Positions 1-64,000 of a DNA stretch of 64,000 nucleotides are shown here, in pieces. How positions within the stretch are numbered: the stretch's first letter is position 1; each line of letters starts with the position of its first letter. The stretch lies in assembly GCF_027532945.1 (NCBI RefSeq), contig NZ_JAPZTZ010000030.1, forward strand, positions 9,199 to 73,198, written 5' to 3'. Below the pieces are notes generated by a model. That model was not told the DNA's origin, ran no database searches, and saw only the letters and a list, made by a program, of their open reading frames with translations. The translations under genes were made by a program, and so were the position numbers. Origin of the DNA: Phreatobacter sp. GTDB taxonomy: Bacteria > Pseudomonadota > Alphaproteobacteria > Rhizobiales > Phreatobacteraceae.

Positions 1-1934
1 GGGCGACCATCGAGCAGCACGGTGAAGGGCGGGCGGCCGCCCGTCGTGCGCACCACCAGCGGGTCCATCTCGCCGCGCACCGCGCCAAGATCGACGCGCA
101 CGCCGTCCGGCGGGAAAGCGATCTTCAGGTCGCGTGTGTCGCTTGCCTCCGCGCGCGCCGGACCGAAACGGCGGAGAGGAGCCGGCAGCTGCGCATGGGA
201 AAGCGCCGTTGCGCTCACCGGGCGCGGCGGCAGGGCCGCCGGCGCGCCGAGCCGCGCAAAGGCGTCGAACAGGATCGGTGCCGCCGCCGTTCGCCCGGTG
301 ATCCCCGGCACCGAGGAGCCATCGGGGCGACCGACCCAGACGGCGATGGTGCGGCGGCCGTCGAAGCCCACCGCCCAGGCATCGCGGAAGCCGTAGGACG
401 TACCGGTCTTGTAGGCGAGGCGGCCGGTCAGCGCCGCATCCGGCGCGGGCGCCTCGGTGAGGATGTCGCCGACATGCCAGGCCGCGGCCTCATCGGTGAC
501 GGGCCGGCCGGCAAGCTGCGGCGCGCCCAGCCGCTCGACGAGGGCCGGCATCTCGCCACCCCGGGCAAGGCCCGCATAAAGCGCCGCAAGGTCGGCGAGG
601 CGCAGGCCGACGCCGCCGAGGCCAACCGCAAGGCCCGGCACCTCGCCGCGCGGCAGCTGCGGGCGGATGCCGGCCTGTTCGAGCCGCGAGAAGAAGCGCT
701 GCGGCCCCACCGCCTCCAGCAACGCCACCGCCGGCACGTTCAGCGACATCTGCAGCGCGACGCGCGTCGACACCGTGCCCTGATAGCCGCGGTCGAAATT
801 GGCCGGCGCATAGGTGCCGAAGCGCGACGGCCGGTCCTCGATCAGCGTCTCGGGATGGGCGAGGCCCGCCTCATAGGCCATGGCGTAGATGAAGGGCTTG
901 AGCGTCGAGCCGGGCGAGCGCACCGCCCGGGTCATGTCCACCGCACCCTGCCGCTCCGTATCGAGCGGATCGGCGGCGCCGATGCGGGCGATGACCTCGC
1001 CGCTGCGGTGATCGATGGCGATGAGCGCGCCGGAGAGCCGCGCGCCTTGAGCCCTCACGCGATCGCGCAGCAGCGTCTCCAGCGCCTCTTGCGCCGTGCG
1101 GTCGAAGGCCATGCGGTGGACGCGGCGGGCGGGCTCGGCAGCGATCGCCTCGTTCGCCGCATGCCAGGCGAAGGTCGGCATGGGCCGGCGGGCCACCGGC
1201 ACGCGCTCGGCCTTGCCGGAGGCGACCTGTTCGGGCTTGAGCACGCCTGCGAGCAGCATCCGGTCGAGCACGCGGTCGCGGGCGCGCCGCGCGGCTTCGG
1301 GGTGGCGGTCGGGCCGCCGCGCTTCCGGCGATTGCGGGATGGCAACGAGGAGCGCAGCCTCGCCCGGCGACAGGCGGCGCGGCTCCTTGCCGAAATAGGC
1401 GAGCGAGGCAGCGCGGATGCCCTCGACATTGCCGCCGTAAGGAGCGAGCGACAGGTAGAGGTCGAGCATACGCGGCTTGCCGAGCTCGCGCTCGAGCCGG
1501 ACGGCGCGGGCGATCTCGCGCAGCTTCACGCTGAGCGACCGGCCGTCCTCGCGCTTGTCGATGAGCCGCGCCACCTGCATCGACAGGGTCGATCCGCCGG
1601 AGACGATGCGGCCATGGCGCAGCCACTGGCCAGTCGCGCGCGCGAGCGCGAGGGGGTCGACGCCGGGATGATGGGCGAAGCGGCGGTCCTCGAAGGCGGT
1701 GAGCATCTTCAGGAACAGCGGGTCGACCTCGGCGACGGCGCCGGGGAAGCGCCACATGTCGTCGTCGGTCTGGAAGGGGCGCAGCAGCCGGCCGTTGCGA
1801 TCCACCACCTCGCGCGAATAGGGCGTCGCAGCCCCGTCCGGCCCCGCGCCGGCCCGATGCAGCGCCACGAGCCCGCCGGCGCCGGCAAGCACGAGGCCGC
1901 CGGCGGCGAGCGCGAGAAGGCGGCGCCAGCCCAT
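1..1934 (-). CDS. pbpC: Penicillin-binding protein 1C (GT51 transglycosylase + transpeptidase); 3' end runs off the window
   Basis: ATG at 1934 overlaps the A2M stop (TGATG). Manual translation gives an N-terminal TM segment, EDRRF and SGGSTLSMQVAR (GT51), then RSPGSTLKPF (SxxK), MSLNVPA (SxN) and AYKTGTSYGFRDAW (KTG). Not in the ORF track because the frame stays open to the window edge. Confidence 0.93.
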   Translation of the reverse strand, partial: MGWRRLLALAAGGLVLAGAGGLVALHRAGAGPDGAATPYSREVVDRNGRLLRPFQTDDDMWRFPGAVAEVDPLFLKMLTAFEDRRFAHHPGVDPLALARATGQWLRHGRIVSGGSTLSMQVARLIDKREDGRSLSVKLREIARAVRLERELGKPRMLDLYLSLAPYGGNVEGIRAASLAYFGKEPRRLSPGEAALLVAIPQSPEARRPDRHPEAARRARDRVLDRMLLAGVLKPEQVASGKAERVPVARRPMPTFAWHAANEAIAAEPARRVHRMAFDRTAQEALETLLRDRVRAQGARLSGALIAIDHRSGEVIARIGAADPLDTERQGAVDMTRAVRSPGSTLKPFIYAMAYEAGLAHPETLIEDRPSRFGTYAPANFDRGYQGTVSTRVALQMSLNVPAVALLEAVGPQRFFSRLEQAGIRPQLPRGEVPGLAVGLGGVGLRLADLAALYAGLARGGEMPALVERLGAPQLAGRPVTDEAAAWHVGDILTEAPAPDAALTGRLAYKTGTSYGFRDAWAVGFDGRRTIAVWVGRPDGSSVPGITGRTAAAPILFDAFARLGAPAALPPRPVSATALSHAQLPAPLRRFGPARAEASDTRDLKIAFPPDGVRVDLGAVRGEMDPLVVRTTGGRPPFTVLLDGR

Positions 1935-4900
1935 CAGCGGCCCGCCGTGACCTCGGTCTGGGCGGTGGCGGTGCGCGCCGCCCGCTCGGGCCGGTACATG
2001 TCCTCGATGGTTGCTGGCGGCACGAGATAGCGGCCCGGCGTCACCGCGCGGATCATGTAGGCCACCTGCCAGGTGCCGGCGGCCTCCGAGGTCCGGCTAT
2101 AGGCGGCCATGAACCGGTCGTCGCGGAAGGCCTTGTAGTCCGGCTGGACGGCTTCCGCCGGCAGCCATTTCAGCGCTGAGGTCTCGGCCGAGGCGATGAG
2201 GCTCGGATTGTCGATCTCGAAGCCGGCGGGCAGGCGGTCGACCAGCATGATCTGGCCAAGCTGGGGCTGCGCCTCCGTCACCTGCAGCACCACCACAAGC
2301 CGCGTGCCCTGGGCGACACGGGCGATGTCGGCGGGCTGGCCGGTGAGCGTCATGTAGCGCCGCTGCAGCGTGAAGCCGCTCGCCGCCGCAGGTTCCGGCG
2401 TCGCCGGGGTGCCGGTGACGGTGACAACGGCGCGCGCCGCCTCCGGCCCGGTATTGCGCAGCGTCAGGCCGGTGCCGAGCTCGTCCGAGCGGATGGTGCG
2501 GGCGAGCGCCCCCTCATGGGCGGCGCCGCCGACATCGAGGCGGATGCGCTTCGCATCCTCGATCAGCGCCTGCGCCGCCAGCACCAGCCAGACCTTCTCC
2601 TGGGTGGAGAGGAAGCGGGTCCGGCCGCGCAGGTCCTCGACGACGCGCTGGGCGTCGGCGACGATGCGGCGCGTGACCCGCGCCTCGACGCCGAGCGCCA
2701 TGATGGCGGCGGCGTCGCGCAGCCGCGAGCCGTAGTCGAAGCGGCCCATGTCGGTCTGGCCGCGGGCGGTGAGCAGCGTCACCGCCGAGGCCATGACCCG
2801 CTCCGCCCTGCCCATGTCGCCCATGAGGGCTAGGGCCGCGCCGAGCTGGCCGCGCGCCACAGGCGTGCCGATCTCGTTCAGCTGGGTATCGGCGAGCCAG
2901 CGCAGCTCGGAGAGCGAGCCGCGGCCGTTGCGGGCGAGGACGTAATGCGCATAGGCGAGGTCCATGCCCTTGTTGTCACCGACGCCGTTGGTGGAGACGA
3001 CGAGGGTGCGCAGCCGTTCGATGGCGAGGTTAAACGCCGTCGTCGGGATGCCGTAGCCCTTCTCCTTCGCCCGCGACAGGAAGTCGGTCACATAGGCGTC
3101 GAGCCAGGGATCCTCGTTGGCGCCCGCATTCCACAGGCCGAAGGAGCCCGAGCCGGAGGCGCGCGACAGGATGCGCTCGATCGAGTCGGCGATGCGCTCG
3201 CGCACCGGCGTCTCGAGCCCGAGCCCACCCTCGGCGGCGGAGAGCACGTCGAGATAGAGCAGCGGCAGGGCCCGCGAGGTGATCTGCTCGGTGCAGCCGA
3301 ACGGATAGCGGTCGAGCGCCAGGATCAGGCCCGGCACGTCGATGGCCGTGGACGGGCCGACCGAGACAGCGACCTTCGCCGATCCGCGCAGGAAGTCGCC
3401 GAGCAGGTCGTTCGACACGGTCACCGACTGGCCGGGCTCCATGGTCAGCACCGTGCGGCGGGTGATGTCCGGCAGGGCCGGGCGCACGCCGAGCGCATAG
3501 CGCGAGGTGACATCGAGCCCGTTCGGTCCGGTGAGCTGCACCGACAGGTGGCCGACGCCGAGCCCGCTTGCCGCGAGCGGCAGCGAGACCGAGCCGCGGC
3601 CGCCGCTGGCGCCAAGCTGCACCGTCGCCTCCGTCTGCGACAGCCGCAGCGGGCCCTCGGGCCGCACGGTGACGCGATAGGCACCGGCCGGCCCCTCGGC
3701 ATTGACGAGGTCGAGCCGCGCCGTGGCACTGTCGGCATGGCCAAGCACGCGCGGCAGGGTCGCCGTGACCACCACGGGATCGCGGGCGATCACGTCGCGT
3801 GACGCCGAACCGTGCTTGGTCGTGGTCCAGGCCATGGCCATGAGCCGAACCGTGCCGTTGAAGTCGGGGATGTCGAACACCGCCTCGGCCGTGCCGTCGG
3901 GGCCGACAGTGAGGATGCCGGAGAACAGCGACAGCGGCTGCTGCGCCGGCGGCGCACCGGAGAAGCGGTTGCCCGGACCGTCGCCGCCGGAGCGGATGGA
4001 GCCGCGCACGGCCGACATGCCATCGATCAGCAAGCCGTAGAGGTCGCGCACCTCCGCCGAGAGCCGGCGCTGGCCGAGATAGTGCTCCTCGGGCTTCGGC
4101 GGCTGGTAATTCGTGATGGTGAGGATGCCGAGGTCGACGGCGGCAACCGTGACCCGTGCCTCCTCGCCGGGGGAGAGGCCCTCGACCTTCACCGGCACGC
4201 GCAAGGCGGTGCGCGGCGCCATCTTCTCCGGCGCGTCGAGCGTCACCTTGAGGCGGCGGGCCTCGGCGTCGATGCCGAACCAGGCGAGGCCGATCGCGCG
4301 CCCGGGCATGCGCGAGGCGGCGGCGTCCAGCGGCCGTCGCACGAAGACCGTCGCATAGGCACCCGAGCCCCAGTCGCGGCCGACCGGCACCTCGATGGTC
4401 GAGCGGCCCTGCGGCACGTCCACGGTGCGCTCGACGAGCAGCCGGTCGCCCATGACGGCGAGCGTGGCCGAGCCGGCGAAGCGGGCGTTGATCGACACCG
4501 TCATGGTCTCGCCCGACGCATAGGACGGCTTGTCGAGGCTCATCTCCAGCACGTCAGGCGTATCGGCCGTGCCGCCGGCGCCATAGCCGGATTCGAAGAT
4601 CACCGTGGTCATCGGCCCGGCGACATCGCCGCCCGACGTAACTTCGAGGCGGTACTTGCCCCAGGGCACCGGTGCGCCGATGCGCGGCGCCGCGCCCGTG
4701 GTGGTCGCCTGCACCTCGCCATCGGCGACCCGGCGCGTCGTGACCACCGACTGGCTCGACCAGCCCGACATGCCGCGGGTCCAGATCCAGCGCGTCTCGA
4801 GGCGCAGCAACTGCCAGGTAAGCGGCGCGGCGCGGCGGGTGCGGCCGTCGGCGGCCACCGCGATGAGCTCGAAGGACGCCGTCTCGTTCTCGCCGACGCG

Positions 4901-7312
4901 GTCACCCTCGAAGAGCGGCTTGACGCCGATCAGCGGCGTGCCCGGCAGCACCGGCAGCGTCGCGGTGCGCTCCACGGCGCGCCCACCCGGCTCGGCGACC
5001 CGAACCTGCAGGCGGGCCGAGAGCGGCCGCGTCGTGTCCTCCATGCGCGGCAGGCGCGCCGCGATGGTGGCCTTGCCGGCGTCGTCGGTGGTCAGCCCGT
5101 CGGGCAGCGGCTCGCGATCGCGCTTCGCCTCTTCGTCGCCAAGGCCGAAGCGGAAGCCGGGAAAGTCCGGCAGGCCCGGCGTCGTCTCCATGACGACCTC
5201 GCCCTCGATGCCGAGATTGGCGCCGGGCATGCCGAAGAGGTAGCGCGCATCGACGGTCGCGCCGAAGGGCGCGGTGCGGGCGAGGCGCTGCTCGGTCGGC
5301 GTCAGCTCGAAGGCGATGCGGTCGGGCACGAAGTCCTCGACCATGAAGCGCACCTCGCCGGCTGTCGGCGCGCGCGGATCGGTGATGGCGCGGATGCGCC
5401 AGGTGCCGGTCGGGGCCGAGGAGACGATCGGGATGGGCACGGCGCGGGCGCCAGCGCCCTGGTCCTGCGAGACGATGCGGCGATATTCGACGCCGTCCGG
5501 TCGCTCGACCACGAGGGTCAGCGGCAGGCTCGGCACCGCATCGCCCTTGGCGTCGCGCAGGAGGGCGGTGAGATAGACCGTCTCGCCCGGGCGGTAGATG
5601 CCGCGCTCAGGCACGAGGAAGGCGTCGAGCGGGCCCGTGACCTCGCGGCCCGCGACGCCGCGATCGGAGAGGTCGAAGGCGGGCTGGCGCAGGTTGAGGA
5701 AGGAATAGTCGCCCTGGCCCGTCTGGGCGACGAGCAGCGCCGGGGCCTGCGAGCCCTCGCCGCGGGTGAGGCCGGGGGCGAAACGGACGCGGCCAGACGT
5801 GTCGGTGCGGCCGGTGCCGAGCACCTCGTTGTTGCGGGCGAGCAGCCGCACCTCGACATCGGCCAGCGGCTTCGCCGAATTCAGCGAATGGACGAAGCCG
5901 TGGACGCCGTCGATGCCCGAGAGCGCAGTCAGGCCGAGGTCGGAGACGATGAACCACTGGGCGACACGGCCGTCGCCGCTGTAATCCTCGCCCTCAGGCG
6001 GCCGCTGGGCATTGGTCGGCTTGGCGGTGACGACATAGACGCCGGGTTCGAGCGTCCGCACCGCCTCGTCGATCGGCAGGGCCGTGGCCACATCGGCGTT
6101 GAGGCGGTTCTCGGTCTCCAGCGTGCCCTTCCAGACGCGGATGCCGCGCTCGGCAATGAGCTGCTGCATCTCGAAGCTTTCGAGCGGCTTCGGGAACTCT
6201 TCCTGGATCGTCTGGGCGATGGAGCGGTCGCCCATGCGGACGATCTCGACATCCACCGAGGCGAGGTTGACGGTGACCACCGGCAGGCCGCGCTGGCCGG
6301 TGCGCGGCAGCACATAGGAGCGACCGGAGAAGCGCACCGCCGGGGTGCGGTCGCGAACATAGACGGTGACGTCGATGTTGCGGGTCAGGCTCTCACCGGG
6401 GATCTCGGAGGGCAGGCCCTCGCGGACCTGGAACGTGTAGCGCTCGCCATGGCGCAGCCCGTCGACACAGATCTGCCGGTCCTCGACGGTGATCGGCGGA
6501 TTGTTGACGCCGGTCTGCCTGATATAGGGGGCGAAGTCGGTGCGGCCGCGCTTCAGCGCCTCAGTGAAGACGAAGCAGGCGCGCGGGCGCGTGGCGTCGG
6601 AATCGACCTTGGTCTCGCGGAAGCGAAAGCCATGCTGCTCGCGCAGGCGATTATAGGCATCGCGCGCCTCGGGCGTGTCGCGGGTCTCGACGACGAGGCG
6701 GGCCACGTCGATGGCCGGCCGCCACTGCTGCCGCGCCACCAGCACCTGGCGGATATGGGCCAGGGCGAAGGCCTCCTCGTTGCGGTTGGCCGAGCGGCGA
6801 TAGGCCATATAGGCCGAGCCCATGATGTCGTTTTGCAGCTGTTCGCGCTCGCGCCATTCATTGGTGCGGACGCCGGACAGCGCCTGCGAATAGCGCACCC
6901 AGGGAGCCGAATCCGTGCCGGAACGCAGCGCGATGGATTCCCAGGCGCGGGCGGCGGCGCGGAAGTCGCCGCGCGTGGCGGCCGCGGCGGCGTCGCGGCG
7001 GATGTCGGCGATGGGACGGCTGTCGGCGGCCTGCTTCGTTGCGATCGAGGCCTCGAAGCGGCGGGCCTGCTCGGCGAGGTCGTCGCGCTGGAAGGCGCGC
7101 AGCGGCGGCAGGGCCGGGGCGGGCGACGCCGGGCTGCGCTGGGGCTGCGGCTGGGTGGCATCGGGGCGGCGCTGGGGCGGAGGCGGGGCCTGGGCGAGAT
7201 CGATGAGCTCAGGCTCGGACGTCTGCGCGCGCACCGGCGTGAGCGGCGAGAGACCCAGAATAGCGGCGACGACAAACGGCCCCGCGGCCGCAACAAGACC
7301 TCGGATGCGCAT
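1934..7312 (-). CDS. Bacterial alpha-2-macroglobulin (YfhM family)
   Basis: About 1790 aa, intact thioester motif YPFGCTEQ, MG-type repeats (FLVPERGIYRPGETV), C-terminal RDDRF and PPATIEDMYRP. Start moved to 7312 (AGGA RBS). Translationally coupled to pbpC. Confidence 0.93.
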   Translation of the reverse strand: MRIRGLVAAAGPFVVAAILGLSPLTPVRAQTSEPELIDLAQAPPPPQRRPDATQPQPQRSPASPAPALPPLRAFQRDDLAEQARRFEASIATKQAADSRPIADIRRDAAAAATRGDFRAAARAWESIALRSGTDSAPWVRYSQALSGVRTNEWREREQLQNDIMGSAYMAYRRSANRNEEAFALAHIRQVLVARQQWRPAIDVARLVVETRDTPEARDAYNRLREQHGFRFRETKVDSDATRPRACFVFTEALKRGRTDFAPYIRQTGVNNPPITVEDRQICVDGLRHGERYTFQVREGLPSEIPGESLTRNIDVTVYVRDRTPAVRFSGRSYVLPRTGQRGLPVVTVNLASVDVEIVRMGDRSIAQTIQEEFPKPLESFEMQQLIAERGIRVWKGTLETENRLNADVATALPIDEAVRTLEPGVYVVTAKPTNAQRPPEGEDYSGDGRVAQWFIVSDLGLTALSGIDGVHGFVHSLNSAKPLADVEVRLLARNNEVLGTGRTDTSGRVRFAPGLTRGEGSQAPALLVAQTGQGDYSFLNLRQPAFDLSDRGVAGREVTGPLDAFLVPERGIYRPGETVYLTALLRDAKGDAVPSLPLTLVVERPDGVEYRRIVSQDQGAGARAVPIPIVSSAPTGTWRIRAITDPRAPTAGEVRFMVEDFVPDRIAFELTPTEQRLARTAPFGATVDARYLFGMPGANLGIEGEVVMETTPGLPDFPGFRFGLGDEEAKRDREPLPDGLTTDDAGKATIAARLPRMEDTTRPLSARLQVRVAEPGGRAVERTATLPVLPGTPLIGVKPLFEGDRVGENETASFELIAVAADGRTRRAAPLTWQLLRLETRWIWTRGMSGWSSQSVVTTRRVADGEVQATTTGAAPRIGAPVPWGKYRLEVTSGGDVAGPMTTVIFESGYGAGGTADTPDVLEMSLDKPSYASGETMTVSINARFAGSATLAVMGDRLLVERTVDVPQGRSTIEVPVGRDWGSGAYATVFVRRPLDAAASRMPGRAIGLAWFGIDAEARRLKVTLDAPEKMAPRTALRVPVKVEGLSPGEEARVTVAAVDLGILTITNYQPPKPEEHYLGQRRLSAEVRDLYGLLIDGMSAVRGSIRSGGDGPGNRFSGAPPAQQPLSLFSGILTVGPDGTAEAVFDIPDFNGTVRLMAMAWTTTKHGSASRDVIARDPVVVTATLPRVLGHADSATARLDLVNAEGPAGAYRVTVRPEGPLRLSQTEATVQLGASGGRGSVSLPLAASGLGVGHLSVQLTGPNGLDVTSRYALGVRPALPDITRRTVLTMEPGQSVTVSNDLLGDFLRGSAKVAVSVGPSTAIDVPGLILALDRYPFGCTEQITSRALPLLYLDVLSAAEGGLGLETPVRERIADSIERILSRASGSGSFGLWNAGANEDPWLDAYVTDFLSRAKEKGYGIPTTAFNLAIERLRTLVVSTNGVGDNKGMDLAYAHYVLARNGRGSLSELRWLADTQLNEIGTPVARGQLGAALALMGDMGRAERVMASAVTLLTARGQTDMGRFDYGSRLRDAAAIMALGVEARVTRRIVADAQRVVEDLRGRTRFLSTQEKVWLVLAAQALIEDAKRIRLDVGGAAHEGALARTIRSDELGTGLTLRNTGPEAARAVVTVTGTPATPEPAAASGFTLQRRYMTLTGQPADIARVAQGTRLVVVLQVTEAQPQLGQIMLVDRLPAGFEIDNPSLIASAETSALKWLPAEAVQPDYKAFRDDRFMAAYSRTSEAAGTWQVAYMIRAVTPGRYLVPPATIEDMYRPERAARTATAQTEVTAGR

Positions 7313-7434
7313 GGTTCCTGCCCTCACTCGCGTGCCGATCGCCCGACGGCCGCATCACGGACTGTCCCATCCGCCCATGACGCGAACAATAAGGGCTGAT
7401 ACGTAATTCCCCTAAGCGGAAGGGTGAGGCGGCC

Positions 7435-8415
7435 TCATCCCGCCATGACCGCCTTGGCAGCAGCGACGATCTTTGCCGGGGTGACCTTCACGGCATCTTC
7501 CAGCGGTGGCGAGAAGGGCACGGGGATGCGCGGCGCGCCGAGCCGGCGGGCGGCCTTCACCCTTGCCGGGCCGAGGCGCTCGATCACGGTGGAGACCACC
7601 TCGGCGCCAAAGCCGGCTGCCGTCACGGCCTCCTGGACCACCAGCAGCCGCCCGGTCTTCTCCACCGAGGCGCAGACCGCCGCCTCGTCCCAGGGCCAGA
7701 GGGTGCGCAGGTCGATGACATCGGCAGCGATACCCTCCGCGGCAAGCGTTGCCGCCGCCTGCTCGACCGCCGGCAGGATCGCCGACCATGAGACGAGGGT
7801 GAGATCACGCCCCTCGCGCACGGTCCGCGCCTTGCCGAAGGGGATCGGCTCGATGACCTGGGCCACCTCGCCGGTGAGCGGAAAGAGGTTCTTCGGATCG
7901 AAGAACAGCACGGGATCATCAGAGCGGATGGCGCTGACCAGCAGTCCCGCCGCATCGGCCGGGGTCGAGGGCGTCACCACGATGACGCCGGGCAGGTGGA
8001 CGAACCAGGCCTCCAGCATCTGGCTGTGCTGAGCCGCCGAGTTACGCCAGATGCCGTGCGGCATCCGCACCACGACGGAGGGCTTCGCCTGGCCGCCGAA
8101 CATGTAGCGGATCTTGGCGATCTGGTTCACCAGCTCGTCCATGGCGCACATGACGAAGTCGAAGATGCGCATCTCGATGATCGGCCGCGTGCCGACCAGC
8201 GCCGCGCCGAGCCCGGCGCCCATGATCACCGATTCCGAAATGGGCGTGGAGACAACCCGCTCCGGCCCGAATTCCGGGAGGAAGTCCTTGTACTGGCCGT
8301 AGAGGCCGCCGCGGGCGACATCCTCGCCGAGGACCCAGACGGTGGGGTCGCGCCGCATTTCCTGCAGGGCGGCGAGGCGGACAGCCTCGACCAGGGTGAC
8401 CGACTGCCCGCTCAT
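7435..8415 (-). CDS. 2-oxoacid/acetoin dehydrogenase E1 beta subunit
   Basis: LGEDV, TPISE and RPIIEM motifs and a transketolase C-terminal domain (VIDLRTLWPWD); overlaps the E1 alpha stop (ATGA). Confidence 0.9.
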   Translation of the reverse strand: MSGQSVTLVEAVRLAALQEMRRDPTVWVLGEDVARGGLYGQYKDFLPEFGPERVVSTPISESVIMGAGLGAALVGTRPIIEMRIFDFVMCAMDELVNQIAKIRYMFGGQAKPSVVVRMPHGIWRNSAAQHSQMLEAWFVHLPGVIVVTPSTPADAAGLLVSAIRSDDPVLFFDPKNLFPLTGEVAQVIEPIPFGKARTVREGRDLTLVSWSAILPAVEQAAATLAAEGIAADVIDLRTLWPWDEAAVCASVEKTGRLLVVQEAVTAAGFGAEVVSTVIERLGPARVKAARRLGAPRIPVPFSPPLEDAVKVTPAKIVAAAKAVMAG

Positions 8416-9407
8416 GCCGAAACTCCCGAATAGGCGACCGCGCCGACGTCCTGCACATCCTCGTAGGCGATGGCCTCCTGCGGCCAGGGCGCCGCCTTGG
8501 CGTCGGCCACCGCCGCATCCATCTCCTCGCGCGCGGCCTTGCGGACAGCGTCGAGATCCGCCGCCGCGATCCCGCGCTCGGCGAGGACCACCGCCAGCCG
8601 GTCGATCGGGTCGCGCGTCTTCGCCTCCTCGACGCTGGCCGGGTCGCGCCAGGCGGCGGCATCGGTCGAGGTGTGGCCGGTGATGCGGAAGGTGCGGGCG
8701 TGAAGGAGCCGCGGCCCCTTGCCGGCGCGCACCTCGGCGACCAGCCGCGCCGCCGCCTCATCCACCGCCATGACGTCGTTGCCGTCGACGCTCACCCCCG
8801 GCACGCCGAGAGCCTCGGCGCGCGCCATGACGCCCGGGCCGGCCGTCACCGTGTCGGTGGCGGTGAAGGCGGAAACGCCATTGTCCTCGCAGATGAAGAG
8901 AACGGGGAGCTGGTAGAGCGCCGCCCAGTTCAGCCCTTCGAGGAAGGGCCCGCGGTTGATGGCGCCGTCGCCGAAGAAGCACACCGCGATGGCGCTCGAG
9001 CGCATCATCTTGAGGCCCTGCGCCGCGCCGACCGCGATGGGGATGCCGCCGGAGACGACGCCGTTCGCCCCGAGCATGCCGACCGAGAAGTCGGCAATGT
9101 GCATGGAGCCGCCCTTGCCGCGGCAATGGCCGCCGTCGCGGCCGAAGAGCTCGCGCATCATGCCCTGGACCCCCGCGCCCTTGGCGATGGCGTGGCCATG
9201 ACCGCGATGGTTCGAGGTGATGCGGTCCTCGGTGGCAAGGTTCAGGCAGACGCCGGTCGCGACCCCCTCCTGGCCGATGGAGACATGCAGCGGCCCGGGC
9301 ACGACGCCCTCCTTGTGGGCGTTGAGCGCCGCGGTCTCGAAGGCGCGGATGCGGCACATGGTGCCGAAGAGATCCAGCAGGCGCTGGACATTGTGGGTGC
9401 TCTGCAT
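8412..9407 (-). CDS. 2-oxoacid/acetoin dehydrogenase E1 alpha subunit (TPP-dependent)
   Basis: HRGHGH, GKGGSMH, TPP motif FGDGA...EDN, RITGHTSTD. Start refined to MQSTHN at 9407. Confidence 0.9.
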   Translation of the reverse strand: MQSTHNVQRLLDLFGTMCRIRAFETAALNAHKEGVVPGPLHVSIGQEGVATGVCLNLATEDRITSNHRGHGHAIAKGAGVQGMMRELFGRDGGHCRGKGGSMHIADFSVGMLGANGVVSGGIPIAVGAAQGLKMMRSSAIAVCFFGDGAINRGPFLEGLNWAALYQLPVLFICEDNGVSAFTATDTVTAGPGVMARAEALGVPGVSVDGNDVMAVDEAAARLVAEVRAGKGPRLLHARTFRITGHTSTDAAAWRDPASVEEAKTRDPIDRLAVVLAERGIAAADLDAVRKAAREEMDAAVADAKAAPWPQEAIAYEDVQDVGAVAYSGVSA

Positions 9408-9435
9408 CGGCTCTGGTCCAGGGTGAGGTGGCGCG

Positions 9436-10611
9436 TCAGTAGGATTTCGGGAGGTCGAGGACCTTCTCCGCAATGAAGGAGAGGATGAGCTGGGCAGAAA
9501 CCGGCGCGAGGCGGGGGATCCAGGCCTCGCGCAGGTAGCGCTCGACATGGAACTCGCGGGCATAGCCCATGCCGCCGAGCGTCATCACGGCTGTTTCGCA
9601 GGCGCGGTAGCCGGCCTCCGCCGCCAGATATTTGGCGGCATTGGCATGGGGACCGCAGGGCTCGCCGCGGTCATAGAGCGTCGCCGCCTTGAGCATCATC
9701 AGCTCGGCCGCTTCCAGCTCCATCCAGCGCTCGGCTAGGGGATGCTGGATGCCCTGGTTCTGGCCGATGGGCCGGTCGAAGACGCGGCGGTCCTGGGCAT
9801 AGGCGCTGGCCCGCTTCAGCGCGGCGCGCCCGAGGCCGATGGCCTCGGCGGCGATGAGGATGCGCTCGGGGTTCAGCCCGTGCAGGATGATGTCGAAGCC
9901 CTTGCCCTCCTCGCCGATGAGGTCGGCGGCGGGCACGGGCAGGCGGTCGAAGAAGACCTGGTTCGAATCGACGGCCTTGCGGCCCATCTTGGCGATCTCG
10001 CGCACCTCGACATGGGCGCGGTCCAGCGTCGTGTAGAACAGCGACAACCCGTCGGTGCGGCGTTTGACATCGGAGAGCGGCGTGGTGCGCGCCAGCAGCA
10101 GGATCTTGTCGGCGACCTGCGCCGTCGAGGTCCAGATCTTCTGCCCCGTGACCACATAGACATCGCCCTGCCGCTCGGCCCGCGTCTTGATCTTCAGCGT
10201 GTCGAGGCCGGCATCGGGCTCGGTCACGCCGAAACAGGCCTTCTCGCGCCCCTGGATCAGCGGCGGGAGCATGCGCGCCTGCTGCGCCTCGGTCCCTTTC
10301 ACCACGACGGGGTTGAGCCCGAAAATATTGAGATGGATGGCGGAGGCCCCCGACATGCCGGCGCCGGAGGCGGCGATCGCCTCCATCAACAGCGCTGCCT
10401 CGGTGATGCCGAGGCCCGAGCCGCCATGGGCCTCCGGCATGGCGATGCCGAGGAAGCCGGCCTCGGCGAAGGCGGCATGGAAATCGTGCGGAAAACCGCC
10501 CTTGGTGTCGCGCTCGAGCCAATAGTCGTCGCCGAACCGACTGCAGAGGCGGATCACCGCCTCACGCAGGGCCTGCTGATCGGCTGAGAGCGAGAAATCC
10601 ATGGTGCTCAT
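9436..10611 (-). CDS. Acyl-CoA dehydrogenase family protein
   Basis: FGVTEPDAGLD, TGQKIWTS, LNPERILIA, FDRPIGQNQGIQH, LGGMGYAREFHVERYLRE. ATG at 10611 overlaps the Bug stop (ATGA). Confidence 0.92.
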   Translation of the reverse strand: MSTMDFSLSADQQALREAVIRLCSRFGDDYWLERDTKGGFPHDFHAAFAEAGFLGIAMPEAHGGSGLGITEAALLMEAIAASGAGMSGASAIHLNIFGLNPVVVKGTEAQQARMLPPLIQGREKACFGVTEPDAGLDTLKIKTRAERQGDVYVVTGQKIWTSTAQVADKILLLARTTPLSDVKRRTDGLSLFYTTLDRAHVEVREIAKMGRKAVDSNQVFFDRLPVPAADLIGEEGKGFDIILHGLNPERILIAAEAIGLGRAALKRASAYAQDRRVFDRPIGQNQGIQHPLAERWMELEAAELMMLKAATLYDRGEPCGPHANAAKYLAAEAGYRACETAVMTLGGMGYAREFHVERYLREAWIPRLAPVSAQLILSFIAEKVLDLPKSY

Positions 10612-11564
10612 TGCGGCTCGATGCCGGCGTCCTTGATCATCCGCGCCCAGGTGACCAGTTGCGCCCGCACGAAGGCGTCGAGCTCGGCCGGCGTCTGGGC
10701 GAAGGCGTCGAAGCCGATCTCGGCGAATTTCTTCACGAGCTCCGGATCGGTGGCGATGGCCGACAGTTCGCGGTTGAGGCGCTGCACCACCTCCGCCGGC
10801 AATTTCGCAGGACCGAAGACGCCGTTCCACGAGGTGATGTCGAATTCGGCCACGCCCGCCTCCTGCATCGACGGCAGGTCCGGCAGGAGTTTCGAGCGCT
10901 CCGCCGTGGTCACCGCCAGCGCCCGGAGCGCACCGGCATTCACCTGCGTCAGGGACGCGGTGATGTCGACGAACATCATGGAGATGCGCCCGCCGATGAT
11001 ATCGGTGATGGCCGGCGGGGTAGAGCGATAGGGCACGTGCAGCACGTCGATTCCCGCCCGTCGCGCGAAGGTCGCGCCCGCAACGATGCCGGTGGAATTG
11101 CCGCTGGCATAGGTCAGCTTGCCGGGATTGGCCCTGGCATGGGCCACGAGCTCTTTCACCGATGTCGCCGGTATCTTCGGGTCGATGACCAGCAGGAAGG
11201 GCAGGTTCCCCATTCGCGCCACCGGCGTGAAGTCGGCGACAGGATCATAGGGGATGGACTTCAACAGGCTCGGATTGGCCGAATGCGACGTGTTGGTCGT
11301 CATGAACAGCGTATGGCCGTCGGGTTCGGAGCGGGCCACGAAGGTCGCCGCCACCGATCCGTTGGCGCCGGCCCGGTTCTCCACCACCACGGACTGGCCG
11401 AGCCTTGTGCCCAGCTGCTGGGCGACGATGCGCGCCACGGTGTCGGTGCCGCTGCCCGCGGCGAAGGGAACGACCAGGGTCACCGGCCGCACCGGATAGG
11501 CACGAGCGGCTGAGGCCACGCCCATTGCGGCGGCCCCGGCGAGAAGCGCGCGTCGGTCGATCAT
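10608..11564 (-). CDS. Tripartite tricarboxylate transporter substrate-binding protein (Bug/TctC family)
   Basis: VPFAAGSGTD, VVENRAGANG, HVPYRS, LRALAVT motifs; RR-containing signal peptide. Confidence 0.93.
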   Translation of the reverse strand: MIDRRALLAGAAAMGVASAARAYPVRPVTLVVPFAAGSGTDTVARIVAQQLGTRLGQSVVVENRAGANGSVAATFVARSEPDGHTLFMTTNTSHSANPSLLKSIPYDPVADFTPVARMGNLPFLLVIDPKIPATSVKELVAHARANPGKLTYASGNSTGIVAGATFARRAGIDVLHVPYRSTPPAITDIIGGRISMMFVDITASLTQVNAGALRALAVTTAERSKLLPDLPSMQEAGVAEFDITSWNGVFGPAKLPAEVVQRLNRELSAIATDPELVKKFAEIGFDAFAQTPAELDAFVRAQLVTWARMIKDAGIEPQ

Positions 11565-11588
11565 GCTCGTCCTCCCTCGGCCAGCCGG

Positions 11589-11993
11589 TCAGCGGCGGCG
11601 AATGACCCGTTCGGGGTTCTCTTCGTAAGGCGGGGTGTAGATGACGAGGACGCGCACGGGCGTCTCGCTGGTCACCGTGAAGACATGCTCCATGCCGGCG
11701 GGAAAGAAGCAGGAATCGCCTGGCCGCATGGTGAAGCGCTGGCCATCGACCTCCGCCTCGGCCGTGCCGGCGAGCAGGTAGCAGATCTGGTCGATGCCGG
11801 GATGGGCATGGGGCAAGGCGCCATTGCCGCGCTCGATGGTGCCGATGAGCATCTCGACGCTCTCGGCCCCCACCGTCTCGCGGCTGATGAGCCGACGGTT
11901 CAGCGTGCCGGTGTGGTTGGCGGGGTGATAGCCCGGAACGTCCTCTTCGCGGACGTGGTAGCGGCGCGCGGCGCGCCCGGCCGAAGCCGTCAT
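11589..11993 (-). CDS. Cupin domain protein
   Basis: Motif 1 PHAHPGIDQICYLLAG and motif 2 PGDSCFFPAGMEH; first gene of the minus-strand operon. Confidence 0.85.
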   Translation of the reverse strand: MTASAGRAARRYHVREEDVPGYHPANHTGTLNRRLISRETVGAESVEMLIGTIERGNGALPHAHPGIDQICYLLAGTAEAEVDGQRFTMRPGDSCFFPAGMEHVFTVTSETPVRVLVIYTPPYEENPERVIRRR

Positions 11994-12055
11994 GTCATGC
12001 CTCCCGTCGCCGGTCTGTCGCCGGCTGATGCCCGTCGCAGCGGGTCGTTGGCCGC

Positions 12056-12084
12056 GAGTGTGAGGACGAGGGCCAAGGTGTCAA
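12056..12084 (-). promoter_or_regulatory. Putative sigma70 promoter of the cupin-Bug-ACAD-E1 operon
   Basis: Minus strand reads TTGACA-N16-CACACT about 60 nt upstream of the cupin ATG. Confidence 0.45.
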
Positions 12085-12190
12085 GCGAAGGGCGGGCATG
12101 ACTGGCCCCCGCCGAAAGGCCCGGCTGGCGCGGTTGCGGGAGGGGTGCAGGATGGCGACAGTGCCGGCCCCTCGATCCGACGGCCCGATC

Positions 12191-13018
12191 ATGACAGCGC
12201 CTCAACCTTCAGCGCCTATCGTCCTCGACAGCGTGACCCACCTGACGGCCGATGCGCGCGGCCGCATCGCCGTCTGCGCCTCGCATGGCGCCGTCTATGC
12301 CGCCTGGTACGGCGCGCGGAAAGGCGTCGGCGCCCTGATCCTCAACGATGCCGGCATTGGCCGCGAGCAGGCGGGGATCTCGGGCCTTGCCTTCCTCGAC
12401 GGCCTCGGCGTGCCCGGCGCGACGGTCGCCCACACCTCCGCCCGCATTGGCTGGGGCGCCGACATGCCGGCGCGCGGCGTGCTCTCCTTCGTCAATGCCG
12501 CCGCGGCGAGCCTCGGCCTGCGGCCCGGCATGGCCTGTGCCACCGCCCTCGACATCCTCGCCGCTGCGGACCTGACACCGGCCCCCGAGCCCGCACCCCT
12601 GGCCGAGGCCCGCCACGCGATCGCCGAGGCGGGCGCAGGAGGCGTGAAGGTCTTCGTCCTCGATTCCAACGGTCTTATCGGTCCGGAGGATGCTGGCCAC
12701 GTCGTCGTCACCGCCTCCCATGGCGGCCTTCTCGGTGGCCGCCCGGAGACGGCGGTGAAGGCGCAGGTCCTCGCCGGCCTCTATGTCGATGCCGACCGCG
12801 GCCTCGACGATGCCGGGATCTCGCGTCTGCCCGCCCTCCAGGACCGCGGCATTGCCGGCGCGACGGTCTCCGCCTTCTCCGCCCGCATCGGCGATGGGCT
12901 TTCGGTCTGGGAGGACGGCTTCATCTCCGCCCTCAATCCCGAAGCCGCGCGGCGCGGCGGCATGATCGGCCAGTCCACCCGCGATTTCGTCGCGGCGATG
13001 GTCGCCTCCGCGACCTGA
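12191..13018 (+). CDS. Hypothetical protein made of two tandem ~125-aa homologous domains
   Basis: Repeat 1 VLDS...ASHG...DAGIG...AGISGL...GATV...SARIG; repeat 2 VLDS...ASHG...DADRG...AGISRL...GATV...SARIG. Codon usage looks coding; start refined to 12191. Confidence 0.75.
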   Translation: MTAPQPSAPIVLDSVTHLTADARGRIAVCASHGAVYAAWYGARKGVGALILNDAGIGREQAGISGLAFLDGLGVPGATVAHTSARIGWGADMPARGVLSFVNAAAASLGLRPGMACATALDILAAADLTPAPEPAPLAEARHAIAEAGAGGVKVFVLDSNGLIGPEDAGHVVVTASHGGLLGGRPETAVKAQVLAGLYVDADRGLDDAGISRLPALQDRGIAGATVSAFSARIGDGLSVWEDGFISALNPEAARRGGMIGQSTRDFVAAMVASAT

Positions 13019-14110
13019 TCAGCCCTTCCGGGCGATGACCGCCACCGGCCCGCCGCCCGGCGGCCCCTGATGCTCGGCGCCGCCGGAGACATAGATGTCG
13101 GTGCGGCCGACCACCCCGGCCAGCGCCCCCGCGACGAAGGCGCGGGCATGACGGGTGGAGGAAATGTCGGAATCGTCGAGCATCGTGTGCCGCGCGCCGC
13201 GGACCTGACCGTCTGGCGAGGCTTCCGCCTTGGCAAGCAGCGCCACGAGACGGTCCCGCGCCGCCTGTCCGAGCTGGCCCGGCGCGCCAAGACCGAGCCG
13301 CGCCAGCGCCGCCCGCACCGGCTCCACGTCGATGGCGTCGCCCATGACGGCGTGGTCGATGGCGAGGGGACCCGACCAGCTCTTCGACATGCCGAGCACG
13401 ACGATCTCGTGGTTGAGGAGTTCGACCCCGGCCGAGGCGCTGGCGCGGCCTGACCAGAGCCCGAGGTCGCGGCCGATCTGGGCGTCGGTGAGATCACTTT
13501 CCGCGATCTCAGCCAGCGCCACGGCGACGCCGAGCGACGAGGCGCCGCGCGACAGGCCCATGGATTTGAGCGTGTCGCGGACGGCGACGCTGGCGCCGCG
13601 CGCTTCCGCCTCGCCAATGCGCTGGGCGGTCAGCAGCGGGCACTTGATCTGGACGAAATGGACATCGGCCGGGTCGGTGAGCCCCGCCTGTGCCATGGCA
13701 GCGCGCACGCCCGCCGCCACCTGCCGCACCTGTCCGAGCCGGCCGAGATCCTCCGCCGGGAGTGCGGCGGTGTGGACGCGGCCGATGGCCAGCGCCGGAC
13801 CCGGCTCGCCCTCGCCCTCGACGCGCTCGAAGACGGTCCAGTGGGGCGTCATGGCGCCTTCGGTGCCGCCGGACATGACATAGCAGACCGCTTTCGCGCG
13901 CTCCTCGCCGATATGGCGGGCCAGCGCCAGGGTCAGCGACTGGGTGGCGAAGCCGCGCGTGAAGTCGTTGACGCAGCCATTGCCCTCGGTTTTGCCGAAA
14001 ATGGCGAGGATGCCGGCCGGGTCGATGGTTCCCGCCGCGATGGCGGATTCGAGCCCCGCAGCGTCGTCGGGACCCTGGGCGATGATGCGGTGGACGCGGG
14101 CGATCGGCAT
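13019..14110 (-). CDS. atzD: Cyanuric acid amidohydrolase (AtzD/barbiturase ring-opening amidohydrolase family)
   Basis: Family motifs [76 protein letters not shown] and [16 protein letters not shown]. Confidence 0.9.
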
Positions 14111-14160
14111 GGCTTATCGGGCTCCGGAGGTCAGATGTCAGGCGGCCCTTAGGGTTTTGC

Positions 14161-14189
14161 TTGACAGGCGGGGGTCCTGTCACTATCCC
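14161..14189 (+). promoter_or_regulatory. Putative sigma70 promoter of rpmB
   Basis: TTGACA (14161-14166), 17-nt spacer, TATCCC; about 75 nt upstream of the rpmB ATG. Confidence 0.55.
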
Positions 14190-14264
14190 GTCGCGTCTCC
14201 GAACAGGACCAAGCTGTCCAGCGGCCGGCTCTCGCCGTCGCACTTTACCTTTGGGATCCGACCG

Positions 14265-14555
14265 ATGTCGCGTCGTTGTGAACTCACCGGCAAGGGTGTT
14301 CTGGTTGGCCATCGCGTCAGCCACTCGAACATCAAGACGAAGCACCGCTTCCTGCCGAACCTGCAGAACATCTCCTTCTCGTCCGAGGTCCTCGGTCAGA
14401 CTGTCTCGCTGCGCGTGTCGACCCACGCCCTGCGCTCGGTCGACCACAATGGCGGCCTCGATGCCTTCCTGCAGAAGGCCCGTGCCGAGGACCTGTCGCC
14501 CAAGGCGCGGCAGATCAAGTCGGCCATCGCCAAGAAGCGCGCCGAAGCCGCCTGA
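14265..14555 (+). CDS. rpmB: 50S ribosomal protein L28
   Basis: [34 protein letters not shown]...[11 protein letters not shown]; 96 aa. Confidence 0.97.
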
Positions 14556-14580
14556 TCGGCTGAGGTTTTAAGGTTTGGTG

Positions 14581-14612
14581 AACCGGCGTCGGGCGACCGA
14601 CGCCGGTTTCGC
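14581..14612 (+). terminator. Intrinsic terminator after rpmB
   Basis: 12-bp stem AACCGGCGTCGG / CCGACGCCGGTT with GCGA loop, followed by a T-rich tract. Confidence 0.8.
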
Positions 14613-14711
14613 CGTTTTCGCTGCGGCATTGTCGCACGGCGACACACCCCCCATATGCCGATAGTCTGGCAGCAGTGGCCATCACAAGGCCGCGCCACCC
14701 GTGGGGAAACC

Positions 14712-15701
14712 ATGTCGAACTCCTTCTTCCGGTCCCGGAAGCTCATTCGTGCCCTCGCCATTGCCGGCGTGGCCGTCATGCTCGGCGCCGCCTTCGCCGA
14801 GGCTGCGCCGCGTTCCGGCGGCAGCCGTGGCAGCCGCACCGATTCCGCGCCCGCGGCCACCAATACCGCGCCGAACACCATGCAGCGGACGCAGCCGGGC
14901 CCCGGCATGCAGCAGCCCGGCATGGCGCAGCGTCCCGGCGCAACGCCGCCCGCGCAGCAGGGCTCGCGCTGGGGTGGCCTCGGCATGGGCCTCGCCGCCG
15001 GCTTCCTCGGCGCCGGCCTCTTCGGCCTGCTCTCCGGCCAGGGCTTCATGGGCGGCCTCGGCTCGATGATGGGCATGCTCGGCCTCCTGTTCCAGGTCGC
15101 CCTGATCGCCGGCGTGATCTACCTCGTCGTCCGCCTCATCCGCGGCCGCCGCGAGACCCCGCAGCAGGGTGAGCCCGCCATGGCCCGCGCCGGCATGGGT
15201 GGCCCGATGGGCGGCCCGGCCAACGGCCCGATGGGCGCCCCCGGCCCGATCCCCGGCATGGCCGGCGGTTCGGTCGCCGCTCCCGCCGGACCGAGCGACA
15301 CGATCGGCGTGCAGCCGCAGGACTTCGACACGTTCGAGCGCCTGCTCGGCCACGTGAACGAGGCCTATTCGCGTGAGGACCTCAACGCGCTCCGCGCCAT
15401 GGCGACGCCGGAGATGGCCGGCTACTTCGCCGAGGACCTCGCCGAGAACGGTCGCCGCGGCCTCGTCAACCGCATCTCCAACGTCAAGCTGCTGCAGGGC
15501 GACCTGTCGGAAGGCTGGCGCGAGCAGGACGCGGATTATGCCACCGTCGCCATGCGCTTCTCGCGCACCGATGTCATGGTCGAGCGCGCCTCCGGCCGTG
15601 TCGTCGAGGGCAACCAGCAGGGCGGCGAGGCCGTCGAACTGTGGACCTTCCGTCGCCCGCATGGCGGCGTCTGGCAGCTCTCGGCCATCCAGCAGGCCTG
15701 A
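14712..15701 (+). CDS. Tim44-like domain protein
   Basis: Signal peptide, G/S-rich SGGSRGSRT, G/M-rich TM region, C-terminal Tim44-like domain (LLQGDLSEGWRE..DYATVAMRF...ELWTFRR...WQLSAIQQ). Confidence 0.85.
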   Translation: MSNSFFRSRKLIRALAIAGVAVMLGAAFAEAAPRSGGSRGSRTDSAPAATNTAPNTMQRTQPGPGMQQPGMAQRPGATPPAQQGSRWGGLGMGLAAGFLGAGLFGLLSGQGFMGGLGSMMGMLGLLFQVALIAGVIYLVVRLIRGRRETPQQGEPAMARAGMGGPMGGPANGPMGAPGPIPGMAGGSVAAPAGPSDTIGVQPQDFDTFERLLGHVNEAYSREDLNALRAMATPEMAGYFAEDLAENGRRGLVNRISNVKLLQGDLSEGWREQDADYATVAMRFSRTDVMVERASGRVVEGNQQGGEAVELWTFRRPHGGVWQLSAIQQA

Positions 15702-15724
15702 TCAGCGCCACTTCGAACTGCCAG

Positions 15725-15752
15725 AAAGCCCCGGTCCCGGCCGGGGCTTTTT
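15725..15752 (+). terminator. Intrinsic terminator after the Tim44-like gene
   Basis: AAAGCCCCGG-TCCCGG-CCGGGGCTTT-TT. Confidence 0.85.
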
Positions 15753-15788
15753 GCATGGCAGGGAGGCCCGCCAGGGGGCCTGTTGATA

Positions 15789-15825
15789 TTAACCCTTTGT
15801 CCATACCTGTTGACGAACCCTTAAC
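15789..15825 (+). promoter_or_regulatory. CtrA box (1 mismatch) plus a half-site upstream of the GNAT gene
   Basis: TTGA-CGAACCC-TTAAC at 15810-15825 versus consensus TTAA-N7-TTAAC; extra TTAACC at 15789. Confidence 0.6.
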
Positions 15826-15870
15826 GAAACCGTTGCGGCGCACACGGTCTCGTGGTTCCATTCTCACACG

Positions 15871-16380
15871 ATGAAGACGGTTACGACAGAAGTGCGCCTC
15901 GCGCGCCAGTCCGATGCACCCATCGTGGCGGAAGTCCACGACGAGGCCTGGCGCGCGGCCTACCGTGGCCTGATCCCCGGCGCCGAGCTCGAAAAGCTCA
16001 TCTCCCGCCGCGGTCCGGGCTGGTGGGATGCCGCCATTCGCAAGGGCAACCGCATCGCCCTTCTCGGCTTCGGCGACGAGATCGCCGGCTATGCCAATTA
16101 CGGCCGCAACCGCGCCAAGGCCCTCACCTACGAGGGCGAGATCTACGAGCTCTACCTGCGCCCGAAGTTCATCGGCCTTGGCCTCGGCCAGCGCCTCTTC
16201 GCCTCGGCCCGCAAGGACCTCGAGGCCCATGGCCTCGACAGCATGGTGGTCTGGGCGCTGAGCGACAATGATGCCGCCATGCGCTTCTATCGCGGCCTCG
16301 GCGGCAAGCCGGTGGCGCGCTCCTCCGAGACCTTCGGCGACCGCGCGCTCGACAAGACCGCCTTCGGCTGGGCCGCCTGA
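15871..16380 (+). CDS. GNAT family N-acetyltransferase
   Basis: EIYELYLRPKFIGLGLGQRL (acetyl-CoA-binding motif A), VWALSDNDAAMRFYRGLGG. Confidence 0.9.
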   Translation: MKTVTTEVRLARQSDAPIVAEVHDEAWRAAYRGLIPGAELEKLISRRGPGWWDAAIRKGNRIALLGFGDEIAGYANYGRNRAKALTYEGEIYELYLRPKFIGLGLGQRLFASARKDLEAHGLDSMVVWALSDNDAAMRFYRGLGGKPVARSSETFGDRALDKTAFGWAA

Positions 16381-16501
16381 CGCGCCAGCCGTCCCGACAC
16401 AGCAGGATCGCCTGAAGTCGAAGGCGGATTCCGCACTGCGGTACTTGCGGGCGGGGTGCTGTTGCGGCTAACGAGACGCACCCTATTCCGGAGACGTCCC
16501 C

Positions 16502-17041
16502 ATGCGTATCGATGCCATTTCGATCGGCAAGAACCCGCCCGACGAGGTCAATGTGATCGTCGAGGTGCCGGTCGGCGGCGAGCCCATCAAGTATGAGATG
16601 GACAAGGAGGCCGGCACCCTGGTGGTCGACCGCTTCCTCTACACGTCGATGCGCTATCCCGGGAACTACGGCTTCATCCCCCACACCCTCTCTGAGGACG
16701 GCGATCCCTGCGACGTGCTCATCGCCAACCAGCGCGGCATCATTCCCGGCGCGGTGGTGGCCTGCCGCCCGGTCGGCGTACTGAAGATGGAGGACGAGGC
16801 CGGCGGTGACGAGAAGATCGTCGCGGTCCCCGTGCCGAAGCTCACCCGTCGCTATGAGAACGTCCACGACATCAAGGATCTGCCGGAGATCACGCTGAAG
16901 CAGATCGAGCACTTCTTCTCCCACTACAAGGATCTCGAATCCAACAAGTGGGTGAAGGTGGTCGGCTGGGGCGACGCGGCCGAGGCGCGGCGCCTCATCA
17001 CCGAGGCGATCGAGCGCCACAAGGCCTCGAAGAAGGGCTGA
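16502..17041 (+). CDS. ppa: Inorganic pyrophosphatase (family I)
   Basis: [47 protein letters not shown]. Confidence 0.96.
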
Positions 17042-17066
17042 GCCCTCCATCAGCGATGGTGCATCC

Positions 17067-17091
17067 AGGGGCGGCTCCGGCCGCCCTTTTT
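17067..17091 (+). terminator. Intrinsic terminator after ppa
   Basis: GGGCGGC-TCCG-GCCGCCC followed by TTTTT. Confidence 0.75.
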
Positions 17092-17101
17092 GCATTGCGG
17101 C

Positions 17102-17485
17102 TCAGGCCGGCCGCTTCGGCCCGGCGGCGAGCGCCTCCATCACCTTGGCGCGGATATCGGCGAGGGTGAAGGGCTTGGTCACGACGTCATGGACCAGCGC
17201 TTCGAGGCCATGAGCGCGCTCGCGCTGGTCGGCATAACCTGTCATCAGCAGGATCACGAGGTCGGGGAATTGCGGCGCGGCGGCCAGCGCCAGCGCGATC
17301 CCGTCCATCAGCGGCATGCGGATATCGGTGAGCAGGAGGTCGAAGGCGCCCTTGCGCTCCTCGAGGATCTCCAGGGCCTCGGCGCCGTCCCGCGCCTCGG
17401 TCACGACATGGCCGTCGATCTCCAGCGCGCGGCGGACGAAGGCCCGCACCGGCTCGTCGTCCTCGGCGATCAGAACTGTCGCCAC
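17102..17485 (-). CDS. Single-domain response regulator (CpdR2-like)
   Basis: Receiver motifs EDD, LLTDIRMP (phospho-Asp), MTG and KPF; no output domain. Position next to hpt resembles rhizobial cpdR2 as I recall it. Confidence 0.85.
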   Translation of the reverse strand: MATVLIAEDDEPVRAFVRRALEIDGHVVTEARDGAEALEILEERKGAFDLLLTDIRMPLMDGIALALAAAPQFPDLVILLMTGYADQRERAHGLEALVHDVVTKPFTLADIRAKVMEALAAGPKRPA

Positions 17486-17487
17486 GA

Positions 17488-18018
17488 TCAGTCCCCGATC
17501 ACGCCGACGAAGGGCAGCTGCCGCCAGGCATGGGCGACATCCATGCCGTAGCCGACGACGAAGACGTCCGGGCAGGTGAAGCCAACATGGTCGGGCTCGA
17601 GGTGGATGGCGCGCTTGCCGGGTTTTTCGAGGAGCACGCAGGTCTTCACCGAGCGGGCGCCGCGGGCCATCAGCAGGTCCTTGGCATAGGTGAGCGTGCG
17701 GCCGCTCTCCAGGATGTCGTCGACCAGCAGCACGTCGCGGCCCTCAACCGGGCTCTCGATGTCGTGGACGACACGGACCTGGCCCGTCGACACCGTTCCT
17801 TCGAGATAGGAGGACAGCGACATGAACTCCACCTCGGGCGCCATGCCGGCCGCGTCCATGGCGCGAATGAGGTCCGCGGCGAAGACGAAGCTGCCCTTCA
17901 GCACGGCGACGACGAGCAGCCGCTCGGGCTTCGCGTCGGCGATCTCCTTCACCAGCGCCGTGTTGCGCTCGGCGATGGCCTCCGCCGAGAAGAGGACGCG
18001 GATGTTGTCACGGTTCAT
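17488..18018 (-). CDS. hpt: Hypoxanthine phosphoribosyltransferase
   Basis: VLKGSFVFAADL, PRPP motif VLLVDDILESGRTL, FVVGYGMD. Start refined to 18018. Confidence 0.95.
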   Translation of the reverse strand: MNRDNIRVLFSAEAIAERNTALVKEIADAKPERLLVVAVLKGSFVFAADLIRAMDAAGMAPEVEFMSLSSYLEGTVSTGQVRVVHDIESPVEGRDVLLVDDILESGRTLTYAKDLLMARGARSVKTCVLLEKPGKRAIHLEPDHVGFTCPDVFVVGYGMDVAHAWRQLPFVGVIGD

Positions 18019-18124
18019 CGGATGAGGGCTCCGGCAGGCTCCCGCGCGGCGGGATCGTTGGGGGTTAGATGTATCGCGGCGTGCAACCGCCGTCACCTGC
18101 CGGCGGCGGACCGCCGGATGCGGC

Positions 18125-19072
18125 TCATCGACCGCCCGCGTCCATCCGGGTGAAGAAGCGGACCTCGACGCTTGACCCGTCGGGCGGCGGCGAGGCGAGC
18201 CGCGAGCGGAAAGGCACCGCCTGTCCGGCCTCGAGCCGGGCTGCGGGCGGCGTCGCGGTCCAGGTGTAGATCTCCTTGCCGCCGGCGTCGCGCACGGCGA
18301 GCCGCAGGCGCGGCAGGTCGGCGCCGCGGCTGGTGATGTTGACGAGCTGGCCCTCGACGACGAGCACGACGACGCCGTCGACGATCTCGTTGGCGCCTTT
18401 CACGTCGCGGAACTCGACGCCGCGCAAGTTCACCGGCAGGCCGATCCGCTCATAGACGCTGGCCGAATCCGGCACGGTGCGCACCACCTGCTCGCGCCCC
18501 AGGAGGAACGTCGCGAGCAGGGCCGATCCCAGGAGAAGGATGACGACCGAGGGCGACATCCGGAAGGACCGGCCGCTCGGACGCGGCAGGGAGGGCTTTC
18601 GGAAGCGTCGCTTCGGGGGCTCGTCGGCCTTGGGCCGGGCGGGACGCGGCGACGGCCCGTCGTCTGCGGGAGGAAGCCGCGACGGCAGCGGCGGCACGTC
18701 GGCGGAGGGCTGGATGGAGGGCGCCTCGGCGGCCGGAACCGGCGCGTCGAAATCCATGTCGTCTGACTTGGCCTTGGCCTTGGCCTCATCGGCGGCGGCG
18801 GTGGGCTTTGCCTGCGCCTCCTCGGCGAAGGCCGCGCCCCAGTCGGCATCGTCATCGGCGGGCGGAGGCGGCGGAGCGGGTGGCGGCGCGGCACGGCCGG
18901 CCGAGGCGCTCGCGGCCCCGGTCGCCGCCATGGCGTCATCCTCAAGCGCGCTCTCGGGCGTCGCCAGCCAGACCGTCCGGCACTGGGCACAGCGGACCTG
19001 CCGCCCGGCATCGCCCAGGACGGTCCTCGTGACCCGGAAGGCCGTCGCGCAGGACGGGCAGACGATCAGCAT
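18125..19072 (-). CDS. zitP: MJ0042-type zinc-ribbon / TM / DUF3426 protein (ZitP-like polar factor)
   Basis: N-terminal CPSC...VRCAQC zinc ribbon, Pro/Ala/Asp-rich linker, one TM segment, C-terminal Ig-like DUF3426-type domain; divergent from ftsE. Confidence 0.7.
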   Translation of the reverse strand: MLIVCPSCATAFRVTRTVLGDAGRQVRCAQCRTVWLATPESALEDDAMAATGAASASAGRAAPPPAPPPPPADDDADWGAAFAEEAQAKPTAAADEAKAKAKSDDMDFDAPVPAAEAPSIQPSADVPPLPSRLPPADDGPSPRPARPKADEPPKRRFRKPSLPRPSGRSFRMSPSVVILLLGSALLATFLLGREQVVRTVPDSASVYERIGLPVNLRGVEFRDVKGANEIVDGVVVLVVEGQLVNITSRGADLPRLRLAVRDAGGKEIYTWTATPPAARLEAGQAVPFRSRLASPPPDGSSVEVRFFTRMDAGGR

Positions 19073-19127
19073 GGTGACGCAAAGCCTCGGGACCTATGTC
19101 CCTCGCCTCCACCATCGGCGAGCGTGG

Positions 19128-19142
19128 TTAATTGGCCGTTAA
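19128..19142. promoter_or_regulatory. Perfect CtrA box between divergent zitP-like and ftsE genes
   Basis: TTAA-TTGGCCG-TTAA; the minus strand reads TTAA-N7-TTAACC. Confidence 0.85.
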
Positions 19143-19200
19143 GCGCGCCTTCGTGGCATGATCCCGGCGGCGAATCGCCACCCCCCGGGAGAGCCACGGC

Positions 19201-19887
19201 TTGGTCCGCTTCGAGAATGTCGGTCTGCGTTACGGGCTCGGGCCCGAGGTGCTGAGGGATCTGACCTTCGGCATCGAGCCGCATTCCTTCCAGTTCCTCA
19301 CCGGACCCTCGGGTGCCGGCAAGACCAGCCTCCTCAAGCTGCTCTTCCTGTCGCTGCGGCCGACGCGCGGCACGCTCACCGTCTTCGACCACGACACCTC
19401 CCACCTCACCAAGGACGAGCTCTCGGTGCTGCGCCGGCGCATCGGCATCGTCTTCCAGGACTTCCGCCTGCTCGACCACCTGACGACCTACGAGAATGTC
19501 GCGCTCCCCTTGCGCGTCCTCGGCAAGGAGGAGGCGAGCTACCGCTCCGAGGTGGTCGACCTGCTCGAATGGGTGGGCCTCGGCGAGCGCATCGACGCCT
19601 ATCCGCCGATCCTGTCGGGCGGCGAGAAGCAGCGCGCCGCCATTGCCCGCGCCGTCATCGTGCGGCCAGAAATGCTGCTGGCGGACGAGCCGACCGGCAA
19701 TGTCGATCCGCCGCTGGCCAAGCGCCTGCTGCGCCTCTTCGTCGAGCTGAACCGCACCGGCACCGCCGTGCTCATCGCCACCCACGACCTCTCCCTGCTC
19801 GACCAGGTGGAGGCGCGCCACATCTTCATCCGCGACGGCGGCCTCACCGTCACCGATCCGCATGTCAGCGAGGACGGCGGATGGTAA
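19201..19887 (+). CDS. ftsE: Cell division ATP-binding protein FtsE
   Basis: TTG start; GPSGAGKTS, IVFQDFRLL, LSGGEKQR, LLADEPTGNVD. Confidence 0.95.
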   Translation: MVRFENVGLRYGLGPEVLRDLTFGIEPHSFQFLTGPSGAGKTSLLKLLFLSLRPTRGTLTVFDHDTSHLTKDELSVLRRRIGIVFQDFRLLDHLTTYENVALPLRVLGKEEASYRSEVVDLLEWVGLGERIDAYPPILSGGEKQRAAIARAVIVRPEMLLADEPTGNVDPPLAKRLLRLFVELNRTGTAVLIATHDLSLLDQVEARHIFIRDGGLTVTDPHVSEDGGW

Positions 19888-20864
19888 CGGGAACGCGGCG
19901 CAGCGCCTCGCTGCAGCACTGGGTGGCGGCGCAGGGACGTGATGGCGCGGGCGAGCGGGCCGCACGCCCGGGGCGCGGCGCCTCGCTGGTGCCGCCCTCC
20001 TCCATCGCCGGACGGGCGCTGATGGTCATCATCGCGATCATGACGTTCCTCGGCTCGCTTACCGTCGGCGGGGTCGATCTTGTCCGCACGGCCGCCGCCG
20101 ACTGGACCTCCTCCATCGTCCGCGAGGCGACGATCCAGGTGCGCCCGGTGGCCGGCCGCGACGTGAATGCCGATGTCACCCGCGCCACCGAGATCGCCGT
20201 CCGCTTCCCCGGCGTTGCCGATGTCGCGCCCTACACGGCGGAGGAGACGCGGCGGATGCTCGAGCCCTGGCTCGGCACCGGCCTCGGCGCCGAGGACCTG
20301 CCCATCCCCCGCCTCATCGTGGTGAAGCTCGCCGACGATCGCCGCACCAACATGGAGGCCTTCCGCCGGGCGCTGGCGGAAGTGCCCACCGCGAGCCTCG
20401 ACGACCACCGCCAATGGTTCGACCGGCTGCGCGCCATGGCTCGCGCGGTGATCGTCGTCGGCCTCGTCATTGTCGCGCTGATGATCGCCGCCACCGGACT
20501 GTCGGTGGTCTTCGCCACCCGCGCCGCCGTCGAGACGAACCGGCCGGTGGTCGAGGTGCTGCATTTCGTCGGCGCCCGCGACGCCTTCATCGCCGGCGAG
20601 TTCCAGCGCCATTTCCTCTGGCTGGCGCTGAAGGGCTCGGTGGCCGGCGGCCTCGCGGCGCTCGGCGCCATCATGGCCTCGGGACTCATTGCGGCGCGCT
20701 GGCGCGCGACGGCCGGCGGCGACCAGATCGAGGCGCTGTTCGGGTCTTTCGCCCTGGGCGCGACGGGCTATGCGGGAATCGCCGTGCTGGTGGTGCTGGT
20801 GACGGCGGTCGCGGCGGTCACCTGCCGCTTCACCGTGATGCGGACGCTGGCGGCGATCGACTAA
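19881..20864 (+). CDS. ftsX: Cell division permease FtsX
   Basis: TM1, periplasmic loop, then three TM segments (VEVLHFVGARDAFIA); overlaps the ftsE stop. Confidence 0.9.
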   Translation: MVTGTRRSASLQHWVAAQGRDGAGERAARPGRGASLVPPSSIAGRALMVIIAIMTFLGSLTVGGVDLVRTAAADWTSSIVREATIQVRPVAGRDVNADVTRATEIAVRFPGVADVAPYTAEETRRMLEPWLGTGLGAEDLPIPRLIVVKLADDRRTNMEAFRRALAEVPTASLDDHRQWFDRLRAMARAVIVVGLVIVALMIAATGLSVVFATRAAVETNRPVVEVLHFVGARDAFIAGEFQRHFLWLALKGSVAGGLAALGAIMASGLIAARWRATAGGDQIEALFGSFALGATGYAGIAVLVVLVTAVAAVTCRFTVMRTLAAID

Positions 20865-20870
20865 GCGCCG

Positions 20871-21680
20871 TCACTCCAGCAGGCGCTGGTAGTTGATGCG
20901 GAAGAGGCGCTGATCCGGCCGGACGCGCGGATCGAGATTGTGCAGCGCCACCGAGGTCTCGTAGCCCTGCGCGTCATAGACCGTCCACTGGCGCAGCGTC
21001 AGGTCGGCGGCGTTGAACAGCACCATGAGCCGGTTGGTGCCGCCGAGGGCCTGCCGCTCCTCCAGCATGACGATGACATAGTCGGGATCGCGGGTGACCG
21101 AGGTGACATTGGCGTCGCGCAGGATGTCGATGCGGTCGGAGAGCAGGAAGCGCAGCGGCGTCTGCGACAGCGGGTAGATGTCCTGGGTGTTGAGCCGGCG
21201 ATCGCGCACCGCCACCGACTGTCCGTCGGCGACGACCTCGACCGGGTTCGGCGCGTCATACTGGAAGCGGATCTTGCCGGGCTTGTCGAGATAGAGCTTG
21301 CCGGTGGTGCGGCGGCCGTCCGGGCCGACCTGCACAAAGTCGCCCTGAAGGTAGCGGATGCCGTTGAAATAGGCGTTGACCTGCTGGGCGATGTCGCGGG
21401 AATCCGCGTCGACACCGCGGGCGGCACGCGGCGCGGCGCGGCGGATCGGCGGCGAGAGCGCCGAAGGGGCCGCAGCCGGCGCGGCCTGGGCCGGGGCGAC
21501 GGGCGCGCCCCGCGGCGGCGCAGCGCCGGGGGCCGGGCTCAGCTGCATCGGCGCCCCCTGCCCGAAGGCCGGCGCGGCGGCGACGACACCGACAAGGCCG
21601 AGCACCAGGCTCCGGCGGCTGACGGATCCGGTCTCGGCGGTCGGGGCGGCGGCTCGCGGCGTCAGGGTCATCGGGGTCAT
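20871..21680 (-). CDS. lolA: Outer-membrane lipoprotein carrier LolA
   Basis: LQGDFVQ, GKLYLDKPGKIRFQY, YPLSQTPLRFLL, LRQWTVYD; directly downstream of ftsK. Confidence 0.85.
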   Translation of the reverse strand: MTPMTLTPRAAAPTAETGSVSRRSLVLGLVGVVAAAPAFGQGAPMQLSPAPGAAPPRGAPVAPAQAAPAAAPSALSPPIRRAAPRAARGVDADSRDIAQQVNAYFNGIRYLQGDFVQVGPDGRRTTGKLYLDKPGKIRFQYDAPNPVEVVADGQSVAVRDRRLNTQDIYPLSQTPLRFLLSDRIDILRDANVTSVTRDPDYVIVMLEERQALGGTNRLMVLFNAADLTLRQWTVYDAQGYETSVALHNLDPRVRPDQRLFRINYQRLLE

Positions 21681-21732
21681 GGCGTGAGGGGAGATAGGGA
21701 GGCGTTGGGGCGATTTCGAGGCGGCAAGCCCG

Positions 21733-24432
21733 TCAATCCGCCGCCTCCGGGACCAGGATCTCGCGCTTGCCCGCATGGTTGGCAGGTCCCACGAGGCCCT
21801 CCCGTTCCATCCGCTCGATGAGCGAGGCAGCGCGGTTATAACCGATCTGCAGGCGCCGCTGGATATAGGAGGTCGAGGCCTTTTTGTCGCGCAGCACGAC
21901 CTGCACCGCCTTGTCGTAGAGGTCGGCCGGCTCCTCGCCGAAGGCGCCCTTGTCGAACACGGCGCCGTCGTCGCCATCGCCCTCCATACCCTCCTCGTCA
22001 TCCGTCGTGACGGCGTCGAGATAGTCGGGCGCGCCCTGCATCTTCAGGTGATTGACGATGCGCTCCACCTCCTCGTCCGAGACGAAGGGACCGTGGACGC
22101 GGCTGATGCGGCCGCCGCCGGCCATGTAGAGCATGTCGCCGCGGCCGAGCAGCTGCTCCGCGCCCTGCTCGCCGAGGATGGTGCGGCTGTCGATCTTCGA
22201 GGTCACCTGGAAGGAAATGCGGGTGGGGAAGTTCGCCTTGATCGTGCCGGTGATGACGTCGACCGAGGGGCGCTGCGTCGCCATGATGAGGTGGATGCCG
22301 GCGGCGCGGGCCATCTGCGCCAGGCGCTGGATGGCGCCCTCGATCTCCTTGCCGGCGACCATCATCAGGTCGGCCATCTCGTCGACGATGACGACGATGT
22401 AGGGGATCGGCTCGAGGCCCATTTCCTCCTGCTCGTAGATCGCCTCGCCGGTCTCGCGGTCAAAGCCGGTCTGCACCGTGCGGGTGAGCACCTCGCCCTT
22501 GGCCTTGGCCTGCAACATGCGGGCATTGAACCCGTCGATGTTGCGCACGCCGAGCTTCGACATCTTCTTGTAGCGCTCCTCCATCTCGCGCACCGCCCAT
22601 TTGAGGGCGACGACCGCCTTCTTGGGGTCGGTGACGACGGGAGTGAGGAGGTGCGGAATGCCGTCGTAGATCGACAGTTCCAGCATTTTCGGATCGACCA
22701 TGATGAGGCGGCACTGGTCCGGGCGAAGCCGGTAGAGCAGCGACAGGATCATGGTGTTGATGGCGACCGATTTGCCCGAGCCGGTGGTGCCGGCGACGAG
22801 CAGGTGGGGCATCTTGGCGAGGTCGGCGATGACCGGATCGCCGCCGATCGTCTTGCCGAGCGCGATCGGCAGCTTTTCCTTGGCGGTGATGAAGTCCTGG
22901 CTCGCCAGCATCTCGCGCAGCAGCACGTTCTCGCGCTTGGCGTTGGGCAGCTCGATACCGATGGCGTTGCGGCCGGCGACGAGGGCGACGCGTGCCGAGA
23001 TGGCCGACATCGAGCGGGCGATATCGTCGGCGAGGCCGATGACGCGGTTGGAGCGCGTGCCGGGCGCAGGCTCCAGCTCGTAGAGAGTCACCACCGGGCC
23101 TGGGCGGACATTGATGATCTCGCCGCGCACGCCGAAATCGTCGAGCGTGGAGGCCAGCGTCGCGGCATTGTCCTGCAGCACCTCCATCGACATGGACGGG
23201 TCGCGCTCCGAGGGCTTCGGTTCGGCGAGAAGGTCGAGCGGCGGCATCTCGTAGGTATCACCGACACCATCGGGCGGCGGCAGCGGCAGGGCCTGCTGGA
23301 TCGGCACGGTGCGGGGAGCCGGCGGCGGGGCGTGGATGCGCGGGCCGGCAGTGGCCGTTCGCGGGGAGACCTGCGAGGGCAGCGGCGCCTCATCCTCGGG
23401 CTCATGGGCGGGTGCGATGCGCGGCGCCGGAACCTCGCGCGGCGGCCCGTCGCTAGCGTTGTCAGGGGCCCGCGGCCGCGAAGGCGGCGCGTGGAAGGTG
23501 CGCGGCTGGCGCTCGGCGGGCTCATCGAGAACCGGCTCGCGGCGCACACCGGAGGTGGGCCGGGCGGCCGGCAGCCCGTCATCGTCGGGCTCCTGGAAGA
23601 AGGCCTTGGCACGGGAGGTGAGGCCGGGGCCGGAGGGACGGGCCTGCGCCTCGGCCGGGCGACCGGCGGCCGCGCGCGCGGTGGCCGGGGCCTCGGCCAC
23701 CATGCGGGCGACCCGCGCCCGCGCCGACAGCATGCCGTGGGTGACGGCGCCGGCAACGTTGGAGACCATGCCGCCGACGAGGCCGGGCTCGCGGTCGTCG
23801 TCCGCCGGACGCCGGGCCTTGGGCGCGACGCGATCGAGTTCTTCCTCGAGCGTCTCCGGCTCGGGGCGGAAGAGCCAGCCGATGGCGGCGGCAAACAGGA
23901 AGAGGCCGATGGCGGCCACGGCGAGCAGCGCGACGATGCGCGACAGGCCGGTGAGGCGGCCGGCGAGGGCCGAGAGGACGGTGACGCCGCCGTCGCCGAT
24001 GACGCCGCCGATCCCTGTCGGCAGCGGCCATCCGGCCGGCGCCGGGGAGAGCGAGGCGGCAACCGCCACCATCATCGCCGCGCCGATGCCAAGCGGCACG
24101 CGCAGGCCCTCGCGGTCGAAAGGACGGGCGCGCAGCATCAGCCAGCCCCAGACCGCCGCCACGGCGAGGAGGGCAACGGCGGCAAGGCCGAACAGCTGCA
24201 TGAGCAGGTCGGCGAGGATGGCGCCAGGCTTGCCGATCCAGTTCTTCACCGGGGCATTGGTGGCGTGGCTGAGCGAGGGATCGCCCGCCGTCCAGGTGAG
24301 CATGGCCACCGCGGCGATGACGACGCCGGCGAGGATGCCGAGACCGGCGAGACGGCGCAGTTGCCGCCGCATGGCGCCACCCAGTCCATCGGGGACCAGC
24401 GAAGGTCCGGTGTGCCGGCGCGCCACTGCCAT
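21733..24432 (-). CDS. ftsK: DNA translocase FtsK
   Basis: N-terminal TM domain, Pro-rich linker, GTTGSGKS Walker A, DEMADLM Walker B, gamma domain ([17 protein letters not shown]). Confidence 0.97.
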
Positions 24433-24531
24433 CGTCGTCCAATCCCATGCGAGGGAGGACCGCAGCGGCGCGAAAAGGCAGCGCCGCCGGCGGACCGTCC
24501 GGTTCGGTCGCTCACCCTAGCGAGGCAACGG

Positions 24532-24550
24532 TTGACGGCCGATTAACCAT
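24532..24550 (-). promoter_or_regulatory. CtrA box upstream of ftsK
   Basis: Minus strand reads TTAA-TCGGCCG-TCAAC; the plus strand contains TTAACCAT; GCTAGG -10-like element 10 nt downstream. Confidence 0.7.
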
Positions 24551-24599
24551 CGACGGCCGGCACAATGACAGGCGGGGTGGCCCGGGATCACCCCGATCC

Positions 24600-24632
24600 A
24601 AAGAAAAGACCCCCGGCACGGTGTGCCGGGGG
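24600..24632 (-). terminator. Intrinsic terminator after amtB
   Basis: 10-bp stem CCCCCGGCAC / GTGCCGGGGG followed on the minus strand by TCTTTTCTTT. Confidence 0.8.
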
Positions 24633-24660
24633 CCAGGATGGCCTTGGGAGGAAGGCCGGA

Positions 24661-26163
24661 TCAGAGGTTGTAGGCGCGCTCGCCGTGCTCGGCGAGGTCG
24701 AGACCCTCGCGCTCGCGATCAGCCGTCACCCGGAGACCGACGACGACGTCGACGATCTTGAAGAGGATGAAGGAGCCGATGCCGGAGAAGGCCAGGGTGA
24801 AGAGCACCGCCTTGGCCTGCGCCCAGAGCGCCGGGATGAACTCGTAGGCACCCGCCACCAGTTCGCCGGGCTTGGTCTCGTAGTCGGGGATGCCGGCGCC
24901 GCCGAGGGCGACATTGACCACGATGCCGGTGCCGAGGGCACCGATGATGCCGCCGACGCAGTGGATGCCGAAGACGTCCAGCGTGTCGTCGTAGCCAAAG
25001 GCGTTCTTCACCGTCGAGCAGAAGATGAAGCAGACGCCACCCGACACGAGGCCGAGGATGATGGCGCCCATCGGACCGGCAAAGCCGGCCGCGGGCGTCA
25101 CGGCGACGAGGCCGGCCACCGCACCCGAGGCGGCACCGAGGAGCGACGGCTTGCCCTTGGCGGCCCATTCGACGAAGAGCCAGGCGAGCGTCGCGGCGCC
25201 GGTGGCCACGAAGGTGTTGATGGCAGCCAGGGCGGCGGTGCCGTTGGCCTCGAGGTTGGAGCCGGCATTGAAGCCGAACCAGCCCACCCAGAGGAGCGCG
25301 GCGCCGATCAGCGTCATGACCAGCGAGTGGGGAGGCATCAGCTCCTTGCCGTAGCCGATGCGCTTGCCGATGACGAGGCAGCCCACCAGACCGGCGATAC
25401 CGGCACTGATGTGGACGACCGTGCCGCCGGCGAAGTCGAGAGCACCCCACTGGAAGAGCAGGCCCGCATCAGCCTTGACCTCGGCGAGCTTCGCCTCGGC
25501 AGCGGCCTTGGCGGCAGCGTCGGAACCAGCGGCGGCGACGGCCTTGGCGGCGTCGGCGATGGCGTCGGGGCCGGCCCAGTACCAGACCATGTGGGCCATC
25601 GGGAAGTAGATGAAGGTGACCCAGAGGACGACGAAGAGCAGCAGCGCCGAGAACTTCACGCGCTCGGCGAAGGCGCCGACGATGAGGGCGGGCGTGATGC
25701 AGGCGAAGGTCATCTGGAAGATGATGTAGGCATATTCCGGAATGACGACGCCGTTGGAGAAGGTCGCGGCCGTCTTGGTCGGATCGACATTCATCAGGAA
25801 GGCCTTGGAGAAGCCGCCGGTGAAAGCGTTGAGGCCACCGCCCGAGGTGAAGGACAGCGAGTAGCCGTAGATCACGTAGATGATCGACACGACGGCGACG
25901 ATCACGAAGACCTGGGTCAGCACCGACAGCATGTTCTTGGTGCGCACCAGGCCGCCATAGAACAGGGCGAGACCCGGAATGGTCATCAGCAGCACGAGAT
26001 AGGCCGAGATGAGCACGAAGGCCGTGTCACCGGCATTCGGCTTCGGGGCGGCGGGGGCGGCCGCAGCGGGCGCCTGGGCGAGAGCGGGGTCGATGACCGC
26101 CGCAGCGAGGCCCGCGAGCGCGAGTGCGCCCAAACCCCACCTGTAAAGGCTCGATCTCATCAT
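24661..26163 (-). CDS. amtB: Ammonium transporter AmtB
   Basis: ALFYGGLVR, YFPMAHMVW, DFAGGTVVH, WFGFNAGS, DDTLDVFGIH. Start refined to 26163 (GGAG RBS). Confidence 0.96.
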   Translation of the reverse strand: MMRSSLYRWGLGALALAGLAAAVIDPALAQAPAAAAPAAPKPNAGDTAFVLISAYLVLLMTIPGLALFYGGLVRTKNMLSVLTQVFVIVAVVSIIYVIYGYSLSFTSGGGLNAFTGGFSKAFLMNVDPTKTAATFSNGVVIPEYAYIIFQMTFACITPALIVGAFAERVKFSALLLFVVLWVTFIYFPMAHMVWYWAGPDAIADAAKAVAAAGSDAAAKAAAEAKLAEVKADAGLLFQWGALDFAGGTVVHISAGIAGLVGCLVIGKRIGYGKELMPPHSLVMTLIGAALLWVGWFGFNAGSNLEANGTAALAAINTFVATGAATLAWLFVEWAAKGKPSLLGAASGAVAGLVAVTPAAGFAGPMGAIILGLVSGGVCFIFCSTVKNAFGYDDTLDVFGIHCVGGIIGALGTGIVVNVALGGAGIPDYETKPGELVAGAYEFIPALWAQAKAVLFTLAFSGIGSFILFKIVDVVVGLRVTADREREGLDLAEHGERAYNL

Positions 26164-26207
26164 GTGGAAAGTCTCCAGAGGAATGTCTGTGGTCGGTGAG
26201 GGGCGCG

Positions 26208-26707
<500 letters not shown>

Positions 26708-26811
26708 AGACATATCAGGGCGCGAGCAACACAGGCTCGGAAGGCCACCTGATGAAAAACAGGGCAACGAATCTGCGCCGCCTTGGATCGGCCGCGTTTC
26801 GCCCGCAGATT

Positions 26812-26828
26812 TGCACAAAATCAAGGCA
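26812..26828. promoter_or_regulatory. Putative NtrC site upstream of glnK
   Basis: TGCAC-AAAATCA-AGGCA versus TGCAC-N7-GTGCA, about 150 bp upstream of the sigma54 promoter. Confidence 0.55.
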
Positions 26829-26834
26829 GATCAG

Positions 26835-27707
26835 TCAGCGCCGCTTCTCGCGCAGCAGGCCTTCCTGGGCCACCGAGGCCACAAGCACGCCCTGGCGCGT
26901 GTAGATCGAGCCGCGGGTGAACCCCCGCGAGTTCTGCCCCGAGGGCGAATCGTGGGCATAGAGCAGCCAATCGTCGGCGCGGAACGGCCGGTGGAACCAC
27001 ATGGCGTGGTCGAGGCTCGCCGCCTGCACCGACTGGTCGAAGAACGAGCGACCGTGGGGCACGTTGGCTGCGTCCAGCAGGGTCATGTCCGAGGCATAGG
27101 CAAGCACGCACTGGTGCACGACCGGATCGTCCGGCAGCGGCGCGGTGGTGCGGATCCAGACGTGGAACTTGCCCTCGGCCTGGGCCTCGCCCGTATAGCG
27201 GCCGAACTCGACCGGGCGGATCTCGATGGGCCGCTCGCGGGCGAAATAGGCCTTCATCGCGTCGGACATGTGGGCGTGGAAGAGCTGGCGCACGTCGGCT
27301 TCCGACTTCAGCTCCTCCGGCGGCGGCACGTCCGGCATGGCGAACTGGTGCTCCTCGCCCTCCTCCTCGACATGGAAGGACGCCGACAGGGAGAAGATCG
27401 CCGCTCCGTGCTGGATGGCGCGCACGCGCCGGGTCGAGAAGGAGCGCCCGTCGCGCACCCGCTCCACCTCGTAGATGATCGGATGTTTCGGATCGCCCGG
27501 CAGCACGAAATAGCCGTGGAGCGAATGCGGACGGCGACCCTCCACCGTGCGGCAGGCGGCCACCAACGCCTGGCCGATGACTTGGCCGCCGAAGACGCGC
27601 TGCCAGCCGTCCTGCGGGCTCTTGCCGCGGAACAGGTTCACCTCGAGCCGCTCCAGGTCGAGGATCGACAGGAGATTGGCGACGGCGGAGGCGGGTGGGG
27701 CGGACAT
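26835..27707 (-). CDS. tesB: Acyl-CoA thioesterase II
   Basis: FGGQVIGQAL, HSLHGYF, VRDGRSFSTR, LAYASDMTLL, ASLDHAMWFHRPF, VASVAQEGL. Confidence 0.95.
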   Translation of the reverse strand: MSAPPASAVANLLSILDLERLEVNLFRGKSPQDGWQRVFGGQVIGQALVAACRTVEGRRPHSLHGYFVLPGDPKHPIIYEVERVRDGRSFSTRRVRAIQHGAAIFSLSASFHVEEEGEEHQFAMPDVPPPEELKSEADVRQLFHAHMSDAMKAYFARERPIEIRPVEFGRYTGEAQAEGKFHVWIRTTAPLPDDPVVHQCVLAYASDMTLLDAANVPHGRSFFDQSVQAASLDHAMWFHRPFRADDWLLYAHDSPSGQNSRGFTRGSIYTRQGVLVASVAQEGLLREKRR

Positions 27708-27808
27708 GGTCGGGCTCGTGTGCGGCAGAGGGGATCGTCCGCCACAAACCACCCGTTGCGGCGGCGGGTCAAGGCGCGCCGGGGGATGCAGCCCTTGCGC
27801 CGCCCGCT

Positions 27809-28600
27809 TCAGCCCCGCGCCGCGCCGCGCTTGGTGGCGAGCGAGGCCGCGATGACCAGCACCGTCACGGCGGCGATCATCAGCGTCGAGATGGCGTTGA
27901 TCTCGGGCGTCACGCCGAGCCGCACCTGGCTGTAGACGCGCATGGGCAGCGTGGTTGCGCCCGGCCCAGTGGTGAAGCTCGCGATGACGAGGTCGTCGAG
28001 CGACAGGGTGAAGGCGAGAAGGAAGCCGGCGATCACCGCGGGCGCGATGATCGGCAGGGTCACGTGGGTGAAAACCTGCCAGGGCTTCGCGCCAAGATCC
28101 GCCGCCGCCTCCTCCAGCGAGCGGTCGAAGGTGACGAGCCGCGACTGCACCACCACCGCGACGAAGCCGCAGGTGAAGGTCGCGTGAGCCACCGTCACGG
28201 TCCAGAAACCGCGCTCGAGGCCAAGCGACACGAAGAGCAGCAGCAGCGAAAGGCCGGTGATGACCTCCGGCATGACGATCGGCGCATAGACGAGACCGGA
28301 GAACAGCGTGCGGCCGCGGAAGCGGGCGTAGCGGGTCAGGGCGAGAGCCGCGAGCGTGCCGATCACCGTGGCGAGGAGGGCCGAGAGGGTCGCCACCTTC
28401 AGCGTCATCCAGGCAGCATCCATGAGCTGGCGGTTCTGCCAGAGGCCCGCATACCAGCGCGTCGAGAAGCCGCCCCAGACCGTGACGAGCTGGCTCGCAT
28501 TGAAGGAGAAGATCACCAGGATGACGATGGGCAGGTAGAGGAAGGCGAAGCCGAGGGTCAGCGCCGTGGCGTCGAGGTAGCGGGAGCGCGGGCTCATCAT
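27809..28600 (-). CDS. potI: Polyamine ABC transporter permease (PotI/PotC)
   Basis: FLYLPIVILVIFSFN, EAA loop SLEEAAADLGA, LPMRVYSQVRLGVTPEINA. Confidence 0.8.
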   Translation of the reverse strand: MMSPRSRYLDATALTLGFAFLYLPIVILVIFSFNASQLVTVWGGFSTRWYAGLWQNRQLMDAAWMTLKVATLSALLATVIGTLAALALTRYARFRGRTLFSGLVYAPIVMPEVITGLSLLLLFVSLGLERGFWTVTVAHATFTCGFVAVVVQSRLVTFDRSLEEAAADLGAKPWQVFTHVTLPIIAPAVIAGFLLAFTLSLDDLVIASFTTGPGATTLPMRVYSQVRLGVTPEINAISTLMIAAVTVLVIAASLATKRGAARG

Positions 28601-29484
28601 CGCCCCGCCTCCAGCTGGCGACCCTGATGGCGCTGGTAGACCATGATCGGCCCGACCAGGATCACCAAGAGCACCACGGCTACCGCCGAGGCCACCGGCC
28701 AGTCGCGGTTCGAGAAGAACTCGGTCCACAGCGTCTTGCCGATCATCAACGTGTCGGAGCCGCCGAGCAGGTCCGGGATCACCACCTCGCCGGTGATCGG
28801 GATGAAGCAGAGGAAGCAGCCGGCGACGATGCCTGGCAAGGACAGCGGCACGGTGATGCGCCAGAAGGCGAGCCAGGGCGGACATCCCAGGTCTGCCGCG
28901 GCCTCCAGCAGCGTGCGGTCCATGCGTTCCAGCGCCGCATAGAGCGGCAGCACCATGAAGGGCAGGTAGGAATAGACGACGCCGATGATCACGGCGGTCT
29001 CGGTATTGGCGATGGCGAGCGGCGCGCCGATCAGCAGCTCATTGAGCAGGCCCTCGGGCTTGAGGATGCCGATCCAGGCATAGACGCGGATGAGGAAGCT
29101 CGTCCAGAACGGCAGGATCACCGCCATGACCAGGACCGCCCGCCAGCGCTCAGGCGCGCGTGCCATGGCATGGGCCATGGGATAGCCGATGAGGAGGAGG
29201 ATCGCCGTGCCGATCAGCGCGATGCGGAGCGAGGAGAGGAAGGCGTCGATATAGAGCCGGTCGCCGGCGAGCACGGCGTAATTGTCGAGCGAGAGCTCGC
29301 GCGCCTTGGCGAGCCAGACGGCCGGACCGTCCTCCAGCCCGAAGACCGGCGTGTAGGGCGGAATGGCCGTCGCCACCTGCGACAGCGACATCTTCGCCAC
29401 GATGGCGAAGGGCACGAGGAAGAACAATGCGAGCCACAGATAGGGCACGAGGATGATGGTGCGACGGGTGGCGCGCTCGCTCAT
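28597..29484 (-). CDS. potH: Polyamine ABC transporter permease (PotH/PotB)
   Basis: LPFWTSFLIRVYAW, YLPFMVLPLYAALE, LLEAAADLG, NRDWPVASAVA. Confidence 0.8.
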   Translation of the reverse strand: MSERATRRTIILVPYLWLALFFLVPFAIVAKMSLSQVATAIPPYTPVFGLEDGPAVWLAKARELSLDNYAVLAGDRLYIDAFLSSLRIALIGTAILLLIGYPMAHAMARAPERWRAVLVMAVILPFWTSFLIRVYAWIGILKPEGLLNELLIGAPLAIANTETAVIIGVVYSYLPFMVLPLYAALERMDRTLLEAAADLGCPPWLAFWRITVPLSLPGIVAGCFLCFIPITGEVVIPDLLGGSDTLMIGKTLWTEFFSNRDWPVASAVAVVLLVILVGPIMVYQRHQGRQLEAGR

Positions 29485-29487
29485 GGC

Positions 29488-30639
29488 CTACCGCACCAAG
29501 AGAATGAGCGCCTCGGGCGCCACCGCAAGCCTCACCGGATCGCCCCAGTCGACCGCATCCTCCGCACGGCGGACGGCATTGGCCAACGCCGCCTTCAGCC
29601 GGAGGCCGCCGATATCGACATGGTAGGTCGACCAGTCGCCGAGATAGCCGATATCGGCGATCGTGCCGGTGAGCATCACGGAACCGGCCGGCCCGGTTTC
29701 GCCGGCGCGCACAAGCCGCGTCTTCTCCGGCCGCCAGGCCACCGCCACCGCCTGGCCGACCGACACCGGCTCACTGGCCTCTGCGACAACCATATCGCCC
29801 AGCGCCGTCATCACGCTCACGCGGCTCCCCTCGGCACCCGTGACCTTCCCCTCGACGAGGTTGATGTCGCCGATGAAGTCCGCGACATAACGCGTCGTCG
29901 GCGCCTCGTAGATGGCGCGCGGCGTGCCGATCTGCGCCAGCCGGCCCTTGTCCATGACGGCGATGCGCGTCGCCATGGTCATGGCCTCGTCCTGATCATG
30001 GGTGACGATGATGAAGGTGAGGCCGAGCCGTTCTTGCAGTGCCATCAGCTCGAACTGGGTCTCCTCACGCAGCTTGCGGTCAAGCGCGCCGAGCGGCTCG
30101 TCGAGCAGCAGCACCTTCGGCCGCTTCACCAGGGCGCGGGCGAGCGCCACCCGCTGCCGCTGTCCGCCGGAGAGCTGGTGCGGCTTGCGGCCTGCGAGAC
30201 CGTCGAGCTTCACCATGCGCAGCGCCTCGCCGACGCGGGCGCCGATCTCGTCCCGCGGCCGTCCCTCCATGGCGAGGCCGAAGGCGATGTTTGTCTCGAC
30301 GCTCATATGCGGGAAGAGCGCGTAGGACTGGAACATCATGTTGACGGGGCGCAGATGCGGCGGCACTCCCGCAAGATCCTCGCCGGCGAGCAGCACACGC
30401 CCCTCGCTCGGGCTCTCGAAGCCGGCGAGCATCCGCATCAGCGTGGACTTGCCGCAGCCCGACGGCCCGAGCAGCGCGAAGAACTCGCGCTCATAGACGG
30501 CGAGCGACAGGTCTACGACCGCGGTCTCCGCGCCGAAGCGCTTGGTCACGCCATCATAGACGACGAGGGGCCTCGCGGCCGGATCGTCCCAGGGGGCGAA
30601 GGCCGCGCGGTGCGCAGCCGGTCGTTCGGGAGGCTCCAT
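29488..30639 (-). CDS. potG: Polyamine ABC transporter ATPase (PotG/PotA)
   Basis: GPSGCGKS, FQSYALFPHM, LSGGQRQR, LLDEPLGALD, C-terminal TOBE-like region. Confidence 0.82.
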   Translation of the reverse strand: MEPPERPAAHRAAFAPWDDPAARPLVVYDGVTKRFGAETAVVDLSLAVYEREFFALLGPSGCGKSTLMRMLAGFESPSEGRVLLAGEDLAGVPPHLRPVNMMFQSYALFPHMSVETNIAFGLAMEGRPRDEIGARVGEALRMVKLDGLAGRKPHQLSGGQRQRVALARALVKRPKVLLLDEPLGALDRKLREETQFELMALQERLGLTFIIVTHDQDEAMTMATRIAVMDKGRLAQIGTPRAIYEAPTTRYVADFIGDINLVEGKVTGAEGSRVSVMTALGDMVVAEASEPVSVGQAVAVAWRPEKTRLVRAGETGPAGSVMLTGTIADIGYLGDWSTYHVDIGGLRLKAALANAVRRAEDAVDWGDPVRLAVAPEALILLVR

Positions 30640-30647
30640 GACGGGCC

Positions 30648-31766
30648 TCAGCGGCCGGTCTTGGCGCGCGTCCAGGCGCGGGTGATGACGCGCTGCAGCC
30701 GAGCATCGGGGCTCGTCACCGTGAAGAGCCGCGCCATCACCGCCTCCGGCGGATAGATCGACGGATTGTCCCTGACAGCCGGCGCCACCAGCGGCCGGGC
30801 GGCGAGGTTGCCGCTAGCATAGCTCACGAAGGTGGCGATCTTGGCCATGACCTCCGGCCGGTTCACGTAGTTGATGAAGGAGTGGGCGAGGTCGGCATTC
30901 GGCGCATCGGCCGGGATCGCCATCTGGTCGAACCACATCTGCGCGCCTTCCCGGGGGATGACGTACTGGATGTCGACGCCGTTACCCGCTTCCTTCGCCC
31001 GCTTCTGCGCCTGGAAGATGTCGCCGGAATAGCCGACCGCGAGGCAGATGTCGCCATTGGCCAGGGCCGAGATATACTCCGAGGAGTGGAACTTGGTGAT
31101 CAGCGTGCGCAATTGCTGCACATGCGAGGCGGCGGCCTCCCAGTCCTCGGCCCGCTTGGAATTGGGGTCGCGGCCAAGATAGCGCATCACCGAGGGCAGG
31201 AGATCCTCGGCCGTGTCGAGGAAATGGATGCCGCAATCCTTGAACCTGGCGAGCGTGTCGAAATCGAGCGCCAGGCGCCAGGAATCGAGCGGCGCATCGG
31301 GCATCCGTTCGCGGATCTTGGCGACATTGTAGCCGATGCCGGTCGTGCCCCAGAGATAGTTCACCGAGAAGGCGTTGCCGGGATCGTAGGCGGCGGTACG
31401 GCGCAGGATGTCCGGCCAGAAGTTGGTGCGGTTCGGGATCTTGGCGGGGTCCAGCCGCTGGTGGACATTGGCGGCGATCTGCCGCGACAGGAACGGCGCC
31501 GACGGCACGACGATGTCGTAGCCAGTGCGCCCGGCGAGCAGCCGCGTCTCCAGCACCTCGTTGGAATCATAGGTGTCGTAGACGACCTTGGCGTTGAACT
31601 CGCGTTCGAAGTCGCGGAGCACCTGCTCGTCGATATAATTCGACCAGTTGAAGATCCTCAGCTCCCGGGGCGCCTGGGCGGTCGCGGCGGCGACAAGGCC
31701 GAACGTCGCCAGGGCCAGTGTGGCGAAACCCGCGACGGCGCGTCGCGTCAGGGAGCCTGGGACCAT
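30648..31766 (-). CDS. potF: Polyamine (putrescine) ABC substrate-binding protein (PotF/PotD)
   Basis: FNWSNYI, YDSNEVLETRLLAG, GYDIVVPS, YLWGTTGIGYN, FHSSEYISALANGDIC, PREGAQMWFD. Confidence 0.82.
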   Translation of the reverse strand: MVPGSLTRRAVAGFATLALATFGLVAAATAQAPRELRIFNWSNYIDEQVLRDFEREFNAKVVYDTYDSNEVLETRLLAGRTGYDIVVPSAPFLSRQIAANVHQRLDPAKIPNRTNFWPDILRRTAAYDPGNAFSVNYLWGTTGIGYNVAKIRERMPDAPLDSWRLALDFDTLARFKDCGIHFLDTAEDLLPSVMRYLGRDPNSKRAEDWEAAASHVQQLRTLITKFHSSEYISALANGDICLAVGYSGDIFQAQKRAKEAGNGVDIQYVIPREGAQMWFDQMAIPADAPNADLAHSFINYVNRPEVMAKIATFVSYASGNLAARPLVAPAVRDNPSIYPPEAVMARLFTVTSPDARLQRVITRAWTRAKTGR

Positions 31767-31829
31767 GATGCCATCCTTCGTTTCAGAACCTGCCGAAAGG
31801 CCGGCGGCAATCTAGGCGAAGCGCGGCGT

Positions 31830-33269
31830 TTAGCAACAGCCGAGGCTGTCGGAGAAGTGGCGACAGATCACCGCTTCCAGCTCCGGCAGGGCGGCGCGGA
31901 AGGCGCCGCGCGCCTCCACTTGTCCGCGCATGGCGGCGCGCAATTCGCGGTGGATGGCGGGAAGGTCCACGCCGGTGACAGTGCCGTCACGCACCACGAC
32001 GCGCCCGGCGATGAGCGTTTCCTTCAGATGCCTCCCGGAGGCGCGGGCGAAGAGCAACTCGACCGGCGGCACATCCATCAGCGCGTCATCGTCGAGCGCC
32101 GCGCGGTCGAGCACGACGAGATCGGCCGGCGCGCCGGCCTCGATCCGGCCCGTCACCGGCGAGTTCAGCGTGCGATGGCCGGCCGTGAACACCGCCTGCA
32201 TGACGTCGGCGGTGGAGACTTGCCTGTCGAAGCCCCAGCCGGCATGGAGCGACCAGACGAGGCGCATCTCGCGCAAGAGATCATCGTCTTCGTCAAAGGC
32301 CTGGCCGTCGATGCCGAGGCCGACCTTGCAGCCCGCCTTGATCATCGCCGCCACCGGCGCAAGACCCGAGCGCAGCGCGAGATTGGAGGAGGTATTGACC
32401 GAGATGGTCGCGCCACTCTCGGCGATCAGCTCCAGATCCTGAGGGGAAGCCCAGGTGCAATGGGCCAGCGTCAGGCGAGGTGACAGCAGCCCGATCTCTT
32501 TCAGGTGTCGGGCGATGCCGCCAGGAAAATGTCGGTCGGCCCAGTCGCGCTGGTAGCGGGTTTCCAGCAGGTGCATGTGCACCCGCCGGCCGGTGCGCTC
32601 CGAGGCCTCGGCGATGCCCTCGAGCAGCGCCGGCGTCGACCATTGCACGCCGTTCGGGCCGTATTGCACATCGACCATCGGCGAGGCGATGGCGGCGGCG
32701 ACGGCCTCGACGCGGGCGAGCTGCTCGGCAACAGGCAAGGGCTTGGCGAGGAACCGCGCCTCGACCTCGGCGCGTGCGGCGGGCGACAGCGCGTCGAGGA
32801 TCGGGCCTGACTCGCCATAGACGAGCGGATTGGCATCGCGCATGGCGATGCCGAAGGCGATGCGCAGTCCGACATCGCTCGCCGCGCGCGCCACCTCCTT
32901 CGCCTCGGTGACGAAGTCGGTGAGGCCCTGGACGCGGGTGTAGTGGACCATCGAGGCCCCCTGCCCGCCGAGCAGCGCCCGGCCGAAGGGCGCCACCGAG
33001 GCCAGCCAGGGATCGACCGAGCCGAAGAGCTGCAGCCGGTGCAGCCAGGTTTCCAGCGGCCGGCCAAAGCCGCCGATGGAGGAGGTGCGCAGCGAACGCG
33101 CATGGTCATGCGCGTTCGCCAGGGCAGGAAGGACCAGCACATCGTCATGGGCCTCGCCGGGGGCGAGGTCCCGCACCGCGGTGATGCGGTCGCCCTCCAC
33201 AATGATGGCGGAGGGGCCGCGGGCGCCGCCGGCGTCGATGAGGCCGGCGACGGTGAGAATGCGGGTCAT
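31830..33269 (-). CDS. Metal-dependent amidohydrolase, deaminase type
   Basis: NAHDHAR (HxH), VHMHLLE (HxxE), LAHC, GIDG, GRIEAGAPADLVVLD. Start refined to 33269. Confidence 0.85.
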   Translation of the reverse strand: MTRILTVAGLIDAGGARGPSAIIVEGDRITAVRDLAPGEAHDDVLVLPALANAHDHARSLRTSSIGGFGRPLETWLHRLQLFGSVDPWLASVAPFGRALLGGQGASMVHYTRVQGLTDFVTEAKEVARAASDVGLRIAFGIAMRDANPLVYGESGPILDALSPAARAEVEARFLAKPLPVAEQLARVEAVAAAIASPMVDVQYGPNGVQWSTPALLEGIAEASERTGRRVHMHLLETRYQRDWADRHFPGGIARHLKEIGLLSPRLTLAHCTWASPQDLELIAESGATISVNTSSNLALRSGLAPVAAMIKAGCKVGLGIDGQAFDEDDDLLREMRLVWSLHAGWGFDRQVSTADVMQAVFTAGHRTLNSPVTGRIEAGAPADLVVLDRAALDDDALMDVPPVELLFARASGRHLKETLIAGRVVVRDGTVTGVDLPAIHRELRAAMRGQVEARGAFRAALPELEAVICRHFSDSLGCC

Positions 33270-33301
33270 GATGGTCCTGCAGCTACGACGTTGACGCGCC
33301 C

Positions 33302-34354
33302 TCAGGCGCCGGCGGCGCGCTCGGCGGCCGGCGGCAGGAAGGAGCGGTTGAACACCTCGGAAGGCGCCGGGGCCCGCGGCAGCTGGAAGACGTCGACGAT
33401 CTGCGCGATGGCGCGGGTCATGCGCGCATCGTCCACGTCGCCGAAGCCGAGGGTCCGGACCTCCGGCGTGACGATCGCCGTCTTCGCGGCATAGTCGACC
33501 CGGCGGGCCTCCAGTGCCTGGTTGAACAGCGGCTCGACCTTGGTCATCGGCGCCATGGCGGCTGCCGGGTTGGCGAGCGTCTCCTTCATGGCGCGGTTGA
33601 CCGCCGAGACGAGGCCGCGCACCGCCGCCGGATTGTCGCGGGCGAGCTTCTGCGAGACCATCACGCCGTTGGAATAGGCGGCGATGCCGTGGTCGCCGAA
33701 GACGAACCAGCGGAAGTCCTTGTCCGGGTCCTGCCGCATGCCGATCAGGTTCATGTAGCTGGTCAGGGTGAAGATCAGCGAGGCCTGAACCTGGTCCTGG
33801 ATGAGCATCTGCTCCTGCAGGTTCGGCGCCATGTTGATGATCTCGTTCTTCGCCGGATCGATGCCGTTGATCTTGGCGAAGGCCGGCCACATGCGCGTCG
33901 TCGCCGAGCCGGCCGGACCGCCGAGCTTCTTGCCCTCGAGATCCTTGACCGTGTTGATGCCGCTATTGGCCTTCACGACCACGCCGAAGGGGGCCTTGTT
34001 GTAGATCATGTAGACCATGACCGGCTGCTCGCCGGGCCGCTGCGCGGCGTTCTGGATGATGGCGTTGACGTCGCCGAAGCCGGCGTCATAGGCGCCGCCC
34101 ATGACGCGGGAGACGGTCGCCGCCGAGCCCTCGCCCTGGTCGATGGTGACATCGAGGCCGGCGTCGCGGAAATAGCCCTTCTCCTGGGCGAGATAGTACC
34201 AGGCGTGAACGCCCTGGAACCGCCAGTCGAGGGTGAACTTCAGCGCGGTACGGGACTGCGCGAGGGCCGGGGCAGCGAGAAGCGTGGCGGCGGAGCCGAT
34301 GAGCATGCGTCGGGAGAAGAGCACGGAAATCCTCCGGTTGGGGGAAAAAGGCAT
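33302..34354 (-). CDS. NMT1/THI5-like ABC substrate-binding protein (paralog 1)
   Basis: [30 protein letters not shown]; RR signal peptide. Confidence 0.87.
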
Positions 34355-34360
34355 GCGTGG

Positions 34361-35140
34361 TCAGGTCACCGCAAGGTCCTTGCGGTGGGCCCAGCCGGTG
34401 ACCCGGCTCTCGGCCAGCGAGAAGATCGCGTAGAGGCCGACGCCGAGGCCGGCGAGGATGAAGAGCCCGGCGAAGACCAGCGGCACGTTGAAGGTGGACG
34501 AGGCCACCATCATCATGTTGCCGATACCGCGGTTGGAGGCGACGGTTTCCGCCACCACCGAACCGACGAAGGCGAGCGTCACCGCGACCTTCAGCGAGGC
34601 GAAGAAATAGGGCATGGCCCGGGGCAGCGAGACGTTCCAGAGGATGTCCCACTTCGACGCCTTCAGCGTCTTCATCACATCCTCGAGCTCCGGCTCCACC
34701 GTGGCGATGCCGGTGGCGACGTTCACGACGATGGGGAAGATGCAGATGATCGCCGCGGTGAGGATGGCGGGCACGGTGCCGGCGCCGAACCACAGGACGA
34801 AGATCGGCACCACCGCCACCTTCGGGATCGAGGAAATGCCGACCAGCAGCGGATAGGCCGTGTCATAAGCGAGGCGCGAGGAGCCGATGGCGACCCCGAA
34901 GGCGACGCCGATGAGGACGCCGATGCCGAAGCCGGCCAGCGTCGTGAACAGCGTCTGCCCGGCATGCGGGCGGATCGCCGGCCAGTACTGGATCAGCGAG
35001 GCGATGATCTGGGTCGGGCGCGGCAGCACGATGTCGGAAATGCCGCCGATGAGGCAGGCGACCTCCCAGAAGACGAAGACGCCGATGATGAGGGCGATCG
35101 AGGCCGACTTGCGGCGGATGAGGTCGGACAGTCCGTCCAT
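34361..35140 (-). CDS. ABC permease, NitT/TauT family (paralog 1)
   Basis: SIPKVAVVPIFVLWFG, FPIVVNVATG, LPRAMPYFFASLKVA. Start refined to 35140. Confidence 0.88.
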   Translation of the reverse strand: MDGLSDLIRRKSASIALIIGVFVFWEVACLIGGISDIVLPRPTQIIASLIQYWPAIRPHAGQTLFTTLAGFGIGVLIGVAFGVAIGSSRLAYDTAYPLLVGISSIPKVAVVPIFVLWFGAGTVPAILTAAIICIFPIVVNVATGIATVEPELEDVMKTLKASKWDILWNVSLPRAMPYFFASLKVAVTLAFVGSVVAETVASNRGIGNMMMVASSTFNVPLVFAGLFILAGLGVGLYAIFSLAESRVTGWAHRKDLAVT

Positions 35141-35142
35141 GG

Positions 35143-36063
35143 TCAGTGTCCTCCCGCCTGGACGATGCCAGTGCCCCCGCGGGCCGCGACGATCAGGCTG
35201 CGCAGGCGCTGGTTGAGCGCGACGAATTCGGCCTCGTAGGTCATGTCGATGCCCCGCGGCCGGGCGAAGGCGACGGGGGAGTCGTCGAGGATGCGGCCGG
35301 GACGGGCGCTCATCACGCAGATGCGGTTGGCGAGGAAACCGGCCTCGCGCAGGTCGTGGGTGACGAGGAGGACCGTGGTCTTCTTCGACATCCACAGGTC
35401 CTGCATGATCTGCCAGAGCTCCTCGCGGGTGAACTGGTCGAGGGCACCGAAGGGCTCGTCGAGCAGCAGGAGGTCCGGCTCGTGGATGAGGGCGCGGCAG
35501 AGATTGGCGCGCTGCATCATGCCGCCGGAGAGCTGCCATGGAAATTTATCGCCGAAGCCGGCGAGGCCAACCTGCGCCAGCAGCGCCTCGACCCGGTCGC
35601 GGAACTCGGTCTTGCGCTTGGCCGAGAACTCCGACCGGAAGGGCGGCACGATCTTCAGCGGCAGCATGACGTTGTCGCGGATGTTCATCCACGGCAGCAG
35701 CGTCGGGTTCTGGTAGGCCATGCCGATGCGGATCGGGGTGGCGCCGAGCTCGCGGCCACCGACGAAGACATGGCCGGTCGAGGGCTTCAACAGGTCGCCG
35801 ACCAGCTTCAGCAGCGTGGACTTGCCGCAGCCCGACGGACCAACCAGCGCGACGAAATCGCCCTCGGCGATGGCGAGGCTCGTCTCGGACAGCGCCTGGA
35901 CCTGCTTGTCCCCCTTGCCGAAGCGCACGGTGACCTTCTCGAACTCGATGAAGGGACGCGCGCTGGAGACGCGCGCCGCGCCGTCCGTTTCGGGACTGCC
36001 TGTTTCTTGGGCAGCCATCCCGTCATCGGGCGGTGGGGCGACCTTGGCGAGGGCGAGGGTCAT
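35143..36063 (-). CDS. ABC ATPase, NitT/TauT family (paralog 1)
   Basis: GPSGCGKST, KFPWQLSGGMMQR, DEPFGALDQFTRE, VTHDLREA. Confidence 0.9.
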   Translation of the reverse strand: MTLALAKVAPPPDDGMAAQETGSPETDGAARVSSARPFIEFEKVTVRFGKGDKQVQALSETSLAIAEGDFVALVGPSGCGKSTLLKLVGDLLKPSTGHVFVGGRELGATPIRIGMAYQNPTLLPWMNIRDNVMLPLKIVPPFRSEFSAKRKTEFRDRVEALLAQVGLAGFGDKFPWQLSGGMMQRANLCRALIHEPDLLLLDEPFGALDQFTREELWQIMQDLWMSKKTTVLLVTHDLREAGFLANRICVMSARPGRILDDSPVAFARPRGIDMTYEAEFVALNQRLRSLIVAARGGTGIVQAGGH

Positions 36064-36113
36064 GGCAAATCCTGCTAATGCGGAAGCGCGGTGCCGTTGG
36101 GCCCCTCGGGGTT

Positions 36114-36129
36114 CGCAAGACAGGTGCCA
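36114..36129 (-). promoter_or_regulatory. sigma54 promoter of the ABC-amidohydrolase operon
   Basis: Minus strand TGGCACC-TGTC-TTGCG, about 50 nt upstream of ATG 36063. Confidence 0.8.
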
Positions 36130-36234
36130 ATCCCGCCTTCCATGCCTGCGTCATCCCGGCGCGGGCCCCTCTCCCGGCGGTGTTGCCGGGGCTTTCGCGC
36201 TCGGGCAGGCTCCAGATCCATACTGGAGCCGCCC

Positions 36235-36738
36235 ATGACAGCCTCACCGCACGACCTCGACGCCCTCGCCGCCCGCATCGCCGGGCGGCTGGTCGCCCGC
36301 AGCGAGACCGTCGCCGTCTCCGAATCCTCCGCCGGCGGGCTGATTTCCGCCGCGCTGCTCGCCGTGCCGGGGGCCTCCGCCTATTATCTAGGCGGCGCTG
36401 TGGTTTACACGCCCAAGGCCCGGGACGCGCTGTTGCGCATCTCGACGCGGCAGATGGTCGAGAGCGGCATCCGTTCGGCCTCGGAACCCTGGGCGGCGCT
36501 GATGGCAAAGACCATCCGAGACAGCCATGGCGCGGTCTGGGGCCTGTCGGAGACCGGCGCCACAGGGCCGACGGGCAACCGCTACGGCGATGCCGCCGGC
36601 CATGCCTGCCTCGGCCTCGACGGGCCGGTCGTGCGGACCCTCACCATCGCCACCGGCTCGGCCGACCGCGCCGCCAACATGCGCGCCTTCGCGGCGGCGG
36701 CACTGGAGCTCTTCGCCGAGGCGCTGGAGGCAGGCTGA
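36235..36738 (+). CDS. CinA/PncC-family protein (stand-alone, divergent active site)
   Basis: VAVSESSAGG, VPGASAY..GGAVVY, SETGATGP, DRAAN; aligns by eye with PncC. Start refined to 36235. Confidence 0.8.
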   Translation: MTASPHDLDALAARIAGRLVARSETVAVSESSAGGLISAALLAVPGASAYYLGGAVVYTPKARDALLRISTRQMVESGIRSASEPWAALMAKTIRDSHGAVWGLSETGATGPTGNRYGDAAGHACLGLDGPVVRTLTIATGSADRAANMRAFAAAALELFAEALEAG

Positions 36739-36759
36739 GGGGGCGCTTCAATGCCCCCC

Positions 36760-36790
36760 AAAACACGAAGGGCGGGCCCATTGCCCGCCC
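36760..36790 (-). terminator. Intrinsic terminator after hss
   Basis: Stem GGGCGGGC / GCCCGCCC followed on the minus strand by TTCGTGTTTT. Confidence 0.65.
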
Positions 36791-36811
36791 CGCTCAATCC
36801 ATCCGCCCTGT

Positions 36812-38248
36812 TTAGTCCCGCACGAGAATGTTTCGGAACTGCCAGGGGTCCGAGCTGTCGATATCCTCGGGGAAGAAGCCCGGGCGGCCCTGAAGCGGCG
36901 TCCAGTCGGTATAGGTGCCGATGACCGGCCCGAGATAGGGCCGCTGCACCTCGAGGCAACGGCGGAAATCCATGTCGTCGGCCTCAACGATGCCGGCCTC
37001 CGGGTTCTCCAGCGCCCAGACCATGCCGGCGAGCACGGCGGAGGTCACCTGCAGGCCGGTGGCGTTCTGATAGGGCGCGATCCGCCGCGTCTCCTCGATG
37101 GAGAGCTGCGAACCGTACCAATAGGCATTGCCGGCATGGCCGTAGAGCAGCACGCCGAGCTCGTCGATGCCGTCCTCGATCTCGTTCTCGTCGAGGATGT
37201 GCCAGGAATCCTGCCGCTTGCCGGCGGCGCCGAACATCTCGTGCAGCGACAGCACCGCGTCGTTGGCCGGATGGTAGGCATAGTGGCAGGTCGGCCGGTA
37301 GGTGACCTTGCCCGCTTCATCGCGCACCGTCAGGTAGTCAGCGATGGAGATGGCCTCGTTGTGGGTGACGAGGAAGCCATACTGGGCGCCCGGCGTCGGG
37401 CACCAGGAGCGCACGCGGGTGTTGGCGCCGGGCTGCAGCAGGTAGATCGCGGCCCCGCAGCCGGTCTCGTGGGTGCCCGCATTCGCCGGCATCCAGGTCT
37501 CGTGCGTCCCCCAGCCGAGCTCGGCCGGCTGCATGCCCTCGGACACGAAGCCCTCAACCGACCAGGTGTTGACGAAGACATTGGCCGGCTTCGGCTTCTT
37601 CGAGCGCTGGGTGTCGCGCTCGGCAATGTGGATACCCTTGACGCCGACCTTGGCGGCGAGCGCAGCCCACTCCGCCTTGGTCTTCGGCTCGGTGAAATCG
37701 ACCTTGTGGTCGGTGGCGATGTTGAGCAGCGCCTGCTTCACGAACCAGGAGACCATGCCGGGATTGGCGCCGCAGCAGGAGACGGCGGTGGTGCCGCCGG
37801 GCTTCCGGTCGCGGGCTTCCAGCACGCGCTCGCGCAGCATGTAGTTGGAGCGCGCCGCCGGGCCCTTGGACGTGTCGAAATAGAAGCCGGCCCAGGGCTC
37901 GGCCACCGTGTCGATGTAGAAGCAGCCGATCTCGCGGCACAGCTCCATGATGTCGACGGAGGAGGTATCGACCGAGAGGTTGACGCAGAAGCCCTTGCCG
38001 CCACCGGCGGTGAGCAGCGGCGTCAGCAGGTCGCGATAGTTCTCCGCCGTGACATGCTCCTGCACGAACCGGATGCCGCGCTCATCGAGGAGCTTTCGAT
38101 CCGTATCGACCGGATCGATGACCACCATGCGCGTCTGATCATATTTGAAATGCCTCTCGATCAGCGGCAGCGTGCCGCGGCCGATGGAACCGAAGCCGAT
38201 CATCACGATCGGACCGGTGATTTCATGATAGACGGGCCACTGGCTCAT
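36812..38248 (-). CDS. hss: Homospermidine synthase
   Basis: IGFGSIG (NAD), GANPGMVSWFVK, HIAERDTQ, NTWSVEGF, HNEAISI, YRPTCHYAYHP, NATGLQV. Start refined to 38248. Confidence 0.95.
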   Translation of the reverse strand: MSQWPVYHEITGPIVMIGFGSIGRGTLPLIERHFKYDQTRMVVIDPVDTDRKLLDERGIRFVQEHVTAENYRDLLTPLLTAGGGKGFCVNLSVDTSSVDIMELCREIGCFYIDTVAEPWAGFYFDTSKGPAARSNYMLRERVLEARDRKPGGTTAVSCCGANPGMVSWFVKQALLNIATDHKVDFTEPKTKAEWAALAAKVGVKGIHIAERDTQRSKKPKPANVFVNTWSVEGFVSEGMQPAELGWGTHETWMPANAGTHETGCGAAIYLLQPGANTRVRSWCPTPGAQYGFLVTHNEAISIADYLTVRDEAGKVTYRPTCHYAYHPANDAVLSLHEMFGAAGKRQDSWHILDENEIEDGIDELGVLLYGHAGNAYWYGSQLSIEETRRIAPYQNATGLQVTSAVLAGMVWALENPEAGIVEADDMDFRRCLEVQRPYLGPVIGTYTDWTPLQGRPGFFPEDIDSSDPWQFRNILVRD

Positions 38249-38278
38249 GCGAGGTCTCCGGACTGGCATGGGTGACGG

Positions 38279-38311
38279 AAAAAGGGTCCCGGCTTGTCAG
38301 CCCCGGGACCC
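38279..38311 (-). terminator. Terminator-like hairpin 30-60 nt upstream of the hss start
   Basis: GGGTCCCGG-GGCTGACAAG-CCGGGACCC-TTTTT on the minus strand. Confidence 0.75.
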
Positions 38312-38325
38312 GCGGAAGAATGGCG

Positions 38326-38354
38326 CATTGGCCATGAAGGGACCCGCCCGTCAA
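38326..38354 (-). promoter_or_regulatory. Putative sigma70 promoter upstream of hss
   Basis: Minus strand TTGACG-N17-CCAATG. Confidence 0.5.
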
Positions 38355-38389
38355 CGCTTATTCGCATGACGCGGCGATGACGCGCAGGC

Positions 38390-39169
38390 TCAGCGGCTGC
38401 GTCCCCGTGCCTGGACACCGGCACGCCGGGCCTCCAGCTGGGCTGGCGATAAGGCGGTGTTGTGGCGGCGCGACAGGTCTGCCTCCAGCGCCAGCGCCTC
38501 GCCGAAGGCCAACCGGTAGCCCTCATCCATCAGCCCCTTGTAGGCCGCGACGAAGGACGGCTCGACCTCCGCCATGTCGCGGGCGAGCGACAGCGCCTCA
38601 TCCATGAGCGTCGCCGCCGGCACGGCGCGGCTGACGAGGCCCCAGTCGCTGGCTTGGCTTGCGGTGATGAACCGGCCGGACAGCGCCATCTCCTTCGCCC
38701 GCGACGGGCCGATGATGCGCGACAGCTTCTGGCTGAGGCCCCAGCCGGGGATGACGCCGACGCGCTGGTGGGTATCGGCGAAGCGCGCTGTGTCGGCGGC
38801 GATCAGCACGTCGCAGGCAAGCGCCAGCTCGAAGCCGCCGGTAATAGCGACACCGTTCACAGCGGCGATGACGGGCTTCCGGCAATCTTCGATGGCGCGG
38901 ATCGGGTTCGGTCTCTCGCCGTCGGCCTCGCCCTTGCCGAGGAGGCCGGATGTGGCGCCGAGCTCCTTCAGGTCGAGCCCGGCCGAGAAGGCCCGCTCGC
39001 CGGCTCCGGTGAGGACGATCACGCGGACGGTGTCATCGGCAGAGAGCGCAAGGATCTCGGCCGTGAGGGTGCGGATGAGCGCCTGCGACAGGGCGTTCAT
39101 CGCCTGCGGGCGGTTGAGGGTCAGGATGGCAACCGGTCCCTGGCGGTCGGTCAGCAGCTGGGGTTCCAT
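38390..39169 (-). CDS. Enoyl-CoA hydratase/isomerase (crotonase family)
   Basis: AFSAGLDLKEL, PVIAAVNGVAITGGFELALACD, GVIPGWG. Confidence 0.92.
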   Translation of the reverse strand: MEPQLLTDRQGPVAILTLNRPQAMNALSQALIRTLTAEILALSADDTVRVIVLTGAGERAFSAGLDLKELGATSGLLGKGEADGERPNPIRAIEDCRKPVIAAVNGVAITGGFELALACDVLIAADTARFADTHQRVGVIPGWGLSQKLSRIIGPSRAKEMALSGRFITASQASDWGLVSRAVPAATLMDEALSLARDMAEVEPSFVAAYKGLMDEGYRLAFGEALALEADLSRRHNTALSPAQLEARRAGVQARGRSR

Positions 39170-39270
39170 GACTTCGGCTCCGTCTATCCTGCGGCTCCCT
39201 CTGCGACAGCTTCAGAGGCTGCACTTTGGGGCCTTCCAGGCCAGCCCGCATCTCGTCGGTTCGAGGGAGA

Positions 39271-40056
39271 CTATTGAACGGCCTTGCAGCCGGGACCTTC
39301 CCGCTGGGCCTCGACGCGCGCCGTCACCTGGCTGCCGAGAGCGCCGCGAAACACGATACGATCAAAGGACAGGGTGCGGGTCGACCACGTCCGGCCGCTG
39401 CGTGCCTGACGGAACGTGCAAACCGCACCCTCGCAACGAACAAGCGCGACACCGCCGAAGGTCGTCTGGTCACCACCCCAGTCGACGACGATACGGTCAC
39501 GCTCGATCACAAGCCCTTGGCCTGCTTCCGGACAACGCCCGTCCTCGAGGAAGACCCAACGTCCATAGGGCGGCGTTGGGCCGGGCTGCGGCCCTGCCTC
39601 CGGGCCACGTGGCGGCGGCATCCGGCCAGCGGCGACGAACTGGCGCCCATCCCAGCGATAGGCCGATTCGCCGCCGCGGCCGGCGATCACCAGAACCGAA
39701 GATGCTCCGTCGCCGCGGATGCTGGCGCCGAAACCCAGCGCTTGGAGCCTGGCGTCACGGTGACCTGCCGGAGACGAGATGAATACCTCGATCGCACAAC
39801 CACCGGTGCCGCAGAATGTACTCTCGGCGCCCCGGCAAACGAGCTGGTTCTGATCGAGGACGTAGTCGGGCACCCCGTCTCCGTTGAAGTCAGCCGTCCG
39901 CACGTAGCCGGGACGGATCGCCATTTGCCCACCGGCGTCACGACAGTCGCGAGCGGCCTGATCCCGCTCGGCCTGCACCGCGGGTGGCAGATCCTGCCCG
40001 GGGGCCTCGTGAACCAGCAGCAATCCGAACGCAGCTGCGGCAAGCAGACGCTTCAT
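39271..40056 (-). CDS. Hypothetical secreted Cys-rich protein
   Basis: Signal peptide MKRLLAAAAFGLLL, DFNGDGVPDY, FCGTGGC, Pro-rich linker, second domain; strong RBS upstream of ATG 40056. Confidence 0.7.
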   Translation of the reverse strand: MKRLLAAAAFGLLLVHEAPGQDLPPAVQAERDQAARDCRDAGGQMAIRPGYVRTADFNGDGVPDYVLDQNQLVCRGAESTFCGTGGCAIEVFISSPAGHRDARLQALGFGASIRGDGASSVLVIAGRGGESAYRWDGRQFVAAGRMPPPRGPEAGPQPGPTPPYGRWVFLEDGRCPEAGQGLVIERDRIVVDWGGDQTTFGGVALVRCEGAVCTFRQARSGRTWSTRTLSFDRIVFRGALGSQVTARVEAQREGPGCKAVQ

Positions 40057-40123
40057 GACCCCCTCCCTCAGACAAGCTGGGAGCCGAGCTTGGCAAACGG
40101 CGCACCCGCAGGGCAAGGGGGAA

Positions 40124-40696
40124 TCAGCGGGCCAGCGCCTTCTCGATCTCGGGCCGCAGGCGATCGCGCAGGCTGTCGGCGGTGATCGGCCCGACATGCT
40201 TGAACAGGATCACACCATCGCGCCCGACGACGAAGGTCTCCGGCACGCCATAGACGCCCCATTCGATGGAGGCGCGGCCGGACGTGTCGGCCCCGACCAG
40301 AGTGTAGGGATTGCCGTTGCGACCGAGGAACCGCCGCGCGTTCTCCGGCTGGTCCTTCTGGTTGATGCCGGCAAGGCGGAAACGCGTGTCCTTCGCCAGT
40401 TCCATGAGGAAGGGATGCTCCTCGTGGCAGGGAATGCACCAGGAGGCGAAGACATTGACCAGCGTGACCTGCCCCTGCAGCGCAGCGGTGGTGAGGCCCG
40501 GCCGCCCGACGCCCTCGACGGGGGGGAGCGACACCTGCGGCGCCGGCTTGCCGATGAGCGCCGAGGGCAACTTCTGCGGATCGCCGCGCAGGCCGATGAG
40601 GAAGACCACGACCAGCCCGGCGAAGATGACGAGCGGCAGGAAGGCCATGAAGGAGCGGCGGCGCGGCGGGGCGGCTTCGCCCGTGATCTGGCTCAT
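40124..40696 (-). CDS. ccmG: Thiol:disulfide interchange protein CcmG/DsbE
   Basis: TM anchor, LPSALIGKPAP, NVFASWCIPC, WGVYGVPETF. Confidence 0.93.
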   Translation of the reverse strand: MSQITGEAAPPRRRSFMAFLPLVIFAGLVVVFLIGLRGDPQKLPSALIGKPAPQVSLPPVEGVGRPGLTTAALQGQVTLVNVFASWCIPCHEEHPFLMELAKDTRFRLAGINQKDQPENARRFLGRNGNPYTLVGADTSGRASIEWGVYGVPETFVVGRDGVILFKHVGPITADSLRDRLRPEIEKALAR

Positions 40697-40878
40697 GACG
40701 CCTCTCCGCCGCGGGCCGAGCGGCGGGTGACGCCACGCGCCTCCAGCGCCGCCAGCGCCGCCTTCTGGCGGCGGTGGTCGATGGCGATCCAGGCGATGAG
40801 GGCGCCGATCGTCACCACCGTCACGGCATAGGAGGCGATGATGAAGCCGGCATGCTGCACCCCGAACATCGTGCCCAT
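40693..40878 (-). CDS. ccmD: Heme exporter protein CcmD
   Basis: About 61 aa, one TM segment (FIIASYAVTVVTIGALIAWI) and a basic tail; between ccmC and ccmG. Confidence 0.85.
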   Translation of the reverse strand: MGTMFGVQHAGFIIASYAVTVVTIGALIAWIAIDHRRQKAALAALEARGVTRRSARGGEAS

Positions 40879-40883
40879 GGCGC

Positions 40884-41648
40884 TTACTCCCCCGGCACCG
40901 GCTGCGCGCCGGCCGGCAGGGTCTCGCGCTGCGCCGCGATCAGCTGCATGGCGCGCACGCGGCGGCGCAGGATCTCGTTGCGCATGGCGGCGAGGTGCAT
41001 GACCAGGAAGAGCAGGGTGAAGGCGAGGGCCGAGACCATCAGCGGCGTCAGCAGCGAGGGATGGATGGTAGGTCCGCCGAGGCGGAACACCGAGGCGGGC
41101 TGGTGCAGCGTGTTCCACCAGTCCACCGAGAACTTGATGATCGGCAGGTTGACCGTGCCGACGAGGGTGAGAACCGCCGCGGCGCGTCCGGCCCTGCCGG
41201 GATCGTCCACCGAGCGCCAGAGCGCGATCAGTCCGAGATACATGAGGAGCAGAACGAGCTGCGAGGTCAGCCGCGCATCCCAGATCCACCAGGTGCCCCA
41301 CATGGGCTTGCCCCAGAGCGAGCCCGTGGCGAGGCAGATGAAGGTGAAGGCGGCGCCGATCGGGGCCGCGGCCTTGGCGGAGACATCGGCCAGCGGATGC
41401 CGCCAGACGAGGGTGCCGAGGGACGCCGCCGCCATCACCGCATAGCAGAACAGCGACAGCCAGGCGGCCGGCACGTGGATGTACATGATCCGGACCGTAT
41501 CGCCCTGCTGGTAGTCATCGGGCGAGACGAAGAAGACCTGCCAGGCCGCCACAGCAAACACGGCAACGGTCGCGGCGACGAGCCACGGCTGCACACGGGC
41601 GACGAGTGCGAGAAAGCGCGAGGGATTGGCGAGGTCAAGAAGCGCCAT
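40884..41648 (-). CDS. ccmC: Heme chaperone/exporter CcmC
   Basis: IMYIHVP, WWD motif WGKPMWGTWWIWDARLT, VDWWNTLHQ. Start refined to 41648. Confidence 0.95.
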   Translation of the reverse strand: MALLDLANPSRFLALVARVQPWLVAATVAVFAVAAWQVFFVSPDDYQQGDTVRIMYIHVPAAWLSLFCYAVMAAASLGTLVWRHPLADVSAKAAAPIGAAFTFICLATGSLWGKPMWGTWWIWDARLTSQLVLLLMYLGLIALWRSVDDPGRAGRAAAVLTLVGTVNLPIIKFSVDWWNTLHQPASVFRLGGPTIHPSLLTPLMVSALAFTLLFLVMHLAAMRNEILRRRVRAMQLIAAQRETLPAGAQPVPGE

Positions 41649-41711
41649 GCCCTTCTGATAGTGCGGGGCATGGGCCAAGGCAATGCGGCCGATCAACAGG
41701 TGGCCCGACGC

Positions 41712-41739
41712 AAAACGGCCCGGGGCGAGCCCGGGCCGT
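41712..41739 (-). terminator. Intrinsic terminator after the porin gene
   Basis: 10-bp stem ACGGCCCGGG / CCCGGGCCGT with a T-tract on the minus strand. Confidence 0.75.
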
Positions 41740-41763
41740 CTGGCATCACGCGGTTGTGCGCGG

Positions 41764-42435
41764 TCAGAAGCGGTAATTGACGCCGGTGCGGATCGTGTGG
41801 CTCGACAGGCCGATGCGCGGGGTGCCGGTCAGGTTGACATAGGTGGCACGGCCGAGATCGGTGTAGCGGTACTCGAGGAGCGCAGACCAGTTCGGGGCGA
41901 ACTTGTACTCGCCGCCGGCGCCGAGGGTCCAGCCGGTGAGGGTGCGCGACTGGCTCACGACGGCCGGGGCCAGCTCACGGGCATTGACGGTGCCGAGGGC
42001 GAGACCACCGGTGGCGTAGATGAGCAGGTTGTCCTGGACGGCATAGCCGAGGCGGCCGCGGATCGAGCCCTGCCAGTTCTCGGTGGCGCGCACGTCAACA
42101 CCCGGGCCGACGGCGACGAAGCGGCGGGAGATGCTGCCGTAGGAGATGTCGCCGGCAAGGCCGAGGACGATGCGGTTGATCTGGTAGTCGTAGCCGCCCT
42201 GCAGGCCGCCGAAGAAGCCCGAGGCGCTGCCGAGCGCGTAGCCGGCATTGTTGCGGAAGTTCGAGGAGAACCCGGCGCCGAGATGGGCACCGAGGTAGAA
42301 ACCGGTCCAGACGCCGGCCGGGGCGGCCGGGACGAAGACGGTGTCGGCGACCGGCTGGCGGCGCACGAGGTCGGCCGAATAGGCCGGGGTGGCGAGCATG
42401 GCGGCAGCGGCCGCGGCCCAGACGATCTTCTTCAT
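41764..42435 (-). CDS. Omp25/Omp31/RopB-family outer-membrane beta-barrel protein
   Basis: Signal peptide + AYSADL, WTGFYLG, GSIRGRLGYA, LIYATGGLA, GWTLGAGGEY, C-terminal GVNYRF; AGGAG RBS. Confidence 0.9.
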   Translation of the reverse strand: MKKIVWAAAAAAMLATPAYSADLVRRQPVADTVFVPAAPAGVWTGFYLGAHLGAGFSSNFRNNAGYALGSASGFFGGLQGGYDYQINRIVLGLAGDISYGSISRRFVAVGPGVDVRATENWQGSIRGRLGYAVQDNLLIYATGGLALGTVNARELAPAVVSQSRTLTGWTLGAGGEYKFAPNWSALLEYRYTDLGRATYVNLTGTPRIGLSSHTIRTGVNYRF

Positions 42436-42556
42436 AATCAACTCCTGTCCCACGGACGACGGCCGGAAAGTCGAGCGGCCGCGGTCCCCGTTGCGATGCG
42501 GTGAATGATCCATAACCGCATTCGTTCGAATTTTCGCCTGTTCCTTGACCGCGTCC

Positions 42557-42571
42557 TTAATGGAGCGTTAC
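42557..42571. promoter_or_regulatory. CtrA-like box upstream of the porin
   Basis: TTAA-TGGAGCG-TTAC (1 mismatch), about 120 nt upstream of the porin ATG. Confidence 0.45.
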
Positions 42572-42973
42572 CGCAGACAGACCTCACAAGCGTCGATCGA
42601 CGCCTACCCCCTGTTCATTTCCATCGGTTGTTGGCTGAAATGAGGCACGACATCAAAGTCATATTTGGAAATAAGGTGTTACTTCAGCCTAAAATGAAAC
42701 TTTATACTGACAAGCGTTAAAGTATTTTCTTTCGTTCGACTGTTCGACTGTGGCGCAATCGTGGCCATGCGCGGTCAACGGTCGGGCATCCCAGGTGAAC
42801 CGGCCCGGAGGGGCCGGCGTAGTGCGTCACAATCACCTGAGGGGCCGGCGCTGAGTGCCGCGGAGCCTTGGGGTTACCTGCCGGGTAAGGCTCTCGCCTG
42901 CCGCGGCCGGGTGTGGCAGGACGGCATCGGTGGCGCGACAACGCGTCCGATGCGCATGACGGGAGCCTTGTTC

Positions 42974-43729
42974 ATGAGCCATCCGGGAGCGGCGCTCGTC
43001 ACCGGCGGGGCGCGACGCGTCGGCCGCGCCATCGTCGAGGCGCTGGCGGGCGCCGGCTATGCGGTGGCCATCCATGCCAATCGGTCGCGCGCCGAGGCCG
43101 AGGCCCTGGCGGCGGAGCTGACGGCCCGCGGCGCCCGTGCTGCGGTGGTCGTCGCCGACCTCGCCGAGCCCGCCGATGTGGACGGGCTCATCGCGGCGGC
43201 CGCCGCTGCCATCGGGCCCCTCACCCTGCTGGTAAACAATGCCAGCGAGTTCGAGGTCGACGAACTCGGCACCCTCACTCGCGAGGTCTGGAACCGCCAG
43301 TTCCGGGTGAACATCCAGACGCCGTCCTTCCTCGCCCAGGACTTCGCGGCCCAGGCGCCGGACGGCTCGGCCATCATCAATCTCACCGACCAGCGCGTCT
43401 TCAAGCCGACGCCGCAGTTCTATTCCTATGCCCTCACCAAGGTGGCGCTGCACGCAGCGACTGTGGCGATGGCACAGGCCTTCGCCCCCCGCATCCGCGT
43501 CAATGCCGTGGCCCCGGGCCCGAGCCTGCAGGGCCACCGCCAGGGGCCCGAGGACTTCGCCCGCCAGACGGCGGCGACCCTCACCCAGACGGGAAGCCCG
43601 CCGGTCGAGATCGCCCGCGCCGTGCTCTATCTCGCCTCGGCAACAGCCGTCACCGGCGTCACCATCCCCGTCGACGGCGGCCAGCATCTCGTCTGGCAGA
43701 CGCCGGACGTCACCGGCCTGCGCGAATAG
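42974..43729 (+). CDS. Short-chain dehydrogenase/reductase (pteridine-reductase-like)
   Basis: [19 protein letters not shown] (YxxxK), RVNAVAPG. Start refined to 42974. Confidence 0.88.
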
Positions 43730-43790
43730 GCGGGGGCAGCGCCGCTCCTGCCAGATGTCGGCTGGCGCGATCGCCTATATATCGCTGAGG

Positions 43791-45800
43791 ATGAGTCGCG
43801 CCGGCCGCACCAATATCGATCCAGACCTGAGGGACCCGGAAACCGTCGAGGCCGACGAGCCGGAAACCCTCGTCCTCGACCTCGCGCCGGAGGACGAGCA
43901 GGCCCCCGCCGAGGGCACGATTGCCGCCGGCATGGAGGTCATCAAGGCGGCGGTGAAACACGCGCCCAAGGGCCCCGGCGTCTATCGCATGATCGATGCG
44001 AAGGGCGAGGTCCTCTATGTCGGCAAGGCGAAGTCCATCGCCAAGCGGGTGATCTCCTATACGCGCCCGACCGGTCTCGTCAGCCGCATCGCCCGCATGG
44101 TCGCCGTCACCACGGCGATGGAATTCGTCTCGACCAAGACCGAGACCGAGGCGCTGCTGCTCGAGGCCAACCTCATCAAGCAGCTGCGGCCCCGCTTCAA
44201 CGTGCTGATGCGGGACGACAAGTCCTTTCCCTACATCCTCATCACCGGCGACCACGATGCGCCGCGCATCGCCAAGCACCGGGGCGCCCGAGTCGCGAAG
44301 GGCGACTATTTTGGCCCCTTCGCCTCGGCCTGGGCGGTGGGGCGCACCATCAACGCGCTGGAGCGCGCCTTCCTCGTGCGCTCCTGCACCGATGCCGTTT
44401 TCGAGAGCCGCACCAGGCCGTGCCTCCTCTTCCAGATCAAACGCTGCGCCGGCCCCTGCACCGGCGAGGTTTCGGGCGAGGACTATGCCGCGCTGGTCAA
44501 GGAGGCGAAGCTCTTCCTCTCCGGCCGCAGCCAGGCGGTGAAGCAGCTCCTCGCCCGGCAGATGGAGGAGGCCGCCGAGGCCATGGAGTTCGAGCGCGCC
44601 GCGGTCTATCGCGACCGCCTTGCCGCGCTCTCCGCCGTCCAGGCAACGCAGGGCATCAATCCGCGCGGCGTCGAGGAGGCCGATGTCTTCGCGGCCGTGC
44701 AAGAAGGAGGTCAGACCTGCATTCAGGTCTTCTTCTTCCGCACTGGCCAGAACTGGGGCAACCGCGCCTATTACCCCAAGGCCGACCGCTCGCTGGAGGC
44801 CGCCGAGGTCCTGTCGTCCTTCGTCGCCCAGTTCTACGACGACAAGCCGCCGCCGGCGCAGGTGCTGCTGTCGCATGACATCGAGGACCAGTCAGTCCTC
44901 GCCGAGGCGCTCACCGCCCGCGCCGGCCGCAAGGTCGAGGTGGCGACGCCGAAGCGCGGCGAAAAGAAGGATCTCGTCGACCACGCGGCCCAGAACGCCC
45001 GCGAGGCGCTCGGTCGCCAGCTCGCTGAGAGCGCCTCGCAGCTGAAGCTGCTGCAGGGCCTCGCCGGCGCCTTCGGCCTTGCTGCCCCGCCGCGCCGCAT
45101 CGAGGTCTATGACAACTCCCACATCATGGGCACGAATGCGGTCGGCGGCATGATCGTCGCGGGGCCGGAAGGCTTCCGCCGCCGCGACTACCGCACCTTC
45201 AACATCAAGTCGGACATCGCGCCGGGTGACGATTTCGGCATGATGCGCGAGGTTCTGGAGCGCCGCTTCAAGCGCCTCGTGAAGGATGCGCCGAAACAGG
45301 TCGAGACCGACACCGAAGCCGCGGGCGACGATCCGGAGGCGGAGTCCTCCTGGCCCGATCTTGTGGTGATCGATGGCGGCCCCGGCCAGCTGTCGGCGGC
45401 GCAGGCGATCCTCACCGATCTCGGCATCACCGACGTGCCGCTCGTCGCCATCGCCAAGGGGCGAGACCGCGAGGCCGGCCGCGAGACCTTCCACATGCCG
45501 GGCCGCGACCCGTTCCGCCTGGAGCCGCGCGATCCCGTCCTCTACTTCGTCCAGCGCCTGCGCGACGAGGCTCACCGCTTCGCCATCGGCACCCATCGCG
45601 GCCGTCGCAAGAAGGACATCCGCTCGGCCGGGCTCGCCGAGATCGGCGGCATTGGACCTGCCCGCAAGCGCGCGCTGCTCAACCATTTCGGAACGCTCAA
45701 GGCCATCGAGCGGGCAAGCCTCGACGACCTCCAGCGCGCGCCGGGCATCAATGCCGCGACGGCGCAGGCGGTCTACAACTTCTTCCACCCGCAGGGGTGA
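43791..45800 (+). CDS. uvrC: Excinuclease ABC subunit C
   Basis: GIY-YIG (PGVYRM...LYVGKAK), Cys cluster (RSC...[15 protein letters not shown]), UVR domain, RNase H-like region (EVYDNSH, DGG), C-terminal HhH. Confidence 0.97.
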
Positions 45801-45804
45801 TGGC

Positions 45805-46539
45805 TCACTCGCCCTCGCCGCGCGCACGCGATTCGGCGATCAGCCGGTTCGTCGCCGCCTCGATGTCGGCCTCGAGCTTCGCGGAGAACTCCGCCGGCGG
45901 CAGGCCGGGCGGGATCGGGTCGAGAAACTCCACCAGCACCGTACCGGGTCGGCGGGTGAAGGCCTTGCGGCTCCAGAACATGCCGGAATTGAGCGCCACC
46001 GGCTGGCAGGGCAGGCCGAGCGCCCGGTAGAGATGGGTCACGCCGAACTTGTAGTCGGGCGGCGCGTCGACAGCCCGGCGCGTGCCCTCGGGAAAGATCA
46101 TCACCTGTCGGCCGATCGCCGCGGCGCGCTTGGCGCCCACCGTGATGGAGGCGAGCGCCTCGCCCTTGCGGCCGCGGTCCACCGGAATCTGCTTCGCCTT
46201 CCAGATGAGCCAGCCGAACAGCGGCACATAGGCGAGCTGGCGCTTGTAGACATAGGCCGGGCGCCGGAACGGAAGGAAGAAGGCGAAGGTCTCCCAGGCC
46301 GACTGGTGCTTCGCCGCAACCAGGATCGGTCCGTCCGGAATCTTCTCCATGCCACGCCATTCGACCTTGAGGCCGCAGATCACCCGGAGCGCCCAGAGAT
46401 TGCCGCGGCCCCAGACCAGGCCGATAAAGAGAATGGGCCTGTCGCTCGGCCAGGCGAGCGCCGGGAGGATGATGATCATCAGGAACAACGTCCAGAGATA
46501 GAAGAAGACGTTGAACAGGAGGGAACGCAGGTGGAGCAT
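45805..46539 (-). CDS. plsC: 1-acyl-sn-glycerol-3-phosphate acyltransferase
   Basis: KHQSAWET, YKRQL, IFPEGTR, PVALNSG. Start refined to 46539. Confidence 0.85.
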   Translation of the reverse strand: MLHLRSLLFNVFFYLWTLFLMIIILPALAWPSDRPILFIGLVWGRGNLWALRVICGLKVEWRGMEKIPDGPILVAAKHQSAWETFAFFLPFRRPAYVYKRQLAYVPLFGWLIWKAKQIPVDRGRKGEALASITVGAKRAAAIGRQVMIFPEGTRRAVDAPPDYKFGVTHLYRALGLPCQPVALNSGMFWSRKAFTRRPGTVLVEFLDPIPPGLPPAEFSAKLEADIEAATNRLIAESRARGEGE

Positions 46540-46565
46540 CGGGCGGGTCCTCGCCGCCCGGTGGA

Positions 46566-47315
46566 TCAGCTCCGGGCGGTGCGCAGTCTCTGCTGCGCGG
46601 GGTCGGCTGTGGCGCGGTCGAGGCGGAGCCCGACCGCGGCCATCAGGTATTTGGCATATTCGAAGCCGAGAATCTTCACGCTCGCCGCGTCTTTCCACCA
46701 GCCGTCCGGGTGGAGCACCCCGGTCTGCACGGGGAAGGCCACCAGCCGGACCCCCGGCATGAGCTGCTGCAGCTCCAGCATGGTGCGCGGCATGTGATAG
46801 CCGGAGGTCACCACGAGCAGCGAGCGGAAGGCGTGGAGCCGCACCCATTTCGCCGTCTCGATGGCATTGCCGCGGGTGTTGAGCGCCCGGTGGTCGAGAT
46901 CGATGCAGCAGCCGAGGAAGGCGGTCGCGGCCGGCACCGCGCGGGAGAGTTCGCGCTCACCGACCATGGGATTGACGCCGCTGATGAGGAGCCGCCGGCC
47001 ATGGCCGGTGCCGAGCAGCGTCACCGCGTCGCTGACTCGCGAGGCGCCGCCGGTCAGCGCCACGATGGCCTCGGTGCGCGGGCTCGACGGGTCATAGGGG
47101 CGGGTGGCGCTCTCGGCGAAGGCGATGAAGCCACCGAGGAGGCCGGCGGCGAGAGAGGCGGCAATCGCGGGCAACAGGAAGCGCGGGCGCAGGAGGCGAC
47201 GCAGCGCCGGGACCCGGCCGGAGCGATCATCCGCCCGGGGAGCACCCGTCTCGGGGCCGGGCAGGTTCCGGCCTGTCGCGCTGTCCATGCGCAGGGTCGT
47301 CATGGAAAAGATCAT
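46566..47315 (-). CDS. YdcF/DUF218 family protein
   Basis: TM segment, AIVALTGG, LLISG, ALNTRGNA.ET, LLVVTSGYHMPR, EYAKY. Exact start uncertain. Confidence 0.85.
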   Translation of the reverse strand: MIFSMTTLRMDSATGRNLPGPETGAPRADDRSGRVPALRRLLRPRFLLPAIAASLAAGLLGGFIAFAESATRPYDPSSPRTEAIVALTGGASRVSDAVTLLGTGHGRRLLISGVNPMVGERELSRAVPAATAFLGCCIDLDHRALNTRGNAIETAKWVRLHAFRSLLVVTSGYHMPRTMLELQQLMPGVRLVAFPVQTGVLHPDGWWKDAASVKILGFEYAKYLMAAVGLRLDRATADPAQQRLRTARS

Positions 47316-47475
47316 AGCGCCGAATGCGGCAATCCAAAGTCCCCTTCGTGATGGCCTGCCACGCTTCCTGCCGAAGGCTTAAGCGTGTCTTTCGCAGCCC
47401 GCTGCCTCCCCCTTCGGCCGGATTGACTTGGCCGACGGCCCGCCGAAGTCTGGCGGCCCGATCCGGAGACCCCCG

Positions 47476-48450
47476 ATGCGCGCCGTCCTGTGCAAGGCCT
47501 ATGGCCCCCCCGAGAGCCTCGTCGTCGAGGAGCTGCCCGATCCGGTGCCCGGCCCCGGCGAGGCCGTCGTCGCCGTCACGGCCGTGGGCCTCAACTTCTT
47601 CGACAACCTGATCATCAAGAACATGTACCAGGTGAAGCCCGAGCTGCCCTTCTCGCCGGGCTCGGAATTCGCCGGCCGGATCGCCGCTCTCGGCGAAGGT
47701 GTCACCGGCCTCAAGGTCGGCGACCGTGTCCTCGGCAACGTGCCGCATGGCGCCGCCCGCACCCATGTCGTGGCGAAGGCCAAGACCCTCGCCCCCATTC
47801 CCGACGGCCTCTCCGACGAGCAGGCGGCCGGCATGATCATCACCTATGGCACGACGATCCACGCGCTGAAGGACCGCGCCCAGCTGAAGCCCGGCGAGAC
47901 GCTGGCCGTCCTCGGCGCGGCCGGCGGCGTCGGCCTCGCGGCGATCGAGCTCGGCAAGGCCATGGGCGCGAGGGTCATCGCCTGCGCCTCCTCCGACGAC
48001 AAGCTCGCCTTCTGCCGCGAGCATGGCGCCGACGAGGTGCTGAACTACGCCACCCACGATCTCAAGGAAGGCCTGCGCGCCCTGACCGGCGGCAAGGGGC
48101 CGGACGTCATCTATGACCCCGTGGGCGACAAGCTCGCCGAGCCGGCCCTGCGCGCCATTGCCTGGGAGGGCCGCTTCCTCGTCATCGGCTTCGCCGGCGG
48201 CGAGATCCCGAAGATCCCGCTGAACCTCACCCTGCTGAAGGGCTGCGACATCCGCGGCGTGTTCTGGGGCGCCTTCGCCCAGAAGGAGCCGGAGAAGAAC
48301 CGGCAGAACCTCATCCAGGTGGCGAAATGGACGGCGGAGGGCAAGCTGTCCCTCCATGTCCACGGCACCTATCCGCTGGAGAAGATCGCCGAGGCTCTGA
48401 ATGTGCTGACCAGCCGCCAGGCCCGCGGCAAGGTCATCCTCAAGCCCTGA
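47476..48450 (+). CDS. NADPH:quinone oxidoreductase family (MDR) protein
   Basis: PFSPGSEFAG, LGAAGGVGLAA, DVIYDPVG, GRFLVIGFAGG, GKVIL. Start refined to 47476. Confidence 0.92.
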   Translation: MRAVLCKAYGPPESLVVEELPDPVPGPGEAVVAVTAVGLNFFDNLIIKNMYQVKPELPFSPGSEFAGRIAALGEGVTGLKVGDRVLGNVPHGAARTHVVAKAKTLAPIPDGLSDEQAAGMIITYGTTIHALKDRAQLKPGETLAVLGAAGGVGLAAIELGKAMGARVIACASSDDKLAFCREHGADEVLNYATHDLKEGLRALTGGKGPDVIYDPVGDKLAEPALRAIAWEGRFLVIGFAGGEIPKIPLNLTLLKGCDIRGVFWGAFAQKEPEKNRQNLIQVAKWTAEGKLSLHVHGTYPLEKIAEALNVLTSRQARGKVILKP

Positions 48451-48459
48451 GCGGCCGGA

Positions 48460-48837
48460 TCAGACGGCGTCCGCCACGAGGACGGGCGCGCGGCTGACGA
48501 GGTCGGCCTCGACCGCGGCGCGGGCCTCGGCGCTCTCGGCGATGAGGTGGACGTGGACCTCCTCGGCCCGCTTCATCTGGGCGAGGCGGGCGAGCGCTGC
48601 CGGGGAAGCCGGCGAGCGCCCGGCCCAAAGCGCCACGCGCGTGCCGTCCGCCTCGCGACGGGCGAGCACCACGATGGCGCCGGGATAGGCCGGCGGCGCA
48701 GCGACATCATGAACGGTGACGAGGTAGCGGCGCCCGGAGGCGCCGCGCCAGGCGTGGAAGCGGGAGGCGAGCCCGGCCGCGGCGAGGGCGGCGGGCGTGC
48801 CGGCGTCGAAAGCATGGATCATCTGGCGGTTCGTCAT
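48460..48837 (-). CDS. Hypothetical protein, probable SOS gene, degenerate GIY-YIG-like
   Basis: 125 aa; WRGASGRRY, PAYPGAIVVL, LWAGRS, EVHVH; ATG 2 nt downstream of a LexA box. Confidence 0.7.
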   Translation of the reverse strand: MTNRQMIHAFDAGTPAALAAAGLASRFHAWRGASGRRYLVTVHDVAAPPAYPGAIVVLARREADGTRVALWAGRSPASPAALARLAQMKRAEEVHVHLIAESAEARAAVEADLVSRAPVLVADAV

Positions 48838-48839
48838 GA

Positions 48840-48854
48840 GAACATAATGCGAAC
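48840..48854 (-). promoter_or_regulatory. Alphaproteobacterial LexA (SOS) box
   Basis: GTTC-GCATTAT-GTTC (plus strand GAAC-N7-GAAC), an exact match to the consensus. Confidence 0.85.
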
Positions 48855-48873
48855 AGACCGGCGTCACGGTCAA
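48844..48873 (-). promoter_or_regulatory. sigma70 promoter overlapping the LexA box
   Basis: TTGACC-N18-CATTAT; 6 nt separate the -10 from the A of ATG. Confidence 0.65.
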
Positions 48874-48932
48874 GCGCGGAGTGATGCCCAGCGGCCCTCC
48901 TGCTGCCAGCGTTCTGGCAGGAGCCTTCGTCC

Positions 48933-50702
48933 TCAGTGTCCCGCGGCGAGCGTTCCCCGTTGCCGGCTGTCGGATGCCGCGGCCCAGCCGCCCGGCACGG
49001 CCAGGATGGCGTTGACATTGCCGAAGGCCGGTCGCGGCGTAATCTGGTGGCCGCGGGCGGCCAGCAGCCGCAGCGTATCGACCGAAATCCCCTGCTCGAC
49101 GTCGATGGCGTCCGGCATCCACTGGTGATGGATGCGCGGAGCCGCCACCGCCTCGGCGATGTTCATGCCGTGGTCGACCACGTTGAGGATGGTCTGCAGC
49201 GTGATGGTGATGATGCGGCTCCCCCCCGGCGAGCCCGTCACCATCGCCACCTTGCCATCGCGGAACAGGATGGTCGGCGTCATCGACGAGAGCGGCCGCT
49301 TGCCCGGCCCCGGCAGGTTGGCCGCGCCCTGGACCAGGCCGAAGGCGTTCACCGCCCCGGCCTTGGCGGCAAAATCGTCCATCTCGTTGTTGAGGAGGAT
49401 GCCGGTGCCCTCGGCGACGAGGCCGAGGCCGTAGGAGAAGTTCAGCGTGTAGGTGTTGGAGACCGCATTGCCGAAGCGGTCGACCACCGAGAAATGCGTG
49501 GTCTGCTCGCCCTCATGCGGTGCCGGGTCGCCGGCGCGGATAGCTGTGGAGGGCCGCGCACGCTCGGGATCGATGAGAGCGCGAAGCGTCGTCGCATAGG
49601 CCTTGGAGGTCAGGCCGCGCACGGGGATGCGGACGCTGTCGGGGTCGCCGAGAAACTGCGCCCGGTCGGCATAGGCAAGCTTCATCGCCTCCACCATCCA
49701 GTGGATCGTCTCGGCGCTGTTCTGGCCCCTGGCGCCGAGGTCGAGCGGCTCGAGCATGTTGAGCATCTGCACCAGATGGACGCCGCCTGAGGAGGGCGGC
49801 GGCATGGAGGCGAGTGTCCAGCCCTTGTAGGAGCCGCGCACCACCTCGCGGATGACCGGCCGGTAGCTGCGAAAATCCTCCGTCGTCATGATGCCGCCGT
49901 GCTGGGCGAGCGCCGCGACGATGCGGGCCGCCGTCGCGCTCTCGTAGAAGCCGGCCGGGCCCTGCTGGGCGATTGCCTCCAGCGAGCGGGCGAGATCCTC
50001 CTGCACCAGCCGCTCGCCGGGCGCGGGCGCCGAACCATCGGCCTTCAGGAAGATGCGCCGCGAGGAGGGGAAGCGGCCGAGCCGCGCCGCGGCGCGCGGC
50101 AGGGAATCGGCGAGGTCCTCGTCGACGACGATGCCGTCGCGGGCGAGGCGGATGGCCGGGGCGATGAGTTCGGCGAGCGAGAAGCGGCCGGAGCCCCAAC
50201 GCCGGTGCGCCTCGGCGAGGCCTGCCACCGTGCCGGGCACGCCGGCGGCCAGCCCCGAATCGCGGGAGAGGCGCGGGTCCGGTTCGCCATTGGGGCCGAG
50301 GAACATGGTCGGTGTCGCGGCGGCGGGCGCCGTCTCGCGATAGTCGATGGCAACCGTCTCGCCCCGCTCGGCGAGATGGACCAGCATGAAGCCGCCGCCG
50401 CCGAGATTGCCGGCGCGCGGCAGCGTCACCGCCAGGGCGAAGCCCACCGCCACCGCCGCATCAACCGCATTGCCGCCCTGGCGGAGCACCTCGACCCCGA
50501 CGCGCGTCGCCCGCGCCTCCTGGCTCGCCACCATGCCGTTGGCGGCCGTCGCGGGATGGACGCGCGCGCCCTCGGAGATGATGGGCCAGCCCTGCGCAGC
50601 AGAGGGAGAGGCCTGCGCGGCGGCGGGAGGCGGCGTCTGTGCCGTCGCGGGCTGAATGGCGAGGGCGGCGACCACCGCCACCATCCGGAACATCTGTCGC
50701 AT
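48933..50702 (-). CDS. ggt: Gamma-glutamyltransferase
   Basis: Signal peptide, GGNAVDAAVA, IDYRETAP, PPPSSGG, autocleavage site QTTHFSVVD, LNNEMDDF, RPLSSMTP, GSPGGSRI. Start refined to 50702. Confidence 0.95.
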   Translation of the reverse strand: MRQMFRMVAVVAALAIQPATAQTPPPAAAQASPSAAQGWPIISEGARVHPATAANGMVASQEARATRVGVEVLRQGGNAVDAAVAVGFALAVTLPRAGNLGGGGFMLVHLAERGETVAIDYRETAPAAATPTMFLGPNGEPDPRLSRDSGLAAGVPGTVAGLAEAHRRWGSGRFSLAELIAPAIRLARDGIVVDEDLADSLPRAAARLGRFPSSRRIFLKADGSAPAPGERLVQEDLARSLEAIAQQGPAGFYESATAARIVAALAQHGGIMTTEDFRSYRPVIREVVRGSYKGWTLASMPPPSSGGVHLVQMLNMLEPLDLGARGQNSAETIHWMVEAMKLAYADRAQFLGDPDSVRIPVRGLTSKAYATTLRALIDPERARPSTAIRAGDPAPHEGEQTTHFSVVDRFGNAVSNTYTLNFSYGLGLVAEGTGILLNNEMDDFAAKAGAVNAFGLVQGAANLPGPGKRPLSSMTPTILFRDGKVAMVTGSPGGSRIITITLQTILNVVDHGMNIAEAVAAPRIHHQWMPDAIDVEQGISVDTLRLLAARGHQITPRPAFGNVNAILAVPGGWAAASDSRQRGTLAAGH

Positions 50703-50870
50703 GACCCCTCTCATCGGACACTGCGGGTCCTTCGCGTCCCGCATTCCCGTCCCCCTTGTCGCCCCCTTGGCAAGGGCTGGCGGAACCTCATGATGCGACG
50801 GCTCGTGCGAACGAGTCGACCATGTCCGGGCGTCCCCCGGCCCCCCGCAACCCTGCCGAGAAGAACCCTC

Positions 50871-51434
50871 ATGGCTGCCCCGGATCGCCTGCCGCCCATC
50901 CCGCCCGCCGATTACACGCCGGACCAGGAGGCTGCCGCCGCCGATTTCCGCCGCCGCCGCGGCGTCGAGCCCTTCGGCCCCTATGCGCCGCTGATGCGCT
51001 CGCCCAAGGTGATGATCGATGTCGAGGCCCTCGGCCGCCGCCTGCGCTATGGTTCCTGCCTGCCGGAGGATCTGAAGGAGCTCGCCATCTGCCAGGTGGC
51101 GCGGTCCTATTCGCAGCAGTTCGAATGGTCGGTCCACGCCATGGAGGCGGAGAAGGCCGGCGTGTCGAAGGCCATCCTCGCCGCCATCGCCGAGGGCCGC
51201 CGCCCCGACGCCATGAGCGAGGACGAGACGCTGATCCACGATGCGGTGGCCGAACTCATCACGACGAAGCGCTGGTCGGATACAACCTATGCCCGCATCG
51301 TCGCCCGCCACGGCGAACAGGGGGCGGTGGAGATCCCGACCCTCGTCGGCATCTATTCCCTGCTCGCCCTCGTACTGAACGTCGGCCGCACGCCGGCCGA
51401 CGGCGCCGAGGGCCTCGCCCGCTGGCCCGAATAA
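50871..51434 (+). CDS. Carboxymuconolactone decarboxylase/AhpD-like protein
   Basis: GPYAPLMRSP, LKELAIC.VAR, EWSVH, KRWSDTTY, VGIY; no CxxC. Confidence 0.8.
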   Translation: MAAPDRLPPIPPADYTPDQEAAAADFRRRRGVEPFGPYAPLMRSPKVMIDVEALGRRLRYGSCLPEDLKELAICQVARSYSQQFEWSVHAMEAEKAGVSKAILAAIAEGRRPDAMSEDETLIHDAVAELITTKRWSDTTYARIVARHGEQGAVEIPTLVGIYSLLALVLNVGRTPADGAEGLARWPE

Positions 51435-51550
51435 CAGTGCATCGCCGTCGCGGGGGCGGCTCTGATCCCCCCGCGCCTGCCGTCTCCGCCCCGGCGGAGG
51501 CGGTCCCCTGAAGGTTCCCGCCAATGCTCCCCCCGGTCCCCACCTCCGAC

Positions 51551-52918
51551 ATGGCGCCGCGCCAGGCCGCGCCGCGCTCGGCTGTCGCCGGCTGGGTGCT
51601 GTTCGACTGGGCGGCGCAGCCCTATTTCACCCTCATCAACACCTTCGTCTATGCGCCCTTCTTCGCCAGCGCCGTGGCCGCGAATCCGGTCGAGGGCCAG
51701 GCGATGTGGGGCTTCGCGACGAGCGCCGCTGGCGTCGCCATCGCGGTGCTCTCGCCGGTCCTCGGCGCCATTGCCGACGCCTCCGGCCGGCGCAAGCCCT
51801 GGATCGCCGCCTTCGGCCTGCTGCTGGTGATCGGCGCGAGCCTGCTCTGGCTGGGAAAGCCCGGTGCGCCGGAAACGGTGGCCATCGTCCTCGTCGCGTT
51901 CATCATCGCCACGATCGGCGCCGAATTCGCCACCGTCTTCAACAATTCGATGATGCCCTCGCTGGTGCCGCCGGAGCGCATCGGCCGGCTCTCCGGCCTC
52001 GGCTGGGCAGTGGGCTATGTCGGCGGCATGGTCTCGCTGATCTTCATGCTCGGCTTCCTCGTGGCGAGCCCCGAGACCGGCCGCACCCTGATCGGCTTCT
52101 CCCCGCTCTTCGGGCTCGATGCAGGGGCGCGCGAGGGCGACCGCGCCGCAGGTCCGCTCACAGCCCTCTGGTTCATTGTTTTCGTCATCCCGCTCTTCCT
52201 CTTCACCCCCGACGCGCCGGCCCGCATGGGCATGGCGGCGGCGGTGAAGGCGGGCTGCACGGGGCTGAAGGCGACCCTTACCGAGGTCCATCGCCACCGC
52301 AACGTCATGACCTTCCTCATCGCCAACATGATCTACATGGACGGCCTCGTGGCGCTTTTCGCCCTCGGCGGCATCTATGCGGCCGGCGTCTTCGGCTGGA
52401 CCACCATCGAGATCGGCCTTTTCGGCATCCTGCTCACCATCACCGGCACGGCCGGTGCGCTGATCGGCGGTCGGCTCGACGACACGCTCGGCTCGAAGCC
52501 GGTCATTCTCGGCTCCATCGCCGTGCTGACCTTTTCGGTGGTGACGATCCTGCTCATTGGCCGCGACCACCTGCTCTTCATCTTCGCGACGACGCCTCCC
52601 GCCCCCGGTGACGGGCTCTTCGCCACCGCGCCGGAGCAGGTCTATCTGGTGCTCGGTGGACTGATCGGCGCTGCGGCCGGGCCGTTGCAGGCGGCCTCGC
52701 GGTCGCTGCTGGTGCGCCTCGCACCGCAAGACAAGATCGGCCAGTTCTTCGGGCTCTTCGCGCTGTCGGGCAAGGTCACGGCCTTCGTCGGCCCGTTCCT
52801 CGCGAGCGTCGTCACCCTGGCCCTGAACGACCAGCGCGCCGGGCTCGGCGTGCTGGCCTTCATGTTCCTGATCGGCGCGACGATCCTGTCCTTCGTGCGG
52901 ACCAGGGCGCCGGCCTGA
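51551..52918 (+). CDS. MFS transporter (UMF1/Atg22-like)
   Basis: GWVLFDWAAQPYFT, LGAIADASGRRK, about 12 TM segments, QAASRSLL, FFGLFAL. Confidence 0.88.
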   Translation: MAPRQAAPRSAVAGWVLFDWAAQPYFTLINTFVYAPFFASAVAANPVEGQAMWGFATSAAGVAIAVLSPVLGAIADASGRRKPWIAAFGLLLVIGASLLWLGKPGAPETVAIVLVAFIIATIGAEFATVFNNSMMPSLVPPERIGRLSGLGWAVGYVGGMVSLIFMLGFLVASPETGRTLIGFSPLFGLDAGAREGDRAAGPLTALWFIVFVIPLFLFTPDAPARMGMAAAVKAGCTGLKATLTEVHRHRNVMTFLIANMIYMDGLVALFALGGIYAAGVFGWTTIEIGLFGILLTITGTAGALIGGRLDDTLGSKPVILGSIAVLTFSVVTILLIGRDHLLFIFATTPPAPGDGLFATAPEQVYLVLGGLIGAAAGPLQAASRSLLVRLAPQDKIGQFFGLFALSGKVTAFVGPFLASVVTLALNDQRAGLGVLAFMFLIGATILSFVRTRAPA

Positions 52919-52921
52919 CGC

Positions 52922-53305
52922 TCAGCGCTGGCCCCAGGGCGGCACCGAGCCGCCATAGCCGGCAGGCGACGGGGCCGGCTGGCCGAGCGCCATCTCCACG
53001 GTCACCGCCGTGCCGGACGCCGAGACCATCAGCATGGACTTGCCAAGGGTCTCGTAGTCGATGTCGATGCCGACAATGGCATTGGCGCCGAGCCGCTGCG
53101 CCTCCGACATCATTTCCTGGAAGGCCGTGTTGCGCGCATCCCGCAGCACGGTCTCATAGGACCCCGCCCGGCCGCCGACGATGTCGCGGATCGAGGCGAA
53201 GAAGTCGCGGAAAATGTTCGCACCGAGGATCACCTCGCCGGTGACGATGCCGTTGTAGCGGATGATCCGGCCGCCCTCTAGGGTCGGGGTCGTGGAAAGC
53301 AGCAT
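52922..53305 (-). CDS. YbjQ/UPF0145 family protein
   Basis: [57 protein letters not shown]. Confidence 0.9.
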
Positions 53306-53351
53306 CTGAAGGGGTCTCCGAGTCGCCCGTGGAGAATGTAGGCATTCCCCC

Positions 53352-54950
53352 TCAGTGCCGGAAGTGGCGAACCCCGGTGAAGACCATGGCGAGGCCGGCG
53401 GCATCCGCCGCGTCGATGACCTCCTGGTCGCGCATCGAGCCGCCCGGCTGGATCACCGCCGTGGCGCCCGCCTCGACGGCGGCCAGCAGGCCGTCGGCGA
53501 AGGGGAAGAAGGCATCCGAGGCCACCACCGAGCCCTTGGTCAGCGGCACGGCCCAGCCGCCGGCCTCCGCCGCGTCCTGCGCCTTGCGGGCAGCGATCCG
53601 GGCGGAATCGACGCGGCTCATCTGGCCGGCGCCGATGCCCACGGTCGCGCCGTCCTTGGCATAGACGATGGTGTTGGACTTCACGTGCTTGGCGACGCGG
53701 AAGGCGAAGCGCAGGTCGGTGAGCTCCTGCGCGGTCGGGGCGCGCTTGGTCACGACCTTGAGGTCCATGGCGTCAACCACGGCATTGTCGCGCGACTGCA
53801 CGAGCAGGCCGCCGGCGACACTCTTGACGATGACGCCCGGCGCCTTCGGGTCCGGCAGGCCGCCAGCGATGAGCAGGCGCAGGTTCTTCTTCGCCGCGAC
53901 GATGGCCTTGGCCTCCTCGGTGGCGTCGGGGGCGATGATCACCTCGGTGAAGATCTCGACGATCTTGCGGGCGGCTTCCGCGTCGAGCGTGCGGTTCAGC
54001 GCGACGATGCCGCCGAAGGCCGAGACGGGATCGCAGGCGAGCGCCTTCTCATAGGCTGCCAGCAGATCCGGCCCCTCGGCGACGCCGCACGGGTTGGCGT
54101 GCTTGATGATGGCCACCGCCGCGCTGCGGGCGGGATCGAACTCGCCGACCAGCTCATAGGCCGCATCGGTGTCGTTGAGGTTGTTGTAGGAGAGCTCCTT
54201 GCCCTGGAGCTGGCGGATCGTGGCGACGCCCGGCCGGGGGTTGGCCCCCTGCGCCGTCTTGTAGAACGCCGCCCACTGGTGCGGGTTCTCGCCATAGCGC
54301 AGCGATTGGGCGAGCGTGCCACCGAAGGCGCGCGAGGGCGTTGCGGTTTCGCCAAGCTGCTCGAAGAGCCAGGTGGAGATCGCCGCATCATAGGCCGCGG
54401 TGCGGGCATAGGCCTTGGCGGCAAGGCGGCGGCGCAGGTCGAGCGTCGTCGCGCCGCCATGGGCGCGCATGGCCTCCAGCACCGGCGCATAGTCGGCGCC
54501 GTCCACCACCACGGTCACGGCGTCGTGGTTCTTGGACGCCGCGCGGATCATGGCGGGGCCGCCGATGTCGATATTCTCGATCGTGTCCTCCCACGAGGCG
54601 CCGCGGGCAATCGTCGCCTCGAAGGGGTAGAGATTCACCACCAGAAGGTCGATCGGCAGGATGCCGTGGGCCTTCGCCGCGCCCTCGTGCTCTTCATTGC
54701 CGCGAATGGCGAGCAGGCCGCCATGCACCTTCGGGTGCAGCGTCTTCACCCGGCCGTCCATCATCTCAGGGAAGCCGGTGAGCTCGGCCACCTCGGTCAC
54801 CGCGAGGCCAGAATCCTTCAGCGTCTTGTAGGTGCCACCGGTGGAGACGAGCGCCACGCCGAGATCGGCGAGGGAGCGGGCGAAATCGACGATCCCCGTC
54901 TTGTCCGACACGGAGAGGAGGGCACGGGAAACGGGACGGTCGGTCGACAA
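53352..54950 (-). CDS. purH: Bifunctional AICAR transformylase/IMP cyclohydrolase
   Basis: [53 protein letters not shown]. Likely TTG start at 54950 (GGAG RBS). Confidence 0.97.
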
Positions 54951-55028
54951 GGCGATGGCTCCGGCAGCGGCGGGGGATGCCGCGCGCTCTAGCACGGTCA
55001 AGGCCGCGCCGAAACCGTGTTTGCACCC

Positions 55029-56711
55029 TCACCCGAGCGGCAATTCCGGTTCGGGGAGCGGCTCGGTGCGCTTGTGCGGCCGCTCGAGCTTCTGGAAGGC
55101 CCAGGCGACGGCCGGCACGGCCGCCGAGGAGGCGACGGCGACGACGATCTGCTGCGCCCGACGCGGGCCTTCGGCCTGGGCGAGGGCGACGCTCTCCTCG
55201 ATGGCGACCGGCTGGTTGGCGACAAAACGCCAGCCATCGCCGCCCGGCAGGCGCAGCAGCGCCGCCTGGGGATGCTCGGTCGGGATGACCTCCACGGCCG
55301 GATGGAGATGGAAGCGCAGCACATAGGGCTGGTCGGCGCCCTCGATGCGGTCCTCGCCGGCAAGGCGGTCGCCGGTCGCGGCGAGGTCCAGCCGACGGGC
55401 ATGGATGACGCCGAGGCGCCCGCGATAGCCGTCATGGCGCGCGGTGAGCGTCTGGCCGCGTCGCTCGCGCGTCACCGGACCCGGACCCGACAGGACGAGG
55501 CCCTCCGACCAGATGCCGGAGCCGATCCTGAGCATGGAGCGGTTGGCGACGGAGACGGTGGAATGCGCCGCCGTCTTGCGCGCATCCATCCGCCAGGTGG
55601 CCTTCAGGATGGGCGGCACGCCGCAATTGACGACGATGAGATCGCGGCCGGCGGAGAACTCGAAGGACAGGCAACCGGCATGGGCCTCGCCGCTGTAGCG
55701 CGCTGGCGGCGGCGCGCCGGCATCGACCAGCACGATGGCGGGTCCCGCCTCCAGCCGCTCATAGCCGCCATGGCCGGCCGAGAGCGGGGCCGTGCCGCGC
55801 GTATCGTCATAGACGAGGGCGGTCGCCACCTGATCGATGGCGGTCGGGCCCATGCCGTTGAACCGCGCGAGCGTGCCGTCGCCGAGCTGGAAGAAGCGGA
55901 TCATCGGCATCATCCGGTCGACCGCCGTGACAATGGCCGCGGGCGGCGTGGCATTGCGGGCCGGGAAAAGCTGGCGCAGCGGCAGGAGGTCGAGGATCAG
56001 CCCGACGATGATGCCGGGATGGCGGCTGACATGGCAGCCGTCTGGCAGGATCTGCGTCTGGAGCTCCTCCCCGAGCAGGCGCGAGGCCCGGGCGAGGAGC
56101 TTTTCCTCGCCGCTCATGCAGAGCGCGGCGGTGACAAGGGCGATCAGCACCGCAAGGCGGTCCTTGCCCGGCGGAACGCGCGGCAACCGCGCCTCGAGGT
56201 CGCGCACCTGCCGCCAGAGCGACCGGCTGAAGCGACGGTAGAAGGCCTGGTCGGCATCGGTGAGGAGCAGGCCGGAGGCACCGATGAAGGCGCGGATCCG
56301 TTCGGCCGCCACCGTGTCCGCCCGCCCGGCCGGATGCTGGCGCCCCTCTGCCGCGATCCAGGTGAGGACGAGGCGTCGCCCCGCTTCCGCCGCCTCGGGC
56401 GTTCCGGCGGCGCGCAGGTGCCGCAGCCAGGAGAAGGTGGCGAGGGACTCGGCCCAGTCCTCGCTCGGCGGCGTCACGCCGAAGGGATCGGCCGCCTCCA
56501 CCGTGCGGCCGGCAAAGGTGAAGATGCCGGCGGCGAGCTCATCGGCGCGAACGGGATCGGTGGTGCGCAGGTCCTGCGGCACGAGGATGACGGCCGGCGC
56601 CCGGCTGGCGCCGAGGCTGACGCGCAGGCGGCCGGGCCAGGTGAGCAGGCTCGCGGCCGCGCGCCGGCCAGCCGCAAAGCCGAGCCCGACGGCGATCCGC
56701 CGTTCCCTCAT
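55029..56711 (-). CDS. Heparinase II/III family protein
   Basis: FSWLRHL, LPDGCHVSRHP, DGTLARFNG, AHAGCLSFEFS, AAHST, HDGY, RFHLHP. Start uncertain (56711 or 56771). Confidence 0.82.
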   Translation of the reverse strand: MRERRIAVGLGFAAGRRAAASLLTWPGRLRVSLGASRAPAVILVPQDLRTTDPVRADELAAGIFTFAGRTVEAADPFGVTPPSEDWAESLATFSWLRHLRAAGTPEAAEAGRRLVLTWIAAEGRQHPAGRADTVAAERIRAFIGASGLLLTDADQAFYRRFSRSLWRQVRDLEARLPRVPPGKDRLAVLIALVTAALCMSGEEKLLARASRLLGEELQTQILPDGCHVSRHPGIIVGLILDLLPLRQLFPARNATPPAAIVTAVDRMMPMIRFFQLGDGTLARFNGMGPTAIDQVATALVYDDTRGTAPLSAGHGGYERLEAGPAIVLVDAGAPPPARYSGEAHAGCLSFEFSAGRDLIVVNCGVPPILKATWRMDARKTAAHSTVSVANRSMLRIGSGIWSEGLVLSGPGPVTRERRGQTLTARHDGYRGRLGVIHARRLDLAATGDRLAGEDRIEGADQPYVLRFHLHPAVEVIPTEHPQAALLRLPGGDGWRFVANQPVAIEESVALAQAEGPRRAQQIVVAVASSAAVPAVAWAFQKLERPHKRTEPLPEPELPLG

Positions 56712-56811
56712 CCACCGCCGCCAGGCCCCGCTCAATCCCTCACGCCCCCGGTCATTGCCCTCGGGCCGCATCCCTCACCGGGCCCGTTACGACCATCAAG
56801 CCACAGCCGGA

Positions 56812-56830
56812 TTTCCAAGCCATTAACCAT
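56812..56830. promoter_or_regulatory. CtrA extended half-site between the divergent heparinase-like and DUF3108 genes
   Basis: TTAACCAT at 56823-56830; the full-site reading TTTC-N7-TTAAC has 2 mismatches. Confidence 0.45.
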
Positions 56831-56894
56831 TTCCGGGTTTGATGCAGATCGTGCTGGCCGGCCCGTCCGACCAGTGGTTCTGGAGTTTGTGCCC

Positions 56895-57707
56895 GTGTCC
56901 CGATCGACCCTGCCCGTCGCAGCCGCGCTCGCCGGCCTGATCGCCCTGCCGGCCGCGGCCGAGGAGCGGGTCTCCGGCCGCTACGAGATCCTCATCGGCG
57001 GCCTACAGGTCGGCGTCGCCGGTTTCGAGGGCCGCCTGTCCGACGAGGCCTACCAGGCCTCGGTCTCGCTGCGCCTGTCCGGCGTCTCCCGCGTCATCGC
57101 CTCGGGCCGCGGGGCGGCCTCCGCCTCGGGCCGCATCGCCAGCGGCCGCGCCGTGCCTGCCGCCTACCAGCTGAACCTCACCACCACCCAGCAGAACGAC
57201 GCGATCCGCATGGCCATGGCCGGCGGTTCCGTGCGCTCCCATTCGGCCGAGCCGCAGCGTCCCGACGCGCCCGACCAGGTGCCGCTCACCGCCGCCCATC
57301 GCCAGGGCGTGCTTGACCCGCTCTCGGCCGGCTTCTTCTTCGTTCCCGGCTCCGGCCCGCTGGTCTCGGCCGAGGCCTGTGCCAAGACCTTCCCGGTCTT
57401 CGACGGCCGCCAGCGCTACGACCTCTCCTTCTCCTATGCCCGCACCGAACCGCTGAAGGTCGCGGGCTATGACGGTCCCGCCGTCGTCTGCAACGCCCGC
57501 TACCGGCCGATCGCCGGCCACCGGCCCGCGGTCACCGCGCCGATGGAGGCGAACCGCGACATGCAGATCTGGCTGGCCCCGGTCGCCGGCACCCGCGCCC
57601 TCGTCCCCGCTCGCATCGCCATCCGCACGCCGGTGGGCATGGCGCAGATCGAGCCGACCCGCCTCGACCTCGGCGCCCCGGCCACCACGGCCTCGGTCCG
57701 CGAGTAA
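56895..57707 (+). CDS. DUF3108 domain-containing exported protein
   Basis: GTG start with TGGAG RBS, signal peptide, VLDPLSA, PVFDGRQRYDL, YRPIAGH, QIWLAP..LVP.RI. Confidence 0.78.
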   Translation: MSRSTLPVAAALAGLIALPAAAEERVSGRYEILIGGLQVGVAGFEGRLSDEAYQASVSLRLSGVSRVIASGRGAASASGRIASGRAVPAAYQLNLTTTQQNDAIRMAMAGGSVRSHSAEPQRPDAPDQVPLTAAHRQGVLDPLSAGFFFVPGSGPLVSAEACAKTFPVFDGRQRYDLSFSYARTEPLKVAGYDGPAVVCNARYRPIAGHRPAVTAPMEANRDMQIWLAPVAGTRALVPARIAIRTPVGMAQIEPTRLDLGAPATTASVRE

Positions 57708-57729
57708 ACGGCCCAGGCCTTCAGCAAAC

Positions 57730-57746
57730 TGCACATTTGTTGCGCA
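57730..57746. promoter_or_regulatory. Putative NtrC site
   Basis: TGCAC-ATTTGTT-GCGCA (1 mismatch to TGCAC-N7-GTGCA). Confidence 0.65.
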
Positions 57747-57786
57747 GAATTGTCGCGGGGCGACAGATTCAGGTTGCCGTCCCTTG

Positions 57787-57802
57787 CGGCATGGTCTTTG
57801 CT
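57787..57802 (+). promoter_or_regulatory. sigma54 promoter of the second NMT1-type ABC operon
   Basis: CGGCATG-GTCT-TTGCT with GG-N10-GC spacing. Confidence 0.7.
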
Positions 57803-57905
57803 GCCCAGGCAGTGAGACGGTGTCCGGCCAGGTGTGGCCGGGAACACCTCGGCCACGCCGCCGGCTCAGGCCCCGACAACCCGCGACCGCCCAGAAGGCC
57901 CGTCC

Positions 57906-58955
57906 ATGACCGAGTTCCGCTTTCGTCCGACCCGCCGCGACACCCTGAAGCTCGCCGGCGCCGCCTCCCTTGCCTCGCTGTTCGCCCCCGCCGTCCACGC
58001 CCAGGCCACGACCAATGTGCGCTTCACGCTGGACTGGCGCTTCGAGGGTCCCTCGGCGCTGTTCCTCACCGCGCTGGAGAAGGGTCATTTCCGGGCCGAG
58101 GGCCTGAACGTCACCATCGACGCCGCCTCCGGCTCGCGCGAGGGCGTCACCCGCGTCGCCTCGGGCACCTATGACATCGGCTTCGGCGACATCAACTCGA
58201 TGATCCGCTTCCGCGACGAGAACCCGACGGTCGACCTCAAGGCGAACATGATCGTCTATGACCGCCCGCCCTTCGCCATCGTCGGCCGCAAGTCGCGTGG
58301 CATCACCACCGACGTGAAGAGCCTCGAGGGCAAGAAGTTCGGCGCCCCGGCCCCTGATGCCGCCTATGCGCAGTGGCCGATCTTCAAGGCGGTGAACAAG
58401 CTCGACGATTCCAAGATGCGCTTTGAGAATGTCGGCTTCCCCGTCCGCGAGCCCATGCTGGCCTCGGGCGAGGTGGACGCGATCTTCGGCTTTGCCAATT
58501 CCTCCTTCATCAACCTCAAGTCGCGCGGCGTGCCGGAGAACGACATCGTCGTGCTGCACATGTACGACTACGGCGTCGAGCTCTATGGCAACGCCATCAT
58601 GGCGAGCCCCGGCTTCCTCGCCGCCAACCGCGGCGCGGTGGCGGCCTTCAACCGCGGCCTCGTCAAGGGCATCCGCGAGTGCATCGCCGACCAGGGCGCC
58701 GGCGCCCGGCTGGTCGTCGCCCGCAACGACGTCGCCCGCCTCGAGACCGAGACCGAGCGGCTGAAGATGACCATCGACAATTATGTGCTGTCGCCCTGGG
58801 TCAAGGCCAACGGCATCGGCGGCATCGACCCGGCTCGCATGGCCACCGCCATCGACCAGATCGGCCTGACCTTCACCTTCAAGAACAAGCCGAAGGTCGA
58901 GGACGTCTTCATCACCGACCTGCTGCCCGCCGCTGCCGACCGCAAGGTGGCCTGA
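57906..58955 (+). CDS. NMT1/THI5-like ABC substrate-binding protein (paralog 2)
   Basis: Tat-like [37 protein letters not shown]. Start refined to 57906. Confidence 0.87.
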   Translation: MTEFRFRPTRRDTLKLAGAASLASLFAPAVHAQATTNVRFTLDWRFEGPSALFLTALEKGHFRAEGLNVTIDAASGSREGVTRVASGTYDIGFGDINSMIRFRDENPTVDLKANMIVYDRPPFAIVGRKSRGITTDVKSLEGKKFGAPAPDAAYAQWPIFKAVNKLDDSKMRFENVGFPVREPMLASGEVDAIFGFANSSFINLKSRGVPENDIVVLHMYDYGVELYGNAIMASPGFLAANRGAVAAFNRGLVKGIRECIADQGAGARLVVARNDVARLETETERLKMTIDNYVLSPWVKANGIGGIDPARMATAIDQIGLTFTFKNKPKVEDVFITDLLPAAADRKVA

Positions 58956-58977
58956 GGCTTGCTACGCCTTTGAGTTG

Positions 58978-58997
58978 CGGGGGCGCTCGCGCCCCCG
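58978..58997 (+). other. Intra-operon hairpin after the SBP gene
   Basis: CGGGGGCG-CTCG-CGCCCCCG, weak T tail; probably an mRNA stabiliser or partial terminator. Confidence 0.55.
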
Positions 58998-59018
58998 TTC
59001 CCTCCCCATGCGGCAGCG

Positions 59019-59855
59019 TTGGTAACAAGACACCGCGAGGCCCTGTTCGAGAGACGAAAGCCCTTGCGTCCCTTCGTCGAACTGACCGGCGTCAGCCACA
59101 CCTACGCCACCGGCGGCACCCTCGCCGTCGACGGCCTCGACATCCGGGTCAACGAGGGCGAGTTCGCCGCGGTGGTCGGGCCTTCGGGCTGCGGCAAGTC
59201 CACGCTGATGAAGCTCGCCACAGGCCTGCAGTTCCCGCAGTCCGGCGCCGTCGTTGTCGACGGCCAGGAGGTGCGCGCGCCCGTCAAGATCGCCGGCATG
59301 GCCTTCCAGGCGCCGACGCTGCTGCCCTGGCGCACCACGCTCGAGAATCTCATGCTGCCGCTTGAGATCGTCGAGCCGCACCGCTCGCGGCTGCGCCGCC
59401 ACAAGGCCGAATATGTCGCCAAGGCCGAGGCGCTGCTCGAATCCGTCGGCCTCAAGGGCGCCGGATCGAAGTTCCCCTGGCAGCTCTCCGGCGGCATGCA
59501 GCAGCGCTCCTCGCTCTGCCGCGCCCTCATCCACGAGCCGAAGCTGCTCATGCTGGACGAGCCCTTCGGCGCGCTCGATGCCTTCACCCGCGAGGAGCTG
59601 TGGTGCGTCATCCGCGACCTCCACGCCCGCATGGCCGGCACGCTGACGGTGATCCTCGTCACCCACGACCTGCGCGAGGCCGTCTTCCTCGCCGACCGCA
59701 TCTTCTGCATGTCGGCCCGCCCGGGGAAGATCATCGCCGAGAGGGAAGTGACCTTCCCCCGCCCCCGCGACCTCGAGATCACCTACACCTCGGAATTCTC
59801 CGACATCGTCCACGACCTGCGCGGCCGTATCGCCGAAGCCCGGACCGCCGCCTGA
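59019..59855 (+). CDS. ABC ATPase, NitT/TauT family (paralog 2)
   Basis: GPSGCGKST, KFPWQLSGGMQQR, DEPFGALDAFTRE; TTG start at 59019 or 59064. Confidence 0.9.
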   Translation: MVTRHREALFERRKPLRPFVELTGVSHTYATGGTLAVDGLDIRVNEGEFAAVVGPSGCGKSTLMKLATGLQFPQSGAVVVDGQEVRAPVKIAGMAFQAPTLLPWRTTLENLMLPLEIVEPHRSRLRRHKAEYVAKAEALLESVGLKGAGSKFPWQLSGGMQQRSSLCRALIHEPKLLMLDEPFGALDAFTREELWCVIRDLHARMAGTLTVILVTHDLREAVFLADRIFCMSARPGKIIAEREVTFPRPRDLEITYTSEFSDIVHDLRGRIAEARTAA

Positions 59856-59864
59856 GGATCGACC

Positions 59865-60746
59865 ATGGACGCGCTTGCCGACTTCCTGCTCCTCAACTGG
59901 CCGACAGCCCTCGTCATCGGCTGCGTCGCCTATGTGGCCATGCTGCTCTACAAGGTGATCGGCGCCTCGGCGCTTGACCGCACCAAGCTCGGGCTGCAGC
60001 TCGCCCCGCTGCTCTGCACGGTGGGTACGTTCCTCGCCTGGGAGCTGCTCTGCAAGGCGTTTGCGGTCTCCACCTTCGTGCTGCCGGCCCCCAGCGACAT
60101 TGCCGTCGCCATCTGGCAGTTCCGCCGGCAGATCGGCTTCCATTCCTTCCACACCGCCTGGATGACGCTGGCCGGCTTCGGCCTCGCCGTCGCGGTCGGC
60201 ATTGCCCTCGGCCTCGTCCTCGGCGCCAGCCGCTTCTTCTATGCCGGTTTCTATCCGCTCCTCGTGGGCTTCAACTCGATCCCGAAGGTCGCGGTGGTGC
60301 CGATCCTCGTCATCTGGTTCGGCGTCGGCTGGCTGCCGGCGGTGCTCACCGCCTTCATGATCTCGTTCTTCCCCATCGTGGTGAACGTCGCCACCGGCCT
60401 CGCCACCATCGAGCCGGAGACCGAGGACGTGCTGAAGGCGCTCGGCGCCTCCAAGCTGCAGATCATGACCAAGGTCGGCATTCCCCGGTCGCTGCCCTAT
60501 TTCTTCGGTTCGCTGAAGGTCGCCATCACGCTGGCCTATGTCGGCTCGGTCATCGCCGAGTACAACGCCTCGCGCTATGGCATCGGCAACCTCATGGCCC
60601 GCGCCTCCGCCGACTTCAACGTGCCGCTGCTCTTCGCCGCGCTGATCGCCCTCGCGATCCTCGGTGTCGCCATGTACATGGCCACCGTCTGGCTGGAGAA
60701 CCGCATGACCGGCTGGGCGCAGCGCTCCTCCTTCGCGGCCGGCTGA
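59865..60746 (+). CDS. ABC permease, NitT/TauT family (paralog 2)
   Basis: SIPKVAVVPILVIWFG, FPIVVNVATG, IPRSLPYFFGSLKVA. Confidence 0.9.
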   Translation: MDALADFLLLNWPTALVIGCVAYVAMLLYKVIGASALDRTKLGLQLAPLLCTVGTFLAWELLCKAFAVSTFVLPAPSDIAVAIWQFRRQIGFHSFHTAWMTLAGFGLAVAVGIALGLVLGASRFFYAGFYPLLVGFNSIPKVAVVPILVIWFGVGWLPAVLTAFMISFFPIVVNVATGLATIEPETEDVLKALGASKLQIMTKVGIPRSLPYFFGSLKVAITLAYVGSVIAEYNASRYGIGNLMARASADFNVPLLFAALIALAILGVAMYMATVWLENRMTGWAQRSSFAAG

Positions 60747-60756
60747 CGCGGCCGGC

Positions 60757-60785
60757 TTGCCCCGGAGGTCCGAAGCCCCCATAAA
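60757..60785 (+). promoter_or_regulatory. Putative sigma70 promoter of yggT-yggU
   Basis: TTGCCC-N17-CATAAA, 35 nt upstream of the ATG. Confidence 0.45.
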
Positions 60786-60820
60786 TCGGGTCCGGACTTC
60801 CCTCCCCCTATGGCGGATCC

Positions 60821-61111
60821 ATGAAAGCGGTCATCGACATCATCATCATCGCCCTCAACCTCTATTGGTGGGTGATCATCATCTCGGCGGTGCTCACCTG
60901 GCTCATCGCCTTCAACGTCGTGAACTACCGCAACCAGATCGTCGCGCAGATCGACACCACCCTGCGGGCGCTGACCGAGCCGGTCCTCGCGCCGATACGG
61001 CGGCGCATGCCCAATCTCGGCGCCGTCGACATCTCCCCGATCATCCTCCTGCTCGGCATCATCTTCATCCAGATGCTGCTCAGCTACTACGTCCGCCCCT
61101 ACGTCTTCTGA
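60821..61111 (+). CDS. yggT: YggT family membrane protein
   Basis: WLIAFNVVN, LTEPVLAPIRRRMP, VDISPIILLL. Confidence 0.9.
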   Translation: MKAVIDIIIIALNLYWWVIIISAVLTWLIAFNVVNYRNQIVAQIDTTLRALTEPVLAPIRRRMPNLGAVDISPIILLLGIIFIQMLLSYYVRPYVF

Positions 61112-61123
61112 GGACCTGAGGGG

Positions 61124-61750
61124 ATGGACAGCGCGCCCTACCGCATCGTCGACGGCCGTGTCCTCGTCGACGTGCGCCTGACCCCGCGCGGCGGCCGCGA
61201 CGCCGTGGAAGGCGCCGAGCGCCTTGCCGACGGCCGCGCCGTGCTGAAGGCGCGGGTGCGCGCGGTCCCCGAGGACGGCAAGGCCAATGCGGCGCTGGAA
61301 GCCCTGCTGGCCGGCACCCTCGGGCTCGCCCGCTCCGAGGTCGCGGTGGTGCAGGGCAAGACGGCCCGTCTGAAGACCGTCCGCCTCGGCGGCGACACCG
61401 CCACCATCACTGCCGGCCTCGGCAAGCTCGCCGCAACCCTGCTGCTGGCGGTTCTCCTCATCGGCGGCCTCGGTGCCGGCCCGGCCGCCGCGCAGTTCGC
61501 CATCCGCGGCGACCTCTGCTCCGACGCCAATGTCATCCTGCGCTCGCGCGCCGCAGTGGAGCGCGCCGGCCTGCAATCGCAGGACCGCGCCCGCCTCGTG
61601 CGCACGCTGCGTGCTGCCCAGTCGCTCGCCCGCGACGGCTGCCCCACCCGCGATCCCTGGCTGCTGCGCCGCGCCACCGGCATGGTCAATGCCGTGAACC
61701 GCGAGGTGCGCCTGCCGCCCATCGACCTGCCGGGCGCCGCGCGCCCCTGA
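61124..61750 (+). CDS. DUF167/YggU family protein with a C-terminal signal-like extension
   Basis: VRLTPRGGRD, LKARVRAVPEDGKAN, GKTARLK in aa 1-100, then about 108 extra aa in the same frame. Confidence 0.82.
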   Translation: MDSAPYRIVDGRVLVDVRLTPRGGRDAVEGAERLADGRAVLKARVRAVPEDGKANAALEALLAGTLGLARSEVAVVQGKTARLKTVRLGGDTATITAGLGKLAATLLLAVLLIGGLGAGPAAAQFAIRGDLCSDANVILRSRAAVERAGLQSQDRARLVRTLRAAQSLARDGCPTRDPWLLRRATGMVNAVNREVRLPPIDLPGAARP

Positions 61751-61834
61751 TGCAGGCCCGCCCCCCCGAGGGATCGGGTGGTTCTGCCGGCACCGTCGCG
61801 CTAGACCGGTCCGCCCCGACCGGAGCCGACCGTC

Positions 61835-62740
61835 TTGAGCCTGCGCGACTGGATCCTGCTGATCGTCCTCTCCATCCTCTGGGGCGGCACCTTCTTCTTC
61901 GTCCGCGTCGCGCTGGACGACATCCCGCCGCTCACCCTCGTCCTGTCGCGCGTCCTCATCGGCTCCGCCGTCCTGCTCGTGGTGATCCGCCTCTCCGGCG
62001 AGAGCCTGCCGCGCCGCGCCGACATCTGGTTCACGCTGGCGGTGATGGCGGTGCTCAACAATGTCATCCCCTTCACGCTGATCTTCTGGGGCCAGACCGC
62101 AATTCCGGCTGGCCTCGCCGCCATCCTCAACGCCACGACGCCGCTCTTCAGCGTCATCGTCATGCACCTTTTCACCTCTGACGAGCGGGCGAGCCCGAAC
62201 AAGGCGGCGGGCGTGGTGCTGGGCTTCCTGGGAGTGATCGTGCTGGTGGGGCCTGCGGCACTGGGCAGCCTCGACACGCCGCTCTGGGCCATCGCGGCCT
62301 GCCTTGCGGCGACGCTGTCCTACGCCTTTTCCGGCCTCTGGGGCCGGCGCATCAAGCCGCTCGGCCTCTCGCCCACCATCACCGCCTGGGCGCAGCTCAC
62401 CGTCACCACGCTGATCATGGCGCCGGCTGTCGCAGCCATCGACCGGCCCTGGACCCTCGCCATGCCCGGCTGGCCGGCGATCCTCTCCATGCTGGCGCTG
62501 GCGGTGCTGTGCACGGCGCTCGCCTACATCATCTTCTTCCGCCTTCTGGCAACCGCCGGGCCGAGCAACCTGCTGCTCGTCACCTTCCTCATCCCGGTCT
62601 CGACCATCCTGCTGACCAGCCTGTTCCTCGGCGAGCGCCTGGCGCCGACCCATTTCGCCGGCATGGCGCTGATCGGCCTCGGCCTCGCCGCGATCGACGG
62701 GCGGCTGTGGCGACGGATGGTGGGGACGAGGGCTGGCTAG
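61835..62740 (+). CDS. DMT/EamA family transporter
   Basis: TTG start with GGAG RBS; LWGGTF, LNATTPLF, AGPSNLLLVTFLIP; about 10 TM segments. Confidence 0.9.
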   Translation: MSLRDWILLIVLSILWGGTFFFVRVALDDIPPLTLVLSRVLIGSAVLLVVIRLSGESLPRRADIWFTLAVMAVLNNVIPFTLIFWGQTAIPAGLAAILNATTPLFSVIVMHLFTSDERASPNKAAGVVLGFLGVIVLVGPAALGSLDTPLWAIAACLAATLSYAFSGLWGRRIKPLGLSPTITAWAQLTVTTLIMAPAVAAIDRPWTLAMPGWPAILSMLALAVLCTALAYIIFFRLLATAGPSNLLLVTFLIPVSTILLTSLFLGERLAPTHFAGMALIGLGLAAIDGRLWRRMVGTRAG

Positions 62741-62750
62741 CCCCTCCCCG

Positions 62751-64000
62751 TCACCCCTCGCCCCCCGCCAGCAGGCTGGCATTGCCGCCGGCCGCCGCGG
62801 TGTTGACCGTCACCACCTGCTCCAGCGCGAAGCGCGGCAGGTAATGCGGGCCGCCGGCCTTGGGACCGGTGCCCGACAGGCCCGAGCCGCCGAAGGGCTG
62901 GGTGCCGACCACCGCGCCGATCATGTTGCGGTTGACATAGACATTGCCATTGGCGAGGCGCGCGACGACCTCCTCCACCACCTGGTCGATGCGGGAATGG
63001 AGGCCGAGGGTGAGGCCGGTGCCGTTGGCGGCGATGGCGTCGGTGAGCTTCGCGAGGCCACCCGCCTTCCAGGTCGTGACATGCAGCACGGGGCCGAAGA
63101 CCTCCTCGGTCAGCTCCTCCGGCGTCGCCACGCGGATCACCGCCGGCGGCACGAAGAGGCCCGGCGGCAGATCGGCGGGGAGCCTCGCCTGCCAGACGAG
63201 CCGGCCTTCCGCCTTGGCCCGCTCCACCACCGCCTCGAGCCGCGCCTTCGCCTCCGCATCGATCACCGGACCGACATGGGTCGCGGGGTCCATCGGATCG
63301 CCGATGCGCAGCTCGGCCGCGGCGCCGATGACCATCTCCAGCATCTTCTCCGCCACATCCTCCTGCAGGCAGAGGAGCCGGAGCGCCGAGCAGCGCTGGC
63401 CGGCCGAGCGGAAGGCCGACATCACCACGTCGTCGCTCACCTGCTCGGGCAGCGCGGTCGCATCGACGATCATGGCATTGATGCCGCCGGTCTCTGCGAT
63501 GAGCGGCACGATGGGCCCGCGCTTCGCCGCGAGCTGGCGGTTGATGATCCAGGCGACCTCGGTCGAGCCGGTGAAGGCGACGCCGGCAACGCGCGGCTCG
63601 CCGACCAGCAACGCGCCGACGCGCCCGTCGCCGGGAATGAGCGCGAGGGCGTCGGCGGGAATGCCGGCCTCATGGGCGAGCGCCACCGCCGCGGCCGCGA
63701 CGAGCGGCGTCTGCTCGGCGGGCTTGGCAATGACGGCATTGCCGGCGGCGAGCGCCGCCGCCACCTGGCCGAGGAAGATGGCGAGCGGGAAGTTCCACGG
63801 GCTGATGCAGACGATGGTGCCGCGGCCGCGCAGCCTGAGCCGGTTTTCCTCACCGGTGGGTCCGGGCATCACCACCCCCTCGCCAAAATGGCGACGGGCC
63901 TCCTGCGCATAGTAGCGGCAGAAATCGACGGCCTCCCGGACCTCGGCGACACCGTCGTCGAGCGTCTTGCCGGCCTCGCGGGCGAGCAGCGCACACACCA
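62751..64000 (-). CDS. putA: Proline utilization protein PutA, C-terminal P5C/glutamate-semialdehyde dehydrogenase part; 5' end outside the window
   Basis: EVREAVDFCRYY, ISPWNFPLAIF, FTGSTEVA, IAETGG, SAGQRCSALR, EVFGPVLH, TGPKAGGPHYL, NTAAAGGNASL. Confidence 0.93.
   Translation of the reverse strand, partial: VCALLAREAGKTLDDGVAEVREAVDFCRYYAQEARRHFGEGVVMPGPTGEENRLRLRGRGTIVCISPWNFPLAIFLGQVAAALAAGNAVIAKPAEQTPLVAAAAVALAHEAGIPADALALIPGDGRVGALLVGEPRVAGVAFTGSTEVAWIINRQLAAKRGPIVPLIAETGGINAMIVDATALPEQVSDDVVMSAFRSAGQRCSALRLLCLQEDVAEKMLEMVIGAAAELRIGDPMDPATHVGPVIDAEAKARLEAVVERAKAEGRLVWQARLPADLPPGLFVPPAVIRVATPEELTEEVFGPVLHVTTWKAGGLAKLTDAIAANGTGLTLGLHSRIDQVVEEVVARLANGNVYVNRNMIGAVVGTQPFGGSGLSGTGPKAGGPHYLPRFALEQVVTVNTAAAGGNASLLAGGEG

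Follow-up and report, generated by a model that had tools for sequence, protein, structure and literature searches.

A sigma54-type NitT/TauT importer operon of Phreatobacter encodes a deaminase-type amidohydrolase that may feed cyanuric acid breakdown

A 64-kb stretch of a freshwater Phreatobacter genome (4.13 Mb), referred to here as the window, carries on its minus strand a set of ABC transporter genes together with the gene for an amidohydrolase, raising the question of which compound is imported and what the enzyme does to it. The first gene (36063..35143, minus strand) encodes a 306-aa ATPase of the NitT/TauT family (Pfam ABC_tran, 5.8e-30), whose best NCBIfam matches, SaoA, TauB, SsuB and NtrCD, each score below their cut-offs. 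The gene for a 259-aa permease (35140..34361, minus strand; BPD_transp_1, 2.8e-26) starts 2 nt past the ATPase stop codon and is followed by genes for a periplasmic NMT1/THI5-type substrate-binding protein (SBP) of 350 aa with a signal peptide (34354..33302, minus strand; NMT1, 3.1e-37) and for a 479-aa amidohydrolase of the deaminase type (cog0402, subtype III; 33269..31830, minus strand; Amidohydro_1, 4.1e-31). Intergenic gaps of just 2, 6 and 32 nt mark the four genes as a single, tightly packed operon. A previous sequence-only reading had described an ATPase-permease-SBP-amidohydrolase operon headed by a sigma54 promoter, and every element was found in its place. In related loci, orthologues of the ATPase hold the same position with 65-95% identity, the permease is 65-99% identical to its counterparts, and most of the clusters keep the binding-protein gene between those of the permease and the hydrolase.

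The flanks of the operon are peculiar to the genus. Upstream, the operon and a divergent CinA/PncC-domain gene that lies outside the system (36238..36738, plus strand; NCBIfam PncC_domain and CinA matches) have a common 174-bp intergenic region. Downstream, potF/G/H-like polyamine ABC genes (28597..31766, minus strand; PotF match of 4.3e-128, yet under its cut-off) begin 63 nt after the hydrolase gene. No terminator-like site was seen in this gap, and operon transcription may read through into the polyamine genes. The adjacency of the hydrolase and potF/G/H-like genes is found within Phreatobacter only, and the wider hss-cinA-operon-potFGHI-glnK-amtB synteny is likewise genus-specific.

The predicted −24/−12 promoter (TGGCACCTGTCTTGC at 36115-36129, or TGGCACCTGTCTTGCG at 36115..36130; minus strand) lies 52 nt upstream of the ATPase ATG. 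It is an exact match to TGGCAC-N5-TTGC, the single occurrence of this sequence in the window, while the relaxed motif TGGCA[CT]-N5-TTGC has just 19 matches in the 4.13-Mb genome, the operon promoter included. Every one of the 17 Phreatobacter loci examined keeps the motif in this position, three of them with it overlapping the 3' end of an upstream cyclic amidohydrolase coding sequence, and in other families (L047, L050-52, L054) it is again found 5' of the orthologous operon. The earlier description of this promoter as near-perfect holds. The genome contains a single rpoN, and its NtrC is canonical (716 bits). One-mismatch variants of the promoter are located 5' of glnK and of the window's second ABC operon, and the same sigma54-type motif stands 5' of the operon for allophanate hydrolase (C35) and of an ABC transporter operon that runs divergently from the gene for biuret hydrolase (C26). 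Most likely, this is a nitrogen-limitation operon under a sigma54 promoter with the general regulator NtrC as its activator, and its transcription in vivo would depend on both. Two observations count against this explanation: a search upstream of the promoter for an NtrC-like TGCAC-N7-GTGCA site was negative at ≤2 mismatches, in agreement with the sequence-only reading, and LysR or GntR regulators control the cluster in other genera. The same reading had suggested a dedicated enhancer-binding protein; this part of it is not supported, as no gene for such a protein is present on the window's contig, canonical NtrC is available, and the promoter type is common to the glnK, second ABC, biuret-adjacent transporter and allophanate hydrolase operons. 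The sigma54-type NitT/TauT importer operon with its deaminase-type amidohydrolase stands.

Membership of the binding protein in the NMT1/THI5 Pfam family brings to mind the ThiXYZ importer of HMP precursors, which belongs to the same transporter family and whose ThiY shares the NMT1 domain. Salvage of the thiamine pyrimidine (HMP/FAMP) by a transporter of this type, with the hydrolase as an accessory, is nevertheless very improbable. Similarity to ThiY (3ix1), a binder of HMP precursors, reaches just E = 6e-4, and the protein has no close solved relative (top PDB match 4nmy, 3e-11). No Rfam family reaches threshold across the whole window, indicating that a TPP riboswitch is absent, and the context is catabolic and of the nitrogen-regulated type, with a sigma54 promoter and synteny with catabolic amidohydrolases and with cyanuric acid hydrolase (CAH, AtzD). 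The sequence-only reading had argued against thiamine-precursor salvage from the missing riboswitch, and both the observation and the conclusion hold.

The hydrolase keeps all catalytic residues of deaminase-type (subtype III) amidohydrolases. The ligands previously noted (HxH, HxxE, His, Asp) are real and correspond to H54/H56, H233/E236, H270 and D321, all invariant in 24 homologues. The enzyme was also correctly placed outside the named families: all equivalog cut-offs are missed, the top NCBIfam match scoring 129 bits where the cut-off is 532, and it falls far under guanine and 8-oxoguanine deaminases and AtzB/TRZ-ATZ. An AlphaFold model (pLDDT 94.9) finds its best PDB folds in Vcz (7ww2, an isocytosine deaminase), TrzN (3ls9), AtzA (4v1x), 8-oxoguanine deaminase (3hpa) and MTA/SAH deaminases (4f0r, 4dyk), with TM scores of 0.74-0.79. 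The metal and proton-shuttle residues of these solved cog0402 enzymes are identical in the hydrolase, but overall identity is only ~20%, with the sequence alignment chiefly over the C-terminal half. Other features set it apart: the Gln region following strand 1, where guanine-deaminase-type enzymes carry a Gln that binds the substrate ring oxygen, has given way to an invariant Arg58; an invariant acidic DEDDD loop takes the place of (A/S)SN after the strand-8 Asp; and a family-specific C-terminal extension of 35 residues ends in GCC. Arg58, the DEDDD loop and the GCC terminus could reflect a cationic or otherwise different substrate.

These differences bear on whether the enzyme might be a nucleobase deaminase (acting on guanine, 8-oxoguanine, isocytosine, pterin or similar) that scavenges purines or pyrimidines and has an indirect link to CAH, a possibility that we consider quite unlikely. 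Among named models and folds, those of 8-oxoguanine, isocytosine and guanine deaminases come nearest, the genome lacks a canonical guanine deaminase above cut-off, and some solitary copies of the gene adjoin nucleoside-type BMP transporters and LOG-family genes. Scores 4- to 6-fold under every equivalog cut-off speak against it, however, as do the missing Gln typical of guanine-deaminase-type enzymes (PMC12828455) and a repeated direct operon linkage to CAH and biuret/amidase-type genes that is foreign to known purine salvage.

The CAH gene of the window (13019..14110, minus strand), the presumed downstream partner, lies 18 kb from the operon. That an AtzD is encoded at this distance had been noted before, and the protein is a bona fide CAH (NF052395 equivalog, 570 bits against a cut-off of 360), much closer to the Azorhizobium CAH (PDB 4nq3, 1e-148) than to barbiturase (1e-71). 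Hydrolases for biuret (423 against a cut-off of 370) and allophanate (586 against 511) are encoded on contigs other than that of the window. The genome therefore has, above curated thresholds, all three enzymes of the Rhizobium leguminosarum type of cyanuric acid mineralisation: CAH, BiuH and allophanate hydrolase (PMC5806882, PMC7948467). As described, that pathway begins at cyanuric acid without a dedicated importer or feeder (PMC5806882, PMC7948467), whereas in this genome it is genetically tied to an importer and an upstream hydrolase, joined elsewhere by a short-chain dehydrogenase/reductase (SDR) and a cyclic amidohydrolase.

The connection between hydrolase and CAH, which the sequence-only reading had drawn from distance within the window, is borne out by comparative genomics. 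Among 116 related loci, the hydrolase gene lies directly 5' of the CAH gene in 21, drawn from several families. Across 301 genomes of the order, CAH is present in 24 of the 33 that have the hydrolase and in 18 of the 268 that do not (odds ratio 37); at genus level the two overlap in 10 cases against 2.4 expected (p = 3e-6). Because it directly precedes CAH in many relatives, the hydrolase is a candidate for a natural step feeding the CAH pathway. In many Alphaproteobacteria the operon belongs to an eight-gene cluster (SBP2, SDR, cyclic amidohydrolase, ATPase, permease, SBP, hydrolase, CAH), for which we found no description in the literature. In other genera the CAH orthologue is the final gene of this cluster, and a biuret hydrolase gene is nearby; the cluster-embedded Aquabacter CAH matches the biochemically characterised Azorhizobium enzyme at 576 bits (E = 3e-172). 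In the Phreatobacter genome the cluster is split, with a LysR-SBP2-SDR-cyclic amidohydrolase half on another contig. This half lacks membrane components of its own, so SBP2 probably brings a second, related substrate to the permease of the operon. That the window operon is itself half of a larger conserved cluster had been overlooked. A third architecture combines hydrolase and CAH with an isochorismatase-type hydrolase, an amidase and a different (BMP-type) transporter, and in about 40% of loci the hydrolase gene is solitary or in other contexts.

The larger cluster also admits an unlikely alternative, in which the hydrolase, SDR and cyclic amidohydrolase would carry out successive steps on another natural ring, ammelide would not be its physiological substrate, and cyanuric acid or another CAH substrate would form only after a redox step. 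Oxonate/5-azaorotate, 5-azauracil/5-azacytosine and iminohydantoin (oxidised purine/ureide products) are among the candidates. The commonest architecture, in which a single permease is accompanied by all four enzymes and by two binding proteins, fits this proposal, as does Rubrivivax, where the CAH gene directly follows that of the cyclic amidohydrolase. Formamidase-like genes flanking 20 loci would suit formyl-biuret-type ring-opening products, and the deep divergence of the cluster favours a natural over a xenobiotic substrate. Yet 25 loci have the importer and hydrolase with their own promoter and without SDR or cyclic amidohydrolase genes, and hydrolase-CAH pairs stand alone at L048, L049, L143 and L145.

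The nine of 33 hydrolase genomes without CAH, all of which retain the importer, would also suit an enzyme that acts once the ring is open or has an acyclic nitrogen compound as its substrate (carboxybiuret, biuret, triuret or guanylurea), with the importer bringing in cyanuric acid or biuret. HutF, one cog0402 member, deiminates an acyclic amidine, and lake water contains cyanuric acid (PMC12342508). We regard this as improbable. With biuret and allophanate hydrolases already above cut-off, the window hydrolase is not required to fill a gap after CAH; a biuret hydrolase gene accompanies the eight-gene clusters as well; and the characterised enzymes among the named cog0402 matches attack an sp2 ring or amidine carbon, none of them a ureido amide.

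A comparison with known feeders of cyanuric acid is instructive. TrzC is an ammelide aminohydrolase and AtzC an N-isopropylammelide isopropylaminohydrolase, both in the CodA cluster (PMC12828455, PMC4577212), and trzC-trzD linkage is credited to Eaton and Karns (1991) where it is cited in PMC4577212. By analogy, the window enzyme would resemble these mononuclear members of the amidohydrolase superfamily in converting an amino substituent of an s-triazine to a hydroxyl; TrzC and AtzC pass cyanuric acid on to a ring-opening hydrolase alongside, and the feeder-then-CAH gene order is analogous. The hydrolase is not TrzC/AtzC-like and shows no significant similarity to either. It belongs to a separate, unassigned cog0402 branch with the GCC extension, and its cluster is an ancient and widespread chromosomal one, not associated with plasmids or xenobiotics.

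The data presented above have led us to propose, with a probability of roughly one half, a nitrogen-limitation importer coupled to a feeder hydrolase that turns an ammelide-like s-triazine into cyanuric acid. The NitT/TauT-family importer would take up a nitrogen-rich six-membered heterocycle, from a ring carbon of which the metallo-amidohydrolase would hydrolytically strip an amino or N-substituent, the likeliest reaction being that of an ammelide-like amino-s-triazine to cyanuric acid and ammonia. CAH, biuret hydrolase and allophanate hydrolase would then mineralise the product. We infer that the transporter works inwards, what its substrate is (putatively ammelide or ammeline) and that cyanuric acid is the product. 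Counted against this proposal are the absent kinship to TrzC and AtzC, the Arg58, DEDDD and GCC features, the hydrolase genomes without CAH, the roughly 40% of loci whose hydrolase gene is solitary or set in other contexts, and the SDR and cyclic amidohydrolase, whose roles a simple deamination route leaves unaccounted for. Within a cluster conserved in many Alphaproteobacteria, the window operon would make up the half with importer and feeder, and its hydrolase is a concrete candidate for the natural feeder step into cyanuric acid breakdown.

The operon lies on the minus strand and comprises an ATPase (36063..35143; Pfam ABC_tran, 5.8e-30), a permease (35140..34361; Pfam BPD_transp_1, 2.8e-26), a secreted NMT1/THI5 binding protein (SBP; 34354..33302; Pfam NMT1, 3.1e-37) and an amidohydrolase (33269..31830; Pfam Amidohydro_1), referred to below as the hydrolase, with intergenic gaps of 2, 6 and 32 nt. 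A simple scan found neither a σ70-consensus promoter nor a terminator inside it. The combination of ABC_tran, BPD_transp_1 and a secreted NMT1-domain protein in a single operon identifies the transporter as a NitT/TauT-family importer, and its nearest NCBIfam models are those of the Sao, Tau, Ssu and Ntr systems of the NitT/TauT group, every one under its cut-off. The sequence-only reading had described the gene order, a σ54 promoter, the catalytic residues of the hydrolase and the absence of a riboswitch, and was right in all of these elements. Binding proteins of this type raise the alternative that the operon serves salvage of thiamine pyrimidines by a ThiXYZ system; the SBP does match ThiY (3ix1), but only with E = 6e-4, and the window yielded no Rfam match and hence no TPP riboswitch, making this explanation improbable. 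The SBP gene is missing from the operon in some Phreatobacter species: at loci L038-L042 and L071-L075 the promoter, ATPase, permease and hydrolase are kept while the SBP gene between permease and hydrolase has been lost, so that the transporter there must use an SBP encoded elsewhere. Together with the two further paralogous binding proteins encoded in the present genome, this suggests that several SBPs share a single permease. A link to polyamines through the neighboring potFGHI and hss genes was dismissed, since that synteny is restricted to Phreatobacter.

The hydrolase is a member of the cog0402 group of the amidohydrolase superfamily and falls in no characterized family. In an alignment of 24 homologues sharing 45-100% identity, the metal ligands H54, H56, H233, H270 and D321 and the proton-shuttle E236 are invariant (24/24). 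H54 and H56 form the HxH after strand 1, H233 lies in the HxxE after strand 5, H270 after strand 6 and D321 after strand 8, the pattern of the subtype III (deaminase-type, mononuclear) amidohydrolases, whose defining residues have described catalytic roles (PMC12828455). An AlphaFold model (pLDDT 94.9) has the distorted (β/α)8 barrel and N/C-terminal β-sandwich of the cog0402 fold, and Foldseek aligned it with probability 1.00 and TM 0.74-0.79 to the isocytosine deaminase Vcz, TrzN, AtzA, 8-oxoguanine deaminase and MTA/SAH deaminases at about 20% identity; sequence alignment to solved structures covers mainly the C-terminal half. More than 120 protein clusters at ≥55% identity were found, each named just “amidohydrolase family protein”. 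Guanine deaminase is also the known ammeline deaminase, and one rival explanation holds that the hydrolase is a plain nucleobase deaminase. The fold is compatible with this, but the scores fall well under the cut-offs for guanine deaminase (TIGR02967; 66 bits, or 61 in the genome scan, vs 375) and 8-oxoguanine deaminase (NF006055, the best NCBIfam model; 129 vs 532), and we therefore consider it unlikely. Scores were similarly low against the TRZ-ATZ hydrolase models NF006549 (108 vs 540 bits) and NF004701 (125 vs 609 bits). TrzC, the known ammelide hydrolase, and AtzC are both members of the cytosine-deaminase cluster (PMC12828455, PMC4577212), whereas the window hydrolase matches neither: no CodA or AtzC chain appeared among its PDB matches (E ≤ 1e-3) or by family profile (1e-10). 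A separate CodA-like gene does lie beside some related clusters, with none in the window. The retention of catalytic residues and fold, combined with the failure to match any curated model, TrzC or AtzC, thus places the protein within the superfamily and cog0402 and outside every characterized family.

Several invariant features set the family apart. In guanine-deaminase-type enzymes a Gln after strand 1 (HxHxxQ) binds the exocyclic or ring oxygen of the substrate (PMC12828455). The corresponding motif of the hydrolase is H-D-H-A-R-x, with an invariant Arg58 two residues past the HxH and a variable residue at the Gln position. Further hallmarks are a conserved PLExW segment, Q202, W210 and Q240-R241, an acidic DEDDD loop, likewise invariant, that follows the catalytic strand-8 Asp, where relatives carry (A/S)SN, and an invariant Gly-Cys-Cys at the C-terminal end (window 31830-31841), which follows a two-helix extension absent from solved relatives. 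The GCC tail and DEDDD loop might hold a second metal or extend into an active site, and the acidic loop, Arg58 and Cys-Cys tail may point to a different or charged substrate.

The decisive evidence for the role of the operon is its genomic context in other genomes. Co-occurrence with atzD, a check named by the sequence-only reading, was scored in 301 genomes of the order: cyanuric acid hydrolase (CAH) is present in 24 of the 33 genomes that carry the hydrolase, leaving nine with the hydrolase and no CAH, vs 18 of the 268 that lack it (odds ratio 37). At the genus level the overlap is 10 vs 2.4 expected (p = 3e-6). In eight of the sampled genomes, from four families, the CAH gene lies 15-70 bp after the hydrolase gene on the same strand, and six of these eight carry an eight-gene array encoding a second binding protein (SBP2), an SDR and a cyclic amidohydrolase (the trio), followed by ATPase, permease, SBP, hydrolase and CAH. 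Across 116 related loci with enough flanking sequence (the tally of 117 rows holds one locus twice), importer and trio occur together at 43, 19 of which have a CAH gene; the importer occurs without the trio at 25, with a CAH gene at none (0/25). A CAH gene lies directly 3' of the hydrolase gene at 21 of the 116 loci. Carriers include Bosea, Methylobacterium, Chelatococcus, Tardiphaga, Bradyrhizobium, Rhodoplanes and Pseudolabrys, as well as Aquabacter, Jiella, Roseibium, Elioraea, Roseomonas and a Rubrivivax. The Aquabacter cluster CAH aligns to the crystallized, biochemically characterized Azorhizobium CAH with 576 bits (E = 3e-172), indicating that the terminal gene of the cluster encodes a true cyanuric acid hydrolase. 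The association of the importer with the trio leaves room for a less likely rival explanation, a joint pathway in which the SDR and cyclic amidohydrolase act with the hydrolase on oxidized purine or ureide rings; two-gene hydrolase-CAH operons amid unrelated neighbors also occur.

In a third architecture, a BMP-type transporter is surrounded by the hydrolase, CAH, an amidase and a RutB/BiuH-like hydrolase of the isochorismatase type, which ties the window-type hydrolase to cyanuric-acid-type genes through a wholly different transporter. Loci of this type in Methylocapsa, Beijerinckiaceae and others (L120, L126, L127, L128 and L131) sometimes include CAH and also carry a 2OG-Fe(II) oxygenase. 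Genes recurring in the flanks of the related loci encode LysR (25 loci), formamidase-like (20), CodA-like amidohydrolase (15), isochorismatase-like (15), GntR (11) and NTF2-like (10) proteins. At two Phreatobacter loci where the cluster starts with SBP2 (L001 and L004), the upstream region holds a TAGGCA/TGCCTA palindrome and a conserved TTATGCAATTG (L001 3770-3830), with neither a σ54 motif nor an adjacent LysR gene, which indicates that the two halves of the cluster are separately controlled even when contiguous.

All parts of the cluster are present in this Phreatobacter genome in scattered form, and the window, which derives from a lake-water metagenome, holds the importer and hydrolase half, predicted to be σ54-driven. 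Its CAH gene (13019..14110) lies 18 kb from the operon and scores 570 bits against the NF052395 cut-off of 360; the product is nearer to CAHs (4nq3, 1e-148) than to barbiturase (5hwe, 1e-71). A LysR gene together with the SBP2, SDR and cyclic amidohydrolase genes, 76-87% identical to those of P. stygius and without an ATPase or permease of their own, was found on another contig (C27). At C27:68099-80245, this module and a second cog0402 paralogue, which shares 31% identity with the window hydrolase, are arranged back to back; the paralogue adjoins a GntR-like gene and a 785-aa ORF, the latter, read by eye, presumably the large subunit of a molybdenum hydroxylase. The module, the paralogue, this ORF and the GntR-like gene look like a further candidate N-heterocycle catabolic unit. 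Biuret hydrolase (423 vs a cut-off of 370) and allophanate hydrolase (586 vs 511) are encoded on contigs C26 and C35, respectively. The proposal that the hydrolase stands in for a missing biuret hydrolase was rejected on this ground, as both enzymes score above cut-off. Another rival has the hydrolase act on acyclic ureides. Since the genome already encodes the canonical enzymes that follow ring opening, no step below CAH requires the hydrolase, which favors a feeder role upstream of CAH.

Two of these scattered loci show further features. The allophanate hydrolase gene (C35:72093-77571) has a σ54 motif, TGGCACGAGCGTTGCG, about 35 nt to its 5' side and is followed by genes for a NitT/TauT-type binding protein, a permease, an ATPase and an SDR; it consists of two overlapping ORFs in differing frames (76150-77529 and 75699-76232), pointing to a frameshift or a split gene. 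The biuret hydrolase gene (C26:34763-37396) is divergent from a third NitT/TauT-type operon, of permease and binding protein, predicted to be driven by TGGCATCCCTCTTGCG, which is identical letter for letter to the hydrolase-operon motif of some other Phreatobacter species.

The promoter of the hydrolase operon, TGGCACCTGTCTTGCG at 36115-36130 (minus strand), is located within a 174-bp region common to the operon and a divergent gene encoding a CinA/PncC-domain protein. It carries the GG and GC doublets 10 nt apart inside TGGCAC-N5-TTGC and faces the operon from its 5' side, the arrangement by which a σ54 promoter was defined here. It is the sole exact copy of TGGCAC-N5-TTGC in the window and one of 19 matches to TGGCA[CT]-N5-TTGC in the 4.13-Mb genome; the other 18 include the copy some 35 nt ahead of the allophanate hydrolase operon, the one at the transporter operon divergent from the biuret hydrolase gene and one preceding rpoN. 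The motif is kept at an equal distance from the ATPase start in 17/17 Phreatobacter loci examined. At three Phreatobacter loci (P. stygius and two relatives) the cyclic amidohydrolase gene lies directly upstream and ACCTTGGCATCNGTCTTGCGA spans its final codons; retention of the motif across coding sequence argues for function and would otherwise be hard to explain. Outside the genus, a targeted scan located TGGCAC/T-N5-TTGCA in several other families, where it stands before orthologous operons that begin with the ATPase gene (Rhodomicrobium, Tardiphaga and, probably, Bradyrhizobium), and at non-Phreatobacter loci TGCATGCA-type palindromes overlap the σ54 motif and adjoin a divergent GntR gene. 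In the window, the leader of the divergent cinA-like gene holds an inverted repeat, GGCTCCAG-N7-CTGGAGCC (36205-36227, plus strand), just before the start codon and taking in its GGAG. Both arms are altered together in the closest relative, L036 (GGCTCCGG...CCGGAGCC), and this covariation suggests a conserved hairpin, which is predicted to lie where it could mask the ribosome-binding site.

The genome encodes one rpoN and six σ54 activators, none of them on the contig of the window (C10): canonical NtrC (716 bits), NtrX, FlbD, a PAS-domain NorR/NifA-like protein and two response-regulator types. NtrC, NtrX and FlbD score above cut-off, the PAS-domain NorR/NifA-like and LuxO-like activators match named types below cut-off, and the sixth gives AtoC/NtrC-type matches only, all sub-threshold. 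The dedicated enhancer-binding protein suggested by the sequence-only reading is without support, as no activator lies on the contig, five of the six match a named type best and the genome has a canonical NtrC. Its remark that no clear NtrC site is visible holds: no NtrC-like palindrome was found upstream of the operon promoter, where only a conserved CCTGCCCGAGC...GCAAC element was seen. A relaxed NtrC-site pattern is rarer here than in shuffled sequence, so a search with it is uninformative. General control by NtrC would be the economical reading of these sequence data. One-mismatch variants of the motif precede glnK and a second NMT1-type ABC operon in the window (SBP-ATPase-permease, 57729-60746; ATPase and permease 53-55% identical). 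The latter has TGCACATTTGTTGCGCA, a TGCAC-N7-GCGCA site, some 45 nt 5' of cGGCATggtctTTGCt, a textbook layout of activator site and σ54 promoter; no comparable activator site was found upstream of the hydrolase operon. The motif copy ahead of rpoN, TGGCATGAACCTTGCT (C24:9661-9676), is placed some 50 nt before the open frame that contains this single gene and may be a site of autoregulation.

We propose a model whereby, under nitrogen limitation, NtrC and σ54 would direct transcription of the operon, and a nitrogen-rich heterocycle would be caught by the periplasmic binding protein and brought into the cell by the ABC importer. The metallo-hydrolase would then attack an sp2 ring carbon carrying an amino or N-substituent, a chemistry common to enzymes of the cog0402 type (PMC12828455), freeing ammonia or an amine and yielding cyanuric acid, from which CAH, biuret hydrolase and allophanate hydrolase would release the remaining nitrogen. 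We assign a probability of roughly 0.7 to the wider proposition that, in function, the operon is part of the cyanuric acid pathway. An ammelide-like compound would be the simplest substrate, and this more specific chemistry is a tentative assignment, possible rather than probable. The SDR and cyclic amidohydrolase need other substrates and are not explained by the proposed mechanism. Somewhat more doubtful still is the suggestion that the conserved cluster represents an undescribed natural pathway importing natural s-triazine-type compounds and funneling them into cyanuric acid, with ammelide-like amines or oxidized purine or ureide products (oxonate, 5-azauracil) as candidates.

The finding is classed as a putative nitrogen-scavenging ABC and amidohydrolase operon in which an uncharacterized enzyme family would feed the known pathway of cyanuric acid. 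A literature search of incomplete coverage for the hydrolase family or the cluster found no description of either. The structural study of the Azorhizobium CAH stated that cyanuric acid was not known to occur as a natural product (PMC4051656), and a 2025 study that detected the compound in lake water and among Paramecium secretions continued to describe its biological origin as poorly understood (PMC12342508). The natural role of CAH is thus an acknowledged puzzle, for which the cluster supplies specific, clonable candidates for the feeding steps: a deeply conserved, putatively nitrogen-regulated cluster sets an importer and an unassigned deaminase-type enzyme directly upstream of CAH, and the long-standing question of the source of cyanuric acid becomes directly testable with a few enzyme and ligand-binding assays. 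The finding would add to the well-studied cog0402 amidohydrolases a new specificity class, unusual in its Arg-for-Gln swap, its acidic loop and its Cys-Cys tail, and would identify transporters of triazine-type compounds of relevance to melamine and triazine bioremediation. If the natural s-triazine pathway is true, it would identify the missing physiological source of the CAH substrate and explain the great age of CAH and its wide distribution among bacteria that have never met synthetic triazines.

Follow-up and report, generated by a model that had tools for sequence, protein, structure and literature searches.

A predicted LexA-controlled, leaderless gene in Phreatobacter and its order, with a product of probable GIY-YIG ancestry

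SOS regulons beyond those of E. coli and Caulobacter still contain conserved genes of no known role. In the alphaproteobacteria the LexA operator is the direct repeat GTTC-N7-GTTC (PMC3323433; PMC12700426). Exactly one perfect copy of this repeat is found in the 64,000-nucleotide stretch of Phreatobacter DNA analyzed here (hereafter the window), and it is located immediately before the start codon of a small gene encoding a hypothetical protein. A preliminary description of the locus, made from the sequence, proposed that the gene is a leaderless SOS effector and that its product contains a degenerate GIY-YIG-like core. The locus therefore raises two questions, namely whether the box is a genuine LexA operator as opposed to a fortuitous piece of promoter sequence, and whether the product descends from the GIY-YIG nucleases and, if so, what it may do.

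The gene, its promoter and the putative operator

The gene encodes a single-domain, cytoplasmic protein of 125 amino acids with no membrane segment, and the features discussed below are collected in Table 1. All close relatives share the first ATG as their start codon; conservation does not extend to Met6. An open reading frame of 220 amino acids that begins at a GTG at position 49122 was rejected because the homologues begin at the ATG that follows the box. As the upstream neighbor is on the same strand and stops at 48933, and the downstream neighbor is convergent, the gene stands alone behind a 95-nt intergenic region. An operon partner was likewise rejected, the gene being monocistronic and convergent with a quinone oxidoreductase gene here and with chaC elsewhere. 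Across relatives the chromosomal address is conserved: ftsE-ftsX-DUF218-plsC is followed by the gene, which converges with chaC (including loci L053 and L186-L189). A neighborhood this stable is typical of an ancient core gene passed on by vertical descent and not of a mobile one. In the window, the gene is found upstream of DUF218-plsC (45805-47315, minus strand), on their other side, with the quinone oxidoreductase gene inserted, and this rearranged order is local and specific to Phreatobacter. Attention had also been drawn to the nearness of uvrC. The two genes are indeed close within Phreatobacter, but this is synteny at the level of the genus and has no functional weight; a functional link to uvrC was rejected, because in other families the gene and uvrC are located on different contigs.

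Table 1. Positions of the gene, its control elements, conserved protein segments and neighbors in the window
Feature	Position	Strand	Basis or remark
-35 hexamer TTGACC	48868..48873	(-)	promoter scan; TTGAC at the same distance in orthologous promoters
Predicted LexA operator GTTCGCATTATGTTC, direct repeat GTTC-N7-GTTC	48840..48854	(-)	exact motif; conserved in orthologues
-10 hexamer CATTAT, within the operator spacer	48844..48849	(-)	promoter scan
ATG start codon, predicted transcription start of a leaderless mRNA	48835..48837	(-)	geometry of the promoter
CDS, 125 aa plus stop, uncharacterized family	48460..48837	(-)	ORF; homologues; AlphaFold2 model
WRGASGRRY, codons 30-38, N-terminal beta-hairpin loop, family signature	48724..48750	(-)	conservation in 69 members
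GIY-YIG-derived core, codons 54-113, strand-strand-helix-strand-helix	48499..48678	(-)	hhalign chain; AlphaFold2 secondary structure
E-V-H-V-H, codons 93-97, ExHxH strand, candidate metal site	48547..48561	(-)	conservation in 69 members
Gamma-glutamyltranspeptidase gene, upstream neighbor	stops at 48933	(-)	same strand
Quinone oxidoreductase gene, downstream neighbor	47428-48450	(+)	convergent
uvrC	43.4-45.8 kb		UvrC, N-terminal GIY-YIG domain PF01541

On the minus strand, the sequence here reads cgcTTGACCgtgacgccggtctGTTCGCATTATGTTCtcATGacg (the region is also given as cgcTTGACCgtgacgccggtctGTTCGCATTATGTTCtcATGacgaaccgc). A consensus scan detected one sigma-70-like site, TTGACC-18-CATTAT at 48873..48844, with 0.0 such sites expected in shuffles of the 1.4-kb region. 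The -10 hexamer is contained within the operator, the end of the operator is separated from the ATG by 2 nt, and 6-7 nt lie between the end of the -10 and the ATG, which places the operator at about -17 to -3 for a transcript that starts at the A of the ATG. The six bases 5' of the ATG, GTTCTC, include no purine-rich Shine-Dalgarno sequence. An Rfam scan of 47800-49400 returned sub-threshold chance matches alone. In each of these respects, from the promoter hexamers and the exact box over the -10 to the missing Shine-Dalgarno sequence, the anatomy given in the preliminary description was borne out. The spacer of the window operator, GCATTAT, has fewer T residues than the spacers at canonical SOS genes; among Phreatobacter the spacer is either GCATTAT or TCATAAT, giving a -10 of CATTAT or CATAAT, respectively.

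By itself the bare motif is without significance, since at least one GTTC-N7-GTTC match was obtained in 58 of 100 shuffles of the window, and the genome holds 73 exact copies against about 70 expected from base composition. We scanned this genome (4.13 Mb in 35 contigs) and confirmed the protein identities with NCBIfam. Copies of the motif that have an A/T-rich spacer are non-randomly placed, directly 5' of known SOS and repair genes: they precede the genes for LexA (TIGR00498; two boxes), RecA and ImuA and the divergent uvrA/ssb pair, as well as dnaE (Pol III alpha) and the genes for a TIGR03916 'DNA modification/repair' radical-SAM protein and a PA0069-type radical-SAM protein. The presence of the same type of motif 5' of lexA, recA, uvrA/ssb and imuA lends support from the same genome to the suggestion that LexA controls the window gene, with binding at the box being predicted from the motif. 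Three further boxed genes, encoding an RNase T2-like protein, a 178-aa protein and a 66-aa protein, are additional candidate SOS genes. The boxes of the predicted LexA regulon are located at C22:78080, C15:43908/43934, C11:192223, C11:48526/48557, C30:61287, C13:12648, C9:19306, C17:42542, C21:25878 and C6:33940. The box of imuA (C30:61287) ends 4 nt 5' of the ATG, and imuA may be leaderless too.

Conservation of the box upstream of orthologues had been proposed as a check on LexA control, and it is found at both short and long range. Among Phreatobacter and Methyloceanibacter relatives, the exact box is present 5' of the gene in 78 of 80 loci, the upstream sequence being cut off in the other two. 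In an order-wide sample of 70 loci, 41 have an exact box on the same strand within 300 nt of the conserved WRG motif. Elsewhere at these loci there are 6 boxes in 211 kb, a background rate of 0.0085 per 300 nt; the corresponding binomial P has a nominal value of about 5e-66, which overstates independence because the loci are phylogenetically related. The position of the box relative to the gene is not the same everywhere. In Methyloceanibacter it lies about 72-113 nt, mostly 83-92 nt, 5' of the ATG, and in the Methylobacterium homologues it is in the opposite orientation, directly 3' of their own TTGACG-N-TAAGAT promoter. Retention of the GTTC half-sites despite differing promoter geometry argues against the motif being mere promoter sequence. 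No box is found within 500 nt in about 11 family-level groups, which together form a 'long-type' clade, indicating that LexA control is not universal in the family.

Several other sequence features were seen near the start of the orthologous genes. The box-less orthologues share a partly palindromic motif, GCCACATTTC-N4-GAAA(T), about 100 nt 5' of the start codon (L101-L118, L122, L127, L128, L136, L155 and L156), that could be the site of another regulator or a leader element, and a similar sequence is found in the 5' leader of the Methyloceanibacter gene (L053:2905-2920). In Phreatobacter relatives (L003-L012), an inverted GAAC-N7-GAAC (ATGAACAAAGGCCGAAC) is located 4 nt past the promoter box, within the first six codons, and is missing from the window's copy of the gene. 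In many other families, the ATG-AAC-AAA start creates a GTTC-N4-GAAC spanning the start codon.

With the box as the fixed point, a gap-free alignment is obtained for 32 distinct promoters, which represent 13 family-level groups within the order, giving the consensus TTGAC(c/g)-N12/13-GTTC-TA.TTT-GTTC-(tc)-ATG-AAC-AAA. An in-frame ATG follows exactly 2 nt past the box in nearly all of the 32 (1 nt in two). If the A of the ATG is numbered +1, the spacer sequence TAnnTT at -13 to -8 corresponds to a TAnnnT -10 element, and TTGAC is found 17 nt further 5'. Because the operator spacer doubles as the -10, transcription should begin at the start codon. Judged from these elements, the layout is ideal sigma-70 geometry for a transcript that starts there, and a bound repressor would sit over both the -10 and the start. 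The earlier claim of a leaderless mRNA is thus favored by the box-NN-ATG spacing and the upstream TTGAC that are kept throughout the 32 promoters, the transcription start being predicted from this geometry. A search for sequencing runs that contain the window yielded DNA metagenomes only, and no RNA library of this organism. Homologues from Methyloceanibacter and Methylobacterium are present in contigs from RNA libraries, in which contig ends do not equate to transcription starts and DNA carry-over is possible.

Distribution and ancestry of the protein family

Comparison of the window protein (P0001) with Pfam, NCBIfam and PDB sequences returned chance matches only (FliK, FlgF, PliG and VRR-NUC, E>0.04). 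A Pfam scan of 69 family representatives gave nothing credible, the single match being AMP-binding_C at E=0.008; the family profile matched only universal stress proteins among PDB sequences (E=1.2); and no match for the family was found in PHROGs or PADLOC. Named members are all annotated 'hypothetical protein', literature searches gave no description of the family, and the gene is absent from the described SOS regulons that could be found. The designation as uncharacterized is consequently upheld by every source consulted. A profile search of 1.84 billion cluster representatives yielded 1215 relatives at E<=1e-3 and 770 at E<=1e-10. Within the window's order (Hyphomicrobiales/Rhizobiales-like) the family is present in 233 of 401 genomes and 91 of 149 genera, almost always as a single copy, and it is present in just 8 of 401 genomes sampled across the class. 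Named hosts are Phreatobacter, Methyloceanibacter, Methylobacterium, Labrys, Rhodoligotrophos, Tepidamorphus, Lutibaculum, Taklimakanibacter and Roseiarcus.

An AlphaFold2 model of the window protein (pLDDT 91, pTM 0.83) consists of a beta-hairpin at residues 27-44, a second hairpin at 55-74, a helix at 79-88, a strand at 93-97 and a helix at 103-113. Residues A54-S75 line up with the GIY...YIG strands of UvrC in the register that the preliminary description had proposed when it drew the parallel with UvrC. Direct comparison by hhalign of the family with an alignment built from UvrC N-termini and from small GIY-YIG proteins of related genomes was not significant (P=0.06), and PF01541 matched neither the window protein nor the 69 family members. 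A structural comparison, which had also been suggested, gave weak matches. When the pLDDT-91 model was searched against the PDB with Foldseek, the top match was 2lwf (E=0.43, probability 0.77, TM 0.38), the sole match of non-trivial probability; this structure is that of the N-terminal domain of AtGRXS16, a plant glutaredoxin, and is regarded in the literature as a GIY-YIG endonuclease domain. Nothing was obtained at E<=0.001 with two AlphaFold models against the PDB and one against BFVD, and the E-values are 0.4 or worse. The BFVD search gave no GIY-YIG match, and neither did Foldseek with the second, poorer model, that of a Methyloceanibacter member (pLDDT 76).

Given the P value of 0.06 in the direct comparison, a route by way of a sister family (A4) was taken. 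Members of A4 are stand-alone proteins of ~107 amino acids that were found via a few matches from outside the order (L085-L087); their loci (L085-L087 and L190-L194; proteins P0212-P0331) have variable genomic contexts. The A4 consensus, WxGKSGKxY...GNYIFAK...PIYIGQTxxLSERFDxHH...GATHIHAH...RLxEExDLIxxxxPxCN, has every residue of the GIY-YIG catalytic set (Tyr, Tyr, Arg, His, Glu and Asn). NCBI gives some members the name 'GIY-YIG nuclease family protein', and members have sub-threshold matches to PF01541 (E=0.0027), UvrC, Cho, the group I intron endonuclease model (TIGR01453) and phage homing-endonuclease models. Alignment of the window protein's family (A2) with A4 by hhalign gave 98.7 % at E=3.9e-16 over 105 columns, and that of A4 with canonical GIY-YIG domains gave 88 % at E=3.2e-6 over 83 columns, in the correct register. 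It is because of this chain, from the family to A4 and from A4 to canonical GIY-YIG, that the ancestry claim stands: descent of the family from GIY-YIG nucleases is supported, and the support is transitive. The degenerate core that had been described is accordingly upheld by profile-profile homology by way of A4, and not by a direct Pfam match or a significant fold match.

What distinguishes the family from canonical GIY-YIG domains is the set of residues that has been replaced. At the position of the GIY tyrosine, members have V, L, Y or F, with Tyr in 13 of 69, and at that of the YIG tyrosine they have A, F, W or R, with Tyr never among the six commonest residues. The window protein has V56 and W71 at these two positions, in agreement with the claim that the catalytic tyrosines are missing. 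The window protein has glutamate at the metal-binding position (E110), which is kept in only 19 of 69 members, and the C-terminal Asn motif, P-x-C-N in A4, is missing because its position lies beyond the end of the protein. A candidate for the arginine of helix 1 is R84, at which the helix alignment is ambiguous. Two other segments are strongly conserved in the 69 members. One is the loop of the N-terminal hairpin (W30 67/69, G32 69/69, S34 68/69, G35 69/69, R37 64/69 and Y38 62/69), and the other is the ExHxH strand (E93 66/69, H95 67/69 and H97 67/69). The conserved set in full comprises F27, W30, R31, G32, S34, G35, R36, R37, Y38, R67, E93-x-H95-x-H97, A100, R106 and D112. The A4 counterparts are the WxGKSGKxY hairpin and TH-I-H at the position of ExHxH; as the hairpin and the HxH strand are common to both families, they predate the loss of the classical residues.

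Proposed mechanism and alternative readings

We favor the reading, with a probability of roughly 0.6, that the gene is a directly LexA-repressed, leaderless member of the SOS regulon, and that its GIY-YIG-derived product acts on nucleic acid without the classical chemistry. According to this model, RNA polymerase would be excluded by a LexA dimer bound over the -10 and the start site. Upon DNA damage, RecA-stimulated self-cleavage of LexA would free a strong, compact promoter, the transcript would start at or beside the A of the ATG, and translation would follow immediately without a Shine-Dalgarno sequence. The product may then bind or process damaged DNA or repair intermediates by means other than classical GIY-YIG chemistry. 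What is predicted here is an operator of a known kind in an unusually tight leaderless layout; the putative SOS-regulon member itself is undescribed, and it is probably an undescribed DNA-damage-response gene.

Alternative readings of the protein leave this regulation in place. The main one, possible if unlikely, is that the product has metal-dependent nuclease or phosphoesterase activity, with a site rebuilt from E93/H95/H97, D112 and the Arg/Ser hairpin, and cuts DNA upon damage induction much as Cho or BapE does. E93, H95, H97 and D112 are conserved in 66-69 of the 69 members, an ExHxH arrangement on one strand would present three metal ligands on one face, A4 combines the HxH strand with the full GIY-YIG catalytic set, and E110 of the window protein is the equivalent of the catalytic glutamate. 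Nevertheless, the tyrosine general base, the second tyrosine and the asparagine are missing, the glutamate is kept in just 19 of 69 members, and no known nuclease family is matched by sequence or by fold. A more far-reaching version, which we consider speculative and distinctly doubtful, is that of an order-wide, vertically inherited SOS effector in which the GIY-YIG scaffold has acquired a new active site, composed of an ExHxH/Asp metal center and an Arg/Ser phosphate-binding hairpin, for an undescribed damage-specific reaction on DNA or nucleotides, such as lesion processing or end cleaning, under an 'operator = -10 = start site' leaderless switch. If this were true, the switch would give immediate translation upon LexA cleavage.

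The gene could also be SOS-induced and its product have no role on DNA. Such a product would be a checkpoint or regulatory factor that might, for example, inhibit cell division, modulate RecA, LexA or ImuABC, or arrest growth as a toxin, the nuclease fold serving as a scaffold for protein binding. Many SOS regulons include small lineage-specific effectors, such as SulA, SidA and DinI, and the catalytic residues of the family are eroded. However, the protein has neither a membrane segment nor a partner gene and is encoded by a monocistronic gene in a housekeeping neighborhood, and its Arg-rich hairpin and His/Glu/Asp set look more like a site for a ligand or a metal than like a protein interface, all of which makes such a role improbable. 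We give very little credence to the reading that GTTC-N7-GTTC is simply part of a conserved constitutive promoter without LexA regulation, as might be argued from its chance frequency genome-wide, from the coincidence of its spacer with a -10 that would be conserved anyway and from the one clade of orthologues that lacks it, given that the GTTC half-sites are not sigma-70 elements and yet stay unchanged in 41 of 70 loci amid diverging flanks, that the box is found at other positions or in the other orientation relative to the ATG in Methyloceanibacter and Methylobacterium, and that the same motif marks lexA, recA, uvrA and imuA in this genome.

Relation to known systems

Cho (E. coli YdjQ), a LexA-regulated, UvrC-like GIY-YIG nuclease, is an SOS-controlled protein with a GIY-YIG-type domain, as is proposed for the window protein. 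Cho is about 290 amino acids long, has an intact catalytic set and works with UvrAB, whereas the window protein has 125 amino acids, is without both tyrosines and the asparagine and has an extra N-terminal hairpin; as a single-domain protein of this length, it has no match to the NCBIfam UvrC or Cho models. With the N-terminal GIY-YIG domain of UvrC, the window protein shares the strand-strand-helix...strand-helix order and the alignment register. It differs from UvrC in that the catalytic residues are replaced and the C-terminal half of UvrC is absent, and the direct comparison stays at P=0.06. Members of A4 (for example P0241, P0242 and P0303) are alike in the WxGxSGKxY hairpin, the HxH strand and the R...D-L of the last helix. 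Unlike the window protein, they keep the GIY Tyr, the YIG Tyr, Arg, His, Glu and Asn and occur in other taxa, and no LexA box was found at A4 genes in the four loci examined.

With regard to regulation, the SOS promoters of recA, lexA, uvrA and imuA in alphaproteobacteria such as Caulobacter, Rhodobacter and Rhizobium also have a direct-repeat operator that overlaps the core promoter (PMC3323433; PMC12700426). Here, in contrast, the operator spacer is itself the -10, the start codon is 2 nt away and the gene is predicted to be leaderless, and this fixed layout spans 13 family-level groups. BapE, an SOS-induced endonuclease of Caulobacter, is a lineage-restricted, LexA-controlled effector (PMC12700426, citing Bos et al. 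2012). By analogy, the window protein may be another lineage-restricted, LexA-controlled effector of the kind proposed to act on DNA.

A concrete regulatory model and a line of structural descent are now available for an unannotated single-copy gene that is found in the majority of genera of a very large order of ecological and agricultural importance. If the predicted transcription start is correct, GTTC-TAnnTTT-GTTC-NN-ATG is a clean natural case of a leaderless gene whose -10 and start site are merged with a repressor operator, a layout that would be useful for understanding SOS timing and may also serve as a compact damage-inducible expression element.
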